A stretch of 64,000 bases of DNA, from NCBI GenBank assembly GCA_965225945.1, contig CBDDBZ010000039.1, forward strand, positions 512,001 through 576,000, written 5' to 3'. Every line of letters begins with the position of its first letter. Position 1 is the stretch's first letter. The DNA comes from Alphaproteobacteria bacterium. Lineage in GTDB: Bacteria > Pseudomonadota > Alphaproteobacteria > GCA-2731375. The position numbers were made by a program, and so were the translations under genes. The notes under the pieces are model-generated. The model was not told where the DNA came from. It saw only the letters and a program-made list of their open reading frames with translations, and searched no databases. This document shows, piece by piece, positions 1 through 64,000 of the stretch.

Positions 1-1165
1 GCTCGAGCGCCGTCCAGGCCAGCGCCATCGCGTGGCCCTCGATCGCGATTCGCCTCCCGGCTTCGAAGAGGTCCGAGAGGACCGGCCCGTGCCGGCTCTC
101 GCGAATCCGGATCGCCACGTCCTCGCCGCCGCGCACCTTGATGGTCTCGTGCCGGATCTCGAAGCGGCGGGGGCCGCTCGGCGTCAGATATCGCTCCGGA
201 TCCCCCGGCGACGATTTTTCGAGATAGAGGTCTTGGAGGTCGCTGCCGGTGTTGGTCATCGCCCAGGCGATCCGGCGGTTGCGGCCCAGCACCACGGTCG
301 GCAGACCCGGGATCGTCGCCCCGACGACGTCGTGATCGGGCCAACTCAAGTGTGCCAGATACCACAGCGATGGCGCCTGCAGGGCGAGATGGGGATCGTT
401 GGCGAGCAGCGGCTTGCCGGTTCTCGTGCGCCCGCCCGCGATCGCCCAGGCATTGGAGCCGATACCCGGCGGCGTCGCCAGGCTGGGGAGTGGCCCCTCC
501 GACGCCCGAGCGAAGGCGGCGCCTCGGGGTTCCCGGTCCGTGTAGGGCGGCAAGAAATCCGCCGTCTGTTCGGGCGTCAGGCGGCGCGAGAGGGCGAGCC
601 GCGCCAGTTCCGAGCGCCAGTTTCCGTCGAGGTCGAGCGCCATCAGCTTCGGCCACAACAGGGGGTCGGCGGCGGTCCACGGTTCCGGCGCGTGACGCAG
701 GATGGTGAATTCGGGCGGCAGGGCGTCGCCACCATCCAGGAAAGCGTTGATCCCGGCGACATAGGACTCGATCAGGCGGCGGGTGGCGGCATCGAGGAAA
801 CGGAGGTTGGCGGCCGCGACGCGGCCGAGGCCGAGGGTTCGCATGACGCGATCGCTTGCAAGCACGTCGGCGCCCAGGATTTCCGCCAACCGTCCGGCAC
901 CGAGCCGGCGGGCGAACTCCATCTGCCAGAGCCGATCCTGGGCATGCGCGAAGCCGAGACCGAAATGCGCATCGGCGCGGGTCGCGGCCAGGATATGCGG
1001 CACGCCGTTCGCGTCTCTGACGATCTCCACGCGAGCGGAGATTCCGTCCACGACACGGCGGCCCTCGCTCGACGGCAGGCTCCGGGCGAGCCACAGGACG
1101 CCGGCGCCAAACGCCAGCATGGCGAGCAAGACCGAGACCAGGGCGAGGCGGGGAAGCGTCTTCAT
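1..1165 (-). CDS. Penicillin acylase family (Ntn-hydrolase) protein, runs off the left window edge
   Basis: Manual translation from ATG at 1165: MKTLPRLALVSVLLAMLAFGAGVLWLARSLP...VEIVRDANGVPHI...GFAHAQDRLWQME..., with the beta-chain start motif GSNAW near 445-460. Not in the ORF track because no stop lies inside the window. Confidence 0.88.
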   Translation of the reverse strand, partial: MKTLPRLALVSVLLAMLAFGAGVLWLARSLPSSEGRRVVDGISARVEIVRDANGVPHILAATRADAHFGLGFAHAQDRLWQMEFARRLGAGRLAEILGADVLASDRVMRTLGLGRVAAANLRFLDAATRRLIESYVAGINAFLDGGDALPPEFTILRHAPEPWTAADPLLWPKLMALDLDGNWRSELARLALSRRLTPEQTADFLPPYTDREPRGAAFARASEGPLPSLATPPGIGSNAWAIAGGRTRTGKPLLANDPHLALQAPSLWYLAHLSWPDHDVVGATIPGLPTVVLGRNRRIAWAMTNTGSDLQDLYLEKSSPGDPERYLTPSGPRRFEIRHETIKVRGGEDVAIRIRESRHGPVLSDLFEAGRRIAIEGHAMALAWTALE

Positions 1166-1317
1166 CGGCCGGTTCCGCCGACGGCGGGCTTGCCGTCGGC
1201 GGCAATGATCGGTTTCGCGACGGCCGCTGTCCAATCCCACCTTTCGACGGAGGGATGCGGGTGATACAACGGCCCCTGGTGGGCGGGGCTGGCGACGCGC
1301 GAGGGAGGACGGCGAAG

Positions 1318-2202
1318 ATGGGCGAGAAGGTGGCGTTTATTGGTCTCGGCACCATGGGCTATCCGATGGCGGGCCATCTCGCGGCCGCCGGTCACGAGGT
1401 CAAGGTCTACAACCGCACCCCGAGCAAGGCCGAGGCCTGGGTCGCGCAACACGGCGGCGGCCACGCGGCGAGCCCGCGCGAGGCGGCGGCCGGTGCCCGG
1501 GTCGTCTTCGCCTGTGTCGGCGCCGACCACGATCTGCGCCAGATCGCCCATGGCGAGGATGGTCTGCTCGCCGGGCTGGAGGCGGGCGCGATCTTCTGCG
1601 ATCACACCACCGCGTCGGCCGACGTCGCCCGCGAGCTTTACGATGCCGCGAAGGCGGGTGGCTTCGGCTGCCTCGACGCGCCGGTTTCCGGCGGCCAGGC
1701 AGGGGCCGAGAACGGCGTGTTGACGGTCATGGTCGGTGGCGACCGGGCCGACTTCGAGGTCGCCGAACCGATCATCGATTGCTATGCCCGGGAGTGCCAG
1801 TTGATGGGCCCGCCCGGCGCCGGGCAGCTCACCAAGATGGTCAACCAGATCTGCATTTCGGGCCTGGTGGAGGCGCTCTCCGAAGCGCTCAACTTCGCCG
1901 TCATGGCCGGACTCGACGGCCATCAGGTGGTCGACGTGATCTCCAAGGGCGCGGCCCAATCGTGGCAGATGGAGAACCGCCACAAGACCATGCTCGCCGG
2001 CGAATATGAACACGGCTTCGCGGTGCAGTGGATGCGCAAGGATCTCGACATCTGCTTCGATCAGGCCAAGAAGATGGGAATTTCGCTTCCCCTGGCCGGG
2101 CTGGTCGACCAGCTCTATGGCGAGGTCGAGGCCATGGGCGGCACCCGGTGGGACACCTCCGGGCTGATGGCCAGACTGGTGGCGGCACGGCCGAAATCTT
2201 GA
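1318..2202 (+). CDS. NAD(P)-dependent oxidoreductase, 3-hydroxyisobutyrate dehydrogenase family
   Basis: AFIGLGTMGYPMAGHL Rossmann motif, DAPVSGGQAGA, GQLTKMVNQ; GGAGG upstream of ATG 1318. Confidence 0.9.
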   Translation: MGEKVAFIGLGTMGYPMAGHLAAAGHEVKVYNRTPSKAEAWVAQHGGGHAASPREAAAGARVVFACVGADHDLRQIAHGEDGLLAGLEAGAIFCDHTTASADVARELYDAAKAGGFGCLDAPVSGGQAGAENGVLTVMVGGDRADFEVAEPIIDCYARECQLMGPPGAGQLTKMVNQICISGLVEALSEALNFAVMAGLDGHQVVDVISKGAAQSWQMENRHKTMLAGEYEHGFAVQWMRKDLDICFDQAKKMGISLPLAGLVDQLYGEVEAMGGTRWDTSGLMARLVAARPKS

Positions 2203-2400
2203 TCTGGAGCGTTCGAGATCGTTCGAGTCCGCCCGTCGGCCGGTTCTTAATTGATCCGCCTGGCTGCGCCCGAGGGCGATGACGATACGATCGGCCCGCC
2301 CTTCGATATCCGTGGACATGGTTGCGACGAGCGCCGAGACGCCGCCGCGAATTTCACCCGGTTGGCCCACGGTGTCTGGTGGCGATGTCGCGAGGAAAAA

Positions 2401-2477
2401 TGGCGCGCTCGGAGGGATTCGAACCCCCGACCCCCAGATTCGTAGTCTGGTGCTCTATCCAGCTGAGCTACGAGCGC
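2401..2477 (-). tRNA. tRNA-Arg(ACG)
   Basis: Reverse complement GCGCTCGTAGCTCAGCTGGATAGAGCACCAGACTACGAATCTGGGGGTCGGGGGTTCGAATCCCTCCGAGCGCGCCA: 77 nt, anticodon ACG, GTTCGAA T-loop, encoded CCA. Confidence 0.97.
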
Positions 2478-2728
2478 GTCGGCGAAGGGCACCCGAGGAA
2501 ATCCGTCCCTCGGCGCCTTCGGTCTCGGCCGCCGCGCCACGGCGCGACGGCGACGGCGACGGCCCGGGATAGCCGAACTCGCCGCCGATGGCAAGATCGG
2601 CGCGCCGCGCCCGGCCGGCGGGGATTTGCCTCCACGGTTATGATGGATCGGGCGCCGTGCGACAATCGAAGGGCCGGCCCGGGCCGCGCGAGGGCCGCGC
2701 GAGGGCCCCTGGGGGGGGGGGAGACGAC

Positions 2729-3058
2729 ATGAGCGCCAAGACCACCGTGTGGCGTTTGACCCTGGAGGCGCCGGCCAACGGCATTCTGTTCGATGCCGCG
2801 GGCGGGCCCCTCGACCTCGTCGGCGAGGGCCTGCCGGGCGACCTGATCCGCCAGATCGAGACCCTGCAAGCCGATTCCCGCGCCTTCTGGCGCGGCGCCG
2901 TCCAGATCATGGCCAAAACGCCCCAACGCGAGGTGGTGGAGATCCTGGAGAGCGCCGGAGCCGACGCCGTGCTGGAGGCGGCCGAGGCCTTGATCGTCGC
3001 CCTCGGCCTCGCCCGGCCCGAGGTCCAGCTCGACATCGACATCTACCTCGTGCCCTGA
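2729..3058 (+). CDS. Hypothetical protein (109 aa)
   Basis: MSAKTTVWRLTLEAP...; host-like GC3 codon usage; G-tract in the SD position. Confidence 0.65.
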   Translation: MSAKTTVWRLTLEAPANGILFDAAGGPLDLVGEGLPGDLIRQIETLQADSRAFWRGAVQIMAKTPQREVVEILESAGADAVLEAAEALIVALGLARPEVQLDIDIYLVP

Positions 3059-3117
3059 AGGCCGACCGGCGGGCTGATAGGGTGCAATCGGGCGAGACAG
3101 GTTAGGGAGGAAGCACC

Positions 3118-4386
3118 ATGCGTTTCGGCGTGTTTTACGAGTTGCAGCTACCGCGACCCTGGAACGAGGGCGACGAGCATCGCCTGTTCAAGGAGGCGCT
3201 GGAGCAGGTGGTACTGGCCGACCGGCTCGGGTTTGATTTCGCCTGGCAGGTGGAGCACCATTTCCTGGACGAATACTCCCACTCCTCGGCGCCGGAGGTC
3301 TTCCTGGCGGCGGCGGCGGGGCGCACCCGCGACATCCGGCTCGGCCACGGCATCCGCCAGGTGATCCCGGCTTATAACCATCCGGCGCGGACGGCCGAGG
3401 GCCTGGCGACGCTCGACCTGCTGTCGGACGGGCGGGTCGAATTCGGCATCGGCGAGGGGGCGACCCGGCTCGAGCTCGGGGCCTTCGCCATCGCCGCCAA
3501 GCGCAAGCGCGCCCTGGCGCTGGAGGCGGCGGAGCAGATCTGCAACATGATGGTGCTGACGCCCTATCCCGGTTTCGAGGGCGAGGGCTTCACCATGCCG
3601 TGTCGCAATATCTTGCCCAAGCCCTATCAGAAACCGCATCCGCCGCTCTGGATGGCCTGCACCAACCGCGACACCATCAAGATCGCGGCCCGAAACGGCG
3701 TCGGCGCGCTCGCCTTCTCCTTCCTCGACCCCGAGGAGGCGCGGACCTGGTCGAAAATCTATTACGACATCATCGAAAGCGAGGACTGCGTGCCGCTCGG
3801 CTGGTCGGTCAACGCCAACATCGCCATGGTCTCCGCCTTCTCGATGCACGAGGACCGGGCCGAGGCGATCCGCCGGGGTCAGGACCATTTCGAGTTCTTC
3901 CGCTATTCGCAGCAGAGGCTGGTGGCCGAGGATTTCGTGCCCGGCCACTCCAACATGTGGGAGGATTTCGTGGAAAAGAGGGGCGATGCCTCGGACGCCC
4001 TGATCCAGGCGGCGCTGGCGCGTTCCGAATACGACGGCGCCGGTATCGGCACGCCGGGCGACATGGCCCGCCATCTCGCCGCCATGCGGGAGGCGGGCAT
4101 CGATCAGGTCGTCTTCCTGCAGCAGGCCGGCCGCAACACCCACCGCAACATTTGCGCTTCGCTCGAGCTCTTCGCGGCCACGGTGATGGCGGATTTCCAC
4201 CGCGACGCCGCAGCACGCGAGGCGGCGAAGGCCGAGCGGTTGGCGCCCGCCATCGCGGCGGCGCTGGCCCGAAAGCGCTATATGGCGCCGCTCGACAAGG
4301 CGGCCACGCCGGTGGTGAAGGCGGCGGTAAAGGCGGCCACCTTCGATGCCCTGAAACAGCGCCAGGCGGCGAGCGGCGAGGATTGA
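3118..4386 (+). CDS. LLM-class (luciferase-like) flavin-dependent monooxygenase
   Basis: MRFGVFYELQLPRPW, VEHHFLDEYSHSSAPE, LDLLSDGRVEFGIG, PKPYQKPHPPLW. Confidence 0.9.
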   Translation: MRFGVFYELQLPRPWNEGDEHRLFKEALEQVVLADRLGFDFAWQVEHHFLDEYSHSSAPEVFLAAAAGRTRDIRLGHGIRQVIPAYNHPARTAEGLATLDLLSDGRVEFGIGEGATRLELGAFAIAAKRKRALALEAAEQICNMMVLTPYPGFEGEGFTMPCRNILPKPYQKPHPPLWMACTNRDTIKIAARNGVGALAFSFLDPEEARTWSKIYYDIIESEDCVPLGWSVNANIAMVSAFSMHEDRAEAIRRGQDHFEFFRYSQQRLVAEDFVPGHSNMWEDFVEKRGDASDALIQAALARSEYDGAGIGTPGDMARHLAAMREAGIDQVVFLQQAGRNTHRNICASLELFAATVMADFHRDAAAREAAKAERLAPAIAAALARKRYMAPLDKAATPVVKAAVKAATFDALKQRQAASGED

Positions 4387-4413
4387 GGTGGTCCGCGACC
4401 GGATCCGACGCCC

Positions 4414-4803
4414 TCAGCCCTTGGCGGCGGTCGCCTCGATCTCGACCAGCATGTCGGGCGAGGCCAGGCCGTCGATGAGCAGCAAGGTCGAGGCCGGCCG
4501 GGTGTCGTCGCCGATCACCCGCTTGCGGGCCGCCCGGTAGCCCTCGATATGGCGGGGATCGGTCAGGAACACGGTGAACTTGACCAGGTCGCTTTTGCGC
4601 ATGCCGGCCGCGCGCAGGCAGGCCAGCACGTTACGAAACGCCTGTTCCGACTGCTTGCGGATACCGTCGGCGAGCTTGCCCTTGGCATCGATGCCGACCT
4701 GGCCCGAGATCACCAGCCATTCGGCGCCCGCCGCAACCTTGACGGCGTGGCTGTAGACGCCGATCGGCGGATGCGAGGCCTTGGGATTGACGAATTCGTT
4801 CAT
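4414..4803 (-). CDS. RidA/YjgF family protein
   Basis: YSHAV, ISGQVG, PASTLL, LVEIEATA; GGAGG before ATG 4803. Confidence 0.9.
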   Translation of the reverse strand: MNEFVNPKASHPPIGVYSHAVKVAAGAEWLVISGQVGIDAKGKLADGIRKQSEQAFRNVLACLRAAGMRKSDLVKFTVFLTDPRHIEGYRAARKRVIGDDTRPASTLLLIDGLASPDMLVEIEATAAKG

Positions 4804-4907
4804 CTTGCTTTCCTCCCTGGCGCCGGGTGCTGTCCGGCATATGGGATGATGGCGGATCGGACGGGTGCCGCCAAGCGAGGCGTGGCGCAAGACGGGGGAC
4901 CGCGGCC

Positions 4908-6146
4908 ATGACACTCGATCTGATCCTGCGCGAGGCCCGGCTTGCCGGCATGGCGGGCGAGACCCCGGATGTCGATATCGCGGTCCAGGACGGCCGCATC
5001 GCGGCCATCCAGCCCGGCCTCGTCGCCGAGGCGACGGCGGAGCTCGCCCTCGACGGCCGGCTGGTCTCGCCCGGCCTGATCGAGAGCCACATCCATCTCG
5101 ACAAGTCTCGCATTCTCGATCGCTGCGCGCCGGCGCCGGATCGCGGCACCGATCACATGGCGCGCGTGGCGGCGGTCAAGCCCGGCTTCACGCTCGAGGA
5201 TGTCCACGCCCGCGCCGGCCGGACGCTGGAAGACTGCATCTCCCACGGCACCACCCACATGCGCACGCACGTCGAGGTCGACGCCAATGTGGGTCTCCTG
5301 GGCTTCGAGGCGATCCGCCGCCTCGCCGACGATTACGCCTGGGCGATCGACCTGGAAATCTGTGTCTTCGTGCAGGAGGGCTGGACCAACGCGCCCGAGG
5401 CCGATGCCAACGTGGTCGCCGCACTTCGCCAGGGAACGCCGGTGGTCGGCGGTGCCCCCGGCTACGATCCCGATTCCGCCGGCCAGATCAGCCGGATCTT
5501 CGAACTCGCGCAGGAATTCGACGTCGATGTCGACATCCATCTCGACGTCGGCTGGAGCACCGACGACATGGATATCGAGCAGGTGTGCCGCTTGACGGAC
5601 GACTTCGGCTGGGGCGGCCGGGTCGCGATCGGCCACGGCAGCAAATATTCCTGCCTGCCGCCGGCGGAGTTCGCCCGGCTAGGACGTCGGCTGGCCGACG
5701 TCGGGATCACGCTGGTAGTGCTGCCGGCGACCGACCTCTTCACCATGGGCCGCCATCAGAGCCATTCGGTCATGCGGGGCGTGGCGGACGCCAATGTCTT
5801 GCTGGGCCAAGGCGCCAACTGTTGCCTCTCGACCAACAACGTGCTGAACCCCTTCACGCCGTTCGGCGACGGCTCGCTCATCCGCATGGCCAACCTCTAC
5901 GCCAACACGGTCCAGCGTGGCTCCGACGCCGAGCTGGCGCAATGCTTCGAGATGCTGACTGCGCGCCCGGCCCGGCTGCTGGGACGCGAGGACCACGCGC
6001 TGGCCGTCGGCAACCCGGCCGACCTGGTGGTCTTCGAGGCGGCCTCGCCCGAGGCGGCGATCCGGACCGTGGCGCCGGCGATCATGGGCTTCAAGCGCGG
6101 CCGGCGGAGCTTCACCCGACCGGCCGTGAGCCTGCACCGGCCCTGA
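4908..6146 (+). CDS. Cytosine/creatinine deaminase-like amidohydrolase
   Basis: ESHIHLDK metal motif, GTTHMRTHVEVD, DIHLD, NPFTPFGDGS, GNPADLVV. Confidence 0.88.
   Translation: MTLDLILREARLAGMAGETPDVDIAVQDGRIAAIQPGLVAEATAELALDGRLVSPGLIESHIHLDKSRILDRCAPAPDRGTDHMARVAAVKPGFTLEDVHARAGRTLEDCISHGTTHMRTHVEVDANVGLLGFEAIRRLADDYAWAIDLEICVFVQEGWTNAPEADANVVAALRQGTPVVGGAPGYDPDSAGQISRIFELAQEFDVDVDIHLDVGWSTDDMDIEQVCRLTDDFGWGGRVAIGHGSKYSCLPPAEFARLGRRLADVGITLVVLPATDLFTMGRHQSHSVMRGVADANVLLGQGANCCLSTNNVLNPFTPFGDGSLIRMANLYANTVQRGSDAELAQCFEMLTARPARLLGREDHALAVGNPADLVVFEAASPEAAIRTVAPAIMGFKRGRRSFTRPAVSLHRP
6041..6146 (+). repeat. 106-bp direct repeat, copy 1 (3' end of the deaminase gene)
   Basis: Matches 7447-7552 at 103/106 nt, including the TGA stop. 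Confidence 0.95.
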
Positions 6147-6208
6147 CGCATCGGCCGATTTATTGACTTTCCAGACCCGACAAGACATAGACCAGCCGAC
6201 CATCTGCC

Positions 6209-6247
6209 CCCCACCCGACACGCCTCCGGGCCTCGGGTGGGGTTTTG
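6209..6247 (+). terminator. Rho-independent terminator-like hairpin
   Basis: CCCCACCCGA...TCGGGTGGGG stem followed by TTTTG. Confidence 0.6.
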
Positions 6248-6413
6248 CTTTCCAGGGGAGGGCCATGCCGCCTGAACCGGATACCAAGCGCGCCGTCGCC
6301 TTTAACGACGGCCAGAACTTTTACTAGAGGGCCAAGGAGGCATTCGGGTAGCGCTACCCGAACCACGACGTCGGGGATCGGCCGGATGCGCCGGCGAGCG
6401 GATAAACCCTTCA

Positions 6414-6953
6414 ATGGCCAGCGCCAGACAGACGCAGGAAAGATATCGCCAGGTGAGATCCCTTGCGTACCAGGCAACGGCGCGCGTGCTGAGACAGGGG
6501 CTCGCTCCCCAGGCCCGGCTGACCGAGATCGGACTCTCCGCCCTTCAGATATATCGGGAGACCTGGCCGGACGCCTATGGCCTACGCGGCCATGAGGTCC
6601 AATTCGACTGGGATAGTCTCTTCCGCCACTACCGCCGCAAATACAGCCGCTTCGAAGCTGCCCTTTGGGACGATGACGCTCTTTGTGGTCTCTGCTACGG
6701 CATGCCCAGTCAAGGTCCCCAACACCTAACCTTGCAATTCATGGAAGCCTACGAGGGCGAACATTCGCTGAAAGGTTTGGTAATCGATATCATGCATGAA
6801 GCAGCAAATGCCTACGCCTTCGCCCTTGGAAAACAAGAGCTTAGGATCGAAGACCCAGTCGAGGCCGCAATCCCGCTATGCCTGCGGCGGGGTTTCGAGC
6901 TTGCATCCGAGACCCGAGGGCGCACATATTACAGCAGAAAGGTGGTCCCATGA
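6414..6953 (+). CDS. Hypothetical protein, possible GNAT-fold acetyltransferase
   Basis: 179-aa ORF with lower GC. ALWDDDALCGLCYG...LTLQFMEA...SLKGLV...GKQELRIEDPVEAAIPLCLRRGF resembles GNAT strand/helix order. Confidence 0.55.
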   Translation: MASARQTQERYRQVRSLAYQATARVLRQGLAPQARLTEIGLSALQIYRETWPDAYGLRGHEVQFDWDSLFRHYRRKYSRFEAALWDDDALCGLCYGMPSQGPQHLTLQFMEAYEGEHSLKGLVIDIMHEAANAYAFALGKQELRIEDPVEAAIPLCLRRGFELASETRGRTYYSRKVVP

Positions 6954-7174
6954 GCCGTTTGGCACGGTCTGTCGGCTTTCAGCAGTCTGCCCCGAAGCGG
7001 GTCAAGGCGCGCCTGCGCGACCCCTTTGTCGCGCAAGCTGCCGCCCGCCTGCGCCGATACAAAGGCTGGCTGCGCCGCCTGTCCGACGAAGAACTGGCCG
7101 AAGCCGCCGAGTATGAAGGCGGCGTCATGGTCGGTCGCGCGGAAGCCTTCCGGAAAACCACCAAAGACGAGTGA
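6950..7174 (+). CDS. Small hypothetical protein (74 aa) translationally coupled to the upstream gene
   Basis: ATGA overlap at 6950-6953; MSRLARSVGF...TTKDE. Confidence 0.6.
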   Translation: MSRLARSVGFQQSAPKRVKARLRDPFVAQAAARLRRYKGWLRRLSDEELAEAAEYEGGVMVGRAEAFRKTTKDE

Positions 7175-7380
7175 TCTAGCCAAAGTTCACGTGAGAACCG
7201 AAAGACGAGTGCGTTTCCTGGTCATCCGGCATTAAGACCCTGCCTGCAGGGCAGGCCGGTCACTCCGGCGATGACGAGCCACCGAGCGGCCTCAATGCTG
7301 TCAATCTGTCCGAGAGCCCCGGCCCCAGAGGTCGGGGTTCTGCGTTTCGCCTACCGCTTTCTACTGTTACGCTTGCGGCC

Positions 7381-7457
7381 ATGAGAACACTCGCGGTCAT
7401 CCTGTTCGTTCTCACCCTCCCCGTCTCGACCCTCGCCGACGTGACGGGCCTCGCCCG
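7381..7457 (+). pseudogene. 5' fragment of an exported protein, probably thermonuclease (SNase) family
   Basis: MRTLAVILFVLTLPVSTLA-DVTGLAR: signal peptide plus the start typical of SNase proteins (..G.ARVIDGDT), cut where repeat copy 2 begins. Confidence 0.45.
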
Positions 7458-7552
7458 AGGCGGCGATCCGGAGCGTGGCGCCGGCGATCATGGGCTTCAA
7501 GCGCGGCCGGCGGAGCTTCACCCGGCCGGCCGTGACCCTGCACCGGCCCTGA
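7447..7552 (+). repeat. 106-bp direct repeat, copy 2 (orphan deaminase 3' end)
   Basis: Matches 6041-6146 with 3 substitutions. Confidence 0.95.
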
Positions 7553-7607
7553 TTGCCCGCCGCCCGGACGGCGGGTAGCATCGCCGCGCATCGGAGGAGG
7601 GGAAACC

Positions 7608-9626
7608 ATGCTCTGGGTCGGAGTCGATATCGGCGGCACCTTCACCGACGTCGTCGCCCATGACGCGGGAAACGGCCGGGTGCTGGTGGGCAAGAGCCCC
7701 TCGATCCCCGACGATCCGGCAAGCGCCGTGATGAACGCGCTTTCTGCCCTCGAGCTCGATCTCGGCGCCGTCGCCCGCTTCCGCCACGGCGCCACCATCG
7801 CCACCAACACGGTGCTGGAGCGCAACGGCGCCAAGCTCGGCGTGATCACCACCCGGGGGTTCCGCGACGTGCTGATCGTCGGCCGGGGCCACCGGAGCGA
7901 TCTCTACGACATCAAGGCGACACGACCGGAAGGTCTGGTCAAGCGCTCGGCGGTGATCGAGGTCGACGAGCGGCTGGGCCCGGGCGGCGAGGTGTTGCTC
8001 CCGCTCGACGAGGCAGGCGTCGCGGCGGCGGCGCGAATGTTGGGGAAAAGGGGGGTGGATGCGGTGGCGATCTGCTTCCTGCATTCCTACGCCAATCCGG
8101 CGCCCGAGGCCCGCGCGGCGGAAATCGTCGCTTCCGTGCTGCCCGGAACCGCGATCTCGCGATCCTCCGAGGTGCTGGCGGAACATCGCGAATACGAGCG
8201 TTTCGCCACCACCGCGCTCAATGCCTATGTGGCGCCTGCGATGTCGCGCTATCTGAGGGAGTTGGAGGATCGGCTGGGCCGGGCCGGGCTCCGGGCGGCG
8301 CCGGAAATCATGACCTCCAGCGGCGGTTCCTGGCCGTTCCGGCGGATGGCGCGCCTTCCGGTCAACTCCATGCTCTCCGGCCCCGCCGGCGGCGTGATCG
8401 GTGCGGTGGCGTTGGCCGCCGAATTGGGCGAGGCCGATCTCGTCAGCTACGACATGGGCGGCACCAGCACCGACGTCTGCCTGATCCGCGAGGGGCGCTA
8501 TGGGCTGCAAAGCGAGGGCGAGATTGCCGGCCTGCCGAACCGCGCGGCGCAGATCGAGATCAACTCGGTCGGCGCCGGCGGCGGCTCGATCGCCTATCTC
8601 GATACCGGCGGGTTCCTGAACGTCGGGCCGCGCTCGGCCGGCGCGGTGCCGGGACCGGCCTGCTACGGCCGGGGCGGCGAGGAGCCGACGGTGACCGATG
8701 CCAACGTGGTGCTGGGCCGCTTCCGCCCGAGCGCCCCGCTGGGCGGCGAGATCGAGATCTCGCACCAAGCTGCGGCGCGCGCCATCGAGGGGCTCGCCCG
8801 CCGGCTCGGCCTCGATTCCCCAACCACGGCCGAGGGCATCGTGCGCATCGCGGTGACGCGGATGACCGGGGCGATCAAGGAGATCTCGGTGATGCGCGGC
8901 CTCGATCCGCGCTCCTTCACGCTCTTCGCCTTCGGTGGCGCCGGGCCCTTGCACGCAGGCCTGATCGCCGAGGAACTGGGCATGGCTCGGGTCGTCGTGC
9001 CGCCGCTTTCCGGCGCCTTCTCCGCCCACGGCCTGCTGGTCGCCGACAGCCGGCGCGATCTTTCGCACACCCGGATCATGGCGCTGGAGGCCGTGGATCT
9101 GGCCACCGTCCGGGCGATGCTGGCGCCCATGCGCGAGGCGGCCCGGGCCGAACTGGCGGCGGACGGCTTCGCGCCCGAGGAGATGCGCTTCGAGGAATTC
9201 GTCGATCTCCGCTACGTTGGCCAAGCCTACGAACTGACCACGCCGCTGGATCCGGGAATGGCGCGGATCGAGGAGCTGATCGAGGCCTTTCACCGGGTCT
9301 ACGAGCAGCGCTACGCCCATCGGGACGCGGGCCCGGTGGAGGCGGTCTCGTTCCGGCTGTCGGCCCATGGCTTGACCGAGAAGCCGCCCGCGCCTGGACT
9401 CGAAGGCGGTGGCGGGACGGCGCGGCTCGGCGAGCGGAGCGTGCGCTTCGGCGACGAGGCCTTGGAAACGCCGGTCTGGCGCCGCGAAGCGCTGGTCGCC
9501 GGCACGCGGCTCGACGGCCCGGCGGTGATCGAGGAGGCGGGCGCGACGACCCTGGTGCCGCCAAATTTTCGCCTCGAGCGACACCGCGGCGGCGCCCTGA
9601 TCCTGACCCGGGAGGCGGGCCCGTGA
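7608..9626 (+). CDS. hyuA: Hydantoinase/oxoprolinase subunit A (N-methylhydantoinase A-like)
   Basis: GVDIGGTFTD, HGATIATN, SGPAGG, DMGGTSTDV, GAGGGSIA, GPRSAGAVPGPACY. Confidence 0.92.
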   Translation: MLWVGVDIGGTFTDVVAHDAGNGRVLVGKSPSIPDDPASAVMNALSALELDLGAVARFRHGATIATNTVLERNGAKLGVITTRGFRDVLIVGRGHRSDLYDIKATRPEGLVKRSAVIEVDERLGPGGEVLLPLDEAGVAAAARMLGKRGVDAVAICFLHSYANPAPEARAAEIVASVLPGTAISRSSEVLAEHREYERFATTALNAYVAPAMSRYLRELEDRLGRAGLRAAPEIMTSSGGSWPFRRMARLPVNSMLSGPAGGVIGAVALAAELGEADLVSYDMGGTSTDVCLIREGRYGLQSEGEIAGLPNRAAQIEINSVGAGGGSIAYLDTGGFLNVGPRSAGAVPGPACYGRGGEEPTVTDANVVLGRFRPSAPLGGEIEISHQAAARAIEGLARRLGLDSPTTAEGIVRIAVTRMTGAIKEISVMRGLDPRSFTLFAFGGAGPLHAGLIAEELGMARVVVPPLSGAFSAHGLLVADSRRDLSHTRIMALEAVDLATVRAMLAPMREAARAELAADGFAPEEMRFEEFVDLRYVGQAYELTTPLDPGMARIEELIEAFHRVYEQRYAHRDAGPVEAVSFRLSAHGLTEKPPAPGLEGGGGTARLGERSVRFGDEALETPVWRREALVAGTRLDGPAVIEEAGATTLVPPNFRLERHRGGALILTREAGP

Positions 9627-11662
9627 CGGCGCTCGATCCGATCACTTTGGAGGTGGTGACCGAGGGCTTGATCTCGGTGGTGCGCGAGATGCGGGCGACC
9701 GTGTTCCGCACCGCGCGATCGGTGGCGATCCATGAGGCCCGCGATTTCTCCTGCGGCCTGTTCGACGCCTCGGGCCAAGTGGTCGCGCAGTCGGAGGATA
9801 TCGGCAGCCACGTGGTGCCGCTGCCCTGGTCGGTAGAGGCCTCGCTGGCGCGCTGCGGCGACGATTTGGCGCCGGGCGACGTCATCGTCATGAACGATCC
9901 CTATCTGGGCGGGACCCATCTCAACGACGTGACCTTGATTTACCCGGTGTTCCACGAGGGCGAGCTGGTGTTCTTTCCGGCCGTGCGCGAGCACTGGGCC
10001 GACGTCGGCGGCGCCGTGCCGGGCTCGATGTCCGGCTCGGCCACCGAGATCTACCAGGAAGGCATCCGCATCCCGCCGGTGAAACTGGTGGAACGGGGCG
10101 AGATCAACAAGGCGGCGATGGAGATCCTGCTTTCCAACATGCGGGTGCGCGAGGAGCGCGAGGGCGACTTCAACTCCGGCCTCGCCGCCTGCCGCACGGC
10201 CGAGCGGCGGCTCCGTGAGCTGATCGAGCGCCATGGCATCGAGACCTTGCAATCGGGGATCGCGGGCAACCTCGAGCGCTCGGAAGCCCGCATGCGGGCC
10301 GGGATCGCCGAGCTGCCGGACGGCGAATTCCTGCACGAAGACTATCTGGAGACCTTCGGCCCGGCGCCCGAGCATCGCCTGGAGCCCTTGTTGCTGCCAC
10401 TCCGCCTCACCATCGAGGGCGAGGAGCTGGAGGCCGACTTCACAGGTGCCGCGGCGCAGGCGGCGGCACCGGTCAACTCGACACTCGCGGTCACCGCCGC
10501 CGCCGTCTTCATTGTCTTGAAGTCGGTGCTCGACCCGAAGCAGGCGCTCAATCACGGCTCCTTCCGGCCGGTTCGGGTGATCGCGCCCGAGGGCACTATC
10601 GTCAACGTCACCCATCCCGCCCCCGCCGGCTCCCACGGCGAGATCCGCAAGCGGGTGATCGCCACCATGCTGGGGGCGCTGGCCCATGCCTGCCCGGAAC
10701 GCTCCAGCGCCGACATCCACCGCACCAGCTTCCACAATCTGCTCGGCGGCGTCGATCCGGCTACGGACAAGGAGTTCGTCCACTACGAATGGGCCTCGGG
10801 CGGCAACGGCGGCTTCCTGGAGGCCGATGGTCCAAGCGCCATGGCGGCGATCGACTGGGGCGATCTCTCCACCGTCCAGCCGACGGAGGTGTTGGAGGCC
10901 CGTTTTCCGCTGCACATCGAGTGGACCAAGCAGGCGATGGATTCGGGCGGCCCGGGGCGCAAGCGCGGCGGCCTCGGGCTCCGGCGCGCGCTCAGGCTGA
11001 CCCGGGGGCGGGCGTCCTATTCGCTGCTCGCCGACGGCGCGGTGGTGCCGCCCTTCGGAATTCTCGGCGGCGAGAGCGGTGCGCCCGTCGCCAGCTATCG
11101 AAGAATCGACGGCGTCGACCATCCCTTCGCGACGCCGGGCAAGATCGGCGGCCACCAGATGCACGAGGGCGACGTCGTCGTGCTGCAGAGCGCAGGCGGC
11201 GGTGGCTACGGCGATCCGTTGGAACGCGCGCCCGAGGAGGTGCTGGAGGACGTGATCGAGGGCTATGTTTCGCTCGACCAGGCGGCGGCGCTCTATGGCG
11301 TGGTCATCGCCGGCGAGACCATCGAGGTGGCCGCGAGCGAGGCGCTCCGCGACCGCTTGCGCGTGAAACGCCTTTGGCTCCAGCCGTTACCTTGCGAAGC
11401 CGAGGCCTATGAGGCGATCGGCGGCGGCACCAAGCGGATCGCCCGGCTGAACCCGGTGGACACCGGTGCTGGCGGCATCGGCGAGGACGACATGATCGAG
11501 CTGCTCGGCGTTCGCGGCGCGCCGCTGCGCGCCTGGGCCCGGCTCGACGCGGCCGTCGAGGCTGGAAGGCTGCCGCTCGACGATCGCGCGCGCCGCATCC
11601 TGCGCCCCGAGGCGGGCGAACGCCTTTGGGTCCGCCCCGTGCACAAGGCCCTGCTCTCGTGA
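9623..11662 (+). CDS. hyuB: Hydantoinase B/oxoprolinase family protein
   Basis: LDPITLEV, DFSCGLFD, NDPYLGGTHLND, HWADVGG, GGGGYGDP; GTGA overlap with hyuA. Confidence 0.92.
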   Translation: MTALDPITLEVVTEGLISVVREMRATVFRTARSVAIHEARDFSCGLFDASGQVVAQSEDIGSHVVPLPWSVEASLARCGDDLAPGDVIVMNDPYLGGTHLNDVTLIYPVFHEGELVFFPAVREHWADVGGAVPGSMSGSATEIYQEGIRIPPVKLVERGEINKAAMEILLSNMRVREEREGDFNSGLAACRTAERRLRELIERHGIETLQSGIAGNLERSEARMRAGIAELPDGEFLHEDYLETFGPAPEHRLEPLLLPLRLTIEGEELEADFTGAAAQAAAPVNSTLAVTAAAVFIVLKSVLDPKQALNHGSFRPVRVIAPEGTIVNVTHPAPAGSHGEIRKRVIATMLGALAHACPERSSADIHRTSFHNLLGGVDPATDKEFVHYEWASGGNGGFLEADGPSAMAAIDWGDLSTVQPTEVLEARFPLHIEWTKQAMDSGGPGRKRGGLGLRRALRLTRGRASYSLLADGAVVPPFGILGGESGAPVASYRRIDGVDHPFATPGKIGGHQMHEGDVVVLQSAGGGGYGDPLERAPEEVLEDVIEGYVSLDQAAALYGVVIAGETIEVAASEALRDRLRVKRLWLQPLPCEAEAYEAIGGGTKRIARLNPVDTGAGGIGEDDMIELLGVRGAPLRAWARLDAAVEAGRLPLDDRARRILRPEAGERLWVRPVHKALLS

Positions 11663-11675
11663 CTGCGGGAATCGA

Positions 11676-11760
11676 GGCGGCGCGGGAGGAGATCCTGCCC
11701 TGGCTCGACATCCTGGTGGCCCATCTCGCCGCCAGCGACCATGTCGCGGGCGAGGCCTTC
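11676..11760 (+). repeat. 85-bp diverged copy of a GST internal segment
   Basis: Matches 13385-13469 at 79/85 nt (AAREEILPWLDILVAHLAASDHVAGEAF vs AARDEILPWLNILEAHLAANDHVAGDAF). Confidence 0.9.
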
Positions 11761-11842
11761 GGCAATGTGGGTTTAATCGGGACGACCTACCAAAATGCGT
11801 ATCGCCAATCCCTTCGAGGGCACTTGGTTTCGGACAATTCCG

Positions 11843-12076
11843 TTATTTGTTTTTCTCGCAATTGGATCCAACCTCGGCACACCGTGTTAGCGGTTCAAGG
11901 GCGCTGCCGATATCGCCGAAGAGGTTATTCAGTTCGGCGCCTAGGGCGAAAACCGTGGACAGGATCGCGATCGAGATACCGGCAACCAGCAAGCCGTACT
12001 CGATCGCCGTGACGCCTCGCTCATCTTCCCCAAACTTAGTCGAGAGGAAGCGCATCTTAGGCCAGAGTTGCATCAT
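11843..12076 (-). CDS. flp: Flp/Fap family type IVb pilin
   Basis: DERG|VTAIEYGLLVAGISIAIL prepilin cleavage/Flp motif; GGAGG 8 nt before ATG 12076. Confidence 0.88.
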   Translation of the reverse strand: MMQLWPKMRFLSTKFGEDERGVTAIEYGLLVAGISIAILSTVFALGAELNNLFGDIGSALEPLTRCAEVGSNCEKNK

Positions 12077-12542
12077 CGAGCTGCCCTCCGGCCGATATGA
12101 TAACACAGGGAGCCTAATCAAGCCGGCAAAACGTACACCGAGGCAAAGCCGAGGGACTTTTTCACGTTCAATCACGAAGCCGGGGAGGGCAACAGGATGA
12201 TCCGGATCTGGGGCCGGCCGAATTCGATCTGCACCCAACGAGCGCTCTGGGCCCTGGAGGACACGGGCGTCGAATATGCGCTGACGCTCGCTAGCGCGAC
12301 CATGGGCCCGGACGGCCACGTCTCGACGGGTGCCCGGCCCTTCGGCCTGGTCGACAGCGCCGAATACCGGCGGATGAACCCGAACGGCACGGTGCCGACG
12401 ATCGACGACGACGGATTCGTGCTCTGGGACTCCAACGCCATCGTCGCCTATCTCGCCATGGCCTACGCGCCCGAGGCGCTCTACGGCGGCGATCCGGCGA
12501 GGCTCGCCCGGGCGCAACAGTGGATGGCCTGGAGCAACGAAC

Positions 12543-13297
12543 CTTGCCTATCCGGTTATCACCCACACCCACTATATGTAGTGTGCACCCATTTTCCTGA
12601 GTAAAGCTCGGTGCAGGTCGAAGCGGAGATATCTCCGGCGATGCCGAGCAGGGACTCGGACGGCATTGTAGCGCCTTTTAGGCGACACTTTAGCGTGGTG
12701 GAAATCCTAATCATTGAGTCGGATTTGGCAAAACGCCACGTTGCATAAAGGACCGTCACTTCATTGAAATTTATCTGAAATCGGAGGTGAACGACACCGA
12801 TGGAATATTCCAGGAAATCAGAGCTTCATTGAATTGTAGGATTCGAGTGCCGGATTATTCACAAATAGCTCTGTGAACTGGTTTTCAAGTTCGCTCAATA
12901 CGTCATATGAAGTAAACGGATTGAGGATCACGTTCTTGCGTGTCGCTTCGTCTTCGCTGCGACTCAAAACGCGCAGGAGACTAACAGGCGCGGACGGGTT
13001 CTTCGCAACGATTCGTGCCAGCGCGTCGCTTTCTTCGACTAGTGCCGTCAATCGCTCAGACGATGTCGTTTCATCAGCAGCTTCCCGTCTGGCCGTGGGT
13101 TTCTTCGTTTTTCCCTTGGTCGCCACCGTTCCGTCCCCCGATGTTAAGTACGTGACGTGAATTAAACTCCGGTTCGGTTTTCAGAACAATCAAGAATTAG
13201 CCGGATCGCCTCCTCAATGCGCCTGCGCCGGCCCTTGCCTGCAGTCCAAGGAGACACACTACATATAGTGGGTGTGGGTGATAACCGGATAGGCAAG
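12543..13297. mobile_element. Non-autonomous IS1595-family (ISSod11-like ends) mobile insertion cassette
   Basis: Perfect 43-bp terminal inverted repeats CTTGCCTATCCGGTTATCACCCACACCCACTATATGTAGTGTG; 8-bp target duplication CAACGAAC (12535-12542, 13298-13305); no transposase ORF. Confidence 0.92.
12818..13126 (-). CDS. Passenger hypothetical protein with leucine-rich-variant/HEAT-like repeats
   Basis: Repeated VAKNPSAP..LL..LS / VILNPFTS..VL..L / VNNPAL units; GGGGGA SD; low GC. Confidence 0.6.
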   Translation of the reverse strand: MATKGKTKKPTARREAADETTSSERLTALVEESDALARIVAKNPSAPVSLLRVLSRSEDEATRKNVILNPFTSYDVLSELENQFTELFVNNPALESYNSMKL

Positions 13298-13763
13298 CAA
13301 CGAACATCTGGAGCCGCCGCTCCACACCCTGGTGATGGAGCTCGTGCGTTTGGCCGCGGACCGGCGTTCCGCCGCCAAGGTCGCGGCGGCGCGGGACGAG
13401 ATCCTGCCCTGGCTCAACATCCTGGAGGCGCATCTCGCCGCCAACGACCATGTCGCGGGCGACGCCTTCAGCCTCGGCGACATCACCACCGGCGCTTCGG
13501 TCTACCGCTGGCTGGTCTTCGACCTGGACCCGCCCGCGATGCCGGCGATCGCCGCCTGGCAATCCCGCCTCGCGACCCGCACCGGCTTCCGCCGCCACGT
13601 CCAGCCGCGCGACCACCACATGCGTTGAGAGGTCGGCGGGGAAATTGGCTGGTTGGTATTATTTTGAGCTCGAGCGGACGAGAGGCTAGATTGCCCAACC
13701 TCGGCGGCAGGTCGGCCAGGGACCTCCCCGTCAGGGACCGCGCGTTACGAACCCGAGGCTGCC

Positions 13764-14162
13764 ATGCAACCCGTGAGGCGGCTCGTCGCTCCCCTCGTCA
13801 CGGCCCTCGTATTGTTCGGGGGTCTTCGGACGGTCTCGGCCCAACAGGTGGATAGCGGCGACATCAAGCAGCCCGAGATGACGCCGAGTCTCGATCTCGG
13901 CAAGCTCGACTACGAGAGGTATTGCGCCTCGTGCCACGGCGTGAACGCGGCCGGCACGGCCAAGGGACCGACCTTCCTGCATCGCGTCTACCACCCGGGG
14001 CATCACGCGGACGGTGCCTTCCTGCTCGCCGCTCGAAGGGGCGCCAGGCGGCATCATTGGAATTTCGGCGACATGAAGCCGGTCGAGGGCGTGACGGATC
14101 GACAGATCGAGTCGATCGTCGGCTACGTCCGCGCGCTCCAAAAGGTGAACGGGGTCTTCTGA
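13764..14162 (+). CDS. Exported monoheme c-type cytochrome
   Basis: Signal peptide, CASCH heme motif, HHWNFGDM. Confidence 0.9.
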   Translation: MQPVRRLVAPLVTALVLFGGLRTVSAQQVDSGDIKQPEMTPSLDLGKLDYERYCASCHGVNAAGTAKGPTFLHRVYHPGHHADGAFLLAARRGARRHHWNFGDMKPVEGVTDRQIESIVGYVRALQKVNGVF

Positions 14163-15637
14163 GTTCCCTGTTGAAAAAGTCCTTCGCTCCGCCCGGTGTC
14201 CTTTTTTTAACATTCTCGAAACGGCGGAATTACGGCCCCGGGGCGGCTCGGGGCGGCACGGCATCGCGGAGCAATGCCGCCATGTCTCCCAGAACAATAA
14301 ACGTAACTGCCCAGGTACATGGTGGCCTTTTAGGCGGCGTGGAGACGCTCGATCAGGGTTTCGGGATTTTCCATGAGCGCCTGGATGATGTTCCAGCCCT
14401 GTTTTCTGGCGGTCGAGATGAAGCCACGGACGGTGGCAAAGTCTTCGGCGCCTTTCTGGCTGCGGAAGCCGCCGGAGATTTTCTGCTTGACCTTCATCAT
14501 GCGCCCGTCCTGCTCGGCCTGATTGTTGGTGAACGGCACGGCGAAATTGATGAGGAAGCGCAGCGCGTCTTCCTTGTGTGTCTGAAGGCGCCGGAGAAGG
14601 TTGTGCCCGGTGCGGCGCGGCTTGCTTCCCCGGCGCTTGGCCTTGCTCGATCTGGGCGCAAGAGGAGGTTGTGCCTCGTGAAAGGCGATGCCCTCGGCCG
14701 TGATCGCGTCGTAACACCCTCGGAAGCGCTCGACGAGGCCTGGTTTCAGCGCCACGCCCCGCTCCCGGGCGAGATTTACCGCGTGGCAGGCGCGGCGCAA
14801 TAGTCTCTGCATCTTGCGTGCCCAGCCCTCCTTCTCGATCTCGATCAGGGCTTGCAACTCGCGCAGGTGATGGGCGTTGCACAGCGCGTGCCGTACGCCC
14901 TCCATCGTAAAGTACGGCTTCCAGTGGTCATGGACGACGATGCCGCCGACTCCGCCGAGCAGGCTGCCGCGTCGCTCCGAGACCCGATAGAAGGTCAACC
15001 GCGCGGTCGAGGCGACGTGCAACCATTGGGTCCGCCCGGCGATCCGCAAGCCGGTCTCGTCCATGTGCTTGACCGGCGCCGATTTCACCAGTTCGCGGAT
15101 CACATCGACGACGCCTTGGACGGACTCGGCGCTGTTCCCGCCCCTCCGCGCGAGGCTCGCCGGAGACAGTTCCGCCCCGAACAGATCCTTCATCAATTCA
15201 GCCAGGCGGTCCTCGGGCAGGAGTTGGTAGTGCGACAGGTAGACCACCATGGCTCCGATCCGAGCGCCGTATTGAACCGGGCCGGTGATGGCGACGGGAA
15301 AAGAAGCCCGAGTGTACGTGCCGCAATGCCCGCAACGGCAGCGATGCGCCCGATGCTCCGTGACCACCAGGGGCCGGGGCTCGGGTAGATCGAAAACCTG
15401 GCGGGCCCCATGGCCGGTAGCCATATCCGGCGTCAATCCCGAACCACACCACTGGCACGTCTCGGGATAATGGTCGACGGTGGCGTCGGGATCGGCGACT
15501 TGGCGCAGGGTCTCGCCCTTGTGGCCCTTTTGCCCGCCCGGCTTGCGGGCCGATTTCTTACGGAGGCTCCTGGTGCGCTTCTTTTGGGGATTATGAATGC
15601 TACTTGACGCCCTGCGGGAAATCCGCATGATGGACGG

Positions 15638-16030
15638 ATGTTTGGAACCGAGGCATCCCTCCCCATTACGGTCAAAGAGGTGGGGGCGGTCGTGAGGCGC
15701 TTCTTATTAATGCTCCGCCTGCATCGGTGTCCGTGTTTCGATCGCACTCTCTTTTGGACGTTCTCATGGAAACTAGCGGATATATTTCGAGTTCTCGAAA
15801 GTCCTGACGTCTCTCCTGACGGATTTACGCATAATCACTACTTGGCAAAACGAGACGTGGAACGCATCACAGGAACGTTTAACATTGACTGTCCTGAAAT
15901 AGACGCCGACACGGTAAGGATTTGGCTTCACTATATGGCGCTGCTGATTGATTCATGTAAAGACGGCAATCTGAAGGTGGCGAGGAATATTATGAGAGAT
16001 CCCAATCTGAGATTCAGATCAGATGACTAG
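15638..16030 (+). CDS. Hypothetical passenger protein
   Basis: 130-aa low-GC ORF inside the IS1595 ends; start uncertain. Confidence 0.5.
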   Translation: MFGTEASLPITVKEVGAVVRRFLLMLRLHRCPCFDRTLFWTFSWKLADIFRVLESPDVSPDGFTHNHYLAKRDVERITGTFNIDCPEIDADTVRIWLHYMALLIDSCKDGNLKVARNIMRDPNLRFRSDD

Positions 16031-16095
16031 ACCCAACTTCGCCAGCGGCCCAGAGCACGGGCAACAAGACGATGGCCGAATGGAGGGCCGCACAA

Positions 16096-16298
16096 TGACC
16101 CGAGGCGTCCCTGTTCTCGACCCGGCGGTGCACCTGAAGGGTGCGACCCCGGAGAAACTGGCGAAGGCGCTCTTTCGCCGAACCGAGCCGCTACCGCCCC
16201 GCGTTGGAAAGCCCGTTGCTGGAGACGAGGTCGCGGTAGAGAAGGTTTCGACCGACGAGCCGGGCAACAGTGTCCCGCATTTGGGCAAGAGTGCCTGA
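16096..16298 (+). CDS. Small hypothetical ORF convergently overlapping the IS1595 transposase 3' end
   Basis: GGAGG SD; MTRGVPVLDP...GATPEKLAKALFRR. Confidence 0.4.
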
Positions 16299-16700
16299 GT
16301 CGCGGATGTTGTGCTTGCCAGCGAACTCCTGGACGTAACGGTCAAGATGCTTCGGACTGATCTTGTGGAAGGTTCCTTTGTGGGCGCGCTTGAGCATGCT
16401 CCAGAAGCTTTCAATACCGTTGGTATGCGCCATGCCGTCAACGTACTCGCCAACGCTGTGTTTGACGGTTTCGTGGTCGAAAGTCAGCCCCTTATAGGAG
16501 CCATGATCGTCCGTGTAGACCTTGGCATCGGACGCGGCGTGATCCGCGACGAACCCCTGCAATGTCTGGCCATCTGTGTCGTCAATGTGGAACGGCGTGC
16601 AAAGTTGACCCCTGTTGAGGGGTGATCGGCGTCCAAATTTGACCCCCTGAGCCTGGCTAGTCCAAGTCACCTCGTTTTTGGGCGGACGAGGTGGTGGGGG

Positions 16701-18212
16701 ATGTTGGTCGTGGAGACGATAGCGCGGATCCGGCGGGAGTATTTCGTCAAGGGGAAGCCGATCAAGGAGATCGTGCGGGACGTGAAGGTCTCGGGCAACA
16801 CGGTGCGCAAGGTGATCCGTTCGCAGGCGACGGCGTTCACCTACGACCGGCGGGTCCAGCCGATGCCGAAGCTGGGGCCGTGGACGGCCGAGCTGGAGCG
16901 GATGCTGGAGGCCAACGAGACCAAGTCGAAGCGGGAGCGGCTGACGCTGCTACGGATCTCCGAAGCCCTCGAGGGTCTGGGCTATGGCGGCGGCTACGAC
17001 GCGGTGCGGCGCTACGCCAAGGCGTGGCGGTGGCGCCGTTCGGCATCGACGGCGCAGACCTATGTGCCGTTGGTGTTCTCGCCGGGCGAGGCCTATCAGT
17101 TCGACTGGAGCCACGAGTACGTGGTGCTGGCGGGGGTGACGACCAAGGTCAAGGTCGCGCACGTCCGGCTGTGCCACAGCCGAATGTTCTTCGTCCGCGC
17201 TTATCCGCGCGAGAGCCAGGAGATGGTGTTCGACGCCCACGACCGGGCATTCCGGCTGTTCCAGGGTGCCTGCCGGCGAGGCATCTACGACAACATGAAG
17301 ACGGCGGTGCAGACCGTCCTCATCGGCAAGGAGCGCGCGTTCAACCGGCGCTTCGTGCAGATGTGTGGCCACTACCTGGTCGAACCGACAGCATGCACGC
17401 CGGGAGCGGGATGGGAGAAGGGGCAGGTCGAGAACCAGGTCGGGATCATCCGCGGTCGGTTCTTCACCCCGCGGCTGCGCTTCAAGACCTACGACGAGCT
17501 CAACGCCTGGCTCTTGGACCAGTGCGTCGCCTACGCCCGGCGTCATCCCCACCCGGTGTTCAAGGACAGGACTGTCTGGCAGGTGTTCGAGGACGAGCGT
17601 CCGTCCCTGGTCGGCTATCGCGGGCCGTTCGACGGCTTCCACGCGGTCCCGGCGTCGGTGTCGAAGACCTGCCTGGTGCGCTTCGACAGCAACAAGTACA
17701 GCGTGGCGGCGCGCGCCGTCGGCCGTCCGGTCGAGGTCCATGCCTACGCCGATCGCATCGTCATCCGCCAGGACGGCGAGATCGTCGCCGAGCATGCCCG
17801 GCGCTTCGGCCGCGACCAGACCGTCTATGACCCGTGGCACTACGTGCCCGTGCTGGCGAGGAAGCCCGGTGCGCTTCGTAACGGCGCGCCGTTCAAGGAC
17901 TGGGCGCTGCCCGGCGCCCTGGGTCGCGTGCGCGTCCGGCTCGCCGGCCACGACGACGGCGACAGGCAGATGGTCGAGATCCTCACCGCCGTGCTGGCGG
18001 ATGGGCTGGCGGCGGTGGAGGCCGCCTGTGCCGAGGCGCTCGCTGGCGGCGTGTGCAGCGCCGACGTCGTGCTCAACATCCTCAATCGTCGGCGCCAGCC
18101 GTCCGAGACGGCGCCGATCCCGACGCCCGCGAACCTGCGTCTTCGCTTTGAGCCGGTGGCCGATTGCACCCGCTACGACCGCTTGAGGGGGGTCGGCCAT
18201 GGAGCGCCATGA
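16701..18212 (+). CDS. istA: IS21 transposase IstA
   Basis: [31 protein letters not shown]. Confidence 0.95.
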
Positions 18213-18927
18213 GGTCCTGGAGATGATGGCCGCACTCAAGCTCGCCGGCATGCGCGACGCGTTCGACGAGGTGCTCGCCGACGGCCTCAAGCGCCAGCAT
18301 CCGATGCAGCGAATCATCGGCGAGCTGTTGAAGGCCGAGATCGCCGACAAGCAGGCGCGATCCATCAAGTACCAGATGAGTGGCGCCAAGCTGCCGCTGG
18401 CCAAGGAGCTGGCCGACTTCGACTTCACCGACACCCCGGTCAACGAGCCGCTGGTCCGCGAGTTGGCGGTCGGCGGCTTCCTGGCCAACCAGCGCAACGC
18501 CGTGCTGATCGGCGGCACCGGCACCGGCAAGAGCCATCTCGCCGTCGCCATCGCGCGGGCCTGCATCCGCGATGGCGCCCGGGGCCGCTTCTTCAACGTC
18601 GTCGACCTGGTCAACCGGCTCGAGGCCGAAGCCCGCGCCGGCCGCCAGGGCCGGCTCGCCGATCAGCTGGCCCGGCGCGACCTCGTCATCCTCGACGAGC
18701 TCGGCTACCTGCCCTTCGCCCAAACCGGAGGCCAGCTGCTGTTCCACCTCGTCAGCCGGCTCTACGAGCGCACCTCGATCATCGTCACCACCAACCTGAC
18801 CTTCGGCGAATGGCCGTCCGTCTTCGGCGACGCCAAGATGACCACCGCGCTCCTCGATCGTCTGACGCACCACTGCGAGATCATCGAGACCGGAAACGAC
18901 TCCTGGCGCTTCAAGAATCGGTCCTAA
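18199..18927 (+). CDS. istB: IS21 ATPase IstB
   Basis: Walker [12 protein letters not shown], Walker [18 protein letters not shown]. Confidence 0.95.
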
Positions 18928-20204
18928 AGGCAACCGATCCACCTGCCGCCCGGTCGCCCAGGTGGGCCCACAGGAACCTCCCACGCGCGGTCCGCCGCCA
19001 GCCGCGTGGTGGGCGCGTCGGCCCGCGCGCGGGCCCCTCCTATGGACTACCTGTACGACCTCCGCCGTGCATCCCCAAAGGGGTCAACATTGCACGCCGA
19101 TAGGGGGTCAATGTTCAACGCCGATTGACAGTCGTCAACGACACGGGCCGTCACTTTGTTGCTGTCGCGGTCTTTCATACCAACAACGGCGGTCTTGCCA
19201 ACTGCACCACGTCCGGTGCCCGCCAACTCTTTGCGCTTGGCCTTGCTCATGTTCTTGCGCTTGCCGCCAAAGTAAGTTTCGTCTACCTCGACCGGGCCGT
19301 CGAAAGGTTCGCCGTTCTCGCCCGCCCACGCTTCACGGATACGGTGCAACATGAACCAAGCTGTAGGCTGGGATACGCCGATATCGCGGGACAGTTTCAT
19401 GCTGGCGACGCTTTTAAGGCTGGTAAGGCACAAGTAGATGGCGATGGCCCACTTGCGAAGCGGGACGTTGGAGCGGGCAATCGGCGTTCCGGTGCGGACG
19501 CTGAAATACGACCGGCAGTCAGAGCACCAATAGGGCATCGGTTTGGCGTTCGGGACTTCGCGCGTCCGAACGCTCCCGCACTTGCCGCAATGCCGCTCGC
19601 CGTCACGCCAGATAACGGACTCGAACCATGCCGTCGCGGCAGCCTCATCCGGGAACATGTCCATGAGCTGGACCAGCGTAACGCCTTCGCGATGGGCTTT
19701 GCCTGGGGCTTTCTGCGTCATGTCCGTGTCTCCCTTCCAACACCTTGGAATATAGGGAGTCAGTCAGCTAATATCAAGTAGTCTTTATAATCCCCCTTCT
19801 TTTTACCCGCCGGTGGCTTGTTCAATCCATCGCTCGACGGTGGCTTGCCGCTGTTCGTGCTGTTCAGGCCAAGCCGGCGCTCGAGTTCACCAAGCCGGAG
19901 TTCGAACTCGGCGAGCCGCGACCCTTGGGCCAGCACCACATCGATCAGCTCGTCTTTCGACAAAAAGGCAAGAACATCCCTATCCATCGAATCCTTAGAA
20001 TCGATCAACCACCCTATGTCAAACGAAATCTAGGCCGTCAGCGCCCCAAACCCACAAAATCTGCCCCCAGAGACCCAATCCGCAGCCTCATCGAAATCAG
20101 CTACCTGGGCAGTTACCAATAAACGCTTATTTCGCATGGTTGGCTGGCGAATTCCTCTTTGGGACGCTATTTTGCCTTTAGCTTCGAGCACGGAGGCACC
20201 GAGG

Positions 20205-20588
20205 ATGTCCAAGTCAACGCCCGACGATCAGCGGCCCGAGGTCTGGATCGGGCATATCGTGCTTCCGACCGACCGGTTGGAGGAGACCGAGGCTTACCTG
20301 CGCGCCGTCGGCATGCGCCCGATCCTGAAGAACGAGCGCCTCGCCATCCTGGAGCTGCGCGCCGGCACGCATCTGTTGTTGAAGACCAGCGACGAGGTCG
20401 ATCCCGGCGACGCCCCCTTCGATCTCATGGTCGACGACATCGACGCCTCGCATGCCCGCATGCAGGCCTTGGGCTTGGCCCCCTCGGAGATCGCGGACGG
20501 CCGTATCCACCGCTCGTTCACGCTGACCGAGCCGGCCGGCCATCGCATCACCGTCAACTCCTCCCACAACTCCGGCCTGCCGGTCTGA
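20205..20588 (+). CDS. VOC/glyoxalase family protein
   Basis: IGHIVL, FDLMVDDIDA, FTLTEPAGHRI. Confidence 0.8.
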   Translation: MSKSTPDDQRPEVWIGHIVLPTDRLEETEAYLRAVGMRPILKNERLAILELRAGTHLLLKTSDEVDPGDAPFDLMVDDIDASHARMQALGLAPSEIADGRIHRSFTLTEPAGHRITVNSSHNSGLPV

Positions 20589-20855
20589 GGACGGCCTCGA
20601 GGCTCGCCGGAGGGCGCGGGAGATCGCGCGCCCGAATCCGTTTCGCAAAATCGTCCGCCGACGTCTTCCGCTGGCTGCGCCGCGTGAACCCGGTGCCCGA
20701 AAACCTGAAGATTTAGAGCCATGTCGGGGGCGAGAAGGCGCGAACCCGGGCCAATTCGGCCCTCGGGTTCGAATCTCGCCGGAAAATTGAGCGGAATCAA
20801 AGACTTGCTGGCGGTGCAGGAAGGCGGGAGCGAACTCGTCTCTACTGTCGGCGGG

Positions 20856-22078
20856 CACAGTACACGACTCGTTCATGCTGGCTTTGGCCTGGGCACCTGG
20901 ACTGGTGGTTTTCCGGGGACGAGGAAACGAATCAGCTCAATGGCTTGACGCCTGTCGATAGGATTGACGAGCTGTCGCCTTATCCACTCGAAACCGTATC
21001 GGAAGATGGATTTTGCCATCCTTTTGTGGGTTTTGAGGCGGATCGGCTCGGCCTCGTGGAGCCAATCGCCGACTTTGTGCGCCCAGCAGAAGGTGATGGA
21101 AAGGACGGCGGTGAGCTTGGAGATGCGCTCCGGGTCGGTCATGTGGGTGTCTTCGAGGTTGAAGCCACGGGTTTTCAAGGCGGCGAAGAGGGTCTCGATT
21201 TGCCAGCGCTGGGCGTAGATGGCCAAGGCCTCCTCGGGCGCGTCGTTGGTCACGACGATCAACAGTTCGCCGGTCTTGAGATGGAGCGCGGCGACGAAGA
21301 CGGGCCTGGCCTTGGGTTTTCTGGCCTCCGAGAGGCGCCTGGCGTTGGAGAGGATGCAGCTTTCCCCGGGTTTGAGGTCGCGAAACAGCTCCCTCGCCTT
21401 GACCATGCGACCACGCGTGTTGGCGATCTTGATGTTGGATCGGATGCGGATGTGAAAGGGGATGGCCTTTTCCTGCAACCATGCCAGCCAGGCGTCGCCG
21501 ATGAATTCCCGGTCGGCCAGGAGGCTGGCGATCTTGTCGACCCCGAAGAGCCGGAGGACGTGTTCGAGGATCGCGATCCGCTCCTTGGTATTGGAATTGC
21601 CCGCCTTGTCGAGCACCCGCCAGCACACGGGAATGGCGATGGCGCGGTTGACGATGCCGATCATCAAGATGTTGACGTCGCGGCGACCCAGCCGCCAGTT
21701 GGTCCGGTCCATGGTCAGCCGCCACGGCCCCGCCTGGAGCCCCATCATCGCGACCAGGAACTCGGCGAGGCGATCGTAATCGAAATCGACTTGCTCGAAA
21801 AACCGTTGCAGGCGCCGATAGTTGGAGCTGGATCGCGCGCGCCCCGGAAAGTGGCAGGCCAAGTGAGAGAGGTTCACCGTCCGGGCGACGAACACGCCGA
21901 AGACCAAGACGCAAAGGCTCTCCAGACGGCTCTTGCGAAAGGCGAAGCCGCATCGTAGCGTCTCACGCAGGGCGTTGATCGGGTTGTCTCGCATGATTTC
22001 CCTCTTGACTCGTCGTGGAGTGAATCGGGAATCCTACAACCTTTTCAACGTCCTACGTAAATGCCGTCGTGTACCATG
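20856..22078 (-). mobile_element. IS4-family element, copy 1 (1223 bp)
   Basis: IRs CACAGTACACGAC / CATGGTACACGAC; 9-bp DR GTCGGCGGG (20847-20855, 22079-22087). Confidence 0.93.
20873..21994 (-). CDS. IS4 transposase (IS10-like), intact DDE
   Basis: MDRTNW, ADREF, YAQRWQIETLFAALK (YREK motif). Confidence 0.94.
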   Translation of the reverse strand: MRDNPINALRETLRCGFAFRKSRLESLCVLVFGVFVARTVNLSHLACHFPGRARSSSNYRRLQRFFEQVDFDYDRLAEFLVAMMGLQAGPWRLTMDRTNWRLGRRDVNILMIGIVNRAIAIPVCWRVLDKAGNSNTKERIAILEHVLRLFGVDKIASLLADREFIGDAWLAWLQEKAIPFHIRIRSNIKIANTRGRMVKARELFRDLKPGESCILSNARRLSEARKPKARPVFVAALHLKTGELLIVVTNDAPEEALAIYAQRWQIETLFAALKTRGFNLEDTHMTDPERISKLTAVLSITFCWAHKVGDWLHEAEPIRLKTHKRMAKSIFRYGFEWIRRQLVNPIDRRQAIELIRFLVPGKPPVQVPRPKPA

Positions 22079-22496
22079 GTCGGCGGGTCAAGTTCCCTGT
22101 TATGCAGGGAAATTACAGGGAAAATTGCCGAATTTGGTCGATATCGGCGGAATCGAGGCCTCAATCGCCGCAGTTTTCTGCCGTTCTTGATGCGATTTCC
22201 CTAACCACCCGAACAGGGAATTATGTCGCCGTATCAGGGAAACAGCAGGGAATTTGTCCTTGCACGGCTCCAAACGACAACCACGGCGTATATCCGTGGA
22301 GGCCGACCGCGATCATCCGAACAGAAGGCATCGCGAAGCGTTGAATGGAGAGGACGAACGACGATCGTGTGCATGTTGGGGACACCATCCAGCCGAGGCC
22401 AAAAACGCCGGGACTTCCGCAACAGACGAGATTTTCAGGAACCACGGGGCTGAAGTGCCAGGATTTCCGCGGCCGACGAGGTTTTGAGGAACGACA

Positions 22497-23064
22497 GGTT
22501 CTCTCGGTCGACGAGAAGAGCCAGATCCAGGCGCTCGACCGCACACAGCCCGGCTTGCCGATCAAGAAGGGCCGAGCCGGCACCATGACGCATGACTACA
22601 AGCGCCACGGCACGACGACATTGTTCGCCGCGCTCGACGTCGCCACCGGCAAGGTCATCGGCCACTGCATGAAGCGGCACCGCCATCAGGAATGGCTGAA
22701 ATTCCTGCGCCGTATCGACGCCGAGACGCCCAAGAAGCTCGACCTGCATCTGATCGCCGACAACTACGCCACCCACAAGCATCCCAAGGTCAAGGCGTGG
22801 TTGGCAAAACATCCTCGCTTCCATATGCACTTCACTCCGACATCCGCCTCCTGGCTCAGCCAGGTCGAACGCTTCTTCAGCCTGATCACCAGCGATCAAA
22901 TCCGTTGCGGCGTGTTCAAGAGCGTCGCCGAACTCGAAACAGCCATTCAGAAATACCTCGAGCACCACAATGCCGATCCAAAACCCTTCGTATGGACCGC
23001 TTCCGCCACCGCCATACTCGAAAAAGTCGCTCGTGGGCGACAGGCGTTAGAGTCGGTACACTAG
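22497..23064 (+). pseudogene. 5'-truncated IS630 transposase with right end
   Basis: [41 protein letters not shown]; ends in ...GTACAC-TAG; HTH half absent. Confidence 0.88.
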
Positions 23065-23156
23065 CACGCTCCGCTCGCCGCCGGGACCGGCATCAAGGGC
23101 GGTTTCAGGACTTTTTTCCGTCGCCCAATCGAACTGTCGGGGCGGTGGCATCGCCT

Positions 23157-24653
23157 TCAGGGGGTCAGGCGGGCGTAATGTTCCCTAAGTCGAACCCCGA
23201 GGGCCCGCGTATGGGAGAGATCGCTCGCGTCGAGTGGTACGCGGGCCCGGCTGGCCGCGTCGGCTGCTTGGGCCTTCAGTTCCTGCTTGTCGAGGTCTCG
23301 GAGCTCGCCCTCGCGATAGAGGACGCGTCCATCGACCATGGTGAGACGAACGTCGCCACCGCTGGCGCGGGCCAGCAGCGCATCGAGCAGCGCCATGTCG
23401 GGATCGAGGTAGGGCTCGCGCACCGCTTCGAGATCGATCGCCACCAAGTCCGCCTTGGCACCGATCCGAAGCGCGCCGGTTTCATGGGCCACTTGCGCCG
23501 CCGCCGCGCCGTTGATCGTCAACATCGCCAGCAGGTCGCTCGTGGCAGGCGGTGGGCTCCCGTGCCAATCCGGCGTCCGCGCCAGCAGGTCGGCGAGCCT
23601 GAGCTCGCGCAGCAGATCCTCGTCATCGGCGAGCGTGGTGTTGTCGGTCCCGATCGCGACCTTGACGCCACGATCGAGCCAGGATGCCAACGGCGCCGCG
23701 CCGTTATGGACTCTGAGGTTGCTGCCCGGGTTGCGAACGATGATGGCGCCTCGTTCGGCGATGTGATCGAGATCGCGATCTTCCACGTACACACCGTGGG
23801 CGAAGACGGTCCGCGCGCTCAAGGCGCCGAGGCGTTCGAGATGCGCCATCGGCCCATCGCGATAGAGCTGGCGCGACGCCGCGCGCTGCGCCGGCGACTC
23901 GACCAGGTGCATGTGCAGCCCCAGACCCTTGGCGTCGGCATCGGCGGCGAGATGGGCCATGAGTTCGTCCGACACCCATTGCAGTCCGGCCGGGCCATAG
24001 CAGAAGCCGATTCGCGGGTGGCCGGCATAATCCGCCAGGAGCCTTTCCATCAACGCCACCGTCGCCTGCCCGTCGCCCGCGTAAGGTCCGGGATACGGCA
24101 CCTCCAGCCAGCGCCTCAGATCGCCCGGCAATGCGGCGAGAAAAGCATCCTCGTTGGGCGGATAGACGACGAAGCCCCTGTCCATGGCACCGACACACAT
24201 GGTGACGCGCATGCCGGCTTCGTCATAGGCGCGAAGTGCGGCGCGGATTTCGGCCTCGTAATCGCCGCTGCCGTAGCTGTAGTTCGCGTGGACCGTTGTC
24301 GTGACGCCGAACTCCAGCATGCAGGCGGCCGCCAGTTTGGTGATCGGATAGGGGTCGAGCGAGCCTCGCGAGCGACGACTGGCGATCCAGAGTTCGAGGA
24401 AGTCCTCGGCGTAGCCGAGCTGGATCTGGCTGAGACCCCGGCCGTGTTGGTGGGCATTCACGAAACCCGGCATGATCAGCGTGCCGGGCAGATCCTCGAC
24501 GCGGGCATCGGCAAAACGCCGGCGCAGCACCTCCGGCGTGTCGATAGCGGCGATGGAGCTACCCGAGACGGCAATGGCGGCGCCGAGCTTTAGCGTTCTG
24601 GGATCCGCCTCGGGCAAGAGGCAGTCCGGAGCGAGAATGATGGCGTCGGACAT
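23157..24653 (-). CDS. Amidohydrolase (SsnA/chlorohydrolase-like)
   Basis: PGFVNAHQH, HMHLVES, AHGVY, IGTDN, GAKADLV. Confidence 0.88.
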   Translation of the reverse strand: MSDAIILAPDCLLPEADPRTLKLGAAIAVSGSSIAAIDTPEVLRRRFADARVEDLPGTLIMPGFVNAHQHGRGLSQIQLGYAEDFLELWIASRRSRGSLDPYPITKLAAACMLEFGVTTTVHANYSYGSGDYEAEIRAALRAYDEAGMRVTMCVGAMDRGFVVYPPNEDAFLAALPGDLRRWLEVPYPGPYAGDGQATVALMERLLADYAGHPRIGFCYGPAGLQWVSDELMAHLAADADAKGLGLHMHLVESPAQRAASRQLYRDGPMAHLERLGALSARTVFAHGVYVEDRDLDHIAERGAIIVRNPGSNLRVHNGAAPLASWLDRGVKVAIGTDNTTLADDEDLLRELRLADLLARTPDWHGSPPPATSDLLAMLTINGAAAAQVAHETGALRIGAKADLVAIDLEAVREPYLDPDMALLDALLARASGGDVRLTMVDGRVLYREGELRDLDKQELKAQAADAASRARVPLDASDLSHTRALGVRLREHYARLTP

Positions 24654-24837
24654 GGTGCCCTCCTCGTTCTGTCGAACACGGGCGGCGAGCCGGCAGGTGA
24701 CGCCGCGACGCGGTGGATTGGGCCGGCACTATAACCTCCGCGCGTCGCGCGCGGGCAGCGGTTTGAAATCGACGGCGCGCGATCGGCTCTATGGTAAGGT
24801 TGCGCCCTGGGCTCGTAATCGGGGATGGAGACGTTTC

Positions 24838-26115
24838 ATGGATAGCTATTCGGACTCCGCGAAAATTCGGAACGAGGTCTCCGAGGAGCGGCTGCTGAAT
24901 TTAGAGCGCGCCTTGATCCGCATCCCGAGTTCCGCCTTCGAAGAGCATGAGATCGCCGACTATCTCGCCAACTACATGTCCGACATCGGCCTCGAGGTCG
25001 AGATGATGACGGTCGAGAACCCTCGCGAAGCGGGCGCCTTCAGCCGACAACCGATAGGCCGTCTAAGAGGAAGCGGGGGCGGTCCCAGTCTGATGCTGAA
25101 CGGCCACATGGATCCGGGCGTGGAAATGCCGGGCTGGTCGGTCGACCCTTACGGCGCCAAGTTCGAGGACGGCTGGGTCTGGGGCATGGGGGCGCACGAC
25201 GACAAGGGCGGCATCGCCGCCATGATCACGGGCGTGGAGGCGGTCATCCGGGCCGGCGCGCCGCTGAAGGGCGACGTTCTGGTCTGTCCGGTGGTGGCGC
25301 ACAAATACGGCGGCGCCGGTACGCGGGCACTGGTCGAGGCCGGTGTTTTGCCGGATCTCTGCATCAACCTCGAGCACTCGGCCAACACCATCGCCAACGT
25401 CTGCGTCGGCATCATCATGGCGCGGATCAAGACCCGGACGCCGGACCTGTTCTTCCGCTATAGCGCCGAGGCGAAAGCCGGCTACTTCAACGCCATCGAG
25501 CAGCAGGCCGAAATTCTGCGCCGACTCGGGTCCAGCCTGGATCCGATTCCCGAGGGTGGTTGGCTCGACTTCGTGGCCCACCCGGATCTACCGGGCTTTC
25601 CGATGCACTGCGTCGACTCGATCCACAAGGAACATTATTATCATACGAACTACACAGGTCTTTCGACGCGCGAATGCGACCTGTTGCTTCAGGTTCGCAC
25701 CGTCCCCGGTCAGACGCTTGCGAGCGTGCGGGCCGATATGATCCGGCTGCTGGACGCTATCGGGGCGGACCATCCGGCCTTCGCCTACGAACTGGCCATA
25801 CCGGCGCCGGGTACCGAGGACGGCTGGTTTCAAGATCCGATGGAGCTGGCCAAGGACCACCCCATGGTCGTCGGCCTGGCGGAAGGCCATCGCTTTGCCT
25901 CCGGCGAGGCCCCCCATGTCGGCGGCATCGGCCGGCTCGGCAATGTCGGCGACGGCAACATCATGGCGGCGGCCGGAGTCCCGAGCCTGCAATACGGTCC
26001 CGGCGATATCCGCATCTATGACGAATGGCCGACCCCGGACGAGCGGGTGCAACTGAAGGATCTGATGATCGCCGCCAAGGCGATCGCGCACGCGGTCCAC
26101 GCCCTCTGCGTTTGA
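24838..26115 (+). CDS. M20/ArgE-DapE family metallohydrolase-like protein (atypical motifs)
   Basis: LMLNGHMD, WSVDPY, GMGAHDDKGG, YGPG. Confidence 0.82.
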   Translation: MDSYSDSAKIRNEVSEERLLNLERALIRIPSSAFEEHEIADYLANYMSDIGLEVEMMTVENPREAGAFSRQPIGRLRGSGGGPSLMLNGHMDPGVEMPGWSVDPYGAKFEDGWVWGMGAHDDKGGIAAMITGVEAVIRAGAPLKGDVLVCPVVAHKYGGAGTRALVEAGVLPDLCINLEHSANTIANVCVGIIMARIKTRTPDLFFRYSAEAKAGYFNAIEQQAEILRRLGSSLDPIPEGGWLDFVAHPDLPGFPMHCVDSIHKEHYYHTNYTGLSTRECDLLLQVRTVPGQTLASVRADMIRLLDAIGADHPAFAYELAIPAPGTEDGWFQDPMELAKDHPMVVGLAEGHRFASGEAPHVGGIGRLGNVGDGNIMAAAGVPSLQYGPGDIRIYDEWPTPDERVQLKDLMIAAKAIAHAVHALCV

Positions 26116-26116
26116 A

Positions 26117-27403
26117 CTATCTGGCGATCAGCTCGGGCATGAAGAGGGCGATGCTCGGGAACGCGATCAGCAGGGCGACCATGATCATCAGGCCGACGAC
26201 GAAAGGGGCGGCGCCCAGCATCACATCGTGCAATTGGCCCCGCCCGCGCACGCCCTGCACCACGAAAAGGTTGATGCCGACCGGCGGCGTGATCATCGCC
26301 GTCTCGATCAGCAGCATGATCAAAATGCCGAACCACACGGGATCGAAACCGAGGCCCACGACGACGGGGGTGATGATCGGCACCGTCGCGATCATCATCG
26401 ACAGCGTCTCCATGAACATGCCGAGCACCAGATAGAACAGCACGATCACCAGCAGCGTGTGCATCGGCGCAAGTCCCACCTCGGTGACATAGGAATTGAC
26501 CTGGGCGGCGAGACCGGTGCTGGAGAGCACCCAGTTGAGGAAATAGGCGCCGATCAGGATCGCCATGATCATCGCGGTGGTACGCATCGTGCCTTCGATG
26601 GTGTCGCGCAGCATCGAAAGCGTGAGGCGCCGCTTCCAGGCCGTCAGGGCGAAGGCGATAATGACGCCCAGCGCCGCCGATTCCGTCGGCGTCGCGAGAC
26701 CGCCGTAGATCGAGCCGATGACGACGAAGAAGATGATCAGCGGCGGTATCAGGTCCGGCAGCGAGCGCCAACGGTCGCTCCAAGTGCTGTCGATGGGCCT
26801 TCCGCCGAGTTCGGGTTTGATCACACAGGCGATGACCACCTGCGCCATGAACACCGCCGCCAAAATCAGCCCCGGTATCATGCCGGCGAGATAGAGCTGC
26901 GGGATCGAGGTCTCCGTGAGCACGCCGTAGACGATCATGTTGATCGAGGGTGGAATCAGGATCCCGAGGGTCCCGCCGGCGGCGATCGTGCCGAGGAAGA
27001 AGCGCTCGTTGTAGCCGTATCGATCGATCTGCTCGATGGCGACGGTGCCGATGGTGGCGGCGGTGGCGACGGAGGAGCCGGAGACCGCGGAGAACAGCGT
27101 GCAAGTACCGATGTTGGAATGCATCAGGCCGCCGGGCAGCCACGATAGCCAATGTATCATGGCGCCATACATCCGCTCGGCGATGCCGGCCCTGAGCAGG
27201 ATTTCGCCGAGCAGGATGAAGAGAGGCACCGCCACCAAGATGACGTCGATGGAAACGCCCCAGGAGATTTCGCCGATCGCCGGGAAGATGCGGCCGCCGT
27301 AATAAATCTGGTCGAGCACGAAGCCGACGCTACCCAGGACCGCGGCGACGGGAATGGAGAGCGCCAGCAGGCCGAGAAGAATGCCGACGGTGATCCAGAT
27401 CAT
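26117..27403 (-). CDS. dctM: TRAP transporter large permease DctM
   Basis: AVPLFIL, SGSSVAT, GGTLGILIPPS, ITPPVG. Confidence 0.93.
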   Translation of the reverse strand: MIWITVGILLGLLALSIPVAAVLGSVGFVLDQIYYGGRIFPAIGEISWGVSIDVILVAVPLFILLGEILLRAGIAERMYGAMIHWLSWLPGGLMHSNIGTCTLFSAVSGSSVATAATIGTVAIEQIDRYGYNERFFLGTIAAGGTLGILIPPSINMIVYGVLTETSIPQLYLAGMIPGLILAAVFMAQVVIACVIKPELGGRPIDSTWSDRWRSLPDLIPPLIIFFVVIGSIYGGLATPTESAALGVIIAFALTAWKRRLTLSMLRDTIEGTMRTTAMIMAILIGAYFLNWVLSSTGLAAQVNSYVTEVGLAPMHTLLVIVLFYLVLGMFMETLSMMIATVPIITPVVVGLGFDPVWFGILIMLLIETAMITPPVGINLFVVQGVRGRGQLHDVMLGAAPFVVGLMIMVALLIAFPSIALFMPELIAR

Positions 27404-28008
27404 TCCTCGCCCTCCGTAATGGGTTCGCCGTCGGCACCATCATCGGCGCCCTTGAGCTCCTGCTGTATCTCCTGCGTGACGGAGCGCGAGCCGATCAGGC
27501 GCGCGACCGTGGCGATATCTCCGCTGACCAGCGCGATGACCGCCCGGGTCAACAACAGAAGTGCGATCAGGACGAACATCGTCAGCCCGATCACCCAGAG
27601 GCTCTGGGGATAGATCAGCGGCGTCGCGATCGGCGACATCGAATGGGCGTCGAAGTCGATCGTGTTCCAGAGCACGCCGTAGCCGTAGTAGGTCACCATG
27701 GCGAGGAAGGCCATGAAGGTCGTCAGGCCGAGGATATCCAACAGCGCGCAGAGCCGGGCCGGTAGCGTGATGTAAAGTGAGTCGATGCGGACATGGGCGC
27801 GCTCCGTCAAGGCGAAGGCGAAGGACCAGGCGCTGCCGATCGCCAGCGCATAGCCCGAAAGCTCGTCGGCGCCGCCTATGGTCCAATTGAACAGCTTACG
27901 GCCGACGACATCGATGCCGATGATGAAGGCGGCGATGACCAGCAGCGCGCCCCCGAACCACGCGCCGAACCGCGAGAGGCGCCGCGCGTAATCAAGCAGG
28001 CGGTCCAT
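27400..28008 (-). CDS. dctQ: TRAP transporter small permease DctQ
   Basis: Four hydrophobic segments, GADELSGY, HVRID; overlaps dctM. Confidence 0.9.
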   Translation of the reverse strand: MDRLLDYARRLSRFGAWFGGALLVIAAFIIGIDVVGRKLFNWTIGGADELSGYALAIGSAWSFAFALTERAHVRIDSLYITLPARLCALLDILGLTTFMAFLAMVTYYGYGVLWNTIDFDAHSMSPIATPLIYPQSLWVIGLTMFVLIALLLLTRAVIALVSGDIATVARLIGSRSVTQEIQQELKGADDGADGEPITEGEE

Positions 28009-28083
28009 GCATCAAACTCTCGGAATGCTAGGGGCCCGCGACGGCGTGCCTTCGCCATCGCGGGCCCGATACCCTTGCGGGGC

Positions 28084-29148
28084 TCAGAGTTTGTCGAGCG
28101 GGATCTTCAGCCCGATCACCGGTCCGACCGTCTCGTTCCACTCCTTGGCGCAGGCCTTGCCGCAGCGCTTGCCCCATTCGACCAGGACGACCTCTTGCAT
28201 CAGCTTCTTGTGCGCCTGCTTGTCGGCCTCGCTCACCGTGACGATGGTCATGTCGGCCTTCTTGCCGAAGTTGCACGGGTCCTTGCCGGTGTTGCAGTTG
28301 TCGGCTTCCGCCGCCGACTGCCCGACCGTCGACCACATGTCGTCCTCGAGGACGGCCATGGCCTTCACGAAGAAGGCCCTCACGTCCGGCGCGAAGCGGT
28401 TCCAGGACTTCAGGTTGACCGCCTGGAAGTTGATGCTCCAGCCGAGATACATCGGCAGGATATGCGTGGTGACCTCGGGCCAGCCGGCCGAGTTGCCGCT
28501 GGTCGTGCCGGTGACGGCGCAATCGACGACACCGCGCTGCAAGGCCGGAACCACCTCTCCGAAGGCCATGGAGATCGACGTGGCGTCCAGGGCTTTCACG
28601 AAATCCGACATGGTCTTGTTGAACACCCGGATCTTCTTGCCCGCCATGTCGGCGATGCCGCTGACCTTGTCGCGACACCAGAACACCTGCGGCGGGTTGG
28701 TGCCGAGAGCCAGCAGCTTGGCATTGAACTTCTGCCCCATCACTCGGTTCATCACCGGCTTCCAGGCATTGCAGACCTTGCGCGCGGTCTGAATATCGAG
28801 TGCCAGTCCGGCGAGATCGCAGCCCTCGAAGACCGGCGCGTCGCCGGCCATCTTGGAGATGTCGCTGACGCCGAAATCGGTAACGCCGAGTTTGATCAGC
28901 CGTAGGACCTGAAAGTCCTTCACGCCCATCAGGTCTTGATGGGCATAATCGGAGGTGATCCGCCCCTTTCCCATCTTGGGGACGGTCTTGCTCCAGAACC
29001 TCTGCTCGACCTCGGCGACATGGGCGACGGTGCTGTAGTTGCCGATCACCTTGACGTGGGTCTTAGTCAACTCCTGGGCCGAGGCCGGGGCGCTCGCGGC
29101 GAGCGCAGCGGCGGCGAGCAACGACGAGAACAATCGAAATGTCCGCAT
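28084..29148 (-). CDS. dctP: TRAP substrate-binding protein DctP
   Basis: Signal peptide MRTFRLFSSLLAAAALAASAPASA, GKKIRV, EVVPALQRGVVD. Confidence 0.9.
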   Translation of the reverse strand: MRTFRLFSSLLAAAALAASAPASAQELTKTHVKVIGNYSTVAHVAEVEQRFWSKTVPKMGKGRITSDYAHQDLMGVKDFQVLRLIKLGVTDFGVSDISKMAGDAPVFEGCDLAGLALDIQTARKVCNAWKPVMNRVMGQKFNAKLLALGTNPPQVFWCRDKVSGIADMAGKKIRVFNKTMSDFVKALDATSISMAFGEVVPALQRGVVDCAVTGTTSGNSAGWPEVTTHILPMYLGWSINFQAVNLKSWNRFAPDVRAFFVKAMAVLEDDMWSTVGQSAAEADNCNTGKDPCNFGKKADMTIVTVSEADKQAHKKLMQEVVLVEWGKRCGKACAKEWNETVGPVIGLKIPLDKL

Positions 29149-29873
29149 GAGTCTTCCCTCCAATGACGTGCCGCCTCGAACCGCGCGGAGCAATGGTGGA
29201 TCTGTCGACTTCTCCAAATAGCTCCCGTGTTCGGTCGCGGCGACGCTTCAAGTCTCGTGTAAACAACTCGGGCGGACCGGCCCCGATTTCTCAGGCGCTG
29301 ACCGGAAGCGATCCACCAAGTCGCATTATGGTCGAGACGGTCGGGGCTTGTCACTCACCAAGTGCCGTCCGCTCCCGGCTCCAACCCCGGGGATGGCACC
29401 CTCGGGGTGGTCGGGAGGGGCGGCACCGCCTGGGAGCGGGTGGCTCGGCTGGGTCGCAGAGTGATCTCCAAGGGTGGCGTCGAGGTGTCCGAGCGGCTCG
29501 CCCGGGCGCCGCTGGTCGAAGGGCGTCAGCTCGATGGGCACGATCTCCAGGTCCAGGTCGCGCCAATGCTACGTGTCGGCGTCGGCGTCCAAGCCCCGGT
29601 AGAACGACCGTCTCGACTGCGCTAAGCTTTTGCCTCGTTCGCGTTTGGGGGAGTGCGCATGACGGGCGGAGAGCCTATCCGCAGGCTCACGACGATCGTC
29701 GCTGCCGATGTCGCGGGCTACAGCCGGCTGACCGCGAGCGACGAGGAGGGAACGCTTGCTGCCTTGCGCTCTCACCGCTCCGAGCTAATCGAGCCCAAGA
29801 TTGCCGAGTATCGAGGGCGGATTGCCAACACCGCCGGCTGTATCGCACCCGGTTCCTTGGACACAAGTTTGTC

Positions 29874-30785
29874 TCATGCGGCGGGCCTGAGTGACATCGC
29901 GGTGTGCCACGCCTGACGAGCTTGAGCGGGGCTCAGGTAGCCGTTCTTCTCCACGATCCACTGGGCATTGTACTGTTCGACGAACCCGCGGACGGCGTTC
30001 CGCAGCTCCGCGATGTTGCGGTAGATGCGGCCATGGATGATCTGTTCCTTGAGCGTGCGATTGAACCTCTCGGCGACGCCGTTGGTCTGGGGCTGTTCGA
30101 CGAAGGCGTAGGACGGCTGGATGCCCCAGAACTTGATCTGGTTGGTGAAGTGGTCCGACAGATACTGGGAGCCGTGATCCATCCGCAAGGCCAGCCCCCG
30201 CGCCGCACCGGCGGAGGTCGAGGCATACAGCCTCGCAAGCCCCATGGAGATCGGCTGAAGGGCGGCGAAGCGGTCGCCTCGCTTGCACACATGCCAGCCG
30301 ACGCACTCGGCGTTCCAATGCTCGATGGCGGTGAATATCCAGCCCCAGCCGTCGTCCACCGTGAACACCCGAACGCCGTCCGTGCCCCACATGAGGTTGG
30401 GGGCATGGGTGATGATCTCACCGACATGGGGATTTCCGCCACGGCGGCGGCAGCGATGGGGCGAGAGCAGGTTGTTCTCGCGCATCACCCGGAGCACCCG
30501 CTTGCGGGAAACACGGATGCCACGACAGACCCGAAGCCGAGCCCAGACCTTGCGGTGTCCCTCGCCCTCCCAGGGGGATGCCTCCAGGTCGGCCTCGATG
30601 GCCACCAGCAGAGCCTCGTCCGAGATCGAGGGCTTCGGTCCCCGGCGCTTTGCTGGTGGGCGCTCAGCGGTGGCCTGCTGCCGGGATTTCATGGCGTAGA
30701 ACGAGGAACGGGCAAAACCCCAGGCCGCACAGACCCGCTGGAGGCCGTAGGCCAAACCCGTGCCGGGAGAGGTGGCGGCACTCAT
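29874..30785 (-). CDS. IS OrfB, rve integrase core transposase
   Basis: PNLMWGTD, RMDHGSQY, NGVAERFNRTLKE. Confidence 0.92.
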   Translation of the reverse strand: MSAATSPGTGLAYGLQRVCAAWGFARSSFYAMKSRQQATAERPPAKRRGPKPSISDEALLVAIEADLEASPWEGEGHRKVWARLRVCRGIRVSRKRVLRVMRENNLLSPHRCRRRGGNPHVGEIITHAPNLMWGTDGVRVFTVDDGWGWIFTAIEHWNAECVGWHVCKRGDRFAALQPISMGLARLYASTSAGAARGLALRMDHGSQYLSDHFTNQIKFWGIQPSYAFVEQPQTNGVAERFNRTLKEQIIHGRIYRNIAELRNAVRGFVEQYNAQWIVEKNGYLSPAQARQAWHTAMSLRPAA

Positions 30786-31213
30786 CGCCGCGACCTCCGC
30801 CGCCCCAAAGGGCCGGACGTCTCCGTCTTGGCCTCCAGCAGTTCCACCTGCATGATCAACTCCCCGATCCGCTTCATGGCGATGTCCAGTTCCGCCTTTA
30901 CCGGATCGCCCTTGCGTTCCTTGAGCGAGGCATCGATCCCGGCGATCGCCTTCTCACGCCACTGCTCGAGCCGGAAAATCTCCACGCCCAACTGCCGCGA
31001 CAAAAGTTCCACCGGCTCGCCACGCAAAAGCCGCAGGGCAACCTCACGCTTGCGCGTCACCGTCCACCGCTGGCCAAGTCCCAGCGGGCCTGCCGGCGAA
31101 ACCTGGCCCGGGGAAAACGTGGACGAGCCAAGCTCGCCCTCGTTTACCACAGGCCCATCAACAGCAACTTTGTTCTCAAAATTGTCGGTCATGTTCCGGT
31201 CCTCCTTGGACAC
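30782..31213 (-). CDS. IS OrfA, HTH protein
   Basis: RWTVTRKREVALRLLRGE..ELLSRQLGV...WRE plus a coiled coil; ATGA overlap with orfB; start may be 31192. Confidence 0.8.
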   Translation of the reverse strand: MSKEDRNMTDNFENKVAVDGPVVNEGELGSSTFSPGQVSPAGPLGLGQRWTVTRKREVALRLLRGEPVELLSRQLGVEIFRLEQWREKAIAGIDASLKERKGDPVKAELDIAMKRIGELIMQVELLEAKTETSGPLGRRRSRR

Positions 31214-33123
31214 TTCGATTAAGCCAATTCTGTGTCCAAGGAAATCGGGTCCGACTCACCAACACCGCCGGCGACAGCCTCCTCATCGAGTTTCCAAGCG
31301 TGGTCGAAGCCTTCCGCTGCACCGTCGAAATCCAGCACGAGATGGTCGAGCGTAATCGCAAGACGCCGGAGGACGAGCGCATTAGGTTTCGCATCGGCAT
31401 CAACGTCGGCGATGTCATGGAGCAGGACGGTGACCTGTTGGGCGATGGCGTCAACGTTGCCGCGCGTCTTCAGGAGATCGCCGAGCCTGGCGGCGTTTCC
31501 ATCTCTGACATGGTGCACCAACAGATTGAGGACAAAGTCGACTCCGCGTTCGAGAATGCAGGCAAGCATCAGGTAAAGAACATGGTGCGGCCCATCCACG
31601 TCTGGCGTTGGGAGGGCGAAGGATCTCCCGCGCCCCCGCGCGGGCCCGACTTATCGAAACCGCCGCCGCTACCCGACAAGCCCTCGATCGCCGTCCTGTC
31701 CTTCGAAAACATGTCGACCGACCCGGAGCAAGAGTATTTTTCCGACGGCATCGCCGAAGACATCATCACCTCGCTCTCCAAGCTCTCGCAGCTCATGGTG
31801 ATCGCCCGCAACTCGACATTCGCCTACAAGGGCAGGCCAGCGAAGGTGCAGGAAATCGCCGAGGAACTGGGCGTCCGCTACGTCGTCGAAGGCAGCGTTC
31901 GCAAAGCCGGCAACCGTGTGAGAATTACCGCACAGTTGATCGATTGCACCACCGGGGCCCATGTTTGGGCCGATCGGTTCGATCGGGAACTGACCGACAT
32001 TTTCGCCGTGCAAGACGAGGTGACGCGAGAGATCGTCTCGGCCATGGCTTTGACCCTCACTGCCGATGAGCAGGGACGCCTCGAACATAAGAGCACCAAC
32101 AATTTAAAGGCCTTCGACTACTACCTTCGGGGTCGCGAACACCATTGGCTGCTGTCGAGGGAGGGAAGTGCTCACGCTAAAGCCATGTTCAATCGCGCTA
32201 TCGACCTAGATCCGGAGTTTGCGCCCGCCTACGCGTTCTTGTCGATTCAGCGCGTGTTGGATCACATCAATCAATGGCACGACGCAAACGATCGCCCATT
32301 GGAGCACGCCTATGAACTCGCAGAACGGGCGGTCTTGCTGGACGACACCTATGCACGATCCCATTTTACACTAGGAAACGCTAACCTTTGGAAGAGATAA
32401 CATGATCAAGCCTTCGCAGAATTCGAAAGGTCTGTTGCGATAGATCCAAATTTTGCTACCGGGTATATGGGGATGGGCTGGGCCCTTCTGTATACGGGGA
32501 AGTCGGAAGAAGCGATCGAGTTAATCAATCGGGGCATGCGCCTTGATCCTCATTACTCCGCGGTTCGCCTTCATTGGCTGGCGCAAGCATATTATCAGTT
32601 GGGTCGCTACGAGGAAGCGATAGACATTTTGAAGCAACGGATAGTCCGCAATCCCGATACGGACGTCTCCCGCGTTCTGTTGGCGGCGAGTTATGGCCAT
32701 CTTGGGCGCGTAGCAGAGGCCAGGGCCGCATGGGCAGAAGCACTTCGGATAAATCCCAACTACTCTCTGGAACACCGCAGGCAGATCTTACCTTATAAGG
32801 ATCCATCCGATTTCGATCGCCTCGTCGAAGGGCTGCGCAAGGCGGGTCTGCCGGATTAATGGATTTTCCGTTCGGTGATATCGATCCGAAACCTGGTGAC
32901 CACGCGTTACATGAGTAACCTCGAATTCGACAGTCCGGAAACAAACTGATCCAAGGTCGATGGGGCATCGAGGCCTGTCGGACTCTCGAGAGATGGTGCT
33001 GATCTCGTGCATGGACACAGATGGCAAGAGGGGCCTCCCAACGTCGGCGGCGCACGCGACCCCGTGACACCCGGCGCCGTTCTCCGCTAGCCTGCGCCAT
33101 GTCAGGACGAGGGGGCCGAGGGG

Positions 33124-33591
33124 ATGGTGGTGTTGGATCGCGTTGAACTGGCGGCGTTGGTCGATGCCGAGGACGCGCGCATCTTCATGCCGCTCAGCCA
33201 TAACGTCGCGAGCGACGGCGAGATGGCCGAACACGGTGCCGAGGGCCGCGATACCGCCTGGATCGACGAGGGAATCGAGACGCTGCGCCAGCGCGTGGCG
33301 CAGCTTGGAACCGGCGTTCACTGGGCGGAGCAGCCGCCCTCGCGCACCACCCACATGATCGCCAATCTGGCGCTGGTGGCGACGCGCCCGGCGGCGGGGC
33401 GCGTGTTGGAGGTGGAGACCCGCTGTCGCTTCCTGGTTCACCGCAACCGGCTGCAGGACGAGACGACGACGCTGATCGGCAAGCGCAACGACACGCTTCG
33501 CCGGGTCGGCGGCGATTGGCGGATCGCAAGGCGCGAAATTCAGCTCGACCAGAACGTCCTTCTGGCCAAAAATCTCTCGGTGTTCTTCTGA
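33124..33591 (+). CDS. Aromatic ring-hydroxylating dioxygenase beta subunit-like, N-terminally degenerate
   Basis: WAEQPPSRTTHMIAN, FLVHRNR, GKRNDTLRR, WRIARREIQLDQNVLLAKNLSVFF. Confidence 0.75.
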   Translation: MVVLDRVELAALVDAEDARIFMPLSHNVASDGEMAEHGAEGRDTAWIDEGIETLRQRVAQLGTGVHWAEQPPSRTTHMIANLALVATRPAAGRVLEVETRCRFLVHRNRLQDETTTLIGKRNDTLRRVGGDWRIARREIQLDQNVLLAKNLSVFF

Positions 33592-33619
33592 TTCGCTCGC
33601 TCGCGAGGGAGGCAACGGC

Positions 33620-33877
33620 ATGGGCTTGGTCGCAAAGGCTGGGGGGGTCATTCTCGGGGTCGCCGCCGTCTTCTATATCGTGCTGTTCCTGGTCGCCCTG
33701 CCGACGATGGCGAACGCGCCGAGATCGAGCGCGATACACGCCACGTCGGCCAATATTTACCGCACCCTTTATGTGCCGGTACGCGACGCACTGCCGTACG
33801 ACAACTTCGTGCGCCAGCTGATCGTCGACTATGAGCACTACTGGTGCGGCGGCGTCACGGGCTGCGTGCTGCGGTGA
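33620..33877 (+). CDS. Small membrane-anchored hypothetical protein
   Basis: GGAGG SD, N-terminal hydrophobic helix, host codon usage. Confidence 0.6.
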   Translation: MGLVAKAGGVILGVAAVFYIVLFLVALPTMANAPRSSAIHATSANIYRTLYVPVRDALPYDNFVRQLIVDYEHYWCGGVTGCVLR

Positions 33878-33917
33878 CGGTGGCGTTCCCGCGCCGCCCG
33901 AGAGCCGCCGGCGCCGG

Positions 33918-34892
33918 TCAGAAAATCTTGGACAGGTATTTCAGCCCGGTATCGGGCAGCACGGTCACAATTCTGGCGGGACCATCGAGGCTGTCTGCGA
34001 GTTTGCGACAGCCGAACAGGTTGGCGCCCGAGCTGCCTCCCGCCAGGATGCCTTCCACCTTGGCCAGTTCGCGGGTCATGGCGAAGGCGTCCGCATCGCT
34101 AAATTGCAACATCTCGTCGACGATCGCGAAGTCCATGCACTTGGCGATATGGTCCTCGCCGATACCCTCCACCTGATAGCTGCCGATCTCGGAGGAATCG
34201 ATCTTTCCGGTCTTGAAGTAGGTGTAATAGATCGAGCCGATCGGATCCGGCATCACCACCTTGATCCGGGCGTCCTGTTGCTTCAGGAAGCGGCCGGCCC
34301 CCGACACCGTCCCGCCGGTGCTGCCGGAGGCGACGAAATAGTCGAGCCGGCCATCCATCTGGCGCCAGATTTCCGGCCCGGTGGTGCGGTAGTGCGCATC
34401 GGCGTTCGCCGGATTGTCGTACTGATTGATCATGAACGAGTTCGGCGTGGTCTCGGCGATCGCGCGGGCCTTGCGGACGTAGTGTTCCTCGCTGTCGGGG
34501 GGCGCGTCGGTCGGGCAGACGATGATCTCGGCGCCGAAGGCCTTCAGCGCCGCTTGCTTCTCCGCGCTCACCTTGTCGGGCATGGTGAGCACCGCCCGAT
34601 AGCCCTTGATCGCCGCGATCATCGCGACGGCGGCACCGGTGTTGCCGGAGGTGTTCTCGACGATGGTGCCGCCCGGCGCGAGCTCGCCGGCGGCTTCCGC
34701 GGCGGCGACGATGTGGTGGACGATCCGATCCTTGACGCTGCCGCTGGGATTGAAGAATTCGAGCTTGGCGAAGACCTCGATACCCTCTTGGCGAAACAGT
34801 TTCCTCAGCGGGACCAGCGGCGTATTGCCGATTGTTTCCAACAAGTCCGTCGCGGTGGAACCGACATCGATCACGTCATCTCTCTCGAGCAT
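33918..34892 (-). CDS. PLP-dependent cysteine synthase/cystathionine beta-synthase family
   Basis: IGNTPLV, NPSGSVKDR, TSGNTG, GSTGGT, PDTGLKYLSK. Confidence 0.92.
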   Translation of the reverse strand: MLERDDVIDVGSTATDLLETIGNTPLVPLRKLFRQEGIEVFAKLEFFNPSGSVKDRIVHHIVAAAEAAGELAPGGTIVENTSGNTGAAVAMIAAIKGYRAVLTMPDKVSAEKQAALKAFGAEIIVCPTDAPPDSEEHYVRKARAIAETTPNSFMINQYDNPANADAHYRTTGPEIWRQMDGRLDYFVASGSTGGTVSGAGRFLKQQDARIKVVMPDPIGSIYYTYFKTGKIDSSEIGSYQVEGIGEDHIAKCMDFAIVDEMLQFSDADAFAMTRELAKVEGILAGGSSGANLFGCRKLADSLDGPARIVTVLPDTGLKYLSKIF

Positions 34893-35283
34893 GGCTTAGA
34901 CTCCCGGAGCGAGGGGCGGGCGAATTCCCGTCTTCGGGGGCAGGCGGGTGCCCCGGCGACCGCTCCCTCCCCCGATATCGCCCTAGACGGCATCGAGGGA
35001 AGCTTCGAGCGATGATACGACCTTCACCTCGGGCCGGGGAAGAGCAGCGCATGGGTTCGAGGGGGTCCGGCGGCGCGGAGGCCGGCCCAGGCAAGCGTGA
35101 GCGTCCCGCTCCGCCTTCTCCACCTGGCTGGTCTACCCGCCGGGCGCCCTGGCACGGCGCCTCATGGAGCCACGATCTCGCAAGATTCGGAAAATGATAC
35201 ACGGGAGTGCACCCCTAGTCCGAGGCAGATTTTCGGGTTACGGTTGACGGAACCCATAACTCAGGTTAGTCTGACACGAATCG

Positions 35284-35571
35284 ATGATACGCAGCTACAG
35301 GGATAAAAAGACCGAAGCCTTCGCCAATGGTGAATTCGTGAAGCAATTCTTGAGCTTTGCCGAGCAGGCTCAACGGCGTCTCGTATACCTGAATGCGGCC
35401 GACAGCCTTCTTGCCTTGCGGAATTTTCGGAGCAATCGGTTGGAAGCCCTGTCAGGCGACAGAAGAGGCCGGTACAGCATACGCATTAATCTGCAATGGC
35501 GGATATGCTTCGAATGGCCGGACGACGCGACGGGGCCGCATAACGTGGAAATTGTAAATTATCACAGGTGA
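35284..35571 (+). CDS. higB: HigB (RelE-like) toxin
   Basis: MIRSYRDK, NRLEALSGDRRGRYSIRINLQWRICFEW, VEIVNYH. Confidence 0.9.
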   Translation: MIRSYRDKKTEAFANGEFVKQFLSFAEQAQRRLVYLNAADSLLALRNFRSNRLEALSGDRRGRYSIRINLQWRICFEWPDDATGPHNVEIVNYHR

Positions 35572-35579
35572 GAAGGACG

Positions 35580-35888
35580 ATGATCAACCTGCCCCCCATA
35601 CATCCCGGCTCATTCCTCAAGGAAGAGCTGGAAGAGTGTGGCATACTGCCTGCACATCTGGCGAATGCTATTGCCGTGCCAAAGAACCGCATCTCTGAAA
35701 TTGTCAACGGCAAGCGCGGCATAACCGGTGATACGGCCCTGCGGCTCGGGCATTATTTCGGGACCGGTGAAAAGGTCTGGATGAATCTGCAAAGCGAATA
35801 CGAGTTGGCCCTGGCGAGACAAAGCGCCGGTGGCGATATCGCCGCGCTGCCCACCTTACAGGATGATTCGCCGGCCGTTGCGAAGTAA
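35580..35888 (+). CDS. higA: HigA antitoxin (HTH)
   Basis: PIHPGSFLKEE, RISEIVNGKRGIT.DTALRL, WMNLQ. Confidence 0.92.
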   Translation: MINLPPIHPGSFLKEELEECGILPAHLANAIAVPKNRISEIVNGKRGITGDTALRLGHYFGTGEKVWMNLQSEYELALARQSAGGDIAALPTLQDDSPAVAK

Positions 35889-35928
35889 GCCGTTACCAAC
35901 GTGTTTCCTCGCGAAGAATGGCGGCTGT

Positions 35929-36086
35929 GGGTTTGTTGAAAAAGTCTGTGAGGCGACCGCTCTGGAGTTCGGGGCGCAAGAATTGAATTGATGAAGGGCC
36001 GGAGCCAACATCTTCTTTCGTCGAGAGCGGTTGCCACGAATCAATCTTTCGAGTCCAAAGACCCAAGTTATTTTTTCAACAAACCC
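35929..36086. mobile_element. 158-bp MITE
   Basis: 15-bp TIR GGGTTTGTTGAAAAA / TTTTTCAACAAACCC; 5-bp DR GCTGT (35924-35928, 36087-36091). Confidence 0.78.
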
Positions 36087-36424
36087 GCTGTCCCAATTAC
36101 CCGCCCCAATGTGCGTACTATGTTTCAAGTTGGTTTTTTTGCCATCCGTTCCGAGGTCGGGTTCGGACATAGCCCTTCTTGCGCGGAGGCCGGAACGGGA
36201 CGGTGCCTTCGTCCGCCCGATCGTCGCTCGCGCGCATCACGATCGATGACGATCTTTTCGCCTGTCCGCCCATGACCGTGTACCTCCGGTGTCCCATCGG
36301 GACGATTGGTCTCCGAACCGCGTCACGCGAAAGCCCCGGACGCGCGCGAGGCCGGGGATGTGGGGGCGAATATTCGCCATCTCGACCCCTGCCGAGCGTT
36401 GCGCCGAGGCGCGGGCGGGACTAG

Positions 36425-37675
<1,251 letters not shown>

Positions 37676-37688
37676 GGGGCATCGCGCG

Positions 37689-38621
37689 ATGCGCATCGCC
37701 GTGATGGGCGCCGGCGGGCTCGGCGGCAACTACGGCGCCCGGCTCGCCGCCGGAGGCCAGGACGTCGCCTTCATCGCCCGGGGCGCCAACCTCCGGGGCT
37801 TGAGAGATCGCGGCCTGCTGGTTACCAGCGAGGCGCTCGGCGACATTCGCCTCGATAAGGTGAGGGTGAGCGACGATCCGGCCGAGATCGGCCCGGTCGA
37901 CGTGGTGCTGCTGACGACCAAGCGCTACGACCTGGAGGCCGCCGCCGAGGCGACGAAACCCTTGCTCGGGCCGGAAACGGCAGTGATCTCGCTGCTGAAC
38001 GGGATCGATTCCGAGGCTCGCATGGTGGCGATCCTGGGGCCTCGTCACGTCGTCGGCGGCGCCGCCTACACCACGGCGCATCTGCTGGAGCCGGGGCGCA
38101 TACGCCATGTCTCCGGCCCTCAGCGAATCGCCGTCGGCGAGCTGGACGGCCGGATCTCGCCCCGCCTCGAGGGCTTCGCCGAGGTTGCGGAGGCGGCCGG
38201 CATCGAGACCCTGGTCAGCGACGAGATCCAGGCGCTGATCTGGGCCAAGTTCGTCCTGCTGGCCGGGATCGGCGGCGTCTGCGCGCTGGCCCGCCAGCCG
38301 GTCGGCGCCATCCGCGAGGACGCGGAGCTGCGCGCGCTCAGCCATCTCTCGATGGCGGAGATCGTCGCCGTGGCCGAGGCGGAGGGCATCGAGATCCCGG
38401 GCGCCGAGGCGGCGGGCGCCGCCTTCATCGAGAATTCCGCCGCCGATCTGGAGCCCTCGCTGCTGGTCGATCTCAATCGCGGCCGCCGCTTGGAAGTGGA
38501 GTGGTTCTCGGGCGAGATCCTGCGCCTCGGCCGCCTGCACGGCGTCGCGACGCCGATCCATCAGGCGATTTGGGCAGCCCTTCGCCCCTTCGCCGCCGGC
38601 CTCGGCACCCCCGGGTCCTGA
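37689..38621 (+). CDS. panE: 2-dehydropantoate 2-reductase
   Basis: MGAGGLGG, LLNGID, WAKF, PSLLVD...RLEVE. Confidence 0.85.
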   Translation: MRIAVMGAGGLGGNYGARLAAGGQDVAFIARGANLRGLRDRGLLVTSEALGDIRLDKVRVSDDPAEIGPVDVVLLTTKRYDLEAAAEATKPLLGPETAVISLLNGIDSEARMVAILGPRHVVGGAAYTTAHLLEPGRIRHVSGPQRIAVGELDGRISPRLEGFAEVAEAAGIETLVSDEIQALIWAKFVLLAGIGGVCALARQPVGAIREDAELRALSHLSMAEIVAVAEAEGIEIPGAEAAGAAFIENSAADLEPSLLVDLNRGRRLEVEWFSGEILRLGRLHGVATPIHQAIWAALRPFAAGLGTPGS

Positions 38622-38727
38622 GGCGGGTCGCGAAGGGCGCCGCCGCCGGGCGGCGACTGGCGTTTCGGCCGGGGAATCCCTAAATTGTGGGAACGCGAAG
38701 TGCGCATCGATTAAGGGGAGCCCGGTC

Positions 38728-38973
38728 ATGGCGAACGCGCCGGAAGCCTTGATTCTGGATCTGGTCGAGTGGGTCGCCCGCCGAGCCCGACCCTACGACG
38801 AGGTGATGGAAGCTTGGCGGACCTCCTGCCCGCGCTTGCCGGTCTGGGAGGACGCGGTGGCGCGCGGGCTGGTGGCGCGCCGGCGGGAAGGCTTCGAGGT
38901 CGCCCATGTGGTCGTCACGCCGAGGGGCGAGGAGCTCCTGGCGCTCAATGGTCGCTGCGTCCGGGCGGCCTGA
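38728..38973 (+). CDS. Conserved-looking small hypothetical protein
   Basis: LILDLVEWV..RPYDEVMEAWRTSCPRLPVWEDA; GGAG SD. Confidence 0.7.
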   Translation: MANAPEALILDLVEWVARRARPYDEVMEAWRTSCPRLPVWEDAVARGLVARRREGFEVAHVVVTPRGEELLALNGRCVRAA

Positions 38974-38990
38974 TCAGGGGTCCGGCGGCG

Positions 38991-39974
38991 GTGAAAATTA
39001 CCATCCTGGACGATTATCACGACACCCTTCGCCACCTTCCCTGTTTCGCCGAGCTCGACGCTCACGCGGTCGCGATCTGAAACGATCATTGCCAGGACCT
39101 CGTTCCGCTGGCGGAACGACTGGCCGAGACCGAGGCGCTGGTGCTGATCCGCGAGCGAACGCATATCCGCGCGCCACTGCTGGAACGACTGGCGAACCTT
39201 CGCCTGATCAGCCAGCGGAGCGTCTATCCCCATATCGACATCGAGGCCTGCACGCGCCTCGGCATCGTCGTCTCCTCGGACCTGCACATGGGCACGCCGA
39301 GCCACGCGACGGCCGAGCTCACCTGGGGCCTGGTGTTGGCGGCGGCGCGGCAAATCCCGCAACAGATGGCCTCGCTGCAAGCCGGCGGCTGGCAGATCGG
39401 CGTCGGCACGAGCTTGCGCGGCAAGACCCTCGGAATCCACGGCTATAGCCGCATCGGCGCGACGGTCGCCGGAATCGGGCGGGCCTTCGGGATGGAGGTG
39501 CTGGTCTGGGCCCGCGAGGCCTCGCGGGAGCGCGCGGTGGCGGAGGGCTACCGGGCGGCGTCGAGCAAGCGCAGGTTTTACCAAACGGCGGACGTGATCT
39601 CGCTCCACATGCGCCTGGTCGACGCCACTCGCGGATGCGTGACGCGGGACGACCTCGCCCGGATGAAGCCGAGCGCCATCCTGGTCAACACCAGCCGCGC
39701 CGGGCTGATCGAGGAAGATGCCTTGGTGGACGCGCTGCGCGCCGGACGGCCGGGGATGGCGGCGGTCGACGTCTATGAGGCCGAGCCCGTGACCGACCCG
39801 GCGCATCCGCTGCTGAGGCTTCCCAACGTGGTGGCGACGCCGCACATCGGCTACGTCACGGCGGAGGAATACGAGCAGCAATTCAGCGACATCTTCCGCC
39901 AAATCACCGCCTTCGCCTCGGGCATCCCCAGCAACGTGGTCAACCCCGAGGTCCTCGACCACATGCGGTGCTGA
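38991..39974 (+). pseudogene. D-2-hydroxyacid dehydrogenase with in-frame TGA at codon 30
   Basis: MKITILDDYHD...AVAI*NDHCQD...LIRERT...NTSRAGL...TPHIGY; TGA at 39078-39080. Confidence 0.85.
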
Positions 39975-39998
39975 TTAACGCCCGCCACGACGTCGGCC

Positions 39999-41201
39999 TC
40001 AGCGCCATTTGGCGCGGGCGTTGTTGAGCCAGGTCGGGTTGAGACGCACGCAGTAGGCGCCGGCATCTCGCAGCCGGCGGCACGAGGTGAGCGATTCGTC
40101 CTTCCCCAAGGCTACGAGCAAGGCCCGGTATCGCGTCACGCCGCCGCGTGCGCTCGCCACCACGGCGGGCTGGCTCTTCGCCGCCATTCGGCCCAGCGCG
40201 ACGCGGCGCTTCTCGATCTCGCCCAGCGCCTTGGCACGGCTGGAGTAGGAGCCGATAACAAGCCCCCAGCCCGGAAACGGTCCGGCTTCCAGGACGCTTT
40301 CGCGCGGCCGCTGCTTCGAGGGCGCGCACTGGGCGCCCGGCAAAACGTGCGGCGGCGGCGTGGTCACAACCTGGCCACCGCGCTGGCCCAACACGCCGAG
40401 GGGGCGTGACGCCTTGCCGGCCCTTGCGAAGGCCGCGTCGACGAGCTCGCGCGCCTTACCGGCGCGCGCCTGACGGCTCGGCCCGCCCATGATCACCGCG
40501 ACCACCCGGCGCCGGCCTTTCCTGGCCGAGGCGACTAGGTTGAAGCCGGCGGCGCAGGTGAAGCCGGTCTTGATCCCGTCCGCGCCCCGGTAGCTGGTCA
40601 ACCAGCCGTTGACGGTGCCGAAGCGCTGCTTGCCGTAAGTCGCGCTGGTTCGGGAGAAGAGCGGAAAATGCCGGGGAAAATCGCGCATCAGCGCCCGCGC
40701 CAGGAGCGCGATGTCGTGGGCGGTCGTGACCTGTCGTCGGTCGGGCAGCCCCGTCGCATTGGTGAACCGCGTCGCGCGCATGCCCAGCGCCCGCGCTTTC
40801 TCGGTCATCGCCCGGGCGAAGGCGCGCTCGTCCCCCGCCACCGCCTCGGCGAGGACGACGGCGGCATCGTTGGCCGAGCGCAGGATGGTGGCGTTCAGCG
40901 CCTCCTCGAGCGTGATCGTTCGCCCCTTTATCAGGCTCAATTTGACCGCCGGCTGGGCCGCCGCGGCGGCGGAGATGAGAAGCGCCTGCCCGAACGCTAG
41001 GCGTTTCGCGCGGATCGCTTCCAGGACCAGGTAGGCGGTCATGATCTTGGTCAGGGAGGCGGGGTAGCGTGGTGCCCGGTCATGCGACGCCTGCATGATG
41101 GTGCCACTCTCGGCGTCGAACACGATGCTCGCCCATTCGGCCCGAGCGGGCCCGGCCGAGAGCAGCAAGCCGGCTACCAGAAGCCACCGCCTGAAACCCA
41201 T
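39999..41201 (-). CDS. D-alanyl-D-alanine carboxypeptidase (S11) with C-terminal SPOR-like region
   Basis: PASLTK, SAND, KTG motifs; signal peptide. Confidence 0.9.
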   Translation of the reverse strand: MGFRRWLLVAGLLLSAGPARAEWASIVFDAESGTIMQASHDRAPRYPASLTKIMTAYLVLEAIRAKRLAFGQALLISAAAAAQPAVKLSLIKGRTITLEEALNATILRSANDAAVVLAEAVAGDERAFARAMTEKARALGMRATRFTNATGLPDRRQVTTAHDIALLARALMRDFPRHFPLFSRTSATYGKQRFGTVNGWLTSYRGADGIKTGFTCAAGFNLVASARKGRRRVVAVIMGGPSRQARAGKARELVDAAFARAGKASRPLGVLGQRGGQVVTTPPPHVLPGAQCAPSKQRPRESVLEAGPFPGWGLVIGSYSSRAKALGEIEKRRVALGRMAAKSQPAVVASARGGVTRYRALLVALGKDESLTSCRRLRDAGAYCVRLNPTWLNNARAKWR

Positions 41202-41507
41202 CGTCCCCCGTCCTCGCGACGAATTACGCGCGGGAACGGCGCATCGCCCTCCCCTCTCCCCTGAATATGGCTACGCTCGGGGAAGACGCCAGTGACCACC
41301 GACACGGATCGCGCGGCGCGTCCAGCGGCGCGGGCGCCATCACGCCAATGGAGGGACCAACCCGAAGACCATCCCCCGCCGGCGCCCGCGGTCGCTTCGA
41401 CGAGCCAGATGCCCACAGCTCCCACACCACACCGTGGGGCACGACCATCAGCTGGATTTCGTATGACACCAAACGCGATAAATGGCGACTCCTCTGCGCG
41501 GACAGAC

Positions 41508-42044
41508 TTAAGCCGCCAGGCGGAAGAAGACCACCACGACGGCGGCGAGTTGGACGAGGTTGATCCCGAAACTGGCGCCATGGAGCAGACCGAACCGTCG
41601 CCGCGCCCGCTCGTCACCCGCCGCGCGGGCGGCCCTCAGCGCCTCGATTCGGGGGCGGATCACCAGGTCGGCGAGGAGGAACAGCGCGGCGACGGCCCAC
41701 AGAACCCAGCTCTCCCAGCGATAGAAGATCAGCAGCGCCGCCGCCGTAGCGCAGACCAGCAGGACACGGTAGTACAGCGGAAAAAGCGAGGACAGTAGCC
41801 GTGCTCAGCGCGGCGACGGCCCACAGAACCCAGCTCTCCCAGCGATAGAAGATCAGCAGCGCCGCCGCCGTCAGCAGGACACGGTAGTACAGCGGAAAAA
41901 GCGAGGACAGTAGCCGTGCGCCTGCTCGCGCTCCAGCGCGCGGAAGACGACGGGGGCCAGCGCGAGGGTGAAGAAACTCATCGCCCCCAGCATCAGCGCA
42001 TTGAGAAAAGCCGCAACGGTGTGAAAGTTTATGTATTCAACCAT
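41508..42044 (-). pseudogene. DUF4149-like membrane protein broken by an internal duplication
   Basis: LGAMSFFTLALAPVVFRAL...LFPLYY...F.SGINLVQL; the 114-bp extra copy introduces a TGA at 41871. Confidence 0.75.
41682..41919. repeat. Near-tandem duplication (123 bp + 114 bp)
   Basis: 41682-41804 equals 41806-41919 except that AGCGCAGAC is missing from the second. Confidence 0.93.
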
Positions 42045-42109
42045 CGCTCGCCTGATTTCGTCATCGCGAGGCCGCGCCGGGCGGATTCGACCAAGCTCGA
42101 AATGCACTA

Positions 42110-43288
42110 GTGTCCTGATCGATAAATTGATATGATTATGTCTCTATTTGTTTTCAGGAGGCGCGATTGATGGCGAGAGTGGCGGTGACGATCTCTTTGA
42201 GCGATGACGAGCGCGCCGAATTGGAGGCGCTGTCTCGTCGTCGCAAGACGTCGCAGGGGCTTGCGCGGCGGGCTCGGATCGTCTTGGCGGCGGCGGAAGG
42301 GTTGGAGAACAAGGAGATCGCCGTTCGTCTCGAGGCGAGCGCGGACACCGTGGGCAAGTGGCGTCGCCGCTATGCGGCGGAGGGCCTCGACGGTCTGTAC
42401 GACGAACCCCGCCCCGGCGCGCCGCGTCAAATCGGCGATGACGCCATCGCGGAAGCGGTCCGGCTGACGCTGGAAGAGACGCCGCCGGACGCGAGCCATT
42501 GGAGCCTTCGCTCGATGGCGCGGGCGAGCGGCAACGCGCCCTCGACCATTCATCGCATCTGGCGGGCCTTCGGCTTGCAGCCGCATCGCTCGGAGACCTT
42601 CAAGCTGTCGAGCGATCCCTTCTTCGTGGAGAAGGTCCGCGACATCGTCGGTCTGTATTTGGCGCCGCCGGATCGTGCCCTGGTTCTCTGTGTCGACGAA
42701 AAGAGCCAGATCCAGGCCTTGGACCGTTCCCAGCCCCTCTTGCCGATGCGCCCCGGGCAGGCGGAGCGGCGCAGCCACGACTACAAGCGCCACGGCACGA
42801 CCTCTCTCTTCGCGGCCCTCGACATCGCCACGGGAGAGATCATCGGCAAATGTTTCCCGCGCCATCGGGCCCGAGAGTTCCGCAAATTCCTCGACCTCGT
42901 CGAGGCGAACGTCCCTGCTGATCTCGACATCCACATCGTCATGGACAACTACGGGACCCACAAGACCAAGGCGATCCGCGACTGGTTCGCCAAACGGCCG
43001 CGCTGGCAGGCCCATTTCACACCCACCAGCGCCTCCTGGCTCAACCAGGTCGAGCGCTGGTTCGGGCTGCTGACCGACAAACAGATCAGGCGCGGCGTCC
43101 ATCGCTCCACCAAGGAGTTGGAGCGCACCATCCTCGACTACATCGACACGACAAACCAGAACCCCAAACCCTTCAAATGGACCAAATCCGCCGATGACAT
43201 CCTCGGCGCCATCCAGCGCTTCTGCCTCCGAACAATCGAAATCGCTGAACAGCAGGCGAAAATCATGCGAACTTCGGAATCGGGACAC
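42110..43288 (+). mobile_element. IS630-family element, copy 1 (1179 bp)
   Basis: CTA-GTGTCCTGAT...ATCGGGACAC-TAG with TA duplication. Confidence 0.93.
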
Positions 43289-43291
43289 TAG
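42167..43291 (+). CDS. IS630 transposase
   Basis: [34 protein letters not shown]. Confidence 0.95.
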
Positions 43292-44043
43292 CCGTGCATG
43301 GTGAGGCCGCCCGATACGCTGATGGTCTGCCCGGTGATGTAGGCGGCATCGTCGCTCAGAAGAAAGGCGACCATGCCCGGATAATCCTCGGGCTGCGCCA
43401 GGCGGCGCATCGGAATGGCGCGCTCGAGCGCACCTCTGAGCTTCTCCGGGATCGCGGCCAGCAAAGGCGTGTCGGTAGGCCCGGGGCAGACCGTATTGAG
43501 GGTGATCCCCTTGCGTGTCAGCTCGCGCGCGAGCGTCTTGTTGAAGGCGATGACGCCGCCCTTGCAGGCGCTGTAGACCGCCTCGCCCGAGGAGCCGACC
43601 CTGCCCGCGTCGGAGGAGATGGTGACGACCCGGCCGCCGCCCCGTTCCACCATCTTCTTCAGCACCACGTGGCTCATGTTGATCGGCCCATAGAGATTGA
43701 GGTCGATCACCTTGCGCCAGAGTTCCTGGTCGTTGTCGAGGAAGGGCTCGGGCTTGTCCCAGCCGGCGTTGTTGACGAGGCCGGTGATCGGACCGGCGGC
43801 GGCCTCGAAGGCCCCGACGTCGCGCTGGACGGCATCATAGGAGGTGATGTCGGTGGCGAAGGCAATTGCCCGACCGCCGGCGCCCTCGATCGCCGCCTTG
43901 GTCTCCTCGCCGCCGGCGGGGTTGATGTCGAAGATGCCGACGAGGGCGCCTTCCTCGCCCAGCCGGCACGAAATCGCCCGCCCGATGCCGCTGGCCCCGC
44001 CGGTGACGGCGATGATTTGATCCCGCAAGCCCCGCATGCCCAT
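43288..44043 (-). CDS. SDR oxidoreductase, BadH (2-hydroxycyclohexanecarboxyl-CoA dehydrogenase)-like
   Basis: [45 protein letters not shown]. Confidence 0.88.
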
Positions 44044-44197
44044 TCTCCCAAGCCGTCGCAGTGACCACCAATGACACCAACCGCCTTAAAGCATGATCCG
44101 ATCATATGGAATCGTTTGATGGTGGCAAATCGGCCTCTGGGGCAGGCGCGGCGCCGCGCTCCCCCGGCCTCGGGCACTTTACCAGCCGGACCTCTTA

Positions 44198-45365
44198 TAC
44201 CGGTGACCCCATGATGTGACTCTTGGGGGGATTCCCTCGGTGCGGATTTTGTGATTCCCTCACTCCCACACAACATATGGTGGGGTTGAGATGGTTGCGC
44301 TCAAGATACGGGATGATATGACGGCGGATGAGCTTCGGCGCTGGGCCCGCACCTCGGCCCGGGGTCGGGCGGCGGCGCGGGCCTACGCGATCGCCAACGC
44401 GCTGGAAGGGATGAGCCGGGACGAGGCGGCGCGCTTGGCCGGGATGGAACGCCAAGCGTTGCACGACGCGGTCGTTCGCTACAACGCCGAAGGGCTGGCG
44501 GGACTGTTCGATCGTCCCAAGGGTCGCCCTCCCTTCCGCTTGAACGCGGACGAGGAGGCGGCCTTGAAGGCGGTCGTCCTCGACGGGCCGGATCCCGAGC
44601 GCGACGGGATCTCGGCCTGGACCCGCGCCGATCTCTGCCGTTGGGTGGAAGAGAGGTTCGCCAAGACCTATCACCCCTCCTCGATGAGCCGGGTGCTGCG
44701 ACGACTGGATTTGTCGCGCCAGAAGATACGCCCGGCCCATGCGAAGAAGGACCCGGAGGCCGAGGAGAGCTTCAAAAAAGGGGGCTTCGCGCGCGCCTGA
44801 AGGCGGTTCGCGAGGCCCATCCCGGCAAGCGCGTCGAACTCTGGTTTCAGGACGAGGCCCGCGTCGGCAACAAGGGGCGGGTCTGCCATCGCTGGTGGCG
44901 CCGGGGAGAGCGCGCCAGGGGACCCAGGCAGATCGGCTACCAATGGGCCTATATCTATACCGTCGTGCATCCGGCGAGCGGCGCCGACTTCACTCTCGTG
45001 CTCCCCGCCGTCAATGCCGATCTCATGAACCTGTTCCTCGCCCGCTTCGCCGCCACCCTGCCCGAGGACGTCCACGTCGCGATCGTCCTCGACGGCGCCG
45101 GTTGGCACGACCCCAGGGCACTCGACATCCCGGAGAACCTCACTCTGGTCTTCCCGCCGCCCTACTGTCCCGAGCTCAATCCCGTCGAGCGTCTGTGGCT
45201 CTACCTCAGAGACCGCTTCCTCTCGATCCGCGTCCTCGACGACACCAACGCCATCATCGACGCCTGCTGCGCCGCGTGGAACAAACTCCTTGACGAAGAG
45301 GACCGAATCCAATCTCTCTGCGCATACCCCTGGATCATGGAGATCAGTTCATAGGCTCACTGGTA
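44198..45365 (+). mobile_element. IS630-family element with two ORFs joined by a -1 frameshift
   Basis: IRs TACCGGTGACCCCATGA / TACCAGTGAGCCTATGA flanked by TTA on both sides; HTH ORF 44291-44800; DDE ORF (FQDEAR, LDGAGWH, PELNPVE) ending 45354; slippery A6G5 at 44774-44784. Confidence 0.9.
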
Positions 45366-46523
45366 TTAGCCCAGGGCTCGATCGGAGCGTCGCGGAATCT
45401 GGGCGTCGCGATGTACGTAGACCCCGATCAGCAGGCCGAACCCCATCAGCAACGTCACCATCGCCGTGCCGCCATAAGAAACCAGCGGCAGCGGCACGCC
45501 GACCACGGGGACCAGCCCTGTCACCATGGCGATGTTGATGAAGACGTAGACGAAGAAGGTGGCGGTGATGCCCATGGCGACCAGGCGGCCGAACTGGTTG
45601 CGGGAGCGGAGCGCGATCGCAAAGCCGTAGGTCAGGATGGCGATGTAGAGGCCGACCAGCACCAGACAGCCGATCAGCCCGAGTTCCTCCGCCAGCATGG
45701 TGAAGATGAAATCGGTCTGCTGCTCGGGCAGGAAATTGAGGTGGCTCTGCGTGCCCTGCATGAAGCCCCGGCCGAGCACGCCGCCGGAGCCGAGCGCGAT
45801 CTTCGACTGCAGGATGTGATAGCCGGCGCCCAAGGGATCGCTCTCGGGATCGAGGAAGGTCAGCACGCGCTGGCGCTGATAGTCGCGCAGCCCGTAACGC
45901 CAGGCGAAGGGCACCACCACCAGGACCAGGGCCACCGCCAGGGCGAATTTCCAGATCCGGACACCGGCCTGGAAAAATAGCACCATCGCCACGATGGCGA
46001 TCAACACCGCCGTGCCCAAGTCGGGTTGGCGCAGGACCAGGGCGATGGGCGCGAGCGCCATCGCCAACGGCGGGATCAGCAGGATCGGCCGGCCGATATC
46101 CTCGTGGCTGATGCCGTGAAAATAGCGCGCCAGCGCCAGCACCAGGGCAATCTTCACCACCTCCGCGGGCTGAAGCTGGAAAAACCCGAGGTCGACCCAG
46201 CGGCGCGCGCCCATGCCGATGGTACCCATGACTTCCACCGCCAGCAGCAGCGCCAGGGCGAGGGCGTAGATGACATAGGCATGGCGCAGCCAGAAGCGCA
46301 CGTCGACGAGCGCGATCGCCACCATCATCACCAGGCCGATGGCGAAGCGCGCCATCTGTCGCGACGCCCAGGGCGAGACAGAGCCGTCGGCGGCCGAATA
46401 GAGCATGGCGAAGCCGATCGCCGCCACCAGCGTCACCAACAGCACCAGCAGCCAGTTGACGTCCAAAATCTTCTGCCCGAGCGACAGCTTCTCCTGGCGC
46501 CGGGCGTCGGGACCGAGGCTCAT
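45366..46523 (-). CDS. rodA: Rod shape-determining protein RodA
   Basis: GARRW, QPAEVVK, QPDLGT, GSGG, FLPEQQTDFIF, PLVSYGG. Confidence 0.96.
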   Translation of the reverse strand: MSLGPDARRQEKLSLGQKILDVNWLLVLLVTLVAAIGFAMLYSAADGSVSPWASRQMARFAIGLVMMVAIALVDVRFWLRHAYVIYALALALLLAVEVMGTIGMGARRWVDLGFFQLQPAEVVKIALVLALARYFHGISHEDIGRPILLIPPLAMALAPIALVLRQPDLGTAVLIAIVAMVLFFQAGVRIWKFALAVALVLVVVPFAWRYGLRDYQRQRVLTFLDPESDPLGAGYHILQSKIALGSGGVLGRGFMQGTQSHLNFLPEQQTDFIFTMLAEELGLIGCLVLVGLYIAILTYGFAIALRSRNQFGRLVAMGITATFFVYVFINIAMVTGLVPVVGVPLPLVSYGGTAMVTLLMGFGLLIGVYVHRDAQIPRRSDRALG

Positions 46524-48397
46524 CCGCGTTCACCCGTGCGCGTCGAGCGCGCCGCGAGGCGGCCCAGCGCCCTTCGGCGGACCGGATCGCGACGCAGCAG
46601 CTCGCTCATCAGGTCCTTGGCGACGAGGGCCGCCTTGGCGCCGGAGCCGCCGTGCTCGATGATCAAAGAGAGCGCATAACGCGGCGCCTCGAGGGGGGCG
46701 TAGGCGACGAAGAGGCCATGGTCGCGCTGCTCCCAGGGGGTGTCCTGGGCGGGCTTGCCGCCCTTCGAGCGTTCCGTCTTGGTAATACGGCGGACCTGCG
46801 ACGTGCCGGTCTTGCCGGCCATGCGGACCCCGCCCTCCAGGCGCGCTCTGCGGGCGGTGCCGCGGCGACCGTTGACGACCCGGTCCATGGCCTCGCGCAC
46901 CACCTCCAGGTGGCGCGCCGCGAGTCCGAGGGAGGGCGCCTCGCCCGCGTCCTCACCCGCGTCGCCAACGACGTGGCGCAGCAGTCGCGGCCGCACCGCC
47001 CGACCGGTGGCGAGCCGGGCCGTCATCGTCGCGGCCTGCAGCGGCGTGAACAGCATGTAGCCCTGACCGATGCCGGTGATCAGCGTTTCGCCCTGCTGCC
47101 AGGGCTTGCCGGTAAGCGCCAGCTTCCACGCCTTGCTCGGCACCAGGCCGGGCCGCTCGCCCTCCAGCTCTATGTCGAGAATTTCGCCGAGGCCGAAGCG
47201 CCGGGCCATGTCGGCGATGCGATCGATGCCGATCCGCTTGCTGGTCTCGTAAAAATAGACGTCGCAGGACTGCTCGATGGCCTCGCGCATATCGACATGG
47301 CCGTGTCCGCCGTAGCGGTGGCGCCAGCAATAAAAGGTGTGATTGCCGAGCTTCAGCTTGCCGTTGCAGAAGACCCGTTGCCCGGCGCCGACCAGGCCGG
47401 AGCCAAGCGCCGCCAGCGCCACCACCATCTTGAAGACGGATCCGGGCGGATACTGACCGGAAATCGCCTTGTTGGTGAGCGGCGCTCTGGGGTGATCGCG
47501 GAGCGCCTTCCAGGCCTTGGCGCTGAGGCCGCGATTGAAGGCGCCCGGATCGAAGCTGGGCGTCGAGGTCATCGCCAAGACCTCGCCGGTGTGCGCGTCG
47601 AGCACGACGGCGGCCGCGCTCTCCTCGGCCAGGCGGCCGACGACGCGGCGTTGCAGGTCGTCGTCGACGGTGAGCACGACGTCGCGGCCCGGCTCGCCCT
47701 CCTGGCGTTTCAGCTCCCGGATCTCGCGGCCGAAGGCGTTGACCTCGACCCGGCTGTTGCCGGCACTGCCGCGCAGGCGTCTTTCGAAGATCTTCTCGGC
47801 GCCGTTCTTGCCGATGCGGAAGTCCGGGAGCGTCAGCAGCGGATCGCCGGTGAGCTCGCTTTCCGAGACCGCGGCGACGTAACCCACGACATGGGCCATC
47901 CGCTCGCCCGTGGGATAGTGGCGGCGCTCGCCGACGTCGGTTCTGACGCCGGGCAGATCCGGCAGGTTGACGTTGACCTTGGCGAACTCGTTCCAGCTCA
48001 AATTCTCCACCAGAGTCAGGGTCAGGAAGGGGCGGCGGCGTCCGACCTCGTGCTCGATCCGCGCCAGCGCGCCATCGTTCAGCGACAGCAGACGGGACAG
48101 CCGGCGCACCGTCAGCTCGATGTCCTCCGCCGCGTCGGGATCGAGCAGCACGCGGAAATTCGGTCGATTGCGGGCGAGTTCCGTGCCGAAACGGTCGAGA
48201 ATGCGGCCGCGCGGCGGCGGCAGCAGGCGGACGTTGATCCGGTTCTCCTCGGCCAGCATCCGGTACTGATCGGCCTCCACGACCTGGAGGTAGTACATCC
48301 GGCCGATGAGGGCGCCGAACAGCGAGAGCTTGCCAACGCCCAGCAAGGCGGCCCTGCGGGTGAAGGTCTTCTGCCGCTCGCCGTCGCGCTCGACCAC
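46520..48397 (-). CDS. mrdA: Penicillin-binding protein 2
   Basis: PPRGRILDR, PPGSVFK, QSCDVYFY, KTGTSQ; operon context. Confidence 0.96.
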   Translation of the reverse strand: MVERDGERQKTFTRRAALLGVGKLSLFGALIGRMYYLQVVEADQYRMLAEENRINVRLLPPPRGRILDRFGTELARNRPNFRVLLDPDAAEDIELTVRRLSRLLSLNDGALARIEHEVGRRRPFLTLTLVENLSWNEFAKVNVNLPDLPGVRTDVGERRHYPTGERMAHVVGYVAAVSESELTGDPLLTLPDFRIGKNGAEKIFERRLRGSAGNSRVEVNAFGREIRELKRQEGEPGRDVVLTVDDDLQRRVVGRLAEESAAAVVLDAHTGEVLAMTSTPSFDPGAFNRGLSAKAWKALRDHPRAPLTNKAISGQYPPGSVFKMVVALAALGSGLVGAGQRVFCNGKLKLGNHTFYCWRHRYGGHGHVDMREAIEQSCDVYFYETSKRIGIDRIADMARRFGLGEILDIELEGERPGLVPSKAWKLALTGKPWQQGETLITGIGQGYMLFTPLQAATMTARLATGRAVRPRLLRHVVGDAGEDAGEAPSLGLAARHLEVVREAMDRVVNGRRGTARRARLEGGVRMAGKTGTSQVRRITKTERSKGGKPAQDTPWEQRDHGLFVAYAPLEAPRYALSLIIEHGGSGAKAALVAKDLMSELLRRDPVRRRALGRLAARSTRTGERG

Positions 48398-48398
48398 C

Positions 48399-48908
48399 TC
48401 AAGCCTCCCCGGGCATCGCCAGACGCCGCCCGATCCAGCCGAACAGCTCGGCGACCAACGGATAGGCCGCGAGCGTGATCAGCAGCTGCAATCCCACCGC
48501 GCCGAAGTCGAACAGGTTCAGATGATAGAGCGAGGCGCCGATCCAGATCCCGACCATCGCCACCGAAGCGAGCAGCGAGAAGCCGAACCAGCCGACCACG
48601 AACGGCCGGCCGGCGAAGGCGCGTCGCTGGTGCAAGGTCGCATACTGCAACGCCACCAGGATCAGCGCGGTGAGACCGAGCGGCGTTCCGCCCAGCACGT
48701 CGGCGACGATGCCGACGAAAAAGGCGGCGCCCGCCGGCATCGTCCTCGGGCTGTTGACCGTCCAATAGTAGACGGCGATCAGGCCGAAGGCGGGCAGCAG
48801 TGCGGCATCGATGCCGAGCGGCAGATGGGCGAGGATGATCAGCAAGATCGCCACCACGGCCGGCACCAGGTCGCGCAACCATTCGAGCGCGCGCGACAGC
48901 GGGATCAT
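48399..48908 (-). CDS. mreD: Rod shape-determining protein MreD
   Basis: Hydrophobic, AVYYW, D.LGGTPLG; lies between mreC and mrdA. Confidence 0.9.
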   Translation of the reverse strand: MIPLSRALEWLRDLVPAVVAILLIILAHLPLGIDAALLPAFGLIAVYYWTVNSPRTMPAGAAFFVGIVADVLGGTPLGLTALILVALQYATLHQRRAFAGRPFVVGWFGFSLLASVAMVGIWIGASLYHLNLFDFGAVGLQLLITLAAYPLVAELFGWIGRRLAMPGEA

Positions 48909-48920
48909 GAGCCCACTCTC

Positions 48921-49784
48921 CTACTCCATCGAGCCATCGATCTCTTCCAACACCACCGGCTCGTGGCGGATCAACACGGTGTATTCTAGCCGGTTCCAGT
49001 CGACGAAGGGCGTGACTCGGATCTCGCCCTCCGAAATCGAGGCGACGTGGCCCACCGGCAGGCCCGGCGGCAACAGGCCGCCATGGCCCGAGGTCACCAG
49101 GCGGTCGCCCGGGCTCACCGTCGTATTTTGCGGCAGATATAATAGCTTTGGACGGGCACTGTTGTCGCCGGCCAGGATCGCCCGCATCCGCGAGCCGTCG
49201 ACCCGGACTGGAATGCGACTGTTGAGGTCGTTCAACAACAGCAACCGGGAGGCTCGTTCGCCGACCTCGACCACGCGGCCGGCGAGACCGCCTTCCGCCA
49301 TCGCCGCCTGGCCCGAGACGACGCCGTCGCGCGCGCCGGCCCCGATGATCAACGTGCGCACGAAGGGGCCGCCCGTGTCGGCGATGATGCGGCCGGTCAC
49401 GAAGGAGCTGTGCGGCTCCGGCCGGAGGTTGAGCTGGGCCCGCAAGACGACGTTCTCGCGCTCCAGGCGACGGGCGATTTCCTGCCAATCGGCTAGGCGA
49501 TCCAGGTCGCGGCGCAGGCGTTCGTTGTCCTGTTGCAAGGACCAGACGTTCAGCGCCGCCGAGGCCGCGCCCCGGGCGCTCTCCAACGGGCTTTCCAGCA
49601 CCACCAGGACCGGCGCCAACAGATCCGTCAGCATGGCGCGCAGGCGCACCACCGCCTCGTTGTTGGCCTTGCCGAGGACGAGAAGGACCAAGGCGGCGGA
49701 CAACAGTAGCAGATAAGCCGGTCGTTGGACCACGACGCGCGCCGGAGCCGAAAATCTCGCGATCCGGCCGCTTCTCGGCCTCAC
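48921..49784 (-). CDS. mreC: Rod shape-determining protein MreC
   Basis: TM + coiled coil, GLAGRVVEV, DLNSRIPV, TSGHGGLLPPGLPVG. Confidence 0.94.
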   Translation of the reverse strand: MRPRSGRIARFSAPARVVVQRPAYLLLLSAALVLLVLGKANNEAVVRLRAMLTDLLAPVLVVLESPLESARGAASAALNVWSLQQDNERLRRDLDRLADWQEIARRLERENVVLRAQLNLRPEPHSSFVTGRIIADTGGPFVRTLIIGAGARDGVVSGQAAMAEGGLAGRVVEVGERASRLLLLNDLNSRIPVRVDGSRMRAILAGDNSARPKLLYLPQNTTVSPGDRLVTSGHGGLLPPGLPVGHVASISEGEIRVTPFVDWNRLEYTVLIRHEPVVLEEIDGSME

Positions 49785-49836
49785 CGTGATGTTCCTCGCT
49801 CTGGATCCCCTTCGCCGCTAACGTCGTGCGCCGTTC

Positions 49837-50979
<1,143 letters not shown>

Positions 50980-51043
50980 CTAGCCTCTTAAGCGCCCGGC
51001 GACGCCAGCGTCAGCCCGGATGTCGCCTGAAACAATAACAAGC

Positions 51044-51083
51044 TTAATACATTATCACGACATATCGTAAACATTTTGTTAAC
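51044..51083. promoter_or_regulatory. Possible CtrA-type boxes upstream of mreB
   Basis: TTAA-N7-TCAC (51044-51058) and TAAA-N7-TTAAC (51068-51083) in an AT-rich patch; both imperfect. Confidence 0.35.
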
Positions 51084-51132
51084 GATAACCTGCAAAACCA
51101 TGAAACTGCGATCAAAATTCCTCTCTTAGCTA

Positions 51133-52311
51133 GTGTCCTGATCGATAAATTGATATGATTATGTCTCTATTTGTTTTCAGGAGGCGCGATTGATGGCGAG
51201 AGTGGCGGTGACGATCTCTTTGAGCGATGACGAGCGCGCCGAATTGGAGGCGCTGTCTCGTCGTCGCAAGACGTCGCAGGGGCTTGCGCGGCGGGCTCGG
51301 ATCGTCTTGGCGGCGGCGGAAGGGTTGGAGAACAAGGAGATCGCCGTTCGTCTCGAGGCGAGCGCGGACACCGTGGGCAAGTGGCGTCGCCGCTATGCGG
51401 CGGAGGGCCTCGACGGTCTGTACGACGAACCCCGCCCCGGCGCGCCGCGTCAAATCGGCGATGACGCCATCGCGGAAGCGGTCCGGCTGACGCTGGAAGA
51501 GACGCCGCCGGACGCGACCCATTGGAGCCTTCGCTCGATGGCGCGGGCGAGCGGCCACGCGCCCTCGACCATTCATCGCATCTGGCGGGCCTTCGGCTTG
51601 CAGCCGCATCGCTCGGAGACCTTCAAGCTGTCGAGCGATCCCTTCTTCGTGGAGAAGGTCCGCGACATCGTCGGTCTGTATTTGGCGCCGCCGGATCGTG
51701 CCCTGGTTCTCTGTGTCGACGAAAAGAGCCAGATCCAGGCCCTGGACCGTTCCCAGCCCCTCTTGCCGATGCGCCCCGGGCAGGCGGAGCGGCGCAGCCA
51801 CGACTACAAGCGCCACGGCACGACCTCTCTCTTCGCGGCCCTCGACATCGCCACGGGAGAGATCATCGGCAAATGTTTCCCGCGCCATCGGGCCCGAGAG
51901 TTCCGCAAATTCCTCGACCTCGTCGAGGCGAACGTCCCTGCTGATCTCGACATCCACATCGTCATGGACAACTACGGGACCCACAAGACCAAGGCGATCC
52001 GCGACTGGTTCGCCAAACGGCCGCGCTGGCAGGCCCATTTCACACCCACCAGCGCCTCCTGGCTCAACCAGGTCGAGCGCTGGTTCGGGCTGCTGACCGA
52101 CAAACAGATCAGGCGCGGCGTCCATCGCTCCACCAAGGAGCTGGAGCGCACCATCCTCGACTACATCGACACGACAAACCAGAACCCCAAACCCTTCAAA
52201 TGGACCAAATCCGCCGATGACATCCTCGCCGCCATCCAGCGGTTCTGCCTCCGAACAATCGAAACCGCTGAACAGCAGGCGAAAATCATGCGAACTTCGG
52301 AATCGGGACAC
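51133..52311 (+). mobile_element. IS630-family element, copy 2 (1179 bp)
   Basis: Near-identical to 42110-43288; CTAG target. Confidence 0.93.
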
Positions 52312-52314
52312 TAG
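51190..52314 (+). CDS. IS630 transposase
   Basis: 374 aa, a few substitutions relative to copy 1. Confidence 0.95.
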
Positions 52315-53330
52315 TTCTTGTCCTTGTCGACCAGTCGATTCTCGGCGATCCAGGGCATCATCGCCCGGAGTCGCTCGCCCACCTCCTCGCACGGGTGTGC
52401 CATCGCCTGGCGGCGCATCGCCTTGAAACTGGCCTGATTGACCTTGTTCTCCAACATCCAGGTGCGGGCGAACTCGCCCGACTGAATACTGACCAGCGCG
52501 GCGCGCATGTTGGCCTTGACGTGGTCGTCGATGATCCGGGGGCCCATCAGGTATTCGCCGTACTCGGCCGTGTTCGAGACCGAATAGTTCATGTTGGCGA
52601 TGCCGCCCTCGTAGATCAAATCGACGATCAGCTTCAACTCGTGGATGCACTCGAAATACGCCATTTCCGGCGCGTATCCCGCCTCGACCAGGGTATCGAA
52701 GCCGGCCTTCATCAATTCGCAGACGCCGCCGCAGAGCACGGTCTGCTCGCCGAAGAGATCGGTCTCGCACTCCTCGCGGAAGGTGGTCTCGATGGTGCCG
52801 GCGCGGCCGCCGCCGATCGCGCTGGAATAGCTGAGGCCGATCTCGTGGGCGTTGCCGGTGGCGTCCTGGTGTATGGCCAAGAGACAGGGAACGCCGGCGC
52901 CACGCACGTATTCCGAGCGCACAGTATGACCCGGACCCTTCGGCGCGATCATGAAGACGTCCATGTCGGCGCGCGGCTCGATCAGGTTGAAGTGGATCGA
53001 GAGGCCGTGGGCGAAAGCCATCGCCGTGCCTTCGCGCATGGTGCCGCGTAGCTCGCTCTCCCAGAGCTCGGCCTGGCCCTCGTCCGGGGTCAGCACCATG
53101 ACGATATCGCCCCAGGCGGCGGCCTCGGCCACCGTCTTCACCTGGAAGCCCGCCTGTTCCGCCTTGGCGGCGCTGGCCGATCCGGGCCGTAGCGCCACCA
53201 CGATGTCGGGCACGCCCGAGTCCTTCAGGTTGTTGGCATGCGCGTGGCCCTGGCTGCCGTAGCCCAGGATGGCCACCTTCTTGCTCTTGATCAGGGCTAC
53301 GTCTGCGTCGCGATCATAGTAAACCCGCAT
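52311..53330 (-). CDS. ilvC: Ketol-acid reductoisomerase
   Basis: [32 protein letters not shown]. Confidence 0.97.
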
Positions 53331-53396
53331 CTTCGGTCCTCTTTTCCGCTCGTTGATCCCTCAGGATCCAACTCCATTGGAATTATACCAATCGCC

Positions 53397-54619
53397 CATG
53401 GTACACGACGGCATTTACGTAGGACGTTGAAAAGGTTGTAGGATTCCCGATTCACTCCACGACGAGTCAAGAGGGAAATCATGCGAGACAACCCGATCAA
53501 CGCCCTGCGTGAGACGCTACGATGCGGCTTCGCCTTTCGCAAGAGCCGTCTGGAGAGCCTTTGCGTCTTGGTCTTCGGCGTGTTCGTCGCCCGGACGGTG
53601 AACCTCTCTCACTTGGCCTGCCACTTTCCGGGGCGCGCGCGATCCAGCTCCAACTATCGGCGCCTGCAACGGTTTTTCGAGCAAGTCGATTTCGATTACG
53701 ATCGCCTCGCCGAGTTCCTGGTCGCGATGATGGGGCTCCAGGCGGGGCCGTGGCGGCTGACCATGGACCGGACCAACTGGCGGCTGGGTCGCCGCGACGT
53801 CAACATCTTGATGATCGGCATCGTCAACCGCGCCATCGCCATTCCCGTGTGCTGGCGGGTGCTCGACAAGGCGGGCAATTCCAATACCAAGGAGCGGATC
53901 GCGATCCTCGAACACGTCCTCCGGCTCTTCGGGGTCGACAAGATCGCCAGCCTCCTGGCCGACCGGGAATTCATCGGCGACGCCTGGCTGGCATGGTTGC
54001 AGGAAAAGGCCATCCCCTTTCACATCCGCATCCGATCCAACATCAAGATCGCCAACACGCGTGGTCGCATGGTCAAGGCGAGGGAGCTGTTTCGCGACCT
54101 CAAACCCGGGGAAAGCTGCATCCTCTCCAACGCCAGGCGCCTCTCGGAGGCCAGAAAACCCAAGGCCAGGCCCGTCTTCGTCGCCGCGCTCCATCTCAAG
54201 ACCGGCGAACTGTTGATCGTCGTGACCAACGACGCGCCCGAGGAGGCCTTGGCCATCTACGCCCAGCGCTGGCAAATCAAGACCCTCTTCGCCGCCTTGA
54301 AAACCCGTGGCTTCAACCTCGAAGACACCCACATGACCGACCCGGAGCGCATCTCCAAGCTCACCGCCGTCCTTTCCATCACCTTCTGCTGGGCGCACAA
54401 AGTCGGCGATTGGCTCCACGAGGCCGAGCCGATCCGCCTCAAAACCCACAAAAGGATGGCAAAATCCATCTTCCGATACGGTTTCGAGTGGATAAGGCGA
54501 CAGCTCGTCAATCCTATCGACAGGCGTCAAGCCATTGAGCTGATTCGTTTCCTCGTCCCCGGAAAACCACCAGTCCAGGTGCCCAGGCCAAAGCCAGCAT
54601 GAACGAGTCGTGTACTGTG
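53397..54619 (+). mobile_element. IS4-family element, copy 2 (1223 bp)
   Basis: Same ends as 20856-22078; 9-bp DR CCAATCGCC (53388-53396, 54620-54628). Confidence 0.93.
53481..54602 (+). CDS. IS4 transposase with E>K change in the YREK motif
   Basis: YAQRWQIKTLFAALK versus ...QIETLF... in copy 1. Confidence 0.92.
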   Translation: MRDNPINALRETLRCGFAFRKSRLESLCVLVFGVFVARTVNLSHLACHFPGRARSSSNYRRLQRFFEQVDFDYDRLAEFLVAMMGLQAGPWRLTMDRTNWRLGRRDVNILMIGIVNRAIAIPVCWRVLDKAGNSNTKERIAILEHVLRLFGVDKIASLLADREFIGDAWLAWLQEKAIPFHIRIRSNIKIANTRGRMVKARELFRDLKPGESCILSNARRLSEARKPKARPVFVAALHLKTGELLIVVTNDAPEEALAIYAQRWQIKTLFAALKTRGFNLEDTHMTDPERISKLTAVLSITFCWAHKVGDWLHEAEPIRLKTHKRMAKSIFRYGFEWIRRQLVNPIDRRQAIELIRFLVPGKPPVQVPRPKPA

Positions 54620-54645
54620 CCAATCGCCATTTATGGCGGTGGGCA

Positions 54646-55152
54646 TTACATCTCGTGGGCTCCCCGCGCGATGGCGACCACGCCGGTGCGGGAGATCTCC
54701 ACCAAGCCCAGGGGCCGCATCAGCTTGATGAAGGCGTCGATCTTGGAGGACGATCCGGTCATCTCGAAGACGAAGCTGCAATGGGTCGAATCCACCGCGT
54801 GGGCGCGGAAGATATCGGCGATGCGCAAGCTCTCGATCCGCTCCTCGCCCTTCCCGTTTACCTTGATCAGCGCCAGTTCGCGCTCCACCGAGGGGCCGTC
54901 GAGGGTGAGGTCGGTGACCCGGTGAATCGGCACCAACCGGTCGAGCTGCGCCTTAATCTGCTCGATCACCATCTCCGTCCCGACGGTGACGACGGTGATT
55001 CTCGACAGCTCGTTGGCCTCGTCGACCTCGGCCACGGTCAGGCTCTCGATGTTGTAGCCCCGGCCGGAGAAGAGCCCGATAACGCGCGCCAGCACGCCCG
55101 GCTCGTTGTCGACCAGCACCGAAATCGTGTGCCGTCGATCCGTTGGTTCCAT
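54646..55152 (-). CDS. ilvN: Acetolactate synthase small subunit
   Basis: HTISVLVDNEPGVLARVIGLFSGRGYNIESL, ERELALIKV. Confidence 0.95.
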   Translation of the reverse strand: MEPTDRRHTISVLVDNEPGVLARVIGLFSGRGYNIESLTVAEVDEANELSRITVVTVGTEMVIEQIKAQLDRLVPIHRVTDLTLDGPSVERELALIKVNGKGEERIESLRIADIFRAHAVDSTHCSFVFEMTGSSSKIDAFIKLMRPLGLVEISRTGVVAIARGAHEM

Positions 55153-55208
55153 TGTCGCCGCCACGCCCGGGTGCCTCCGATCGTCCCGCTTGTGTCCCGC
55201 CCGGCCGC

Positions 55209-57011
55209 TCAGACCAGCGCCAAGCCGTCGTCGGTGACCCCCGGTTGGCTTCCCGCGGGGTCGCTCGCCAGGATCATTTCGTTGTGCGGGGCGCCGGAGG
55301 GCACCATCGGCAGGCAGTTCTCCTCCTTCTCCACCAGGATGTCGGCGATCACCGGCTGATCGGATTCGATCATTTGCCGGATCACGTCGTCCAGTTCGTC
55401 CACCGCTGTCGCCCGCAGGCCGACGGCGCCGAAGCTCTCCGCCAGCTTGACGAAGTCGGGCAGCGCCGCGACGTAAGTCTCGGCGTAGCGGCCACCGTGC
55501 AGCATTTCTTGCCACTGGCGGACCATGCCCATCCACTGATTGTTCAGGATGAAGATCTTCACCGGAAGCGAATACTGCCGGGCGGTCGACATCTCCTGGA
55601 TGTTCATCAGGATCGAGGCCTCGCCCGCGATGTCGATCACCAGGGCGTCGGGATGCGCCGTCTGCACGCCGATCGCCGCCGGCAGGCCGTAACCCATGGT
55701 GCCGAGGCCGCCCGAGGTCATCCAGTGCCTGGGCTGGTCGAACTTCAGGTACTGCGCCGCCCACATCTGGTGCTGGCCGACCTCGGTGGTGAAGTAGGTC
55801 TCGCGCCCGGCGATCATCTCCTGCAGGCGCTCGATGGCGTATTGTGGCTTGATGGTCGGGCCGTCCTGCTGGTAGGCGAGGCAGTCGCGGGCCCGCCAGC
55901 CCTCGATCTGGCTCCACCAGGCGCCGAGCGCGTCCCAGTCGCTCGAAAGCCCCTCGCTCTCCCACACGCCCAGCATGGCTTCCAGCACCCGGCCGGCGTC
56001 GCCGACGATCGGCAGGTCGACGATGACGTTCTTGTTGATCGAGGAGCGATCGATATCGACGTGGATCTTGGTCGAATTCGGGCTGAAGGCGTCGAGCCGC
56101 CCGGTGATCCGGTCGTCGAAGCGGGCGCCGATGCAGATCATCAGATCGCAGCCATGCATCGCCAAGTTGGCCTCGTAGGTGCCGTGCATGCCGAGCATGC
56201 CCAGAAACTGCGAATCCGAGGCCGGAAAGGCGCCGAGTCCCATCAGCGTGTTGGTGATCGGGAAGCCGGTCCGCTTGACCAGCCGATGCAACAGTCCCGA
56301 GGCGCGATCGCCGGCGTTGATGACGCCGCCGCCGGTATAGAAGAGCGGCCGCTTGGCCTCCGCCATCAGATGAACGGCACGGCGAATTTGCGCCGGATCG
56401 CCCTCGACGCGGGGACTGTACGACTTGTGGCGAACCTCGGTGGGCGCGGAATAGGGGCCTTCGGCGATGCAGACGTCCTTCGGCAGGTCCACGACCACCG
56501 GGCCGGGACGGCCGTTTGTCGCCACGTAGAAGGCCTCATGGATGACGCGAGCCAAGTCCTCGACCCGTTTCACCAGATAATTGTGTTTGGTGCAGGGCCG
56601 GGTGATGCCGACCGTGTCGGCCTCCTGAAAGGCGTCGTTGCCGATCATGTGGGTCGCCACCTGGCCGGTGAGGCAAATCACCGGGATCGAGTCCATCAGC
56701 GCATCGGTGAGCCCGGTGACTGCGTTGGTGGCGCCGGGGCCCGAGGTCACCAGGACCACGCCGGGCTTGCCGGTCGAGCGGGCATAGCCCTCGGCCGCGT
56801 GGACGGCGCCACCTTCCTGGCGGACCAGGACGTGGCGGACCGCATTCTGCTTGAAGAGGGCATCATAGATCGGCAGCACGGCGCCGCCGGGATAGCCGAA
56901 GATGACCTCGACACCTTGGTCGGCCAGCGCCTTCATGACGATTTCGGCGCCGGACAGGCGCTGCTCGGTGCTCTCTTCGCCGCCGTCGGCGGCGCTCTCG
57001 GTCAGGGTCAT
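55209..57011 (-). CDS. ilvB: Acetolactate synthase large subunit
   Basis: FGYPGGAVL, TSGPGATN, SGGLGTMGYG, GEASILMN. Confidence 0.96.
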   Translation of the reverse strand: MTLTESAADGGEESTEQRLSGAEIVMKALADQGVEVIFGYPGGAVLPIYDALFKQNAVRHVLVRQEGGAVHAAEGYARSTGKPGVVLVTSGPGATNAVTGLTDALMDSIPVICLTGQVATHMIGNDAFQEADTVGITRPCTKHNYLVKRVEDLARVIHEAFYVATNGRPGPVVVDLPKDVCIAEGPYSAPTEVRHKSYSPRVEGDPAQIRRAVHLMAEAKRPLFYTGGGVINAGDRASGLLHRLVKRTGFPITNTLMGLGAFPASDSQFLGMLGMHGTYEANLAMHGCDLMICIGARFDDRITGRLDAFSPNSTKIHVDIDRSSINKNVIVDLPIVGDAGRVLEAMLGVWESEGLSSDWDALGAWWSQIEGWRARDCLAYQQDGPTIKPQYAIERLQEMIAGRETYFTTEVGQHQMWAAQYLKFDQPRHWMTSGGLGTMGYGLPAAIGVQTAHPDALVIDIAGEASILMNIQEMSTARQYSLPVKIFILNNQWMGMVRQWQEMLHGGRYAETYVAALPDFVKLAESFGAVGLRATAVDELDDVIRQMIESDQPVIADILVEKEENCLPMVPSGAPHNEMILASDPAGSQPGVTDDGLALV

Positions 57012-57202
57012 CGCGCCCACTCCTCGCCCCCCGCGGCGCCGCCGTCTCCGCTCCTCGCGTCCGGCGCCTCGGGGATTGCGTCATGCCCAAATATTTTCGG
57101 GCCCACGAACCAAAGCGCCCGCGTCGCGGCCCTCTTGCCCCTCGACCCTAAGGCCTCGGCGACAGCGGCGCGCGCGCGGACGAACGGCGCGAACATAGCC
57201 AG

Positions 57203-58141
57203 TCACTCTGGAGGGGTCAACAAAAATCGACTCACAATCGGAAAGATTTTATCGAAAAAACATTCTGAATCTTGCGTCAATACATGATTCCACGAACGCA
57301 TCTTGTTTCTCTGCCAGGTGAGCTGACGCTTGGCGTAGCGCCGGCTGGCCTGCTCGGCGGCCCGGGTCGCCTCCTCGAGCGAGACCTCGCCGGCGACGTG
57401 GCGCATCAGCTCGCGCAGGCCCACCGCCTTCATCGCCGGCAGGTCCGGCGCCAAGGCCAGGTCGCGGATGGCCCCGACCTCCGCCATCGCGCCCGCCGCC
57501 AGCATGGCGTCGAGGCGCGCCTCGATCCGCGCGTAAAGCGACGCGCGCGGCAGCTCCAGCGCTAGCCCGAGCCAGGGGTGGGCGAGCCCGGGCGCGGTTT
57601 GGCGCCGCCAGTCGGATAGCGGCCGGCCCGTCGCCGCCAGCACCTCCAGCGCCCGGACCAGGCGTTGGGAATCGCTCGGCGGCACTCGCGCCGCCGTCTC
57701 GGGGTCGGCGCGGGCGAGCTCGGCGTGGAGCGCCGCCGCCCCCTCCGCCGCCAACCGCGCCCGCGTTGCCGCGCTAATCTCGCTCGCAACGTCGGGGATC
57801 TCCGCCAGCCCCTCGGTCAGGGCGTGGAAATAGAGTCCGCTGCCGCCGACCAGGATCGCCACCCGCCCGGCGGCCGACGCCGCCTCGATCGCCGTGACGG
57901 CGGCGCGGCACCAGCGCCCGGCCGAGCCCCCCTCCGCCGCCGGCCAGATGCCGTAGAGCCGATGTGGCGCCAGCGCCTCTTCGGCCGGGCTCGGCCGCGC
58001 GGTGACGATCCGCAGTTCGCGATAGACCTGCATGCTGTCGGCGTTGATGATCTCGCCGTCGAGCGCGCGGGCGAGGCGGAGCGCCAGCGCCGACTTGCCG
58101 CAAGCCGTCGGGCCGGCTATCAGGATCAGGCGTCGGTCCAT
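57203..58141 (-). CDS. miaA: tRNA dimethylallyltransferase
   Basis: AGPTACGKS, NADSMQVY, VGGSGLY, RRYAKRQLTW. Confidence 0.95.
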   Translation of the reverse strand: MDRRLILIAGPTACGKSALALRLARALDGEIINADSMQVYRELRIVTARPSPAEEALAPHRLYGIWPAAEGGSAGRWCRAAVTAIEAASAAGRVAILVGGSGLYFHALTEGLAEIPDVASEISAATRARLAAEGAAALHAELARADPETAARVPPSDSQRLVRALEVLAATGRPLSDWRRQTAPGLAHPWLGLALELPRASLYARIEARLDAMLAAGAMAEVGAIRDLALAPDLPAMKAVGLRELMRHVAGEVSLEEATRAAEQASRRYAKRQLTWQRNKMRSWNHVLTQDSECFFDKIFPIVSRFLLTPPE

Positions 58142-58219
58142 GGTCTCGGCCACCCTCGGCTCGCCCGGGCGGTCCGGCCTCGGCCGCGCGCCACCGTCGA
58201 GAGCCGCCGGGTGCCTGCG

Positions 58220-59095
58220 ATGAAACACGTCCTGACCCTGATCGGCAAGCCGCTCGACGCGGCCGTGGTCGCCCGCGCGGCGGCGCTCGCCGAAGCCCGC
58301 CGGGCGCCCGAGTGGCTGGCGCCCGGGCGGGCCTGCGACCTGGCGCTCGACGGGCCGCCGCCGGGCGAACTCGAGGCCCGCTTGCGGGCGAGCCTGGCCG
58401 GCGCGGCGATCGATATCGCCCTGCAGCCGGCGGCGGGCCGGCGGCGGGCGCTCCTGATCGCCGACATGGATTCCACCTTCATCACCGTCGAGTGCATCGA
58501 CGAGATGGCGGCGGCCTTCGGCCTCGGCGCGGAGATCGCCCGAATCACGCGCCGCGCGATGCGGGGCGAGTTGGACTTTCCCTCGGCCCTGCGCGAGCGG
58601 GTGGCGATGCTCCGGGGCTTCGCCGTCGCCGATCTGGAACGGGTCTGGCGGGAGCGGGTGAGTTTGACGGCGGGCGGGCGGGTGCTGGTCCGGACCATGC
58701 GCGCGCATGGTGCCTATACGGCGCTGGTCTCCGGCGGCTTCGACGTCTTCACCTCGCGGGTTCGCGCGGCGATCGGTTTCGACTTCGATCTCGCCAACCG
58801 TTTGGCGGTGGACGACGGTCGGCTGACGGGGGAGCTGGTGGAGCCGGTCCTGGACGCCGACGCCAAGCGGGCCACGCTGGCGCGACTGCTGAGCGAACGG
58901 GGGCTCGGGGCCGCCGACGCGCTGGCGGTGGGCGACGGCGCCAACGACAGGGCGATGATCCAGGCGGCGGGCCTCGGCGTCGCCTACCGCGCCAAGCCCG
59001 TGCTGGCCGAGGTGGCCGACGTTCGCGTCGAATTTGGCGATCTCTCGACGCTGCTCTTCATTCAAGGCTACCGCGAGACGGACTTCGTGGTTTGA
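58220..59095 (+). CDS. serB: Phosphoserine phosphatase
   Basis: ADMDST, ECIDE, VSGGF, VGDGAND. Confidence 0.95.
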   Translation: MKHVLTLIGKPLDAAVVARAAALAEARRAPEWLAPGRACDLALDGPPPGELEARLRASLAGAAIDIALQPAAGRRRALLIADMDSTFITVECIDEMAAAFGLGAEIARITRRAMRGELDFPSALRERVAMLRGFAVADLERVWRERVSLTAGGRVLVRTMRAHGAYTALVSGGFDVFTSRVRAAIGFDFDLANRLAVDDGRLTGELVEPVLDADAKRATLARLLSERGLGAADALAVGDGANDRAMIQAAGLGVAYRAKPVLAEVADVRVEFGDLSTLLFIQGYRETDFVV

Positions 59096-59130
59096 AGTCC
59101 GCGCCCCGTTCGCGGCGAAGCTTCGCCCGC

Positions 59131-60612
59131 TCAGCCTTTGTCCAGGCGGACGGCGATGAAGCGCAAGTCGCCGCCACGCTCCAGCAGCAGCAGGACCGAC
59201 TTTCGCTTCGACTTCTTGACCTTGGTGACCTTGCGCAGCACCTCGCCGGGGGTGCCGACTTCCTCCTGCGCCACCTCGACGATCAGGTCGCCCTCGCGGA
59301 TGCCCTTCTCGGCCGCCGCGCCGTCGGGGTCGACCTCGGTGACGACGACGCCGCGAGCGTCGTCGCTAAGGCTGTATTTCTTGCGTCGCTCGTCGGTGAT
59401 GGTCGAGAGCGTCATGCCGATGGTTTCGACCGTTTCGGAAAATACCGGACCCTTTGGTTCGGACGAGGCGACGGTGGTTTTCTCCGCCGCTTCCAGCTCG
59501 CCGATCGCGACGCTTAGCTCGACCTCGGCGTTCTTCCGCCAGACCTCGACCTTGACCTTCTTGCCGATCCGGGTTTCGGCGACGATGCGCGGCAGCTCGC
59601 GCATCTCGGTGACCGCCTTGTCGTCGAAGGTCAGGATCACGTCGCCTTGTTGCATGCCGGCGGCCTCCGCCGGGCCGCCCTCGCTGACGCCGGCGACGAG
59701 CGCGCCCGTGGCCTCTTCCAGGCCCAGGCTTTCGGCGATCTCGTCGGTCACCGTCTGAATGCGGACGCCGAGCCAGCCGCGCCGGGTGCGGCCGAACTCC
59801 GAAAGCTGCTCGATGACGTTCTTGGCCAGCGCGGCGGGAATGGCGAAGCCGATGCCGACGCTGCCGCCCGAGGGCGAGAAAATCGCCGTGTTGATGCCGA
59901 TCACGCGGCCGTCCATGTTGAACAGCGGGCCGCCCGAATTGCCCCGGTTGATCGAGGCGTCGGTCTGGATGAAGTCGTCGTAGGGACCGGCGTTGATGTC
60001 GCGGCCCCGGGCCGAAATGATGCCGGCGGTGACGCTGCCGCCGAGGCCGAAGGGATTGCCGATGGCGACCACCCAGTCGCCGACCCGGGCCTCGTCGGAG
60101 CTGCCCCACTGGACCGCCGGCAGCGGCGCCTTCGCCTCCACCTTCAACAGCGCCAAGTCGGTCTTCGAATCCCTGCCGAGAATCTTGGCCGGCAGCCTCT
60201 CACCGTCGGAAAAGGTGACCGAGACCTCGTCCGCCTCGGCGATGACGTGATTGTTAGTGACGATCAAGCCATCCTTGTCGATGACGAAGCCGGAGCCGAG
60301 CGAGGTCACCCGGCGGGGCCTGTTCTGCTGGTTGCCGGGGGGACGGTTGCGCTCGAAGAATTCCTTGAAGAACTCCTCGAAGGGGGAGCCGGGGGGAAAC
60401 TGGAAGCCGGGCTGGCCCTGGTTGCCCTCGATCTTCTGGGTGGTCGAGATGTTGACGACGCTGGGCGACAGCTCGGCGGCGAGGTCGGCGAAACTTTCGG
60501 GCACCCCGCGCGCCCACGCCGGCGTCGCCAGCGCCACGGCCGTCGCCATGGCCACCACCGCCGCCGCCACGCGGGGCGCCGCAAAGGTCCTCGCCGGCGT
60601 CTCGGCCGGCAT
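59131..60612 (-). CDS. degP: DegP/DegQ (Do) serine endoprotease
   Basis: GSGF, TNNHV, TDLAL, NRGNSGGPL, two PDZ domains; start approximate. Confidence 0.93.
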   Translation of the reverse strand: MPAETPARTFAAPRVAAAVVAMATAVALATPAWARGVPESFADLAAELSPSVVNISTTQKIEGNQGQPGFQFPPGSPFEEFFKEFFERNRPPGNQQNRPRRVTSLGSGFVIDKDGLIVTNNHVIAEADEVSVTFSDGERLPAKILGRDSKTDLALLKVEAKAPLPAVQWGSSDEARVGDWVVAIGNPFGLGGSVTAGIISARGRDINAGPYDDFIQTDASINRGNSGGPLFNMDGRVIGINTAIFSPSGGSVGIGFAIPAALAKNVIEQLSEFGRTRRGWLGVRIQTVTDEIAESLGLEEATGALVAGVSEGGPAEAAGMQQGDVILTFDDKAVTEMRELPRIVAETRIGKKVKVEVWRKNAEVELSVAIGELEAAEKTTVASSEPKGPVFSETVETIGMTLSTITDERRKKYSLSDDARGVVVTEVDPDGAAAEKGIREGDLIVEVAQEEVGTPGEVLRKVTKVKKSKRKSVLLLLERGGDLRFIAVRLDKG

Positions 60613-60890
60613 ATCCTGCAGAATCGCGTAAATCCCTGACACGCGCCTTCTCCTTGGCTGTAGGGCGGCATCCCCGGACGGAGACCGGCCTCGAATTGTC
60701 GGACAATTAAGCCCCACGACGCATCCTTGCAAGTTCCGTGGGCCCAGCCGCAACTGGGAAGCGATTGCGGCCATTCTATGGCCAAATCGGGGAAAAGTCC
60801 GGCCCCGCGGCCGCAGCGCTGGCGGGTCGCCCTATTCCCGACGCTCGCCGGCGGAAAATGGCCGGCGGAATAATGGCGGGGGGAATAAGG

Positions 60891-60914
60891 GAGGGCGGCC
60901 CTGGGGCCGCCCTC
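60891..60914 (-). terminator. GC hairpin downstream of the Cys-repeat cytochrome gene
   Basis: GAGGGCGGCC-CTGG-GGCCGCCCTC; weak U-tract. Confidence 0.45.
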
Positions 60915-60976
60915 TGGTATCGCCTTCGGATGGCTCGCCCGGCCATGTGCTCGGGCGTGGAAATACGCCGAAGCGA

Positions 60977-62107
60977 CTACATCCGGTACTCGTCCGGGAT
61001 CAGCATCAGGCTGTCCTGATCCTCGGCCACGGCGGCGTGACAGTCGATGCAGAACTGCATCTTGGCGCTGTTCTCGCCTTTGGTGACGCCGAAAACGGCG
61101 CCGTCCGGCATCACCATGGTGTAGCGCCAGTTGCCGCTCGCCTTGTTGAAGCCGGCGGGCATCTTTTCCATCACAAACAGCGGGCCCGCCGCCATCTTGC
61201 CGTTGCCATGGACGGCGAAGCTGTCCTTGGCCAGGATCGAGCCGACGGGCATCTGCCCGACCTCCTCGAACTTGCCGTAAGCCTTGCCGGTCGCATTCGC
61301 GTAGTTGTTGACCAAGCGGCCACCATGGGTATCGGAGACGTAGGGCTGTTTGTTGTAGATGTCCCAGTTCTTGTAAAAGCTGGCGATCTTCAGCCCCGAC
61401 TTGGCGTAACCCGCCACCATCTCCTTCAACAGACACTCGTAGGCGCCCTTGGCCTCGGCCGTGGTCAGCTTCGGCGCGGCGCCGCCGCCGCAGGGGCCGC
61501 ACGGGCTGCAGGCGCCGCAAGCCTTCTTGGCGGCGCAGGGGTTGCACGCGCCGCAGGCCTTCTTGGCGGCGCACGGGTTGCAGGCACCGCAAGCCTTCTT
61601 GGCGGCGCAGGGGTTGCAGGCACCGCAGGCCTTCTTGGCGGCGCAGGGGTTGCACGCGCCGCAGGCTTTCTTGGCGGCGCAAGGGTTGCAGGCCGACGCC
61701 GTCACCAGGCGCGGGATCACGCACTTGCTGGAATAGCTGGCGGCACCACCGCCGCAGGGGTTGCACGGGTTGCACGCCCCACAGGCCTTTTTCGCCGCGC
61801 AAGGATTGCACGCACCGCAGGCCTTCTTGGCGGCGCAGGGGTTGCACGCGCCGCAGGCCTTTTTGGCCGCGCATGGATTGCAGGCGCCACAGGTCTTTTT
61901 CGCGGCGCAAGGGTTGCAGGCCTTGCAGGCCGCCACCCGGATCGCGCCGTCGGCGGGTTTCACGAGCGCCGCCGGATTGGCGAGACCGTCCGCGCCGCCC
62001 CGGGCGAACGTGGCATCGGCGAGCGCGATGGCGCTGGCGGCGACGCCGGCGCCGACGAACAGCTGGATCATCGTGCTCGAAAGCAGATTGGCTTTATGCG
62101 ATTTCAC
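60977..62107 (-). CDS. Exported Cys-repeat protein fused to a cytochrome P460-like domain
   Basis: Signal-like N-terminus; CGACNPCAAKKA repeats; C-terminal THGGR..NNYAN, MPVGSILAKDSF, LFVMEKM, GNWRY, CIDCH; GTG start after GGAGG. Confidence 0.85.
   Translation of the reverse strand: MKSHKANLLSSTMIQLFVGAGVAASAIALADATFARGGADGLANPAALVKPADGAIRVAACKACNPCAAKKTCGACNPCAAKKACGACNPCAAKKACGACNPCAAKKACGACNPCNPCGGGAASYSSKCVIPRLVTASACNPCAAKKACGACNPCAAKKACGACNPCAAKKACGACNPCAAKKACGACNPCAAKKACGACSPCGPCGGGAAPKLTTAEAKGAYECLLKEMVAGYAKSGLKIASFYKNWDIYNKQPYVSDTHGGRLVNNYANATGKAYGKFEEVGQMPVGSILAKDSFAVHGNGKMAAGPLFVMEKMPAGFNKASGNWRYTMVMPDGAVFGVTKGENSAKMQFCIDCHAAVAEDQDSLMLIPDEYRM
61488..61927 (-). repeat. Two blocks of 36-bp coding tandem repeats
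   Basis: 4 + 5 NPCAAKK units, each block closed by C..C.PC.PCGGG; variation mostly at third codon positions of the minus frame. Confidence 0.93.
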
Positions 62108-62285
62108 GACCCGGGCCTCCTGGATGTTACCTCAGCCTCCCTGGGCGGTGGTGCCGACGCTCCCGATCGGTCGCGCATCACCTCCCTTGAGGGGCGGATA
62201 CTAGCGAGGCCGACTCGTCACGCCTCATAAACACTGTGTGATGCTGCGCCGCAGCAAAATGGCTTCGGCACAAGCGGGAATCGAA

Positions 62286-62316
62286 ACGCCGCCGTCGGCT
62301 AAGCCGGCGGCGGCGT
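62286..62316 (-). terminator. Hairpin between the two Cys-repeat genes
   Basis: ACGCCGCCGTCGGC-TAA-GCCGGCGGCGGCGT, followed by TTCGATT on the minus strand. Confidence 0.55.
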
Positions 62317-62336
62317 CTTCGACGATCGCGCGCGCG

Positions 62337-62651
62337 CTATTTCTTCTTCTTGGCGGCGCAGGGATTGCACGCCCCGCAAGCCTTTTTGGCGGCGCAGGGA
62401 TTGCACGCGCCACAAGCCTTTTTCGCGGCGCAAGGGTTGCACGCGCCGCATTTCTTCTTGGCGGCGCAGGGGTTGCAGGCCTTGCAGGCCGCGACCTGGA
62501 TATAGCCGGTCGCCTTGCTCGCGGCCGCCGGATTGCTCAGCCCGTCGTTGCTCGCCGCGCCGGCATGGCCGATGGCGCCGAGCGCGAGCGTGGCGCCGAG
62601 CACGAGCGGCATGAAGGTGCTGGAAAGAAGTTTGGACTTGTGGGAACTCAT
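62337..62651 (-). CDS. Small exported Cys/Lys-rich repeat protein (104 aa)
   Basis: AGGAGGT SD; MSSHKSKLLSST leader; four C.ACNPCAAKK units, 12 Cys. Confidence 0.85.
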   Translation of the reverse strand: MSSHKSKLLSSTFMPLVLGATLALGAIGHAGAASNDGLSNPAAASKATGYIQVAACKACNPCAAKKKCGACNPCAAKKACGACNPCAAKKACGACNPCAAKKKK

Positions 62652-62887
62652 GGATCGACCTCCTGTTAGTGGCAACGGCACCTCCGGTCGCCTCGGCCGC
62701 GCCCTCGCGCCACCGCCTTCCTCGAGCCGTTGCCTTTTCCCGCCGCGCCGACGACCATCGCCAGCGCGCGCCGGTTAGATGAGGCATTCTATGCGGCGAT
62801 CCACGTCACGAATTGTAAAGAATCTGTGATGACGCGACGCGCCTCGACGGTGGCGTTCCTATAACTAGGGCGCGAGGGAGGCGAGAG

Positions 62888-63730
62888 ATGACGATCGGCC
62901 GCATGAGCTTGGCGATCCTGCTGCTGCTGGCGGCGAATTTGGCGCGGGCCGGTATCGTGGCGCCGGAGAGCGTGGGGGTGCCCGCCGGCGCATTCGTCCA
63001 AGGCTCCGACCGGGCCGAGCGGGAGGCCGCCTACCGATTGGACGAGCGCGCCTACGGTCACGACCTCACCCGGCGCGACAAATGGTACGAGGACGAGCCC
63101 CGCCGACGCCTGGAGCTGCCGGCCTTCCGGATCACCAAGACGGCGATCACCAACTGTCAATACGGCCAATTCCTGGCCGCGAACGACCGTGCCGCCCCCG
63201 ACGTCAGGCGCGACGTCTGGAAGAGTTACGGGCTGATCCATCCCTATTCCCGGACCCGCCGCCATGCCTGGCGCGACGGCGCGCCGCCGCCGGGACGCGA
63301 GGACCACCCCGTGGTCCTGGTGAACCACGCCGACGTCCGGGCCTACGCGGCCTGGCTGTCGGAGACGACGGGCGTCACCTGGCGGTTGCCGAGCGAGGCG
63401 GAGTGGGAAAAGGCGGCCCGCGGCAGCGCCGGGCGCCGCTATCCGTGGGGCGACGCGTTCGAGGCGGGGCGCCTGAACAGCCACGACGCGGGGCCGTTCG
63501 ATACCATGGCCGTCGGCCGCTTTCCCGACGGCGCCAGCCCCTTTGGCCTGCTGGACGCCGCCGGACAGGTCTTCGAATGGACGGCGACGACGGCCGGCGC
63601 CGGGCGCCATATCGTCAAGGGCGGCTCGTGGGACGACAAGGGCTGCGGGGTCTGCCGTCCGGCGGCGCGCCATTCCAGACCCGATTTTCTCAAGCACATC
63701 CTGGTCGGCTTCCGGCTGGTGCGGCAATGA
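62888..63730 (+). CDS. Exported formylglycine-generating enzyme (SUMF1/FGE-sulfatase) family protein
   Basis: Signal peptide, GAFVQGS, HPVVLV, RLPSEAEWEKAARG, YPWG, GQVFEW, KGGSW, GFR. Confidence 0.92.
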   Translation: MTIGRMSLAILLLLAANLARAGIVAPESVGVPAGAFVQGSDRAEREAAYRLDERAYGHDLTRRDKWYEDEPRRRLELPAFRITKTAITNCQYGQFLAANDRAAPDVRRDVWKSYGLIHPYSRTRRHAWRDGAPPPGREDHPVVLVNHADVRAYAAWLSETTGVTWRLPSEAEWEKAARGSAGRRYPWGDAFEAGRLNSHDAGPFDTMAVGRFPDGASPFGLLDAAGQVFEWTATTAGAGRHIVKGGSWDDKGCGVCRPAARHSRPDFLKHILVGFRLVRQ

Positions 63731-63809
63731 TGCTAGAGAGGGCGAGGCGCGGACGTCTCGGGGGGTCTTTCAATCTCCTCGAAACGGCGAATGATCGGGA
63801 GCCATCGCG

Positions 63810-64000
63810 ATGGCGCTGTTCGACGAACTCGAGACCGAACGCATCGAGGAGATGCTGCAGGCGGGAGCTGAGATCGAGGAATGCTACCGGGTGCTGCGCA
63901 AGGTCGACGCCAACATCGTCGGCGAGATTCTGAAAGGCCACGGCACCTTCTACGAATGGGATCACTACCCGCCGGGGGACGTCTTCGACGACGAGACCCA
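63810..64000 (+). CDS. Hypothetical protein, truncated by the window edge (recalls DUF6969)
   Basis: MALFDELETERIEEMLQAGAEIEECYRVLRKVDANIVGEILKGHGTFYEWDHYPPGDVFDDET; family call from memory of the HYPPGDV.D motif only. Confidence 0.6.
   Translation, partial: MALFDELETERIEEMLQAGAEIEECYRVLRKVDANIVGEILKGHGTFYEWDHYPPGDVFDDET

Follow-up and report, generated by a model that had tools for sequence, protein, structure and literature searches.

The locus described here raises the question of what process would employ a secreted array of cysteine repeats that is made both as a free protein and as an appendage of a haem domain, next to two divergent partner genes. It lies within a window of 64,000 nucleotides, the whole stretch of DNA analyzed. 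Our data point to a chemistry based on cysteine that takes place outside the cell membrane and has not been described, in which the secreted Cys-repeat proteins (free or haem-bound) and the two partner genes would take part. No description of this module (arms, haem fusion, and partners) was found in the literature searched; the initial annotation had named coverage by an existing characterized family as one of three objections, and on that literature this objection does not arise. New here are the Lys at the cross-link position of the haem domain, a co-varying Cys pair, the occurrence of the arms on SoxA/TsdA-type cytochromes and DM13, and an apparently cytoplasmic DUF6969 partner.

Cysteine-repeat arms and the haem domain

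The fusion gene (60977..62107, minus strand), identified from its open reading frame, Pfam, and homologs, starts with GTG, 8 nt downstream of AGGAGG, and encodes a 376-aa exported Cys-repeat::cytochrome P460-type protein. The protein contains 38 cysteines: 35 in the arm (residues 60-210), C225, and two in the CIDCH motif (353-357). Its leader (residues 1-59; 61931..62107, minus strand) combines a Sec-type signal peptide with a short conserved spacer (GL.NPAA ... I.VAA); signal peptides of this protein, its short paralog, and the partners were assigned by eye from the sequence. Two arrays of the unit CGACNPCAAKKA, holding 10 CNPC and 9 NPCAAKK units between them, precede the haem domain on the minus strand: block 1 (residues 60-118; 61754..61930), which ends in CNPCNPCGGG, and block 2 (residues 140-210; 61478..61690), separated by a linker (residues 119-139; 61691..61753) with the conserved motif K-C129-V-I-P-R-L. 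Tandem Repeats Finder reported a 36-nt array at 61498-61921 (11.4 copies, 71% matches). The short gene (62337..62651, minus strand; ATG start with AGGAGG upstream) encodes a 104-aa free protein that consists of a leader and four CNPCAAKK units with 12 cysteines; its own 36-nt array spans 62346-62481 (3.8 copies, 85% matches), and its leader aligns with that of the fusion protein over ~58 residues. These results bear out the initial annotation, which had described two paralogs with a common leader, counted 12 cysteines in the short protein and about 35 in the two blocks before a P460 domain with CIDCH, and regarded the module as exported and redox-flavored, its cassette being made both free and fused; all parts were found where it had placed them. 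A GC-rich hairpin followed by T-rich bases (62280..62320, minus strand), read from the sequence and unlisted by a consensus scan, lies just 3' of the short-gene stop and is a possible terminator or attenuator. The consensus scan found no sigma-70 site in the divergent intergenic region (62652..62887) between the short gene and the FGE-like gene. Both Cys-repeat genes are represented in metatranscriptome contigs, which is weak evidence since these are contigs only.

The arms had no Pfam match except zf-CXXC noise below the cut-off (24.0 and 26.4 bits; cut-off, 26.5). In the arm alignment (A4), CNPCAA was invariant and Asn-Pro was conserved as strongly as Cys. At least 954 homologs of the fusion family were found among 8000 scored candidates, and the family occupies 403 places in species-representative genomes of marine Alphaproteobacteria, with Aestuariispira insulae CECT 8488 as a cultured carrier. 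A degenerate CNPC...CNPC DNA pattern was present in 28 of 301 sampled genomes, compared with none of the 301 for the reversed control pattern. Given the homolog count and this control, the Cys-repeat arms are not a product of chance. The initial annotation had also read the arms as possible RiPP precursors, a reading left unsupported: the arms belong permanently to haem proteins, and their leaders are of the ordinary Sec type. A bufferin-type RiPP was likewise rejected: neither MNIO (DUF692) nor DUF2063 was seen among the ORFs around the locus or among its recurrent neighbors.

The haem domain (residues 211-376; 60980..61477, minus strand) adopts the P460/c'-beta fold according to a structure model (pLDDT, 94.4) and Foldseek. 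The best matches to the model were the P460 structures 9hrk and 6hiu (E, 1e-6), and the top 13 matches at E <= 0.001 were all P460 or c'-beta structures, with TM-scores of 0.59/0.66 against P460 structures at an identity of only 15-23%; Pfam Cytochrome_P460 (PF16694) gave a marginal pass over residues 245-363 (29.8 bits; cut-off, 27). The C-terminal CXXCH, here CIDCH (61037-61051, minus strand), was invariant in all 74 rows of the haem-domain alignment A3 (C143, C146, and H147). Lys294 (61226-61228, minus strand), the invariant K84 of A3, aligned with Met79 of 7s5o and Phe61 of 7ead, which according to Table 2 of PMC11928373 are the residues replacing the cross-link Lys; this Lys is Lys70 in NeP460, Lys78 in McP460, and Lys106 in NsP460. 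By alignment, the domain bears an invariant Lys at the P460 cross-link position, as in P460 proper versus c'-beta, where it could form a covalent bond to the haem. The linker motif C-x-[VI]-P-[RS]-[LM] occurred in 64 of 79 fusion proteins, and comparison with arm-less homologs revealed that its Cys co-varies with the helix-1 Cys of the haem domain (C225; 61433-61435, minus strand), suggesting that the two form a disulfide.

Since characterized members of the P460 family act on NH2OH and NO, as reported in PMC11928373, the fold and the Lys would suit a true P460 haem that binds NO or hydroxylamine, with the thiol arms trapping a product (e.g., S-nitrosothiols) or protecting the haem. For NH2OH oxidation, P460 proper further requires a distal carboxylate (Glu96 or Asp102), and the two available alignments differed at this position: that with 7ead set a nearly invariant Glu there (E104 of A3), whereas that with 7s5o set a Gly (Gly109). 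We consider nitrogen-oxide handling very unlikely, as the same arms are found on non-P460 domains and no nitrification or denitrification genes were seen among the loci.

The arm itself is a portable module across redox domains. Among the 120 longer homologs listed, 15 carried the arms on PF21342 (SoxA/TsdA cytochrome c; borderline matches of 25-30 bits against a cut-off of 27) and three on PF03150, and one arm was fused to a DM13 domain. In L114, one repeat array interrupts the haem domain immediately past the Lys strand, and arms with a single Cys per NPCAAK unit were found in two loci (L094 and L108).

Linkage with the FGE-like and DUF6969 genes

Divergent from the Cys-repeat genes are an FGE-family gene and a hypothetical gene, as the initial annotation had proposed and Pfam now confirms. 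The FGE-like gene (62888..63730, plus strand) encodes an exported 280-aa protein with the FGE-sulfatase fold (PF03781; 9e-43, full length) and a conserved C-terminal GGSWDD.GCG.CRPAARH. The hypothetical gene belongs to DUF6969 (PF22308): its first 63 codons lie in the window (63810..64000, plus strand; 4e-13 for this fragment), and the full 235-aa gene extends to window-equivalent position 64517 (L002:3811-4518; 2.1e-83, 279 bits, profile 2-201/201). Genes further downstream encode BKACE, luciferase-like, HAD, and rhodanese proteins.

Within ~4.3 kb of the haem domain in 80 related loci, the FGE-like gene was found in 36, DUF6969 in 39, and both in 32, which upholds the earlier expectation that the two genes recur beside the repeats. 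The window's flanking genes BKACE, SerB, and MiaA were each found in 0/80. Similar short genes were present in 22 of the 80 loci, always with the FGE-like gene and/or DUF6969. Across the 301 genomes, DUF6969 occurred in 67 (a count that includes the unpublished genome G240), but in 27 of the 28 with the CNPC pattern; it was also present in 36 of the 43 genomes with the haem domain and in 25 of the 26 with the FGE-like ortholog, and of the 27 genomes holding both DUF6969 and the CNPC pattern, at least 18 had it <=5 kb from an arm gene. The FGE-like, CNPC, and haem-domain genome sets (26, 28, and 43 of 301) overlap in part only. The Cys-repeat genes, the FGE-like gene, and DUF6969 thus form a recurrent module. 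Were the arms only flexible spacers or surface tethers, with the synteny of their neighbors due to shared ancestry, the 37 loci having neither partner gene (some cut by contig ends, many with full flanks) and a DUF6969 more widespread than the arms would be expected. This reading without a joint function is highly improbable in our view, given the invariant CNPCAA, the enrichment of DUF6969 in repeat-bearing genomes, and a proximity that survives at least three rearranged gene orders (with the co-oriented DUF6969>FGE>short>fusion in 9 loci) across several orders of Alphaproteobacteria.

The exported FGE-like gene conserved next to genes for C-x-P-rich arms invites the explanation that the enzyme oxidizes arm cysteines to thioaldehyde or formylglycine, with the aldehydes cross-linking to flanking Lys or acting as a new cofactor. 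The arm reads C-N-P-C-A, with Pro at +2 like Pro3 of the FGE motif, and the source genome holds no other FGE paralog; its two sulfatase-family genes are 400-500 kb away and carry no signal peptides. However, the arm lacks an Arg at +4 (Arg5 in the FGE motif described in PMC6676471), and neither the C-x-P-x-R substrate nor the linked sulfatase that characterize aerobic FGE was found. The Cys pair, conserved in 75% or more of 36 aligned rows, is spaced CxxC rather than the CxxxxC of the Cu(I)-binding Cys269/Cys274 of tcFGE (PMC6676471). The best PDB relatives were ToxD and CalU17, not FGE, and no NCBIfam equivalog was reached (GldK, 56 bits against 350; PvdO, 54 against 500; EgtB, 50 against 360). 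Arm genes also occur without the FGE-like gene, and an enzyme-substrate pair is quite unlikely on this evidence. Identity as GldK/PorK, PvdO, EgtB, SenA, or OvoA was rejected on the NCBIfam equivalog cut-offs, among which GldK came closest.

DUF6969, with 1241 cluster representatives, displayed an invariant His/Glu/Asp cluster. Foldseek found no solved fold relative at E <= 0.001, and the best VIA-align Z (7.7) covered a helical hairpin only. It has no signal peptide by eye, and in two relatives it stands N-terminal to a coiled coil, a membrane helix, and an SH3 domain, which together suggest that it is probably cytoplasmic. It would therefore not load or modify the arms in the periplasm. The proposal that downstream genes modify the arms is accordingly unsupported for DUF6969, and BKACE, absent from the related loci, is not a conserved partner. 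The strict CNPC pattern is missing from 40 of the 67 genomes with DUF6969; in those 40, DUF6969 is often beside an ordinary cytochrome c2 or DUF2336, and its role may be broader than the arm module. In locus L089, DUF6969 lies beside MerR, HMA, and NrsF genes.

Possible functions of the arms

It is plausible, if somewhat short of probable, that the arms use their many thiols for redox work or to carry sulfur, and that the redox domain to which they are attached serves them. The module of these marine Alphaproteobacteria would then be centered on a portable, exported, Lys-flanked poly-Cys arm of Asn-Pro-Cys units. The arms might swing so that their cysteines are oxidized, reduced, or loaded with sulfur at the redox domain (here a P460-type haem with the cross-link-position Lys, and elsewhere a SoxA/TsdA-type haem or DM13), with electrons passing to a soluble cytochrome c. 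The exported FGE-like protein could be a periplasmic partner acting on arm thiols via its conserved Cys pair, possibly with copper, and DUF6969 a metalloprotein of the cytoplasm whose partnership is with the arms and not with the haem. Of this picture, the anatomy, fold, Lys position, gene linkage, and arm portability are observed, and the chemical steps are all inferred. Sulfur- and redox-related neighbors were found in subsets of the 80 loci: a YeeE-type sulfur transporter in 10, cytochrome c in 17, a DsbA-like protein in 8, and MsrB in 6. MsrB also occurs in the continuation of this window. The YeeE, cytochrome c, and Suf neighbors are confined to such subsets and may stem from common descent. 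The known chemistry of P460 haems concerns nitrogen oxides rather than sulfur, which speaks against sulfur arms, and SoxY (PF13501) and SoxA/TsdA domains were absent from the source genome (96.6% complete), leaving the arms without a known pathway of sulfur oxidation to supply. A bolder form of this reading is rather unlikely: a new kind of poly-thiol swinging arm, SoxY-like but with dozens of reactive cysteines, would be served by a true Lys-cross-linked P460 haem (which would take this cofactor beyond nitrogen chemistry for the first time), matured or recycled by a copper-type FGE relative, and supported by DUF6969 as a new cytoplasmic metalloprotein family.

The dense Cys/Lys array equally resembles a metal binder. 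As a periplasmic metal buffer or chaperone, the arms would hold Cu(I), Zn, Cd, or Hg like a metallothionein, the FGE-like protein would deliver copper or take it away, and DUF6969 would serve in the cytoplasm as a metal sensor or enzyme. This explanation is doubtful, although it draws on three cysteines per 12 residues with CxxC spacing, the near-threshold similarity to zf-CXXC (Zn-binding CGxCxxC), weak PDB sequence matches, the Cys pair of the FGE-like protein at the segment where FGE enzymes bind Cu(I) via two cysteines (PMC6676471), the His/Glu cluster of DUF6969, and its MerR, HMA, and NrsF neighbors in L089. Against it, no copper or zinc resistance genes recurred in the 80 loci, the arms sit specifically on redox domains (P460, SoxA/TsdA-type cytochrome c, and DM13), the Asn-Pro conserved like Cys would be needless for a simple thiolate cluster, and NPCAAK units with a single Cys would be poor chelators. 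If the arms carry sulfur or electrons, an unrecognized periplasmic redox system would exist in abundant marine and sponge-/sediment-associated bacteria, and the P460 cofactor would gain a new task; if they bind metals, they would form a new class of periplasmic metallothionein. Either reading gives a function-testable context to three families labeled "hypothetical," "FGE family," and "DUF."

Comparison with known systems

Bufferins are exported Cys-containing RiPPs made by MNIO enzymes. The short protein resembles them as a small exported Cys-rich peptide with a Sec signal and an adjoining gene for a candidate modifying enzyme, whereas the partner here has an FGE fold, DUF692/MNIO and DUF2063 are missing among the ORFs scanned, and the arms are built permanently into haem proteins as well. 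Metallothioneins, copper storage proteins, and eukaryotic zf-CXXC domains share the very high Cys density and CGxCxxC spacing, but the window arms are exported, strictly periodic in NPC with Lys flanks, fused to redox domains, and in some relatives built of single-Cys units. Aerobic copper-dependent FGE (SUMF1; tcFGE, 6s07; scFGE, 6muj) has in common with the FGE-like protein the FGE-sulfatase fold, export, a Cys pair after GGS[WF], and a likely partner rich in C-x-P; the window protein differs in its CxxC spacing, a partner without Arg at +4, no adjoining sulfatase, and a closer relationship to ToxD and CalU17 without reaching any NCBIfam equivalog.

SoxAX/SoxYZ and TsdA oxidize thiosulfate at c-haems with His/Cys ligation, while a protein Cys arm carries the sulfur. 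The window protein likewise has Cys on a flexible arm facing a periplasmic c-haem, and in sister proteins the same arms are joined to a cytochrome c domain of the SoxA/TsdA type, but its arm has dozens of cysteines instead of one, its haem is of the P460 type, and its genome has no SoxY or SoxA. The lack of a SoxY domain in the arm bears on membership in the SoxYZ-type carriers, not on a similar way of working. Closest in structure are cytochrome P460 and c'-beta (NeP460, 2je2/2je3; McP460, 6hiu/9hrk; NeCP-beta, 7s5o; TtCP-beta, 7ead), with a common fold, a C-terminal CXXCH, and the cross-link-position Lys. Cys-rich arm fusions of P460 are not mentioned in the passages of the review PMC11928373 consulted. 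Compared with these cytochromes, the window protein has in addition an arm of 150 residues with 35 cysteines and a further Cys pair (C129/C225), and proteins of its type are encoded next to an FGE-like gene and DUF6969 in Alphaproteobacteria of the marine heterotroph type.

Cysteine-repeat proteins and the attached haem domain

The initial annotation had described two co-oriented paralogs with a common leader followed by Cys repeats, and our sequence alignment agreed with this architecture: the short gene (62337-62651, minus strand; 104 aa) and the fusion gene 3' of it (60977-62107, minus strand; 376 aa) encode similar leaders of about 58 residues, followed by arms with 12 and 35 Cys, respectively. 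Both genes have AGGAGG 7-8 nt ahead of the start codon, and a promoter scan of the locus returned no match. Judged by eye, the leader of both proteins is likely a Sec-type signal peptide with a short spacer. After the leader, the short protein consists of four CNPCAAKK units and ends there, and the fusion arm is built of two blocks of CGACNPCAAKKA units, joined by a linker bearing K-C-V-I-P-R-L and followed by a 166-residue domain with CIDCH close to the C-terminus. Tandem Repeats Finder detected 36-nt arrays in these genes; their matches reach only 71-85%, which marks the repeats as old and not the product of a recent expansion. In contigs from three public runs, two of them RNA libraries, window position 61584 is connected directly to 62416, and 831 bases between the arrays of the short and fusion genes are missing. 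This junction is probably a repeat-driven assembly collapse and, less probably, a real recombined allele.

An AlphaFold model of the haem domain, built on 74 sequences (pLDDT, 94.4), matched only cytochromes P460 and c'-beta in Foldseek at E <= 0.001, with the P460 of M. capsulatus as the best match (E, 1e-6). The family profile gave its best alignments with two c'-beta proteins, 7s5o and 7ead, and in these the invariant Lys of the family (K294 of the fusion) fell on Met79 of 7s5o, whose numbering was checked by a second residue, Ala109, and on Phe61 of 7ead. Because these two residues are named as substitutes for the P460 cross-linking Lys in Table 2 and the accessible text of a 2025 review (PMC11928373), Lys294 would lie at the position of the P460 haem-Lys bond. 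As judged from these alignments, the haem-domain family has Lys where P460s form that bond. At the position of the distal carboxylate, which hydroxylamine oxidation requires, one alignment placed a nearly invariant Glu and the other Gly. With the P460-type fold on one side and this divided reading of the carboxylate on the other, nitrogen-oxide handling strikes us as a very unlikely role for the module.

The pattern of Cys residues outside the repeats was also informative. Cys225, in the first helix, was invariant in all arm-bearing sequences (74/74). The 8 arm-less homologs with this helix-1 Cys all carried a further Cys in a short N-terminal segment, which in one of them reads C-V-V-P-R-L, and in the 13 arm-less homologs lacking it, the upstream Cys was absent too. 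This covariation points to a probable C129-C225 disulfide in the fusion, and repeat block 2 would sit within the loop closed by it.

Several relatives of the haem domain deserve mention. A second, arm-less homolog (42% identity) is encoded in the genome of the window (G000:C36, L095:4806-5525, plus strand); its only Cys are the two of CXXCH, and it lacks the helix-1 Cys. In the homologs of two other loci, L134 (G127:C1) and L135 (G281:C1), the His of CXXCH is lost (C-x-x-C-A) and long C-terminal Pro/Leu/Asp-rich repeats (PLAPLDP...) are present; these may be haem-less derivatives. P0020, a fusion homolog, bears the precomputed Pfam accession PF27959.1, and a recent Pfam release may already model part of this protein.

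Recurrence of the partner genes

The fusion family comprises at least 954 database homologs, with 403 confirmed places in species-representative genomes, and marine Alphaproteobacteria account for most of the genomes carrying it (Kiloniellaceae, Rhodospirillales, Sneathiellales, Hyphomicrobiales, and one cultured Aestuariispira). The two partner genes of the window were assigned by Pfam to the families that had been expected: an FGE-sulfatase-fold gene (62888-63730, plus strand; 9e-43), divergent from the short gene, and a DUF6969 gene (63810 onward, plus strand; 2e-83), which runs past the window end and encodes 235 aa in full. Their proposed recurrence beside repeat proteins in other genomes held among 80 related loci around fusion homologs, with the FGE-like gene present in 36/80, DUF6969 in 39/80, and both in 32/80. 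A free short paralog occurred in 22/80 loci, every one of which carried at least one of the two partners. The four genes occur in at least three orders: divergent, as in the window (about 12 loci); FGE<, fusion> short> DUF6969> (about 10 loci); and fully co-oriented, DUF6969> FGE> short> fusion> (9 loci). DUF6969 adjoins the fusion gene without an FGE-like gene in three further loci. Neither partner gene was found in 37/80 loci, some owing to contig ends, and a second locus class has tandem haem-domain genes beside Rrf2-SufBCD with neither partner. At six loci (L013, L015, L025, L027, L035, and L079), the tandem copies directly adjoin the Rrf2 regulator and SufB/SufC genes, and neither the FGE-like gene nor DUF6969 was found near them. 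That the genes of the module have no joint function could appeal to the loci lacking both partners; set against the repeated association in several gene orders, we regard it as highly improbable.

Co-occurrence was further surveyed in an even set of 301 genomes of the class Alphaproteobacteria, where the counts describe a pattern rather than a statistical test, related genomes not being independent: DUF6969 was present in 67/301 genomes (one unpublished genome, G240, counted) and the haem domain in 43/301, 36 of the latter also having DUF6969. The FGE-like ortholog was found in 26/301 genomes, 25 of them with DUF6969 and 22 with the haem domain. A search with the short protein matched only 16 genomes, missing many fusions, and a strict CNPC...CNPC DNA pattern was used instead; it occurred in 28/301 genomes, of which 27 had DUF6969 and the remaining one is 79% complete, and its reversed control occurred in 0/301. 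Of the 27 genomes holding both, at least 18 have an arm gene no more than 5 kb from DUF6969. Since the haem-domain copies fetched from DUF6969-negative genomes were without repeats, and given the nested counts, DUF6969 seems to follow the arms rather than the haem domain.

DUF6969, flanking genes, and expression

The DUF6969 protein has an invariant His/Glu/Asp cluster and appears, by eye, to be devoid of a signal peptide. Its model was confident (pLDDT, 91), and Foldseek returned nothing from the PDB at E <= 0.001; the best match in a wide VIA-align search (Z, 7.7) covered a 58-residue helical hairpin. A PDB sequence search gave 0 matches, and the ESM Atlas gave no usable match. Among three relatives (P0147, P0207, and P0139), two have DUF6969 joined to a long coiled coil, then a single membrane helix, then a bacterial SH3 domain, and in the third DUF6969 is duplicated in tandem. 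Because two relatives join the coiled coil, membrane helix, and SH3 domain, the DUF6969 domain is placed in the cytoplasm, where the protein probably resides. Where arms are absent nearby, DUF6969 often adjoins an ordinary cytochrome c2 and DUF2336. At one locus in another genome (L097:5787-6173, minus strand), DUF6969 is neighbored by an exported peptide whose Cys/His-rich repeat is of another type (CGGSHAGDCGG), which suggests that DUF6969 may accompany more than one kind of exported Cys-rich repeat. The apparent genes c267, c255, and c194 downstream of DUF6969 were discarded as wrong-frame shadows by their appearance.

MsrB lies just past the window end, beyond DUF6969; orf203 in the same continuation was rejected as its antisense shadow. 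Farther downstream are genes for an HtrA-like protease, BKACE, a luciferase-like oxygenase, HAD, and rhodanese. The module is bracketed by two genes for PDZ-containing HtrA/DegP-type proteases (window 59131-60774, minus strand; L002:5586-7322, plus strand, in the continuation of the window). The window's DegP recurred in 5/80 related loci, the second DegP-like gene in 1/80, and BKACE in 0/80; these genes are not conserved partners of the module. On the other flank, inspection by eye indicated a 603-aa ORF resembling the acetolactate synthase large subunit (55209-57020, minus strand) and overlapping long ORFs within 57203-59095, MiaA-like on the minus strand and SerB-like on the plus strand.

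Near-identical contigs in two metatranscriptome libraries of one study covered parts of both Cys-repeat genes, with thinner contig cover over the FGE-like gene and DUF6969, and left parts of the region uncovered. Because these are contigs alone and DNA carry-over is possible, they give only a weak hint of expression of the Cys-repeat and partner genes. The DNA runs holding the stretch were sponge and marine sediment metagenomes and coded organisms.

The arm as a portable module and its possible roles

The arm is portable. As a free short protein, it is also encoded elsewhere in genomes and beside DUF6969 without a haem fusion (L087, L094, L112, L113, and G222). Among the 120 longer short-protein homologs listed, 15 carried a SoxA/TsdA-type cytochrome c domain and 3 a CCP_MauG haem motif, at borderline Pfam scores, with arms flanking the mono-haem domain on both sides, and in one further case the arm was joined to DM13, an 'electron transfer' domain. 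In a further gene (L114:3215-4165, plus strand), the haem domain itself is interrupted by the NPC repeat array, which separates the Lys-bearing strand (VKDSF) from GPLFVMEKM; two more haem-domain genes and DUF6969 are located nearby. Since some arms have one Cys per NPCAAK unit, the conserved repeat core is N-P-C-A-A rather than CxxC. The structural and genomic part of our findings is the best supported: the module is real and widespread, and its poly-cysteine arm is portable.

As to function, we tentatively favor a multi-thiol redox or sulfur-carrying arm, a possible reading in which the attached redox domain would serve the arm. It is preferred because the domains to which arms are attached are specifically those that bind haem or transfer electrons, the SoxA/TsdA type among them, because in one protein the repeat array interrupts the domain beside the haem pocket, and because genes for sulfur transport, cytochrome c, DsbA-like proteins, and MsrB turn up repeatedly in the neighborhood at some of the loci; SoxY and SoxA were not found in G000, which counts against it. 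Metal buffering by the arms, which their many Cys might allow, appears unlikely alongside this specific choice of attached domains.

Literature searches on DUF6969, P460 with Cys-rich repeats, and CNPC in the periplasm did not return a description of this architecture, those on FGE with RiPP and P460 fusions gave nothing relevant among the matches listed, and the accessible text of the P460 review (PMC11928373) contains no mention of 'fusion' or 'cysteine-rich'.

The FGE-like protein, which by eye appears to bear a signal peptide, reached no named NCBIfam subfamily, and its closest solved relatives were ToxD and CalU17, ahead of true FGEs. A second FGE paralog, sought also as an internal active-site reference, was not found in G000, whose two sulfatase-family genes are distant from the locus and lack a signal peptide. 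At L115, the open frame of the FGE-like gene reaches 705 aa through what was judged a spurious N-terminal extension. The linker motif C-x-[VI]-P-R-L, present in 64/79 fusion proteins, was rejected as an FGE-specific target signal, since it did not track FGE adjacency (33/36 loci with the FGE-like gene versus 31/43 without). FGE-type oxidation of Cys in the arms would suit the adjacency of the FGE-like gene; with ToxD and CalU17 as nearer relatives, we consider it quite unlikely. After GGSW, the FGE-like protein has a CxxC-spaced Cys pair, conserved in 75% or more of 36 aligned rows. For comparison, the accessible text on the T. curvata FGE gives Cys269 and Cys274 as the Cu(I) ligands and Pro3 and Arg5 as the conserved residues of the substrate (PMC6676471); relative to this substrate motif, the arms share the Pro but not the Arg.
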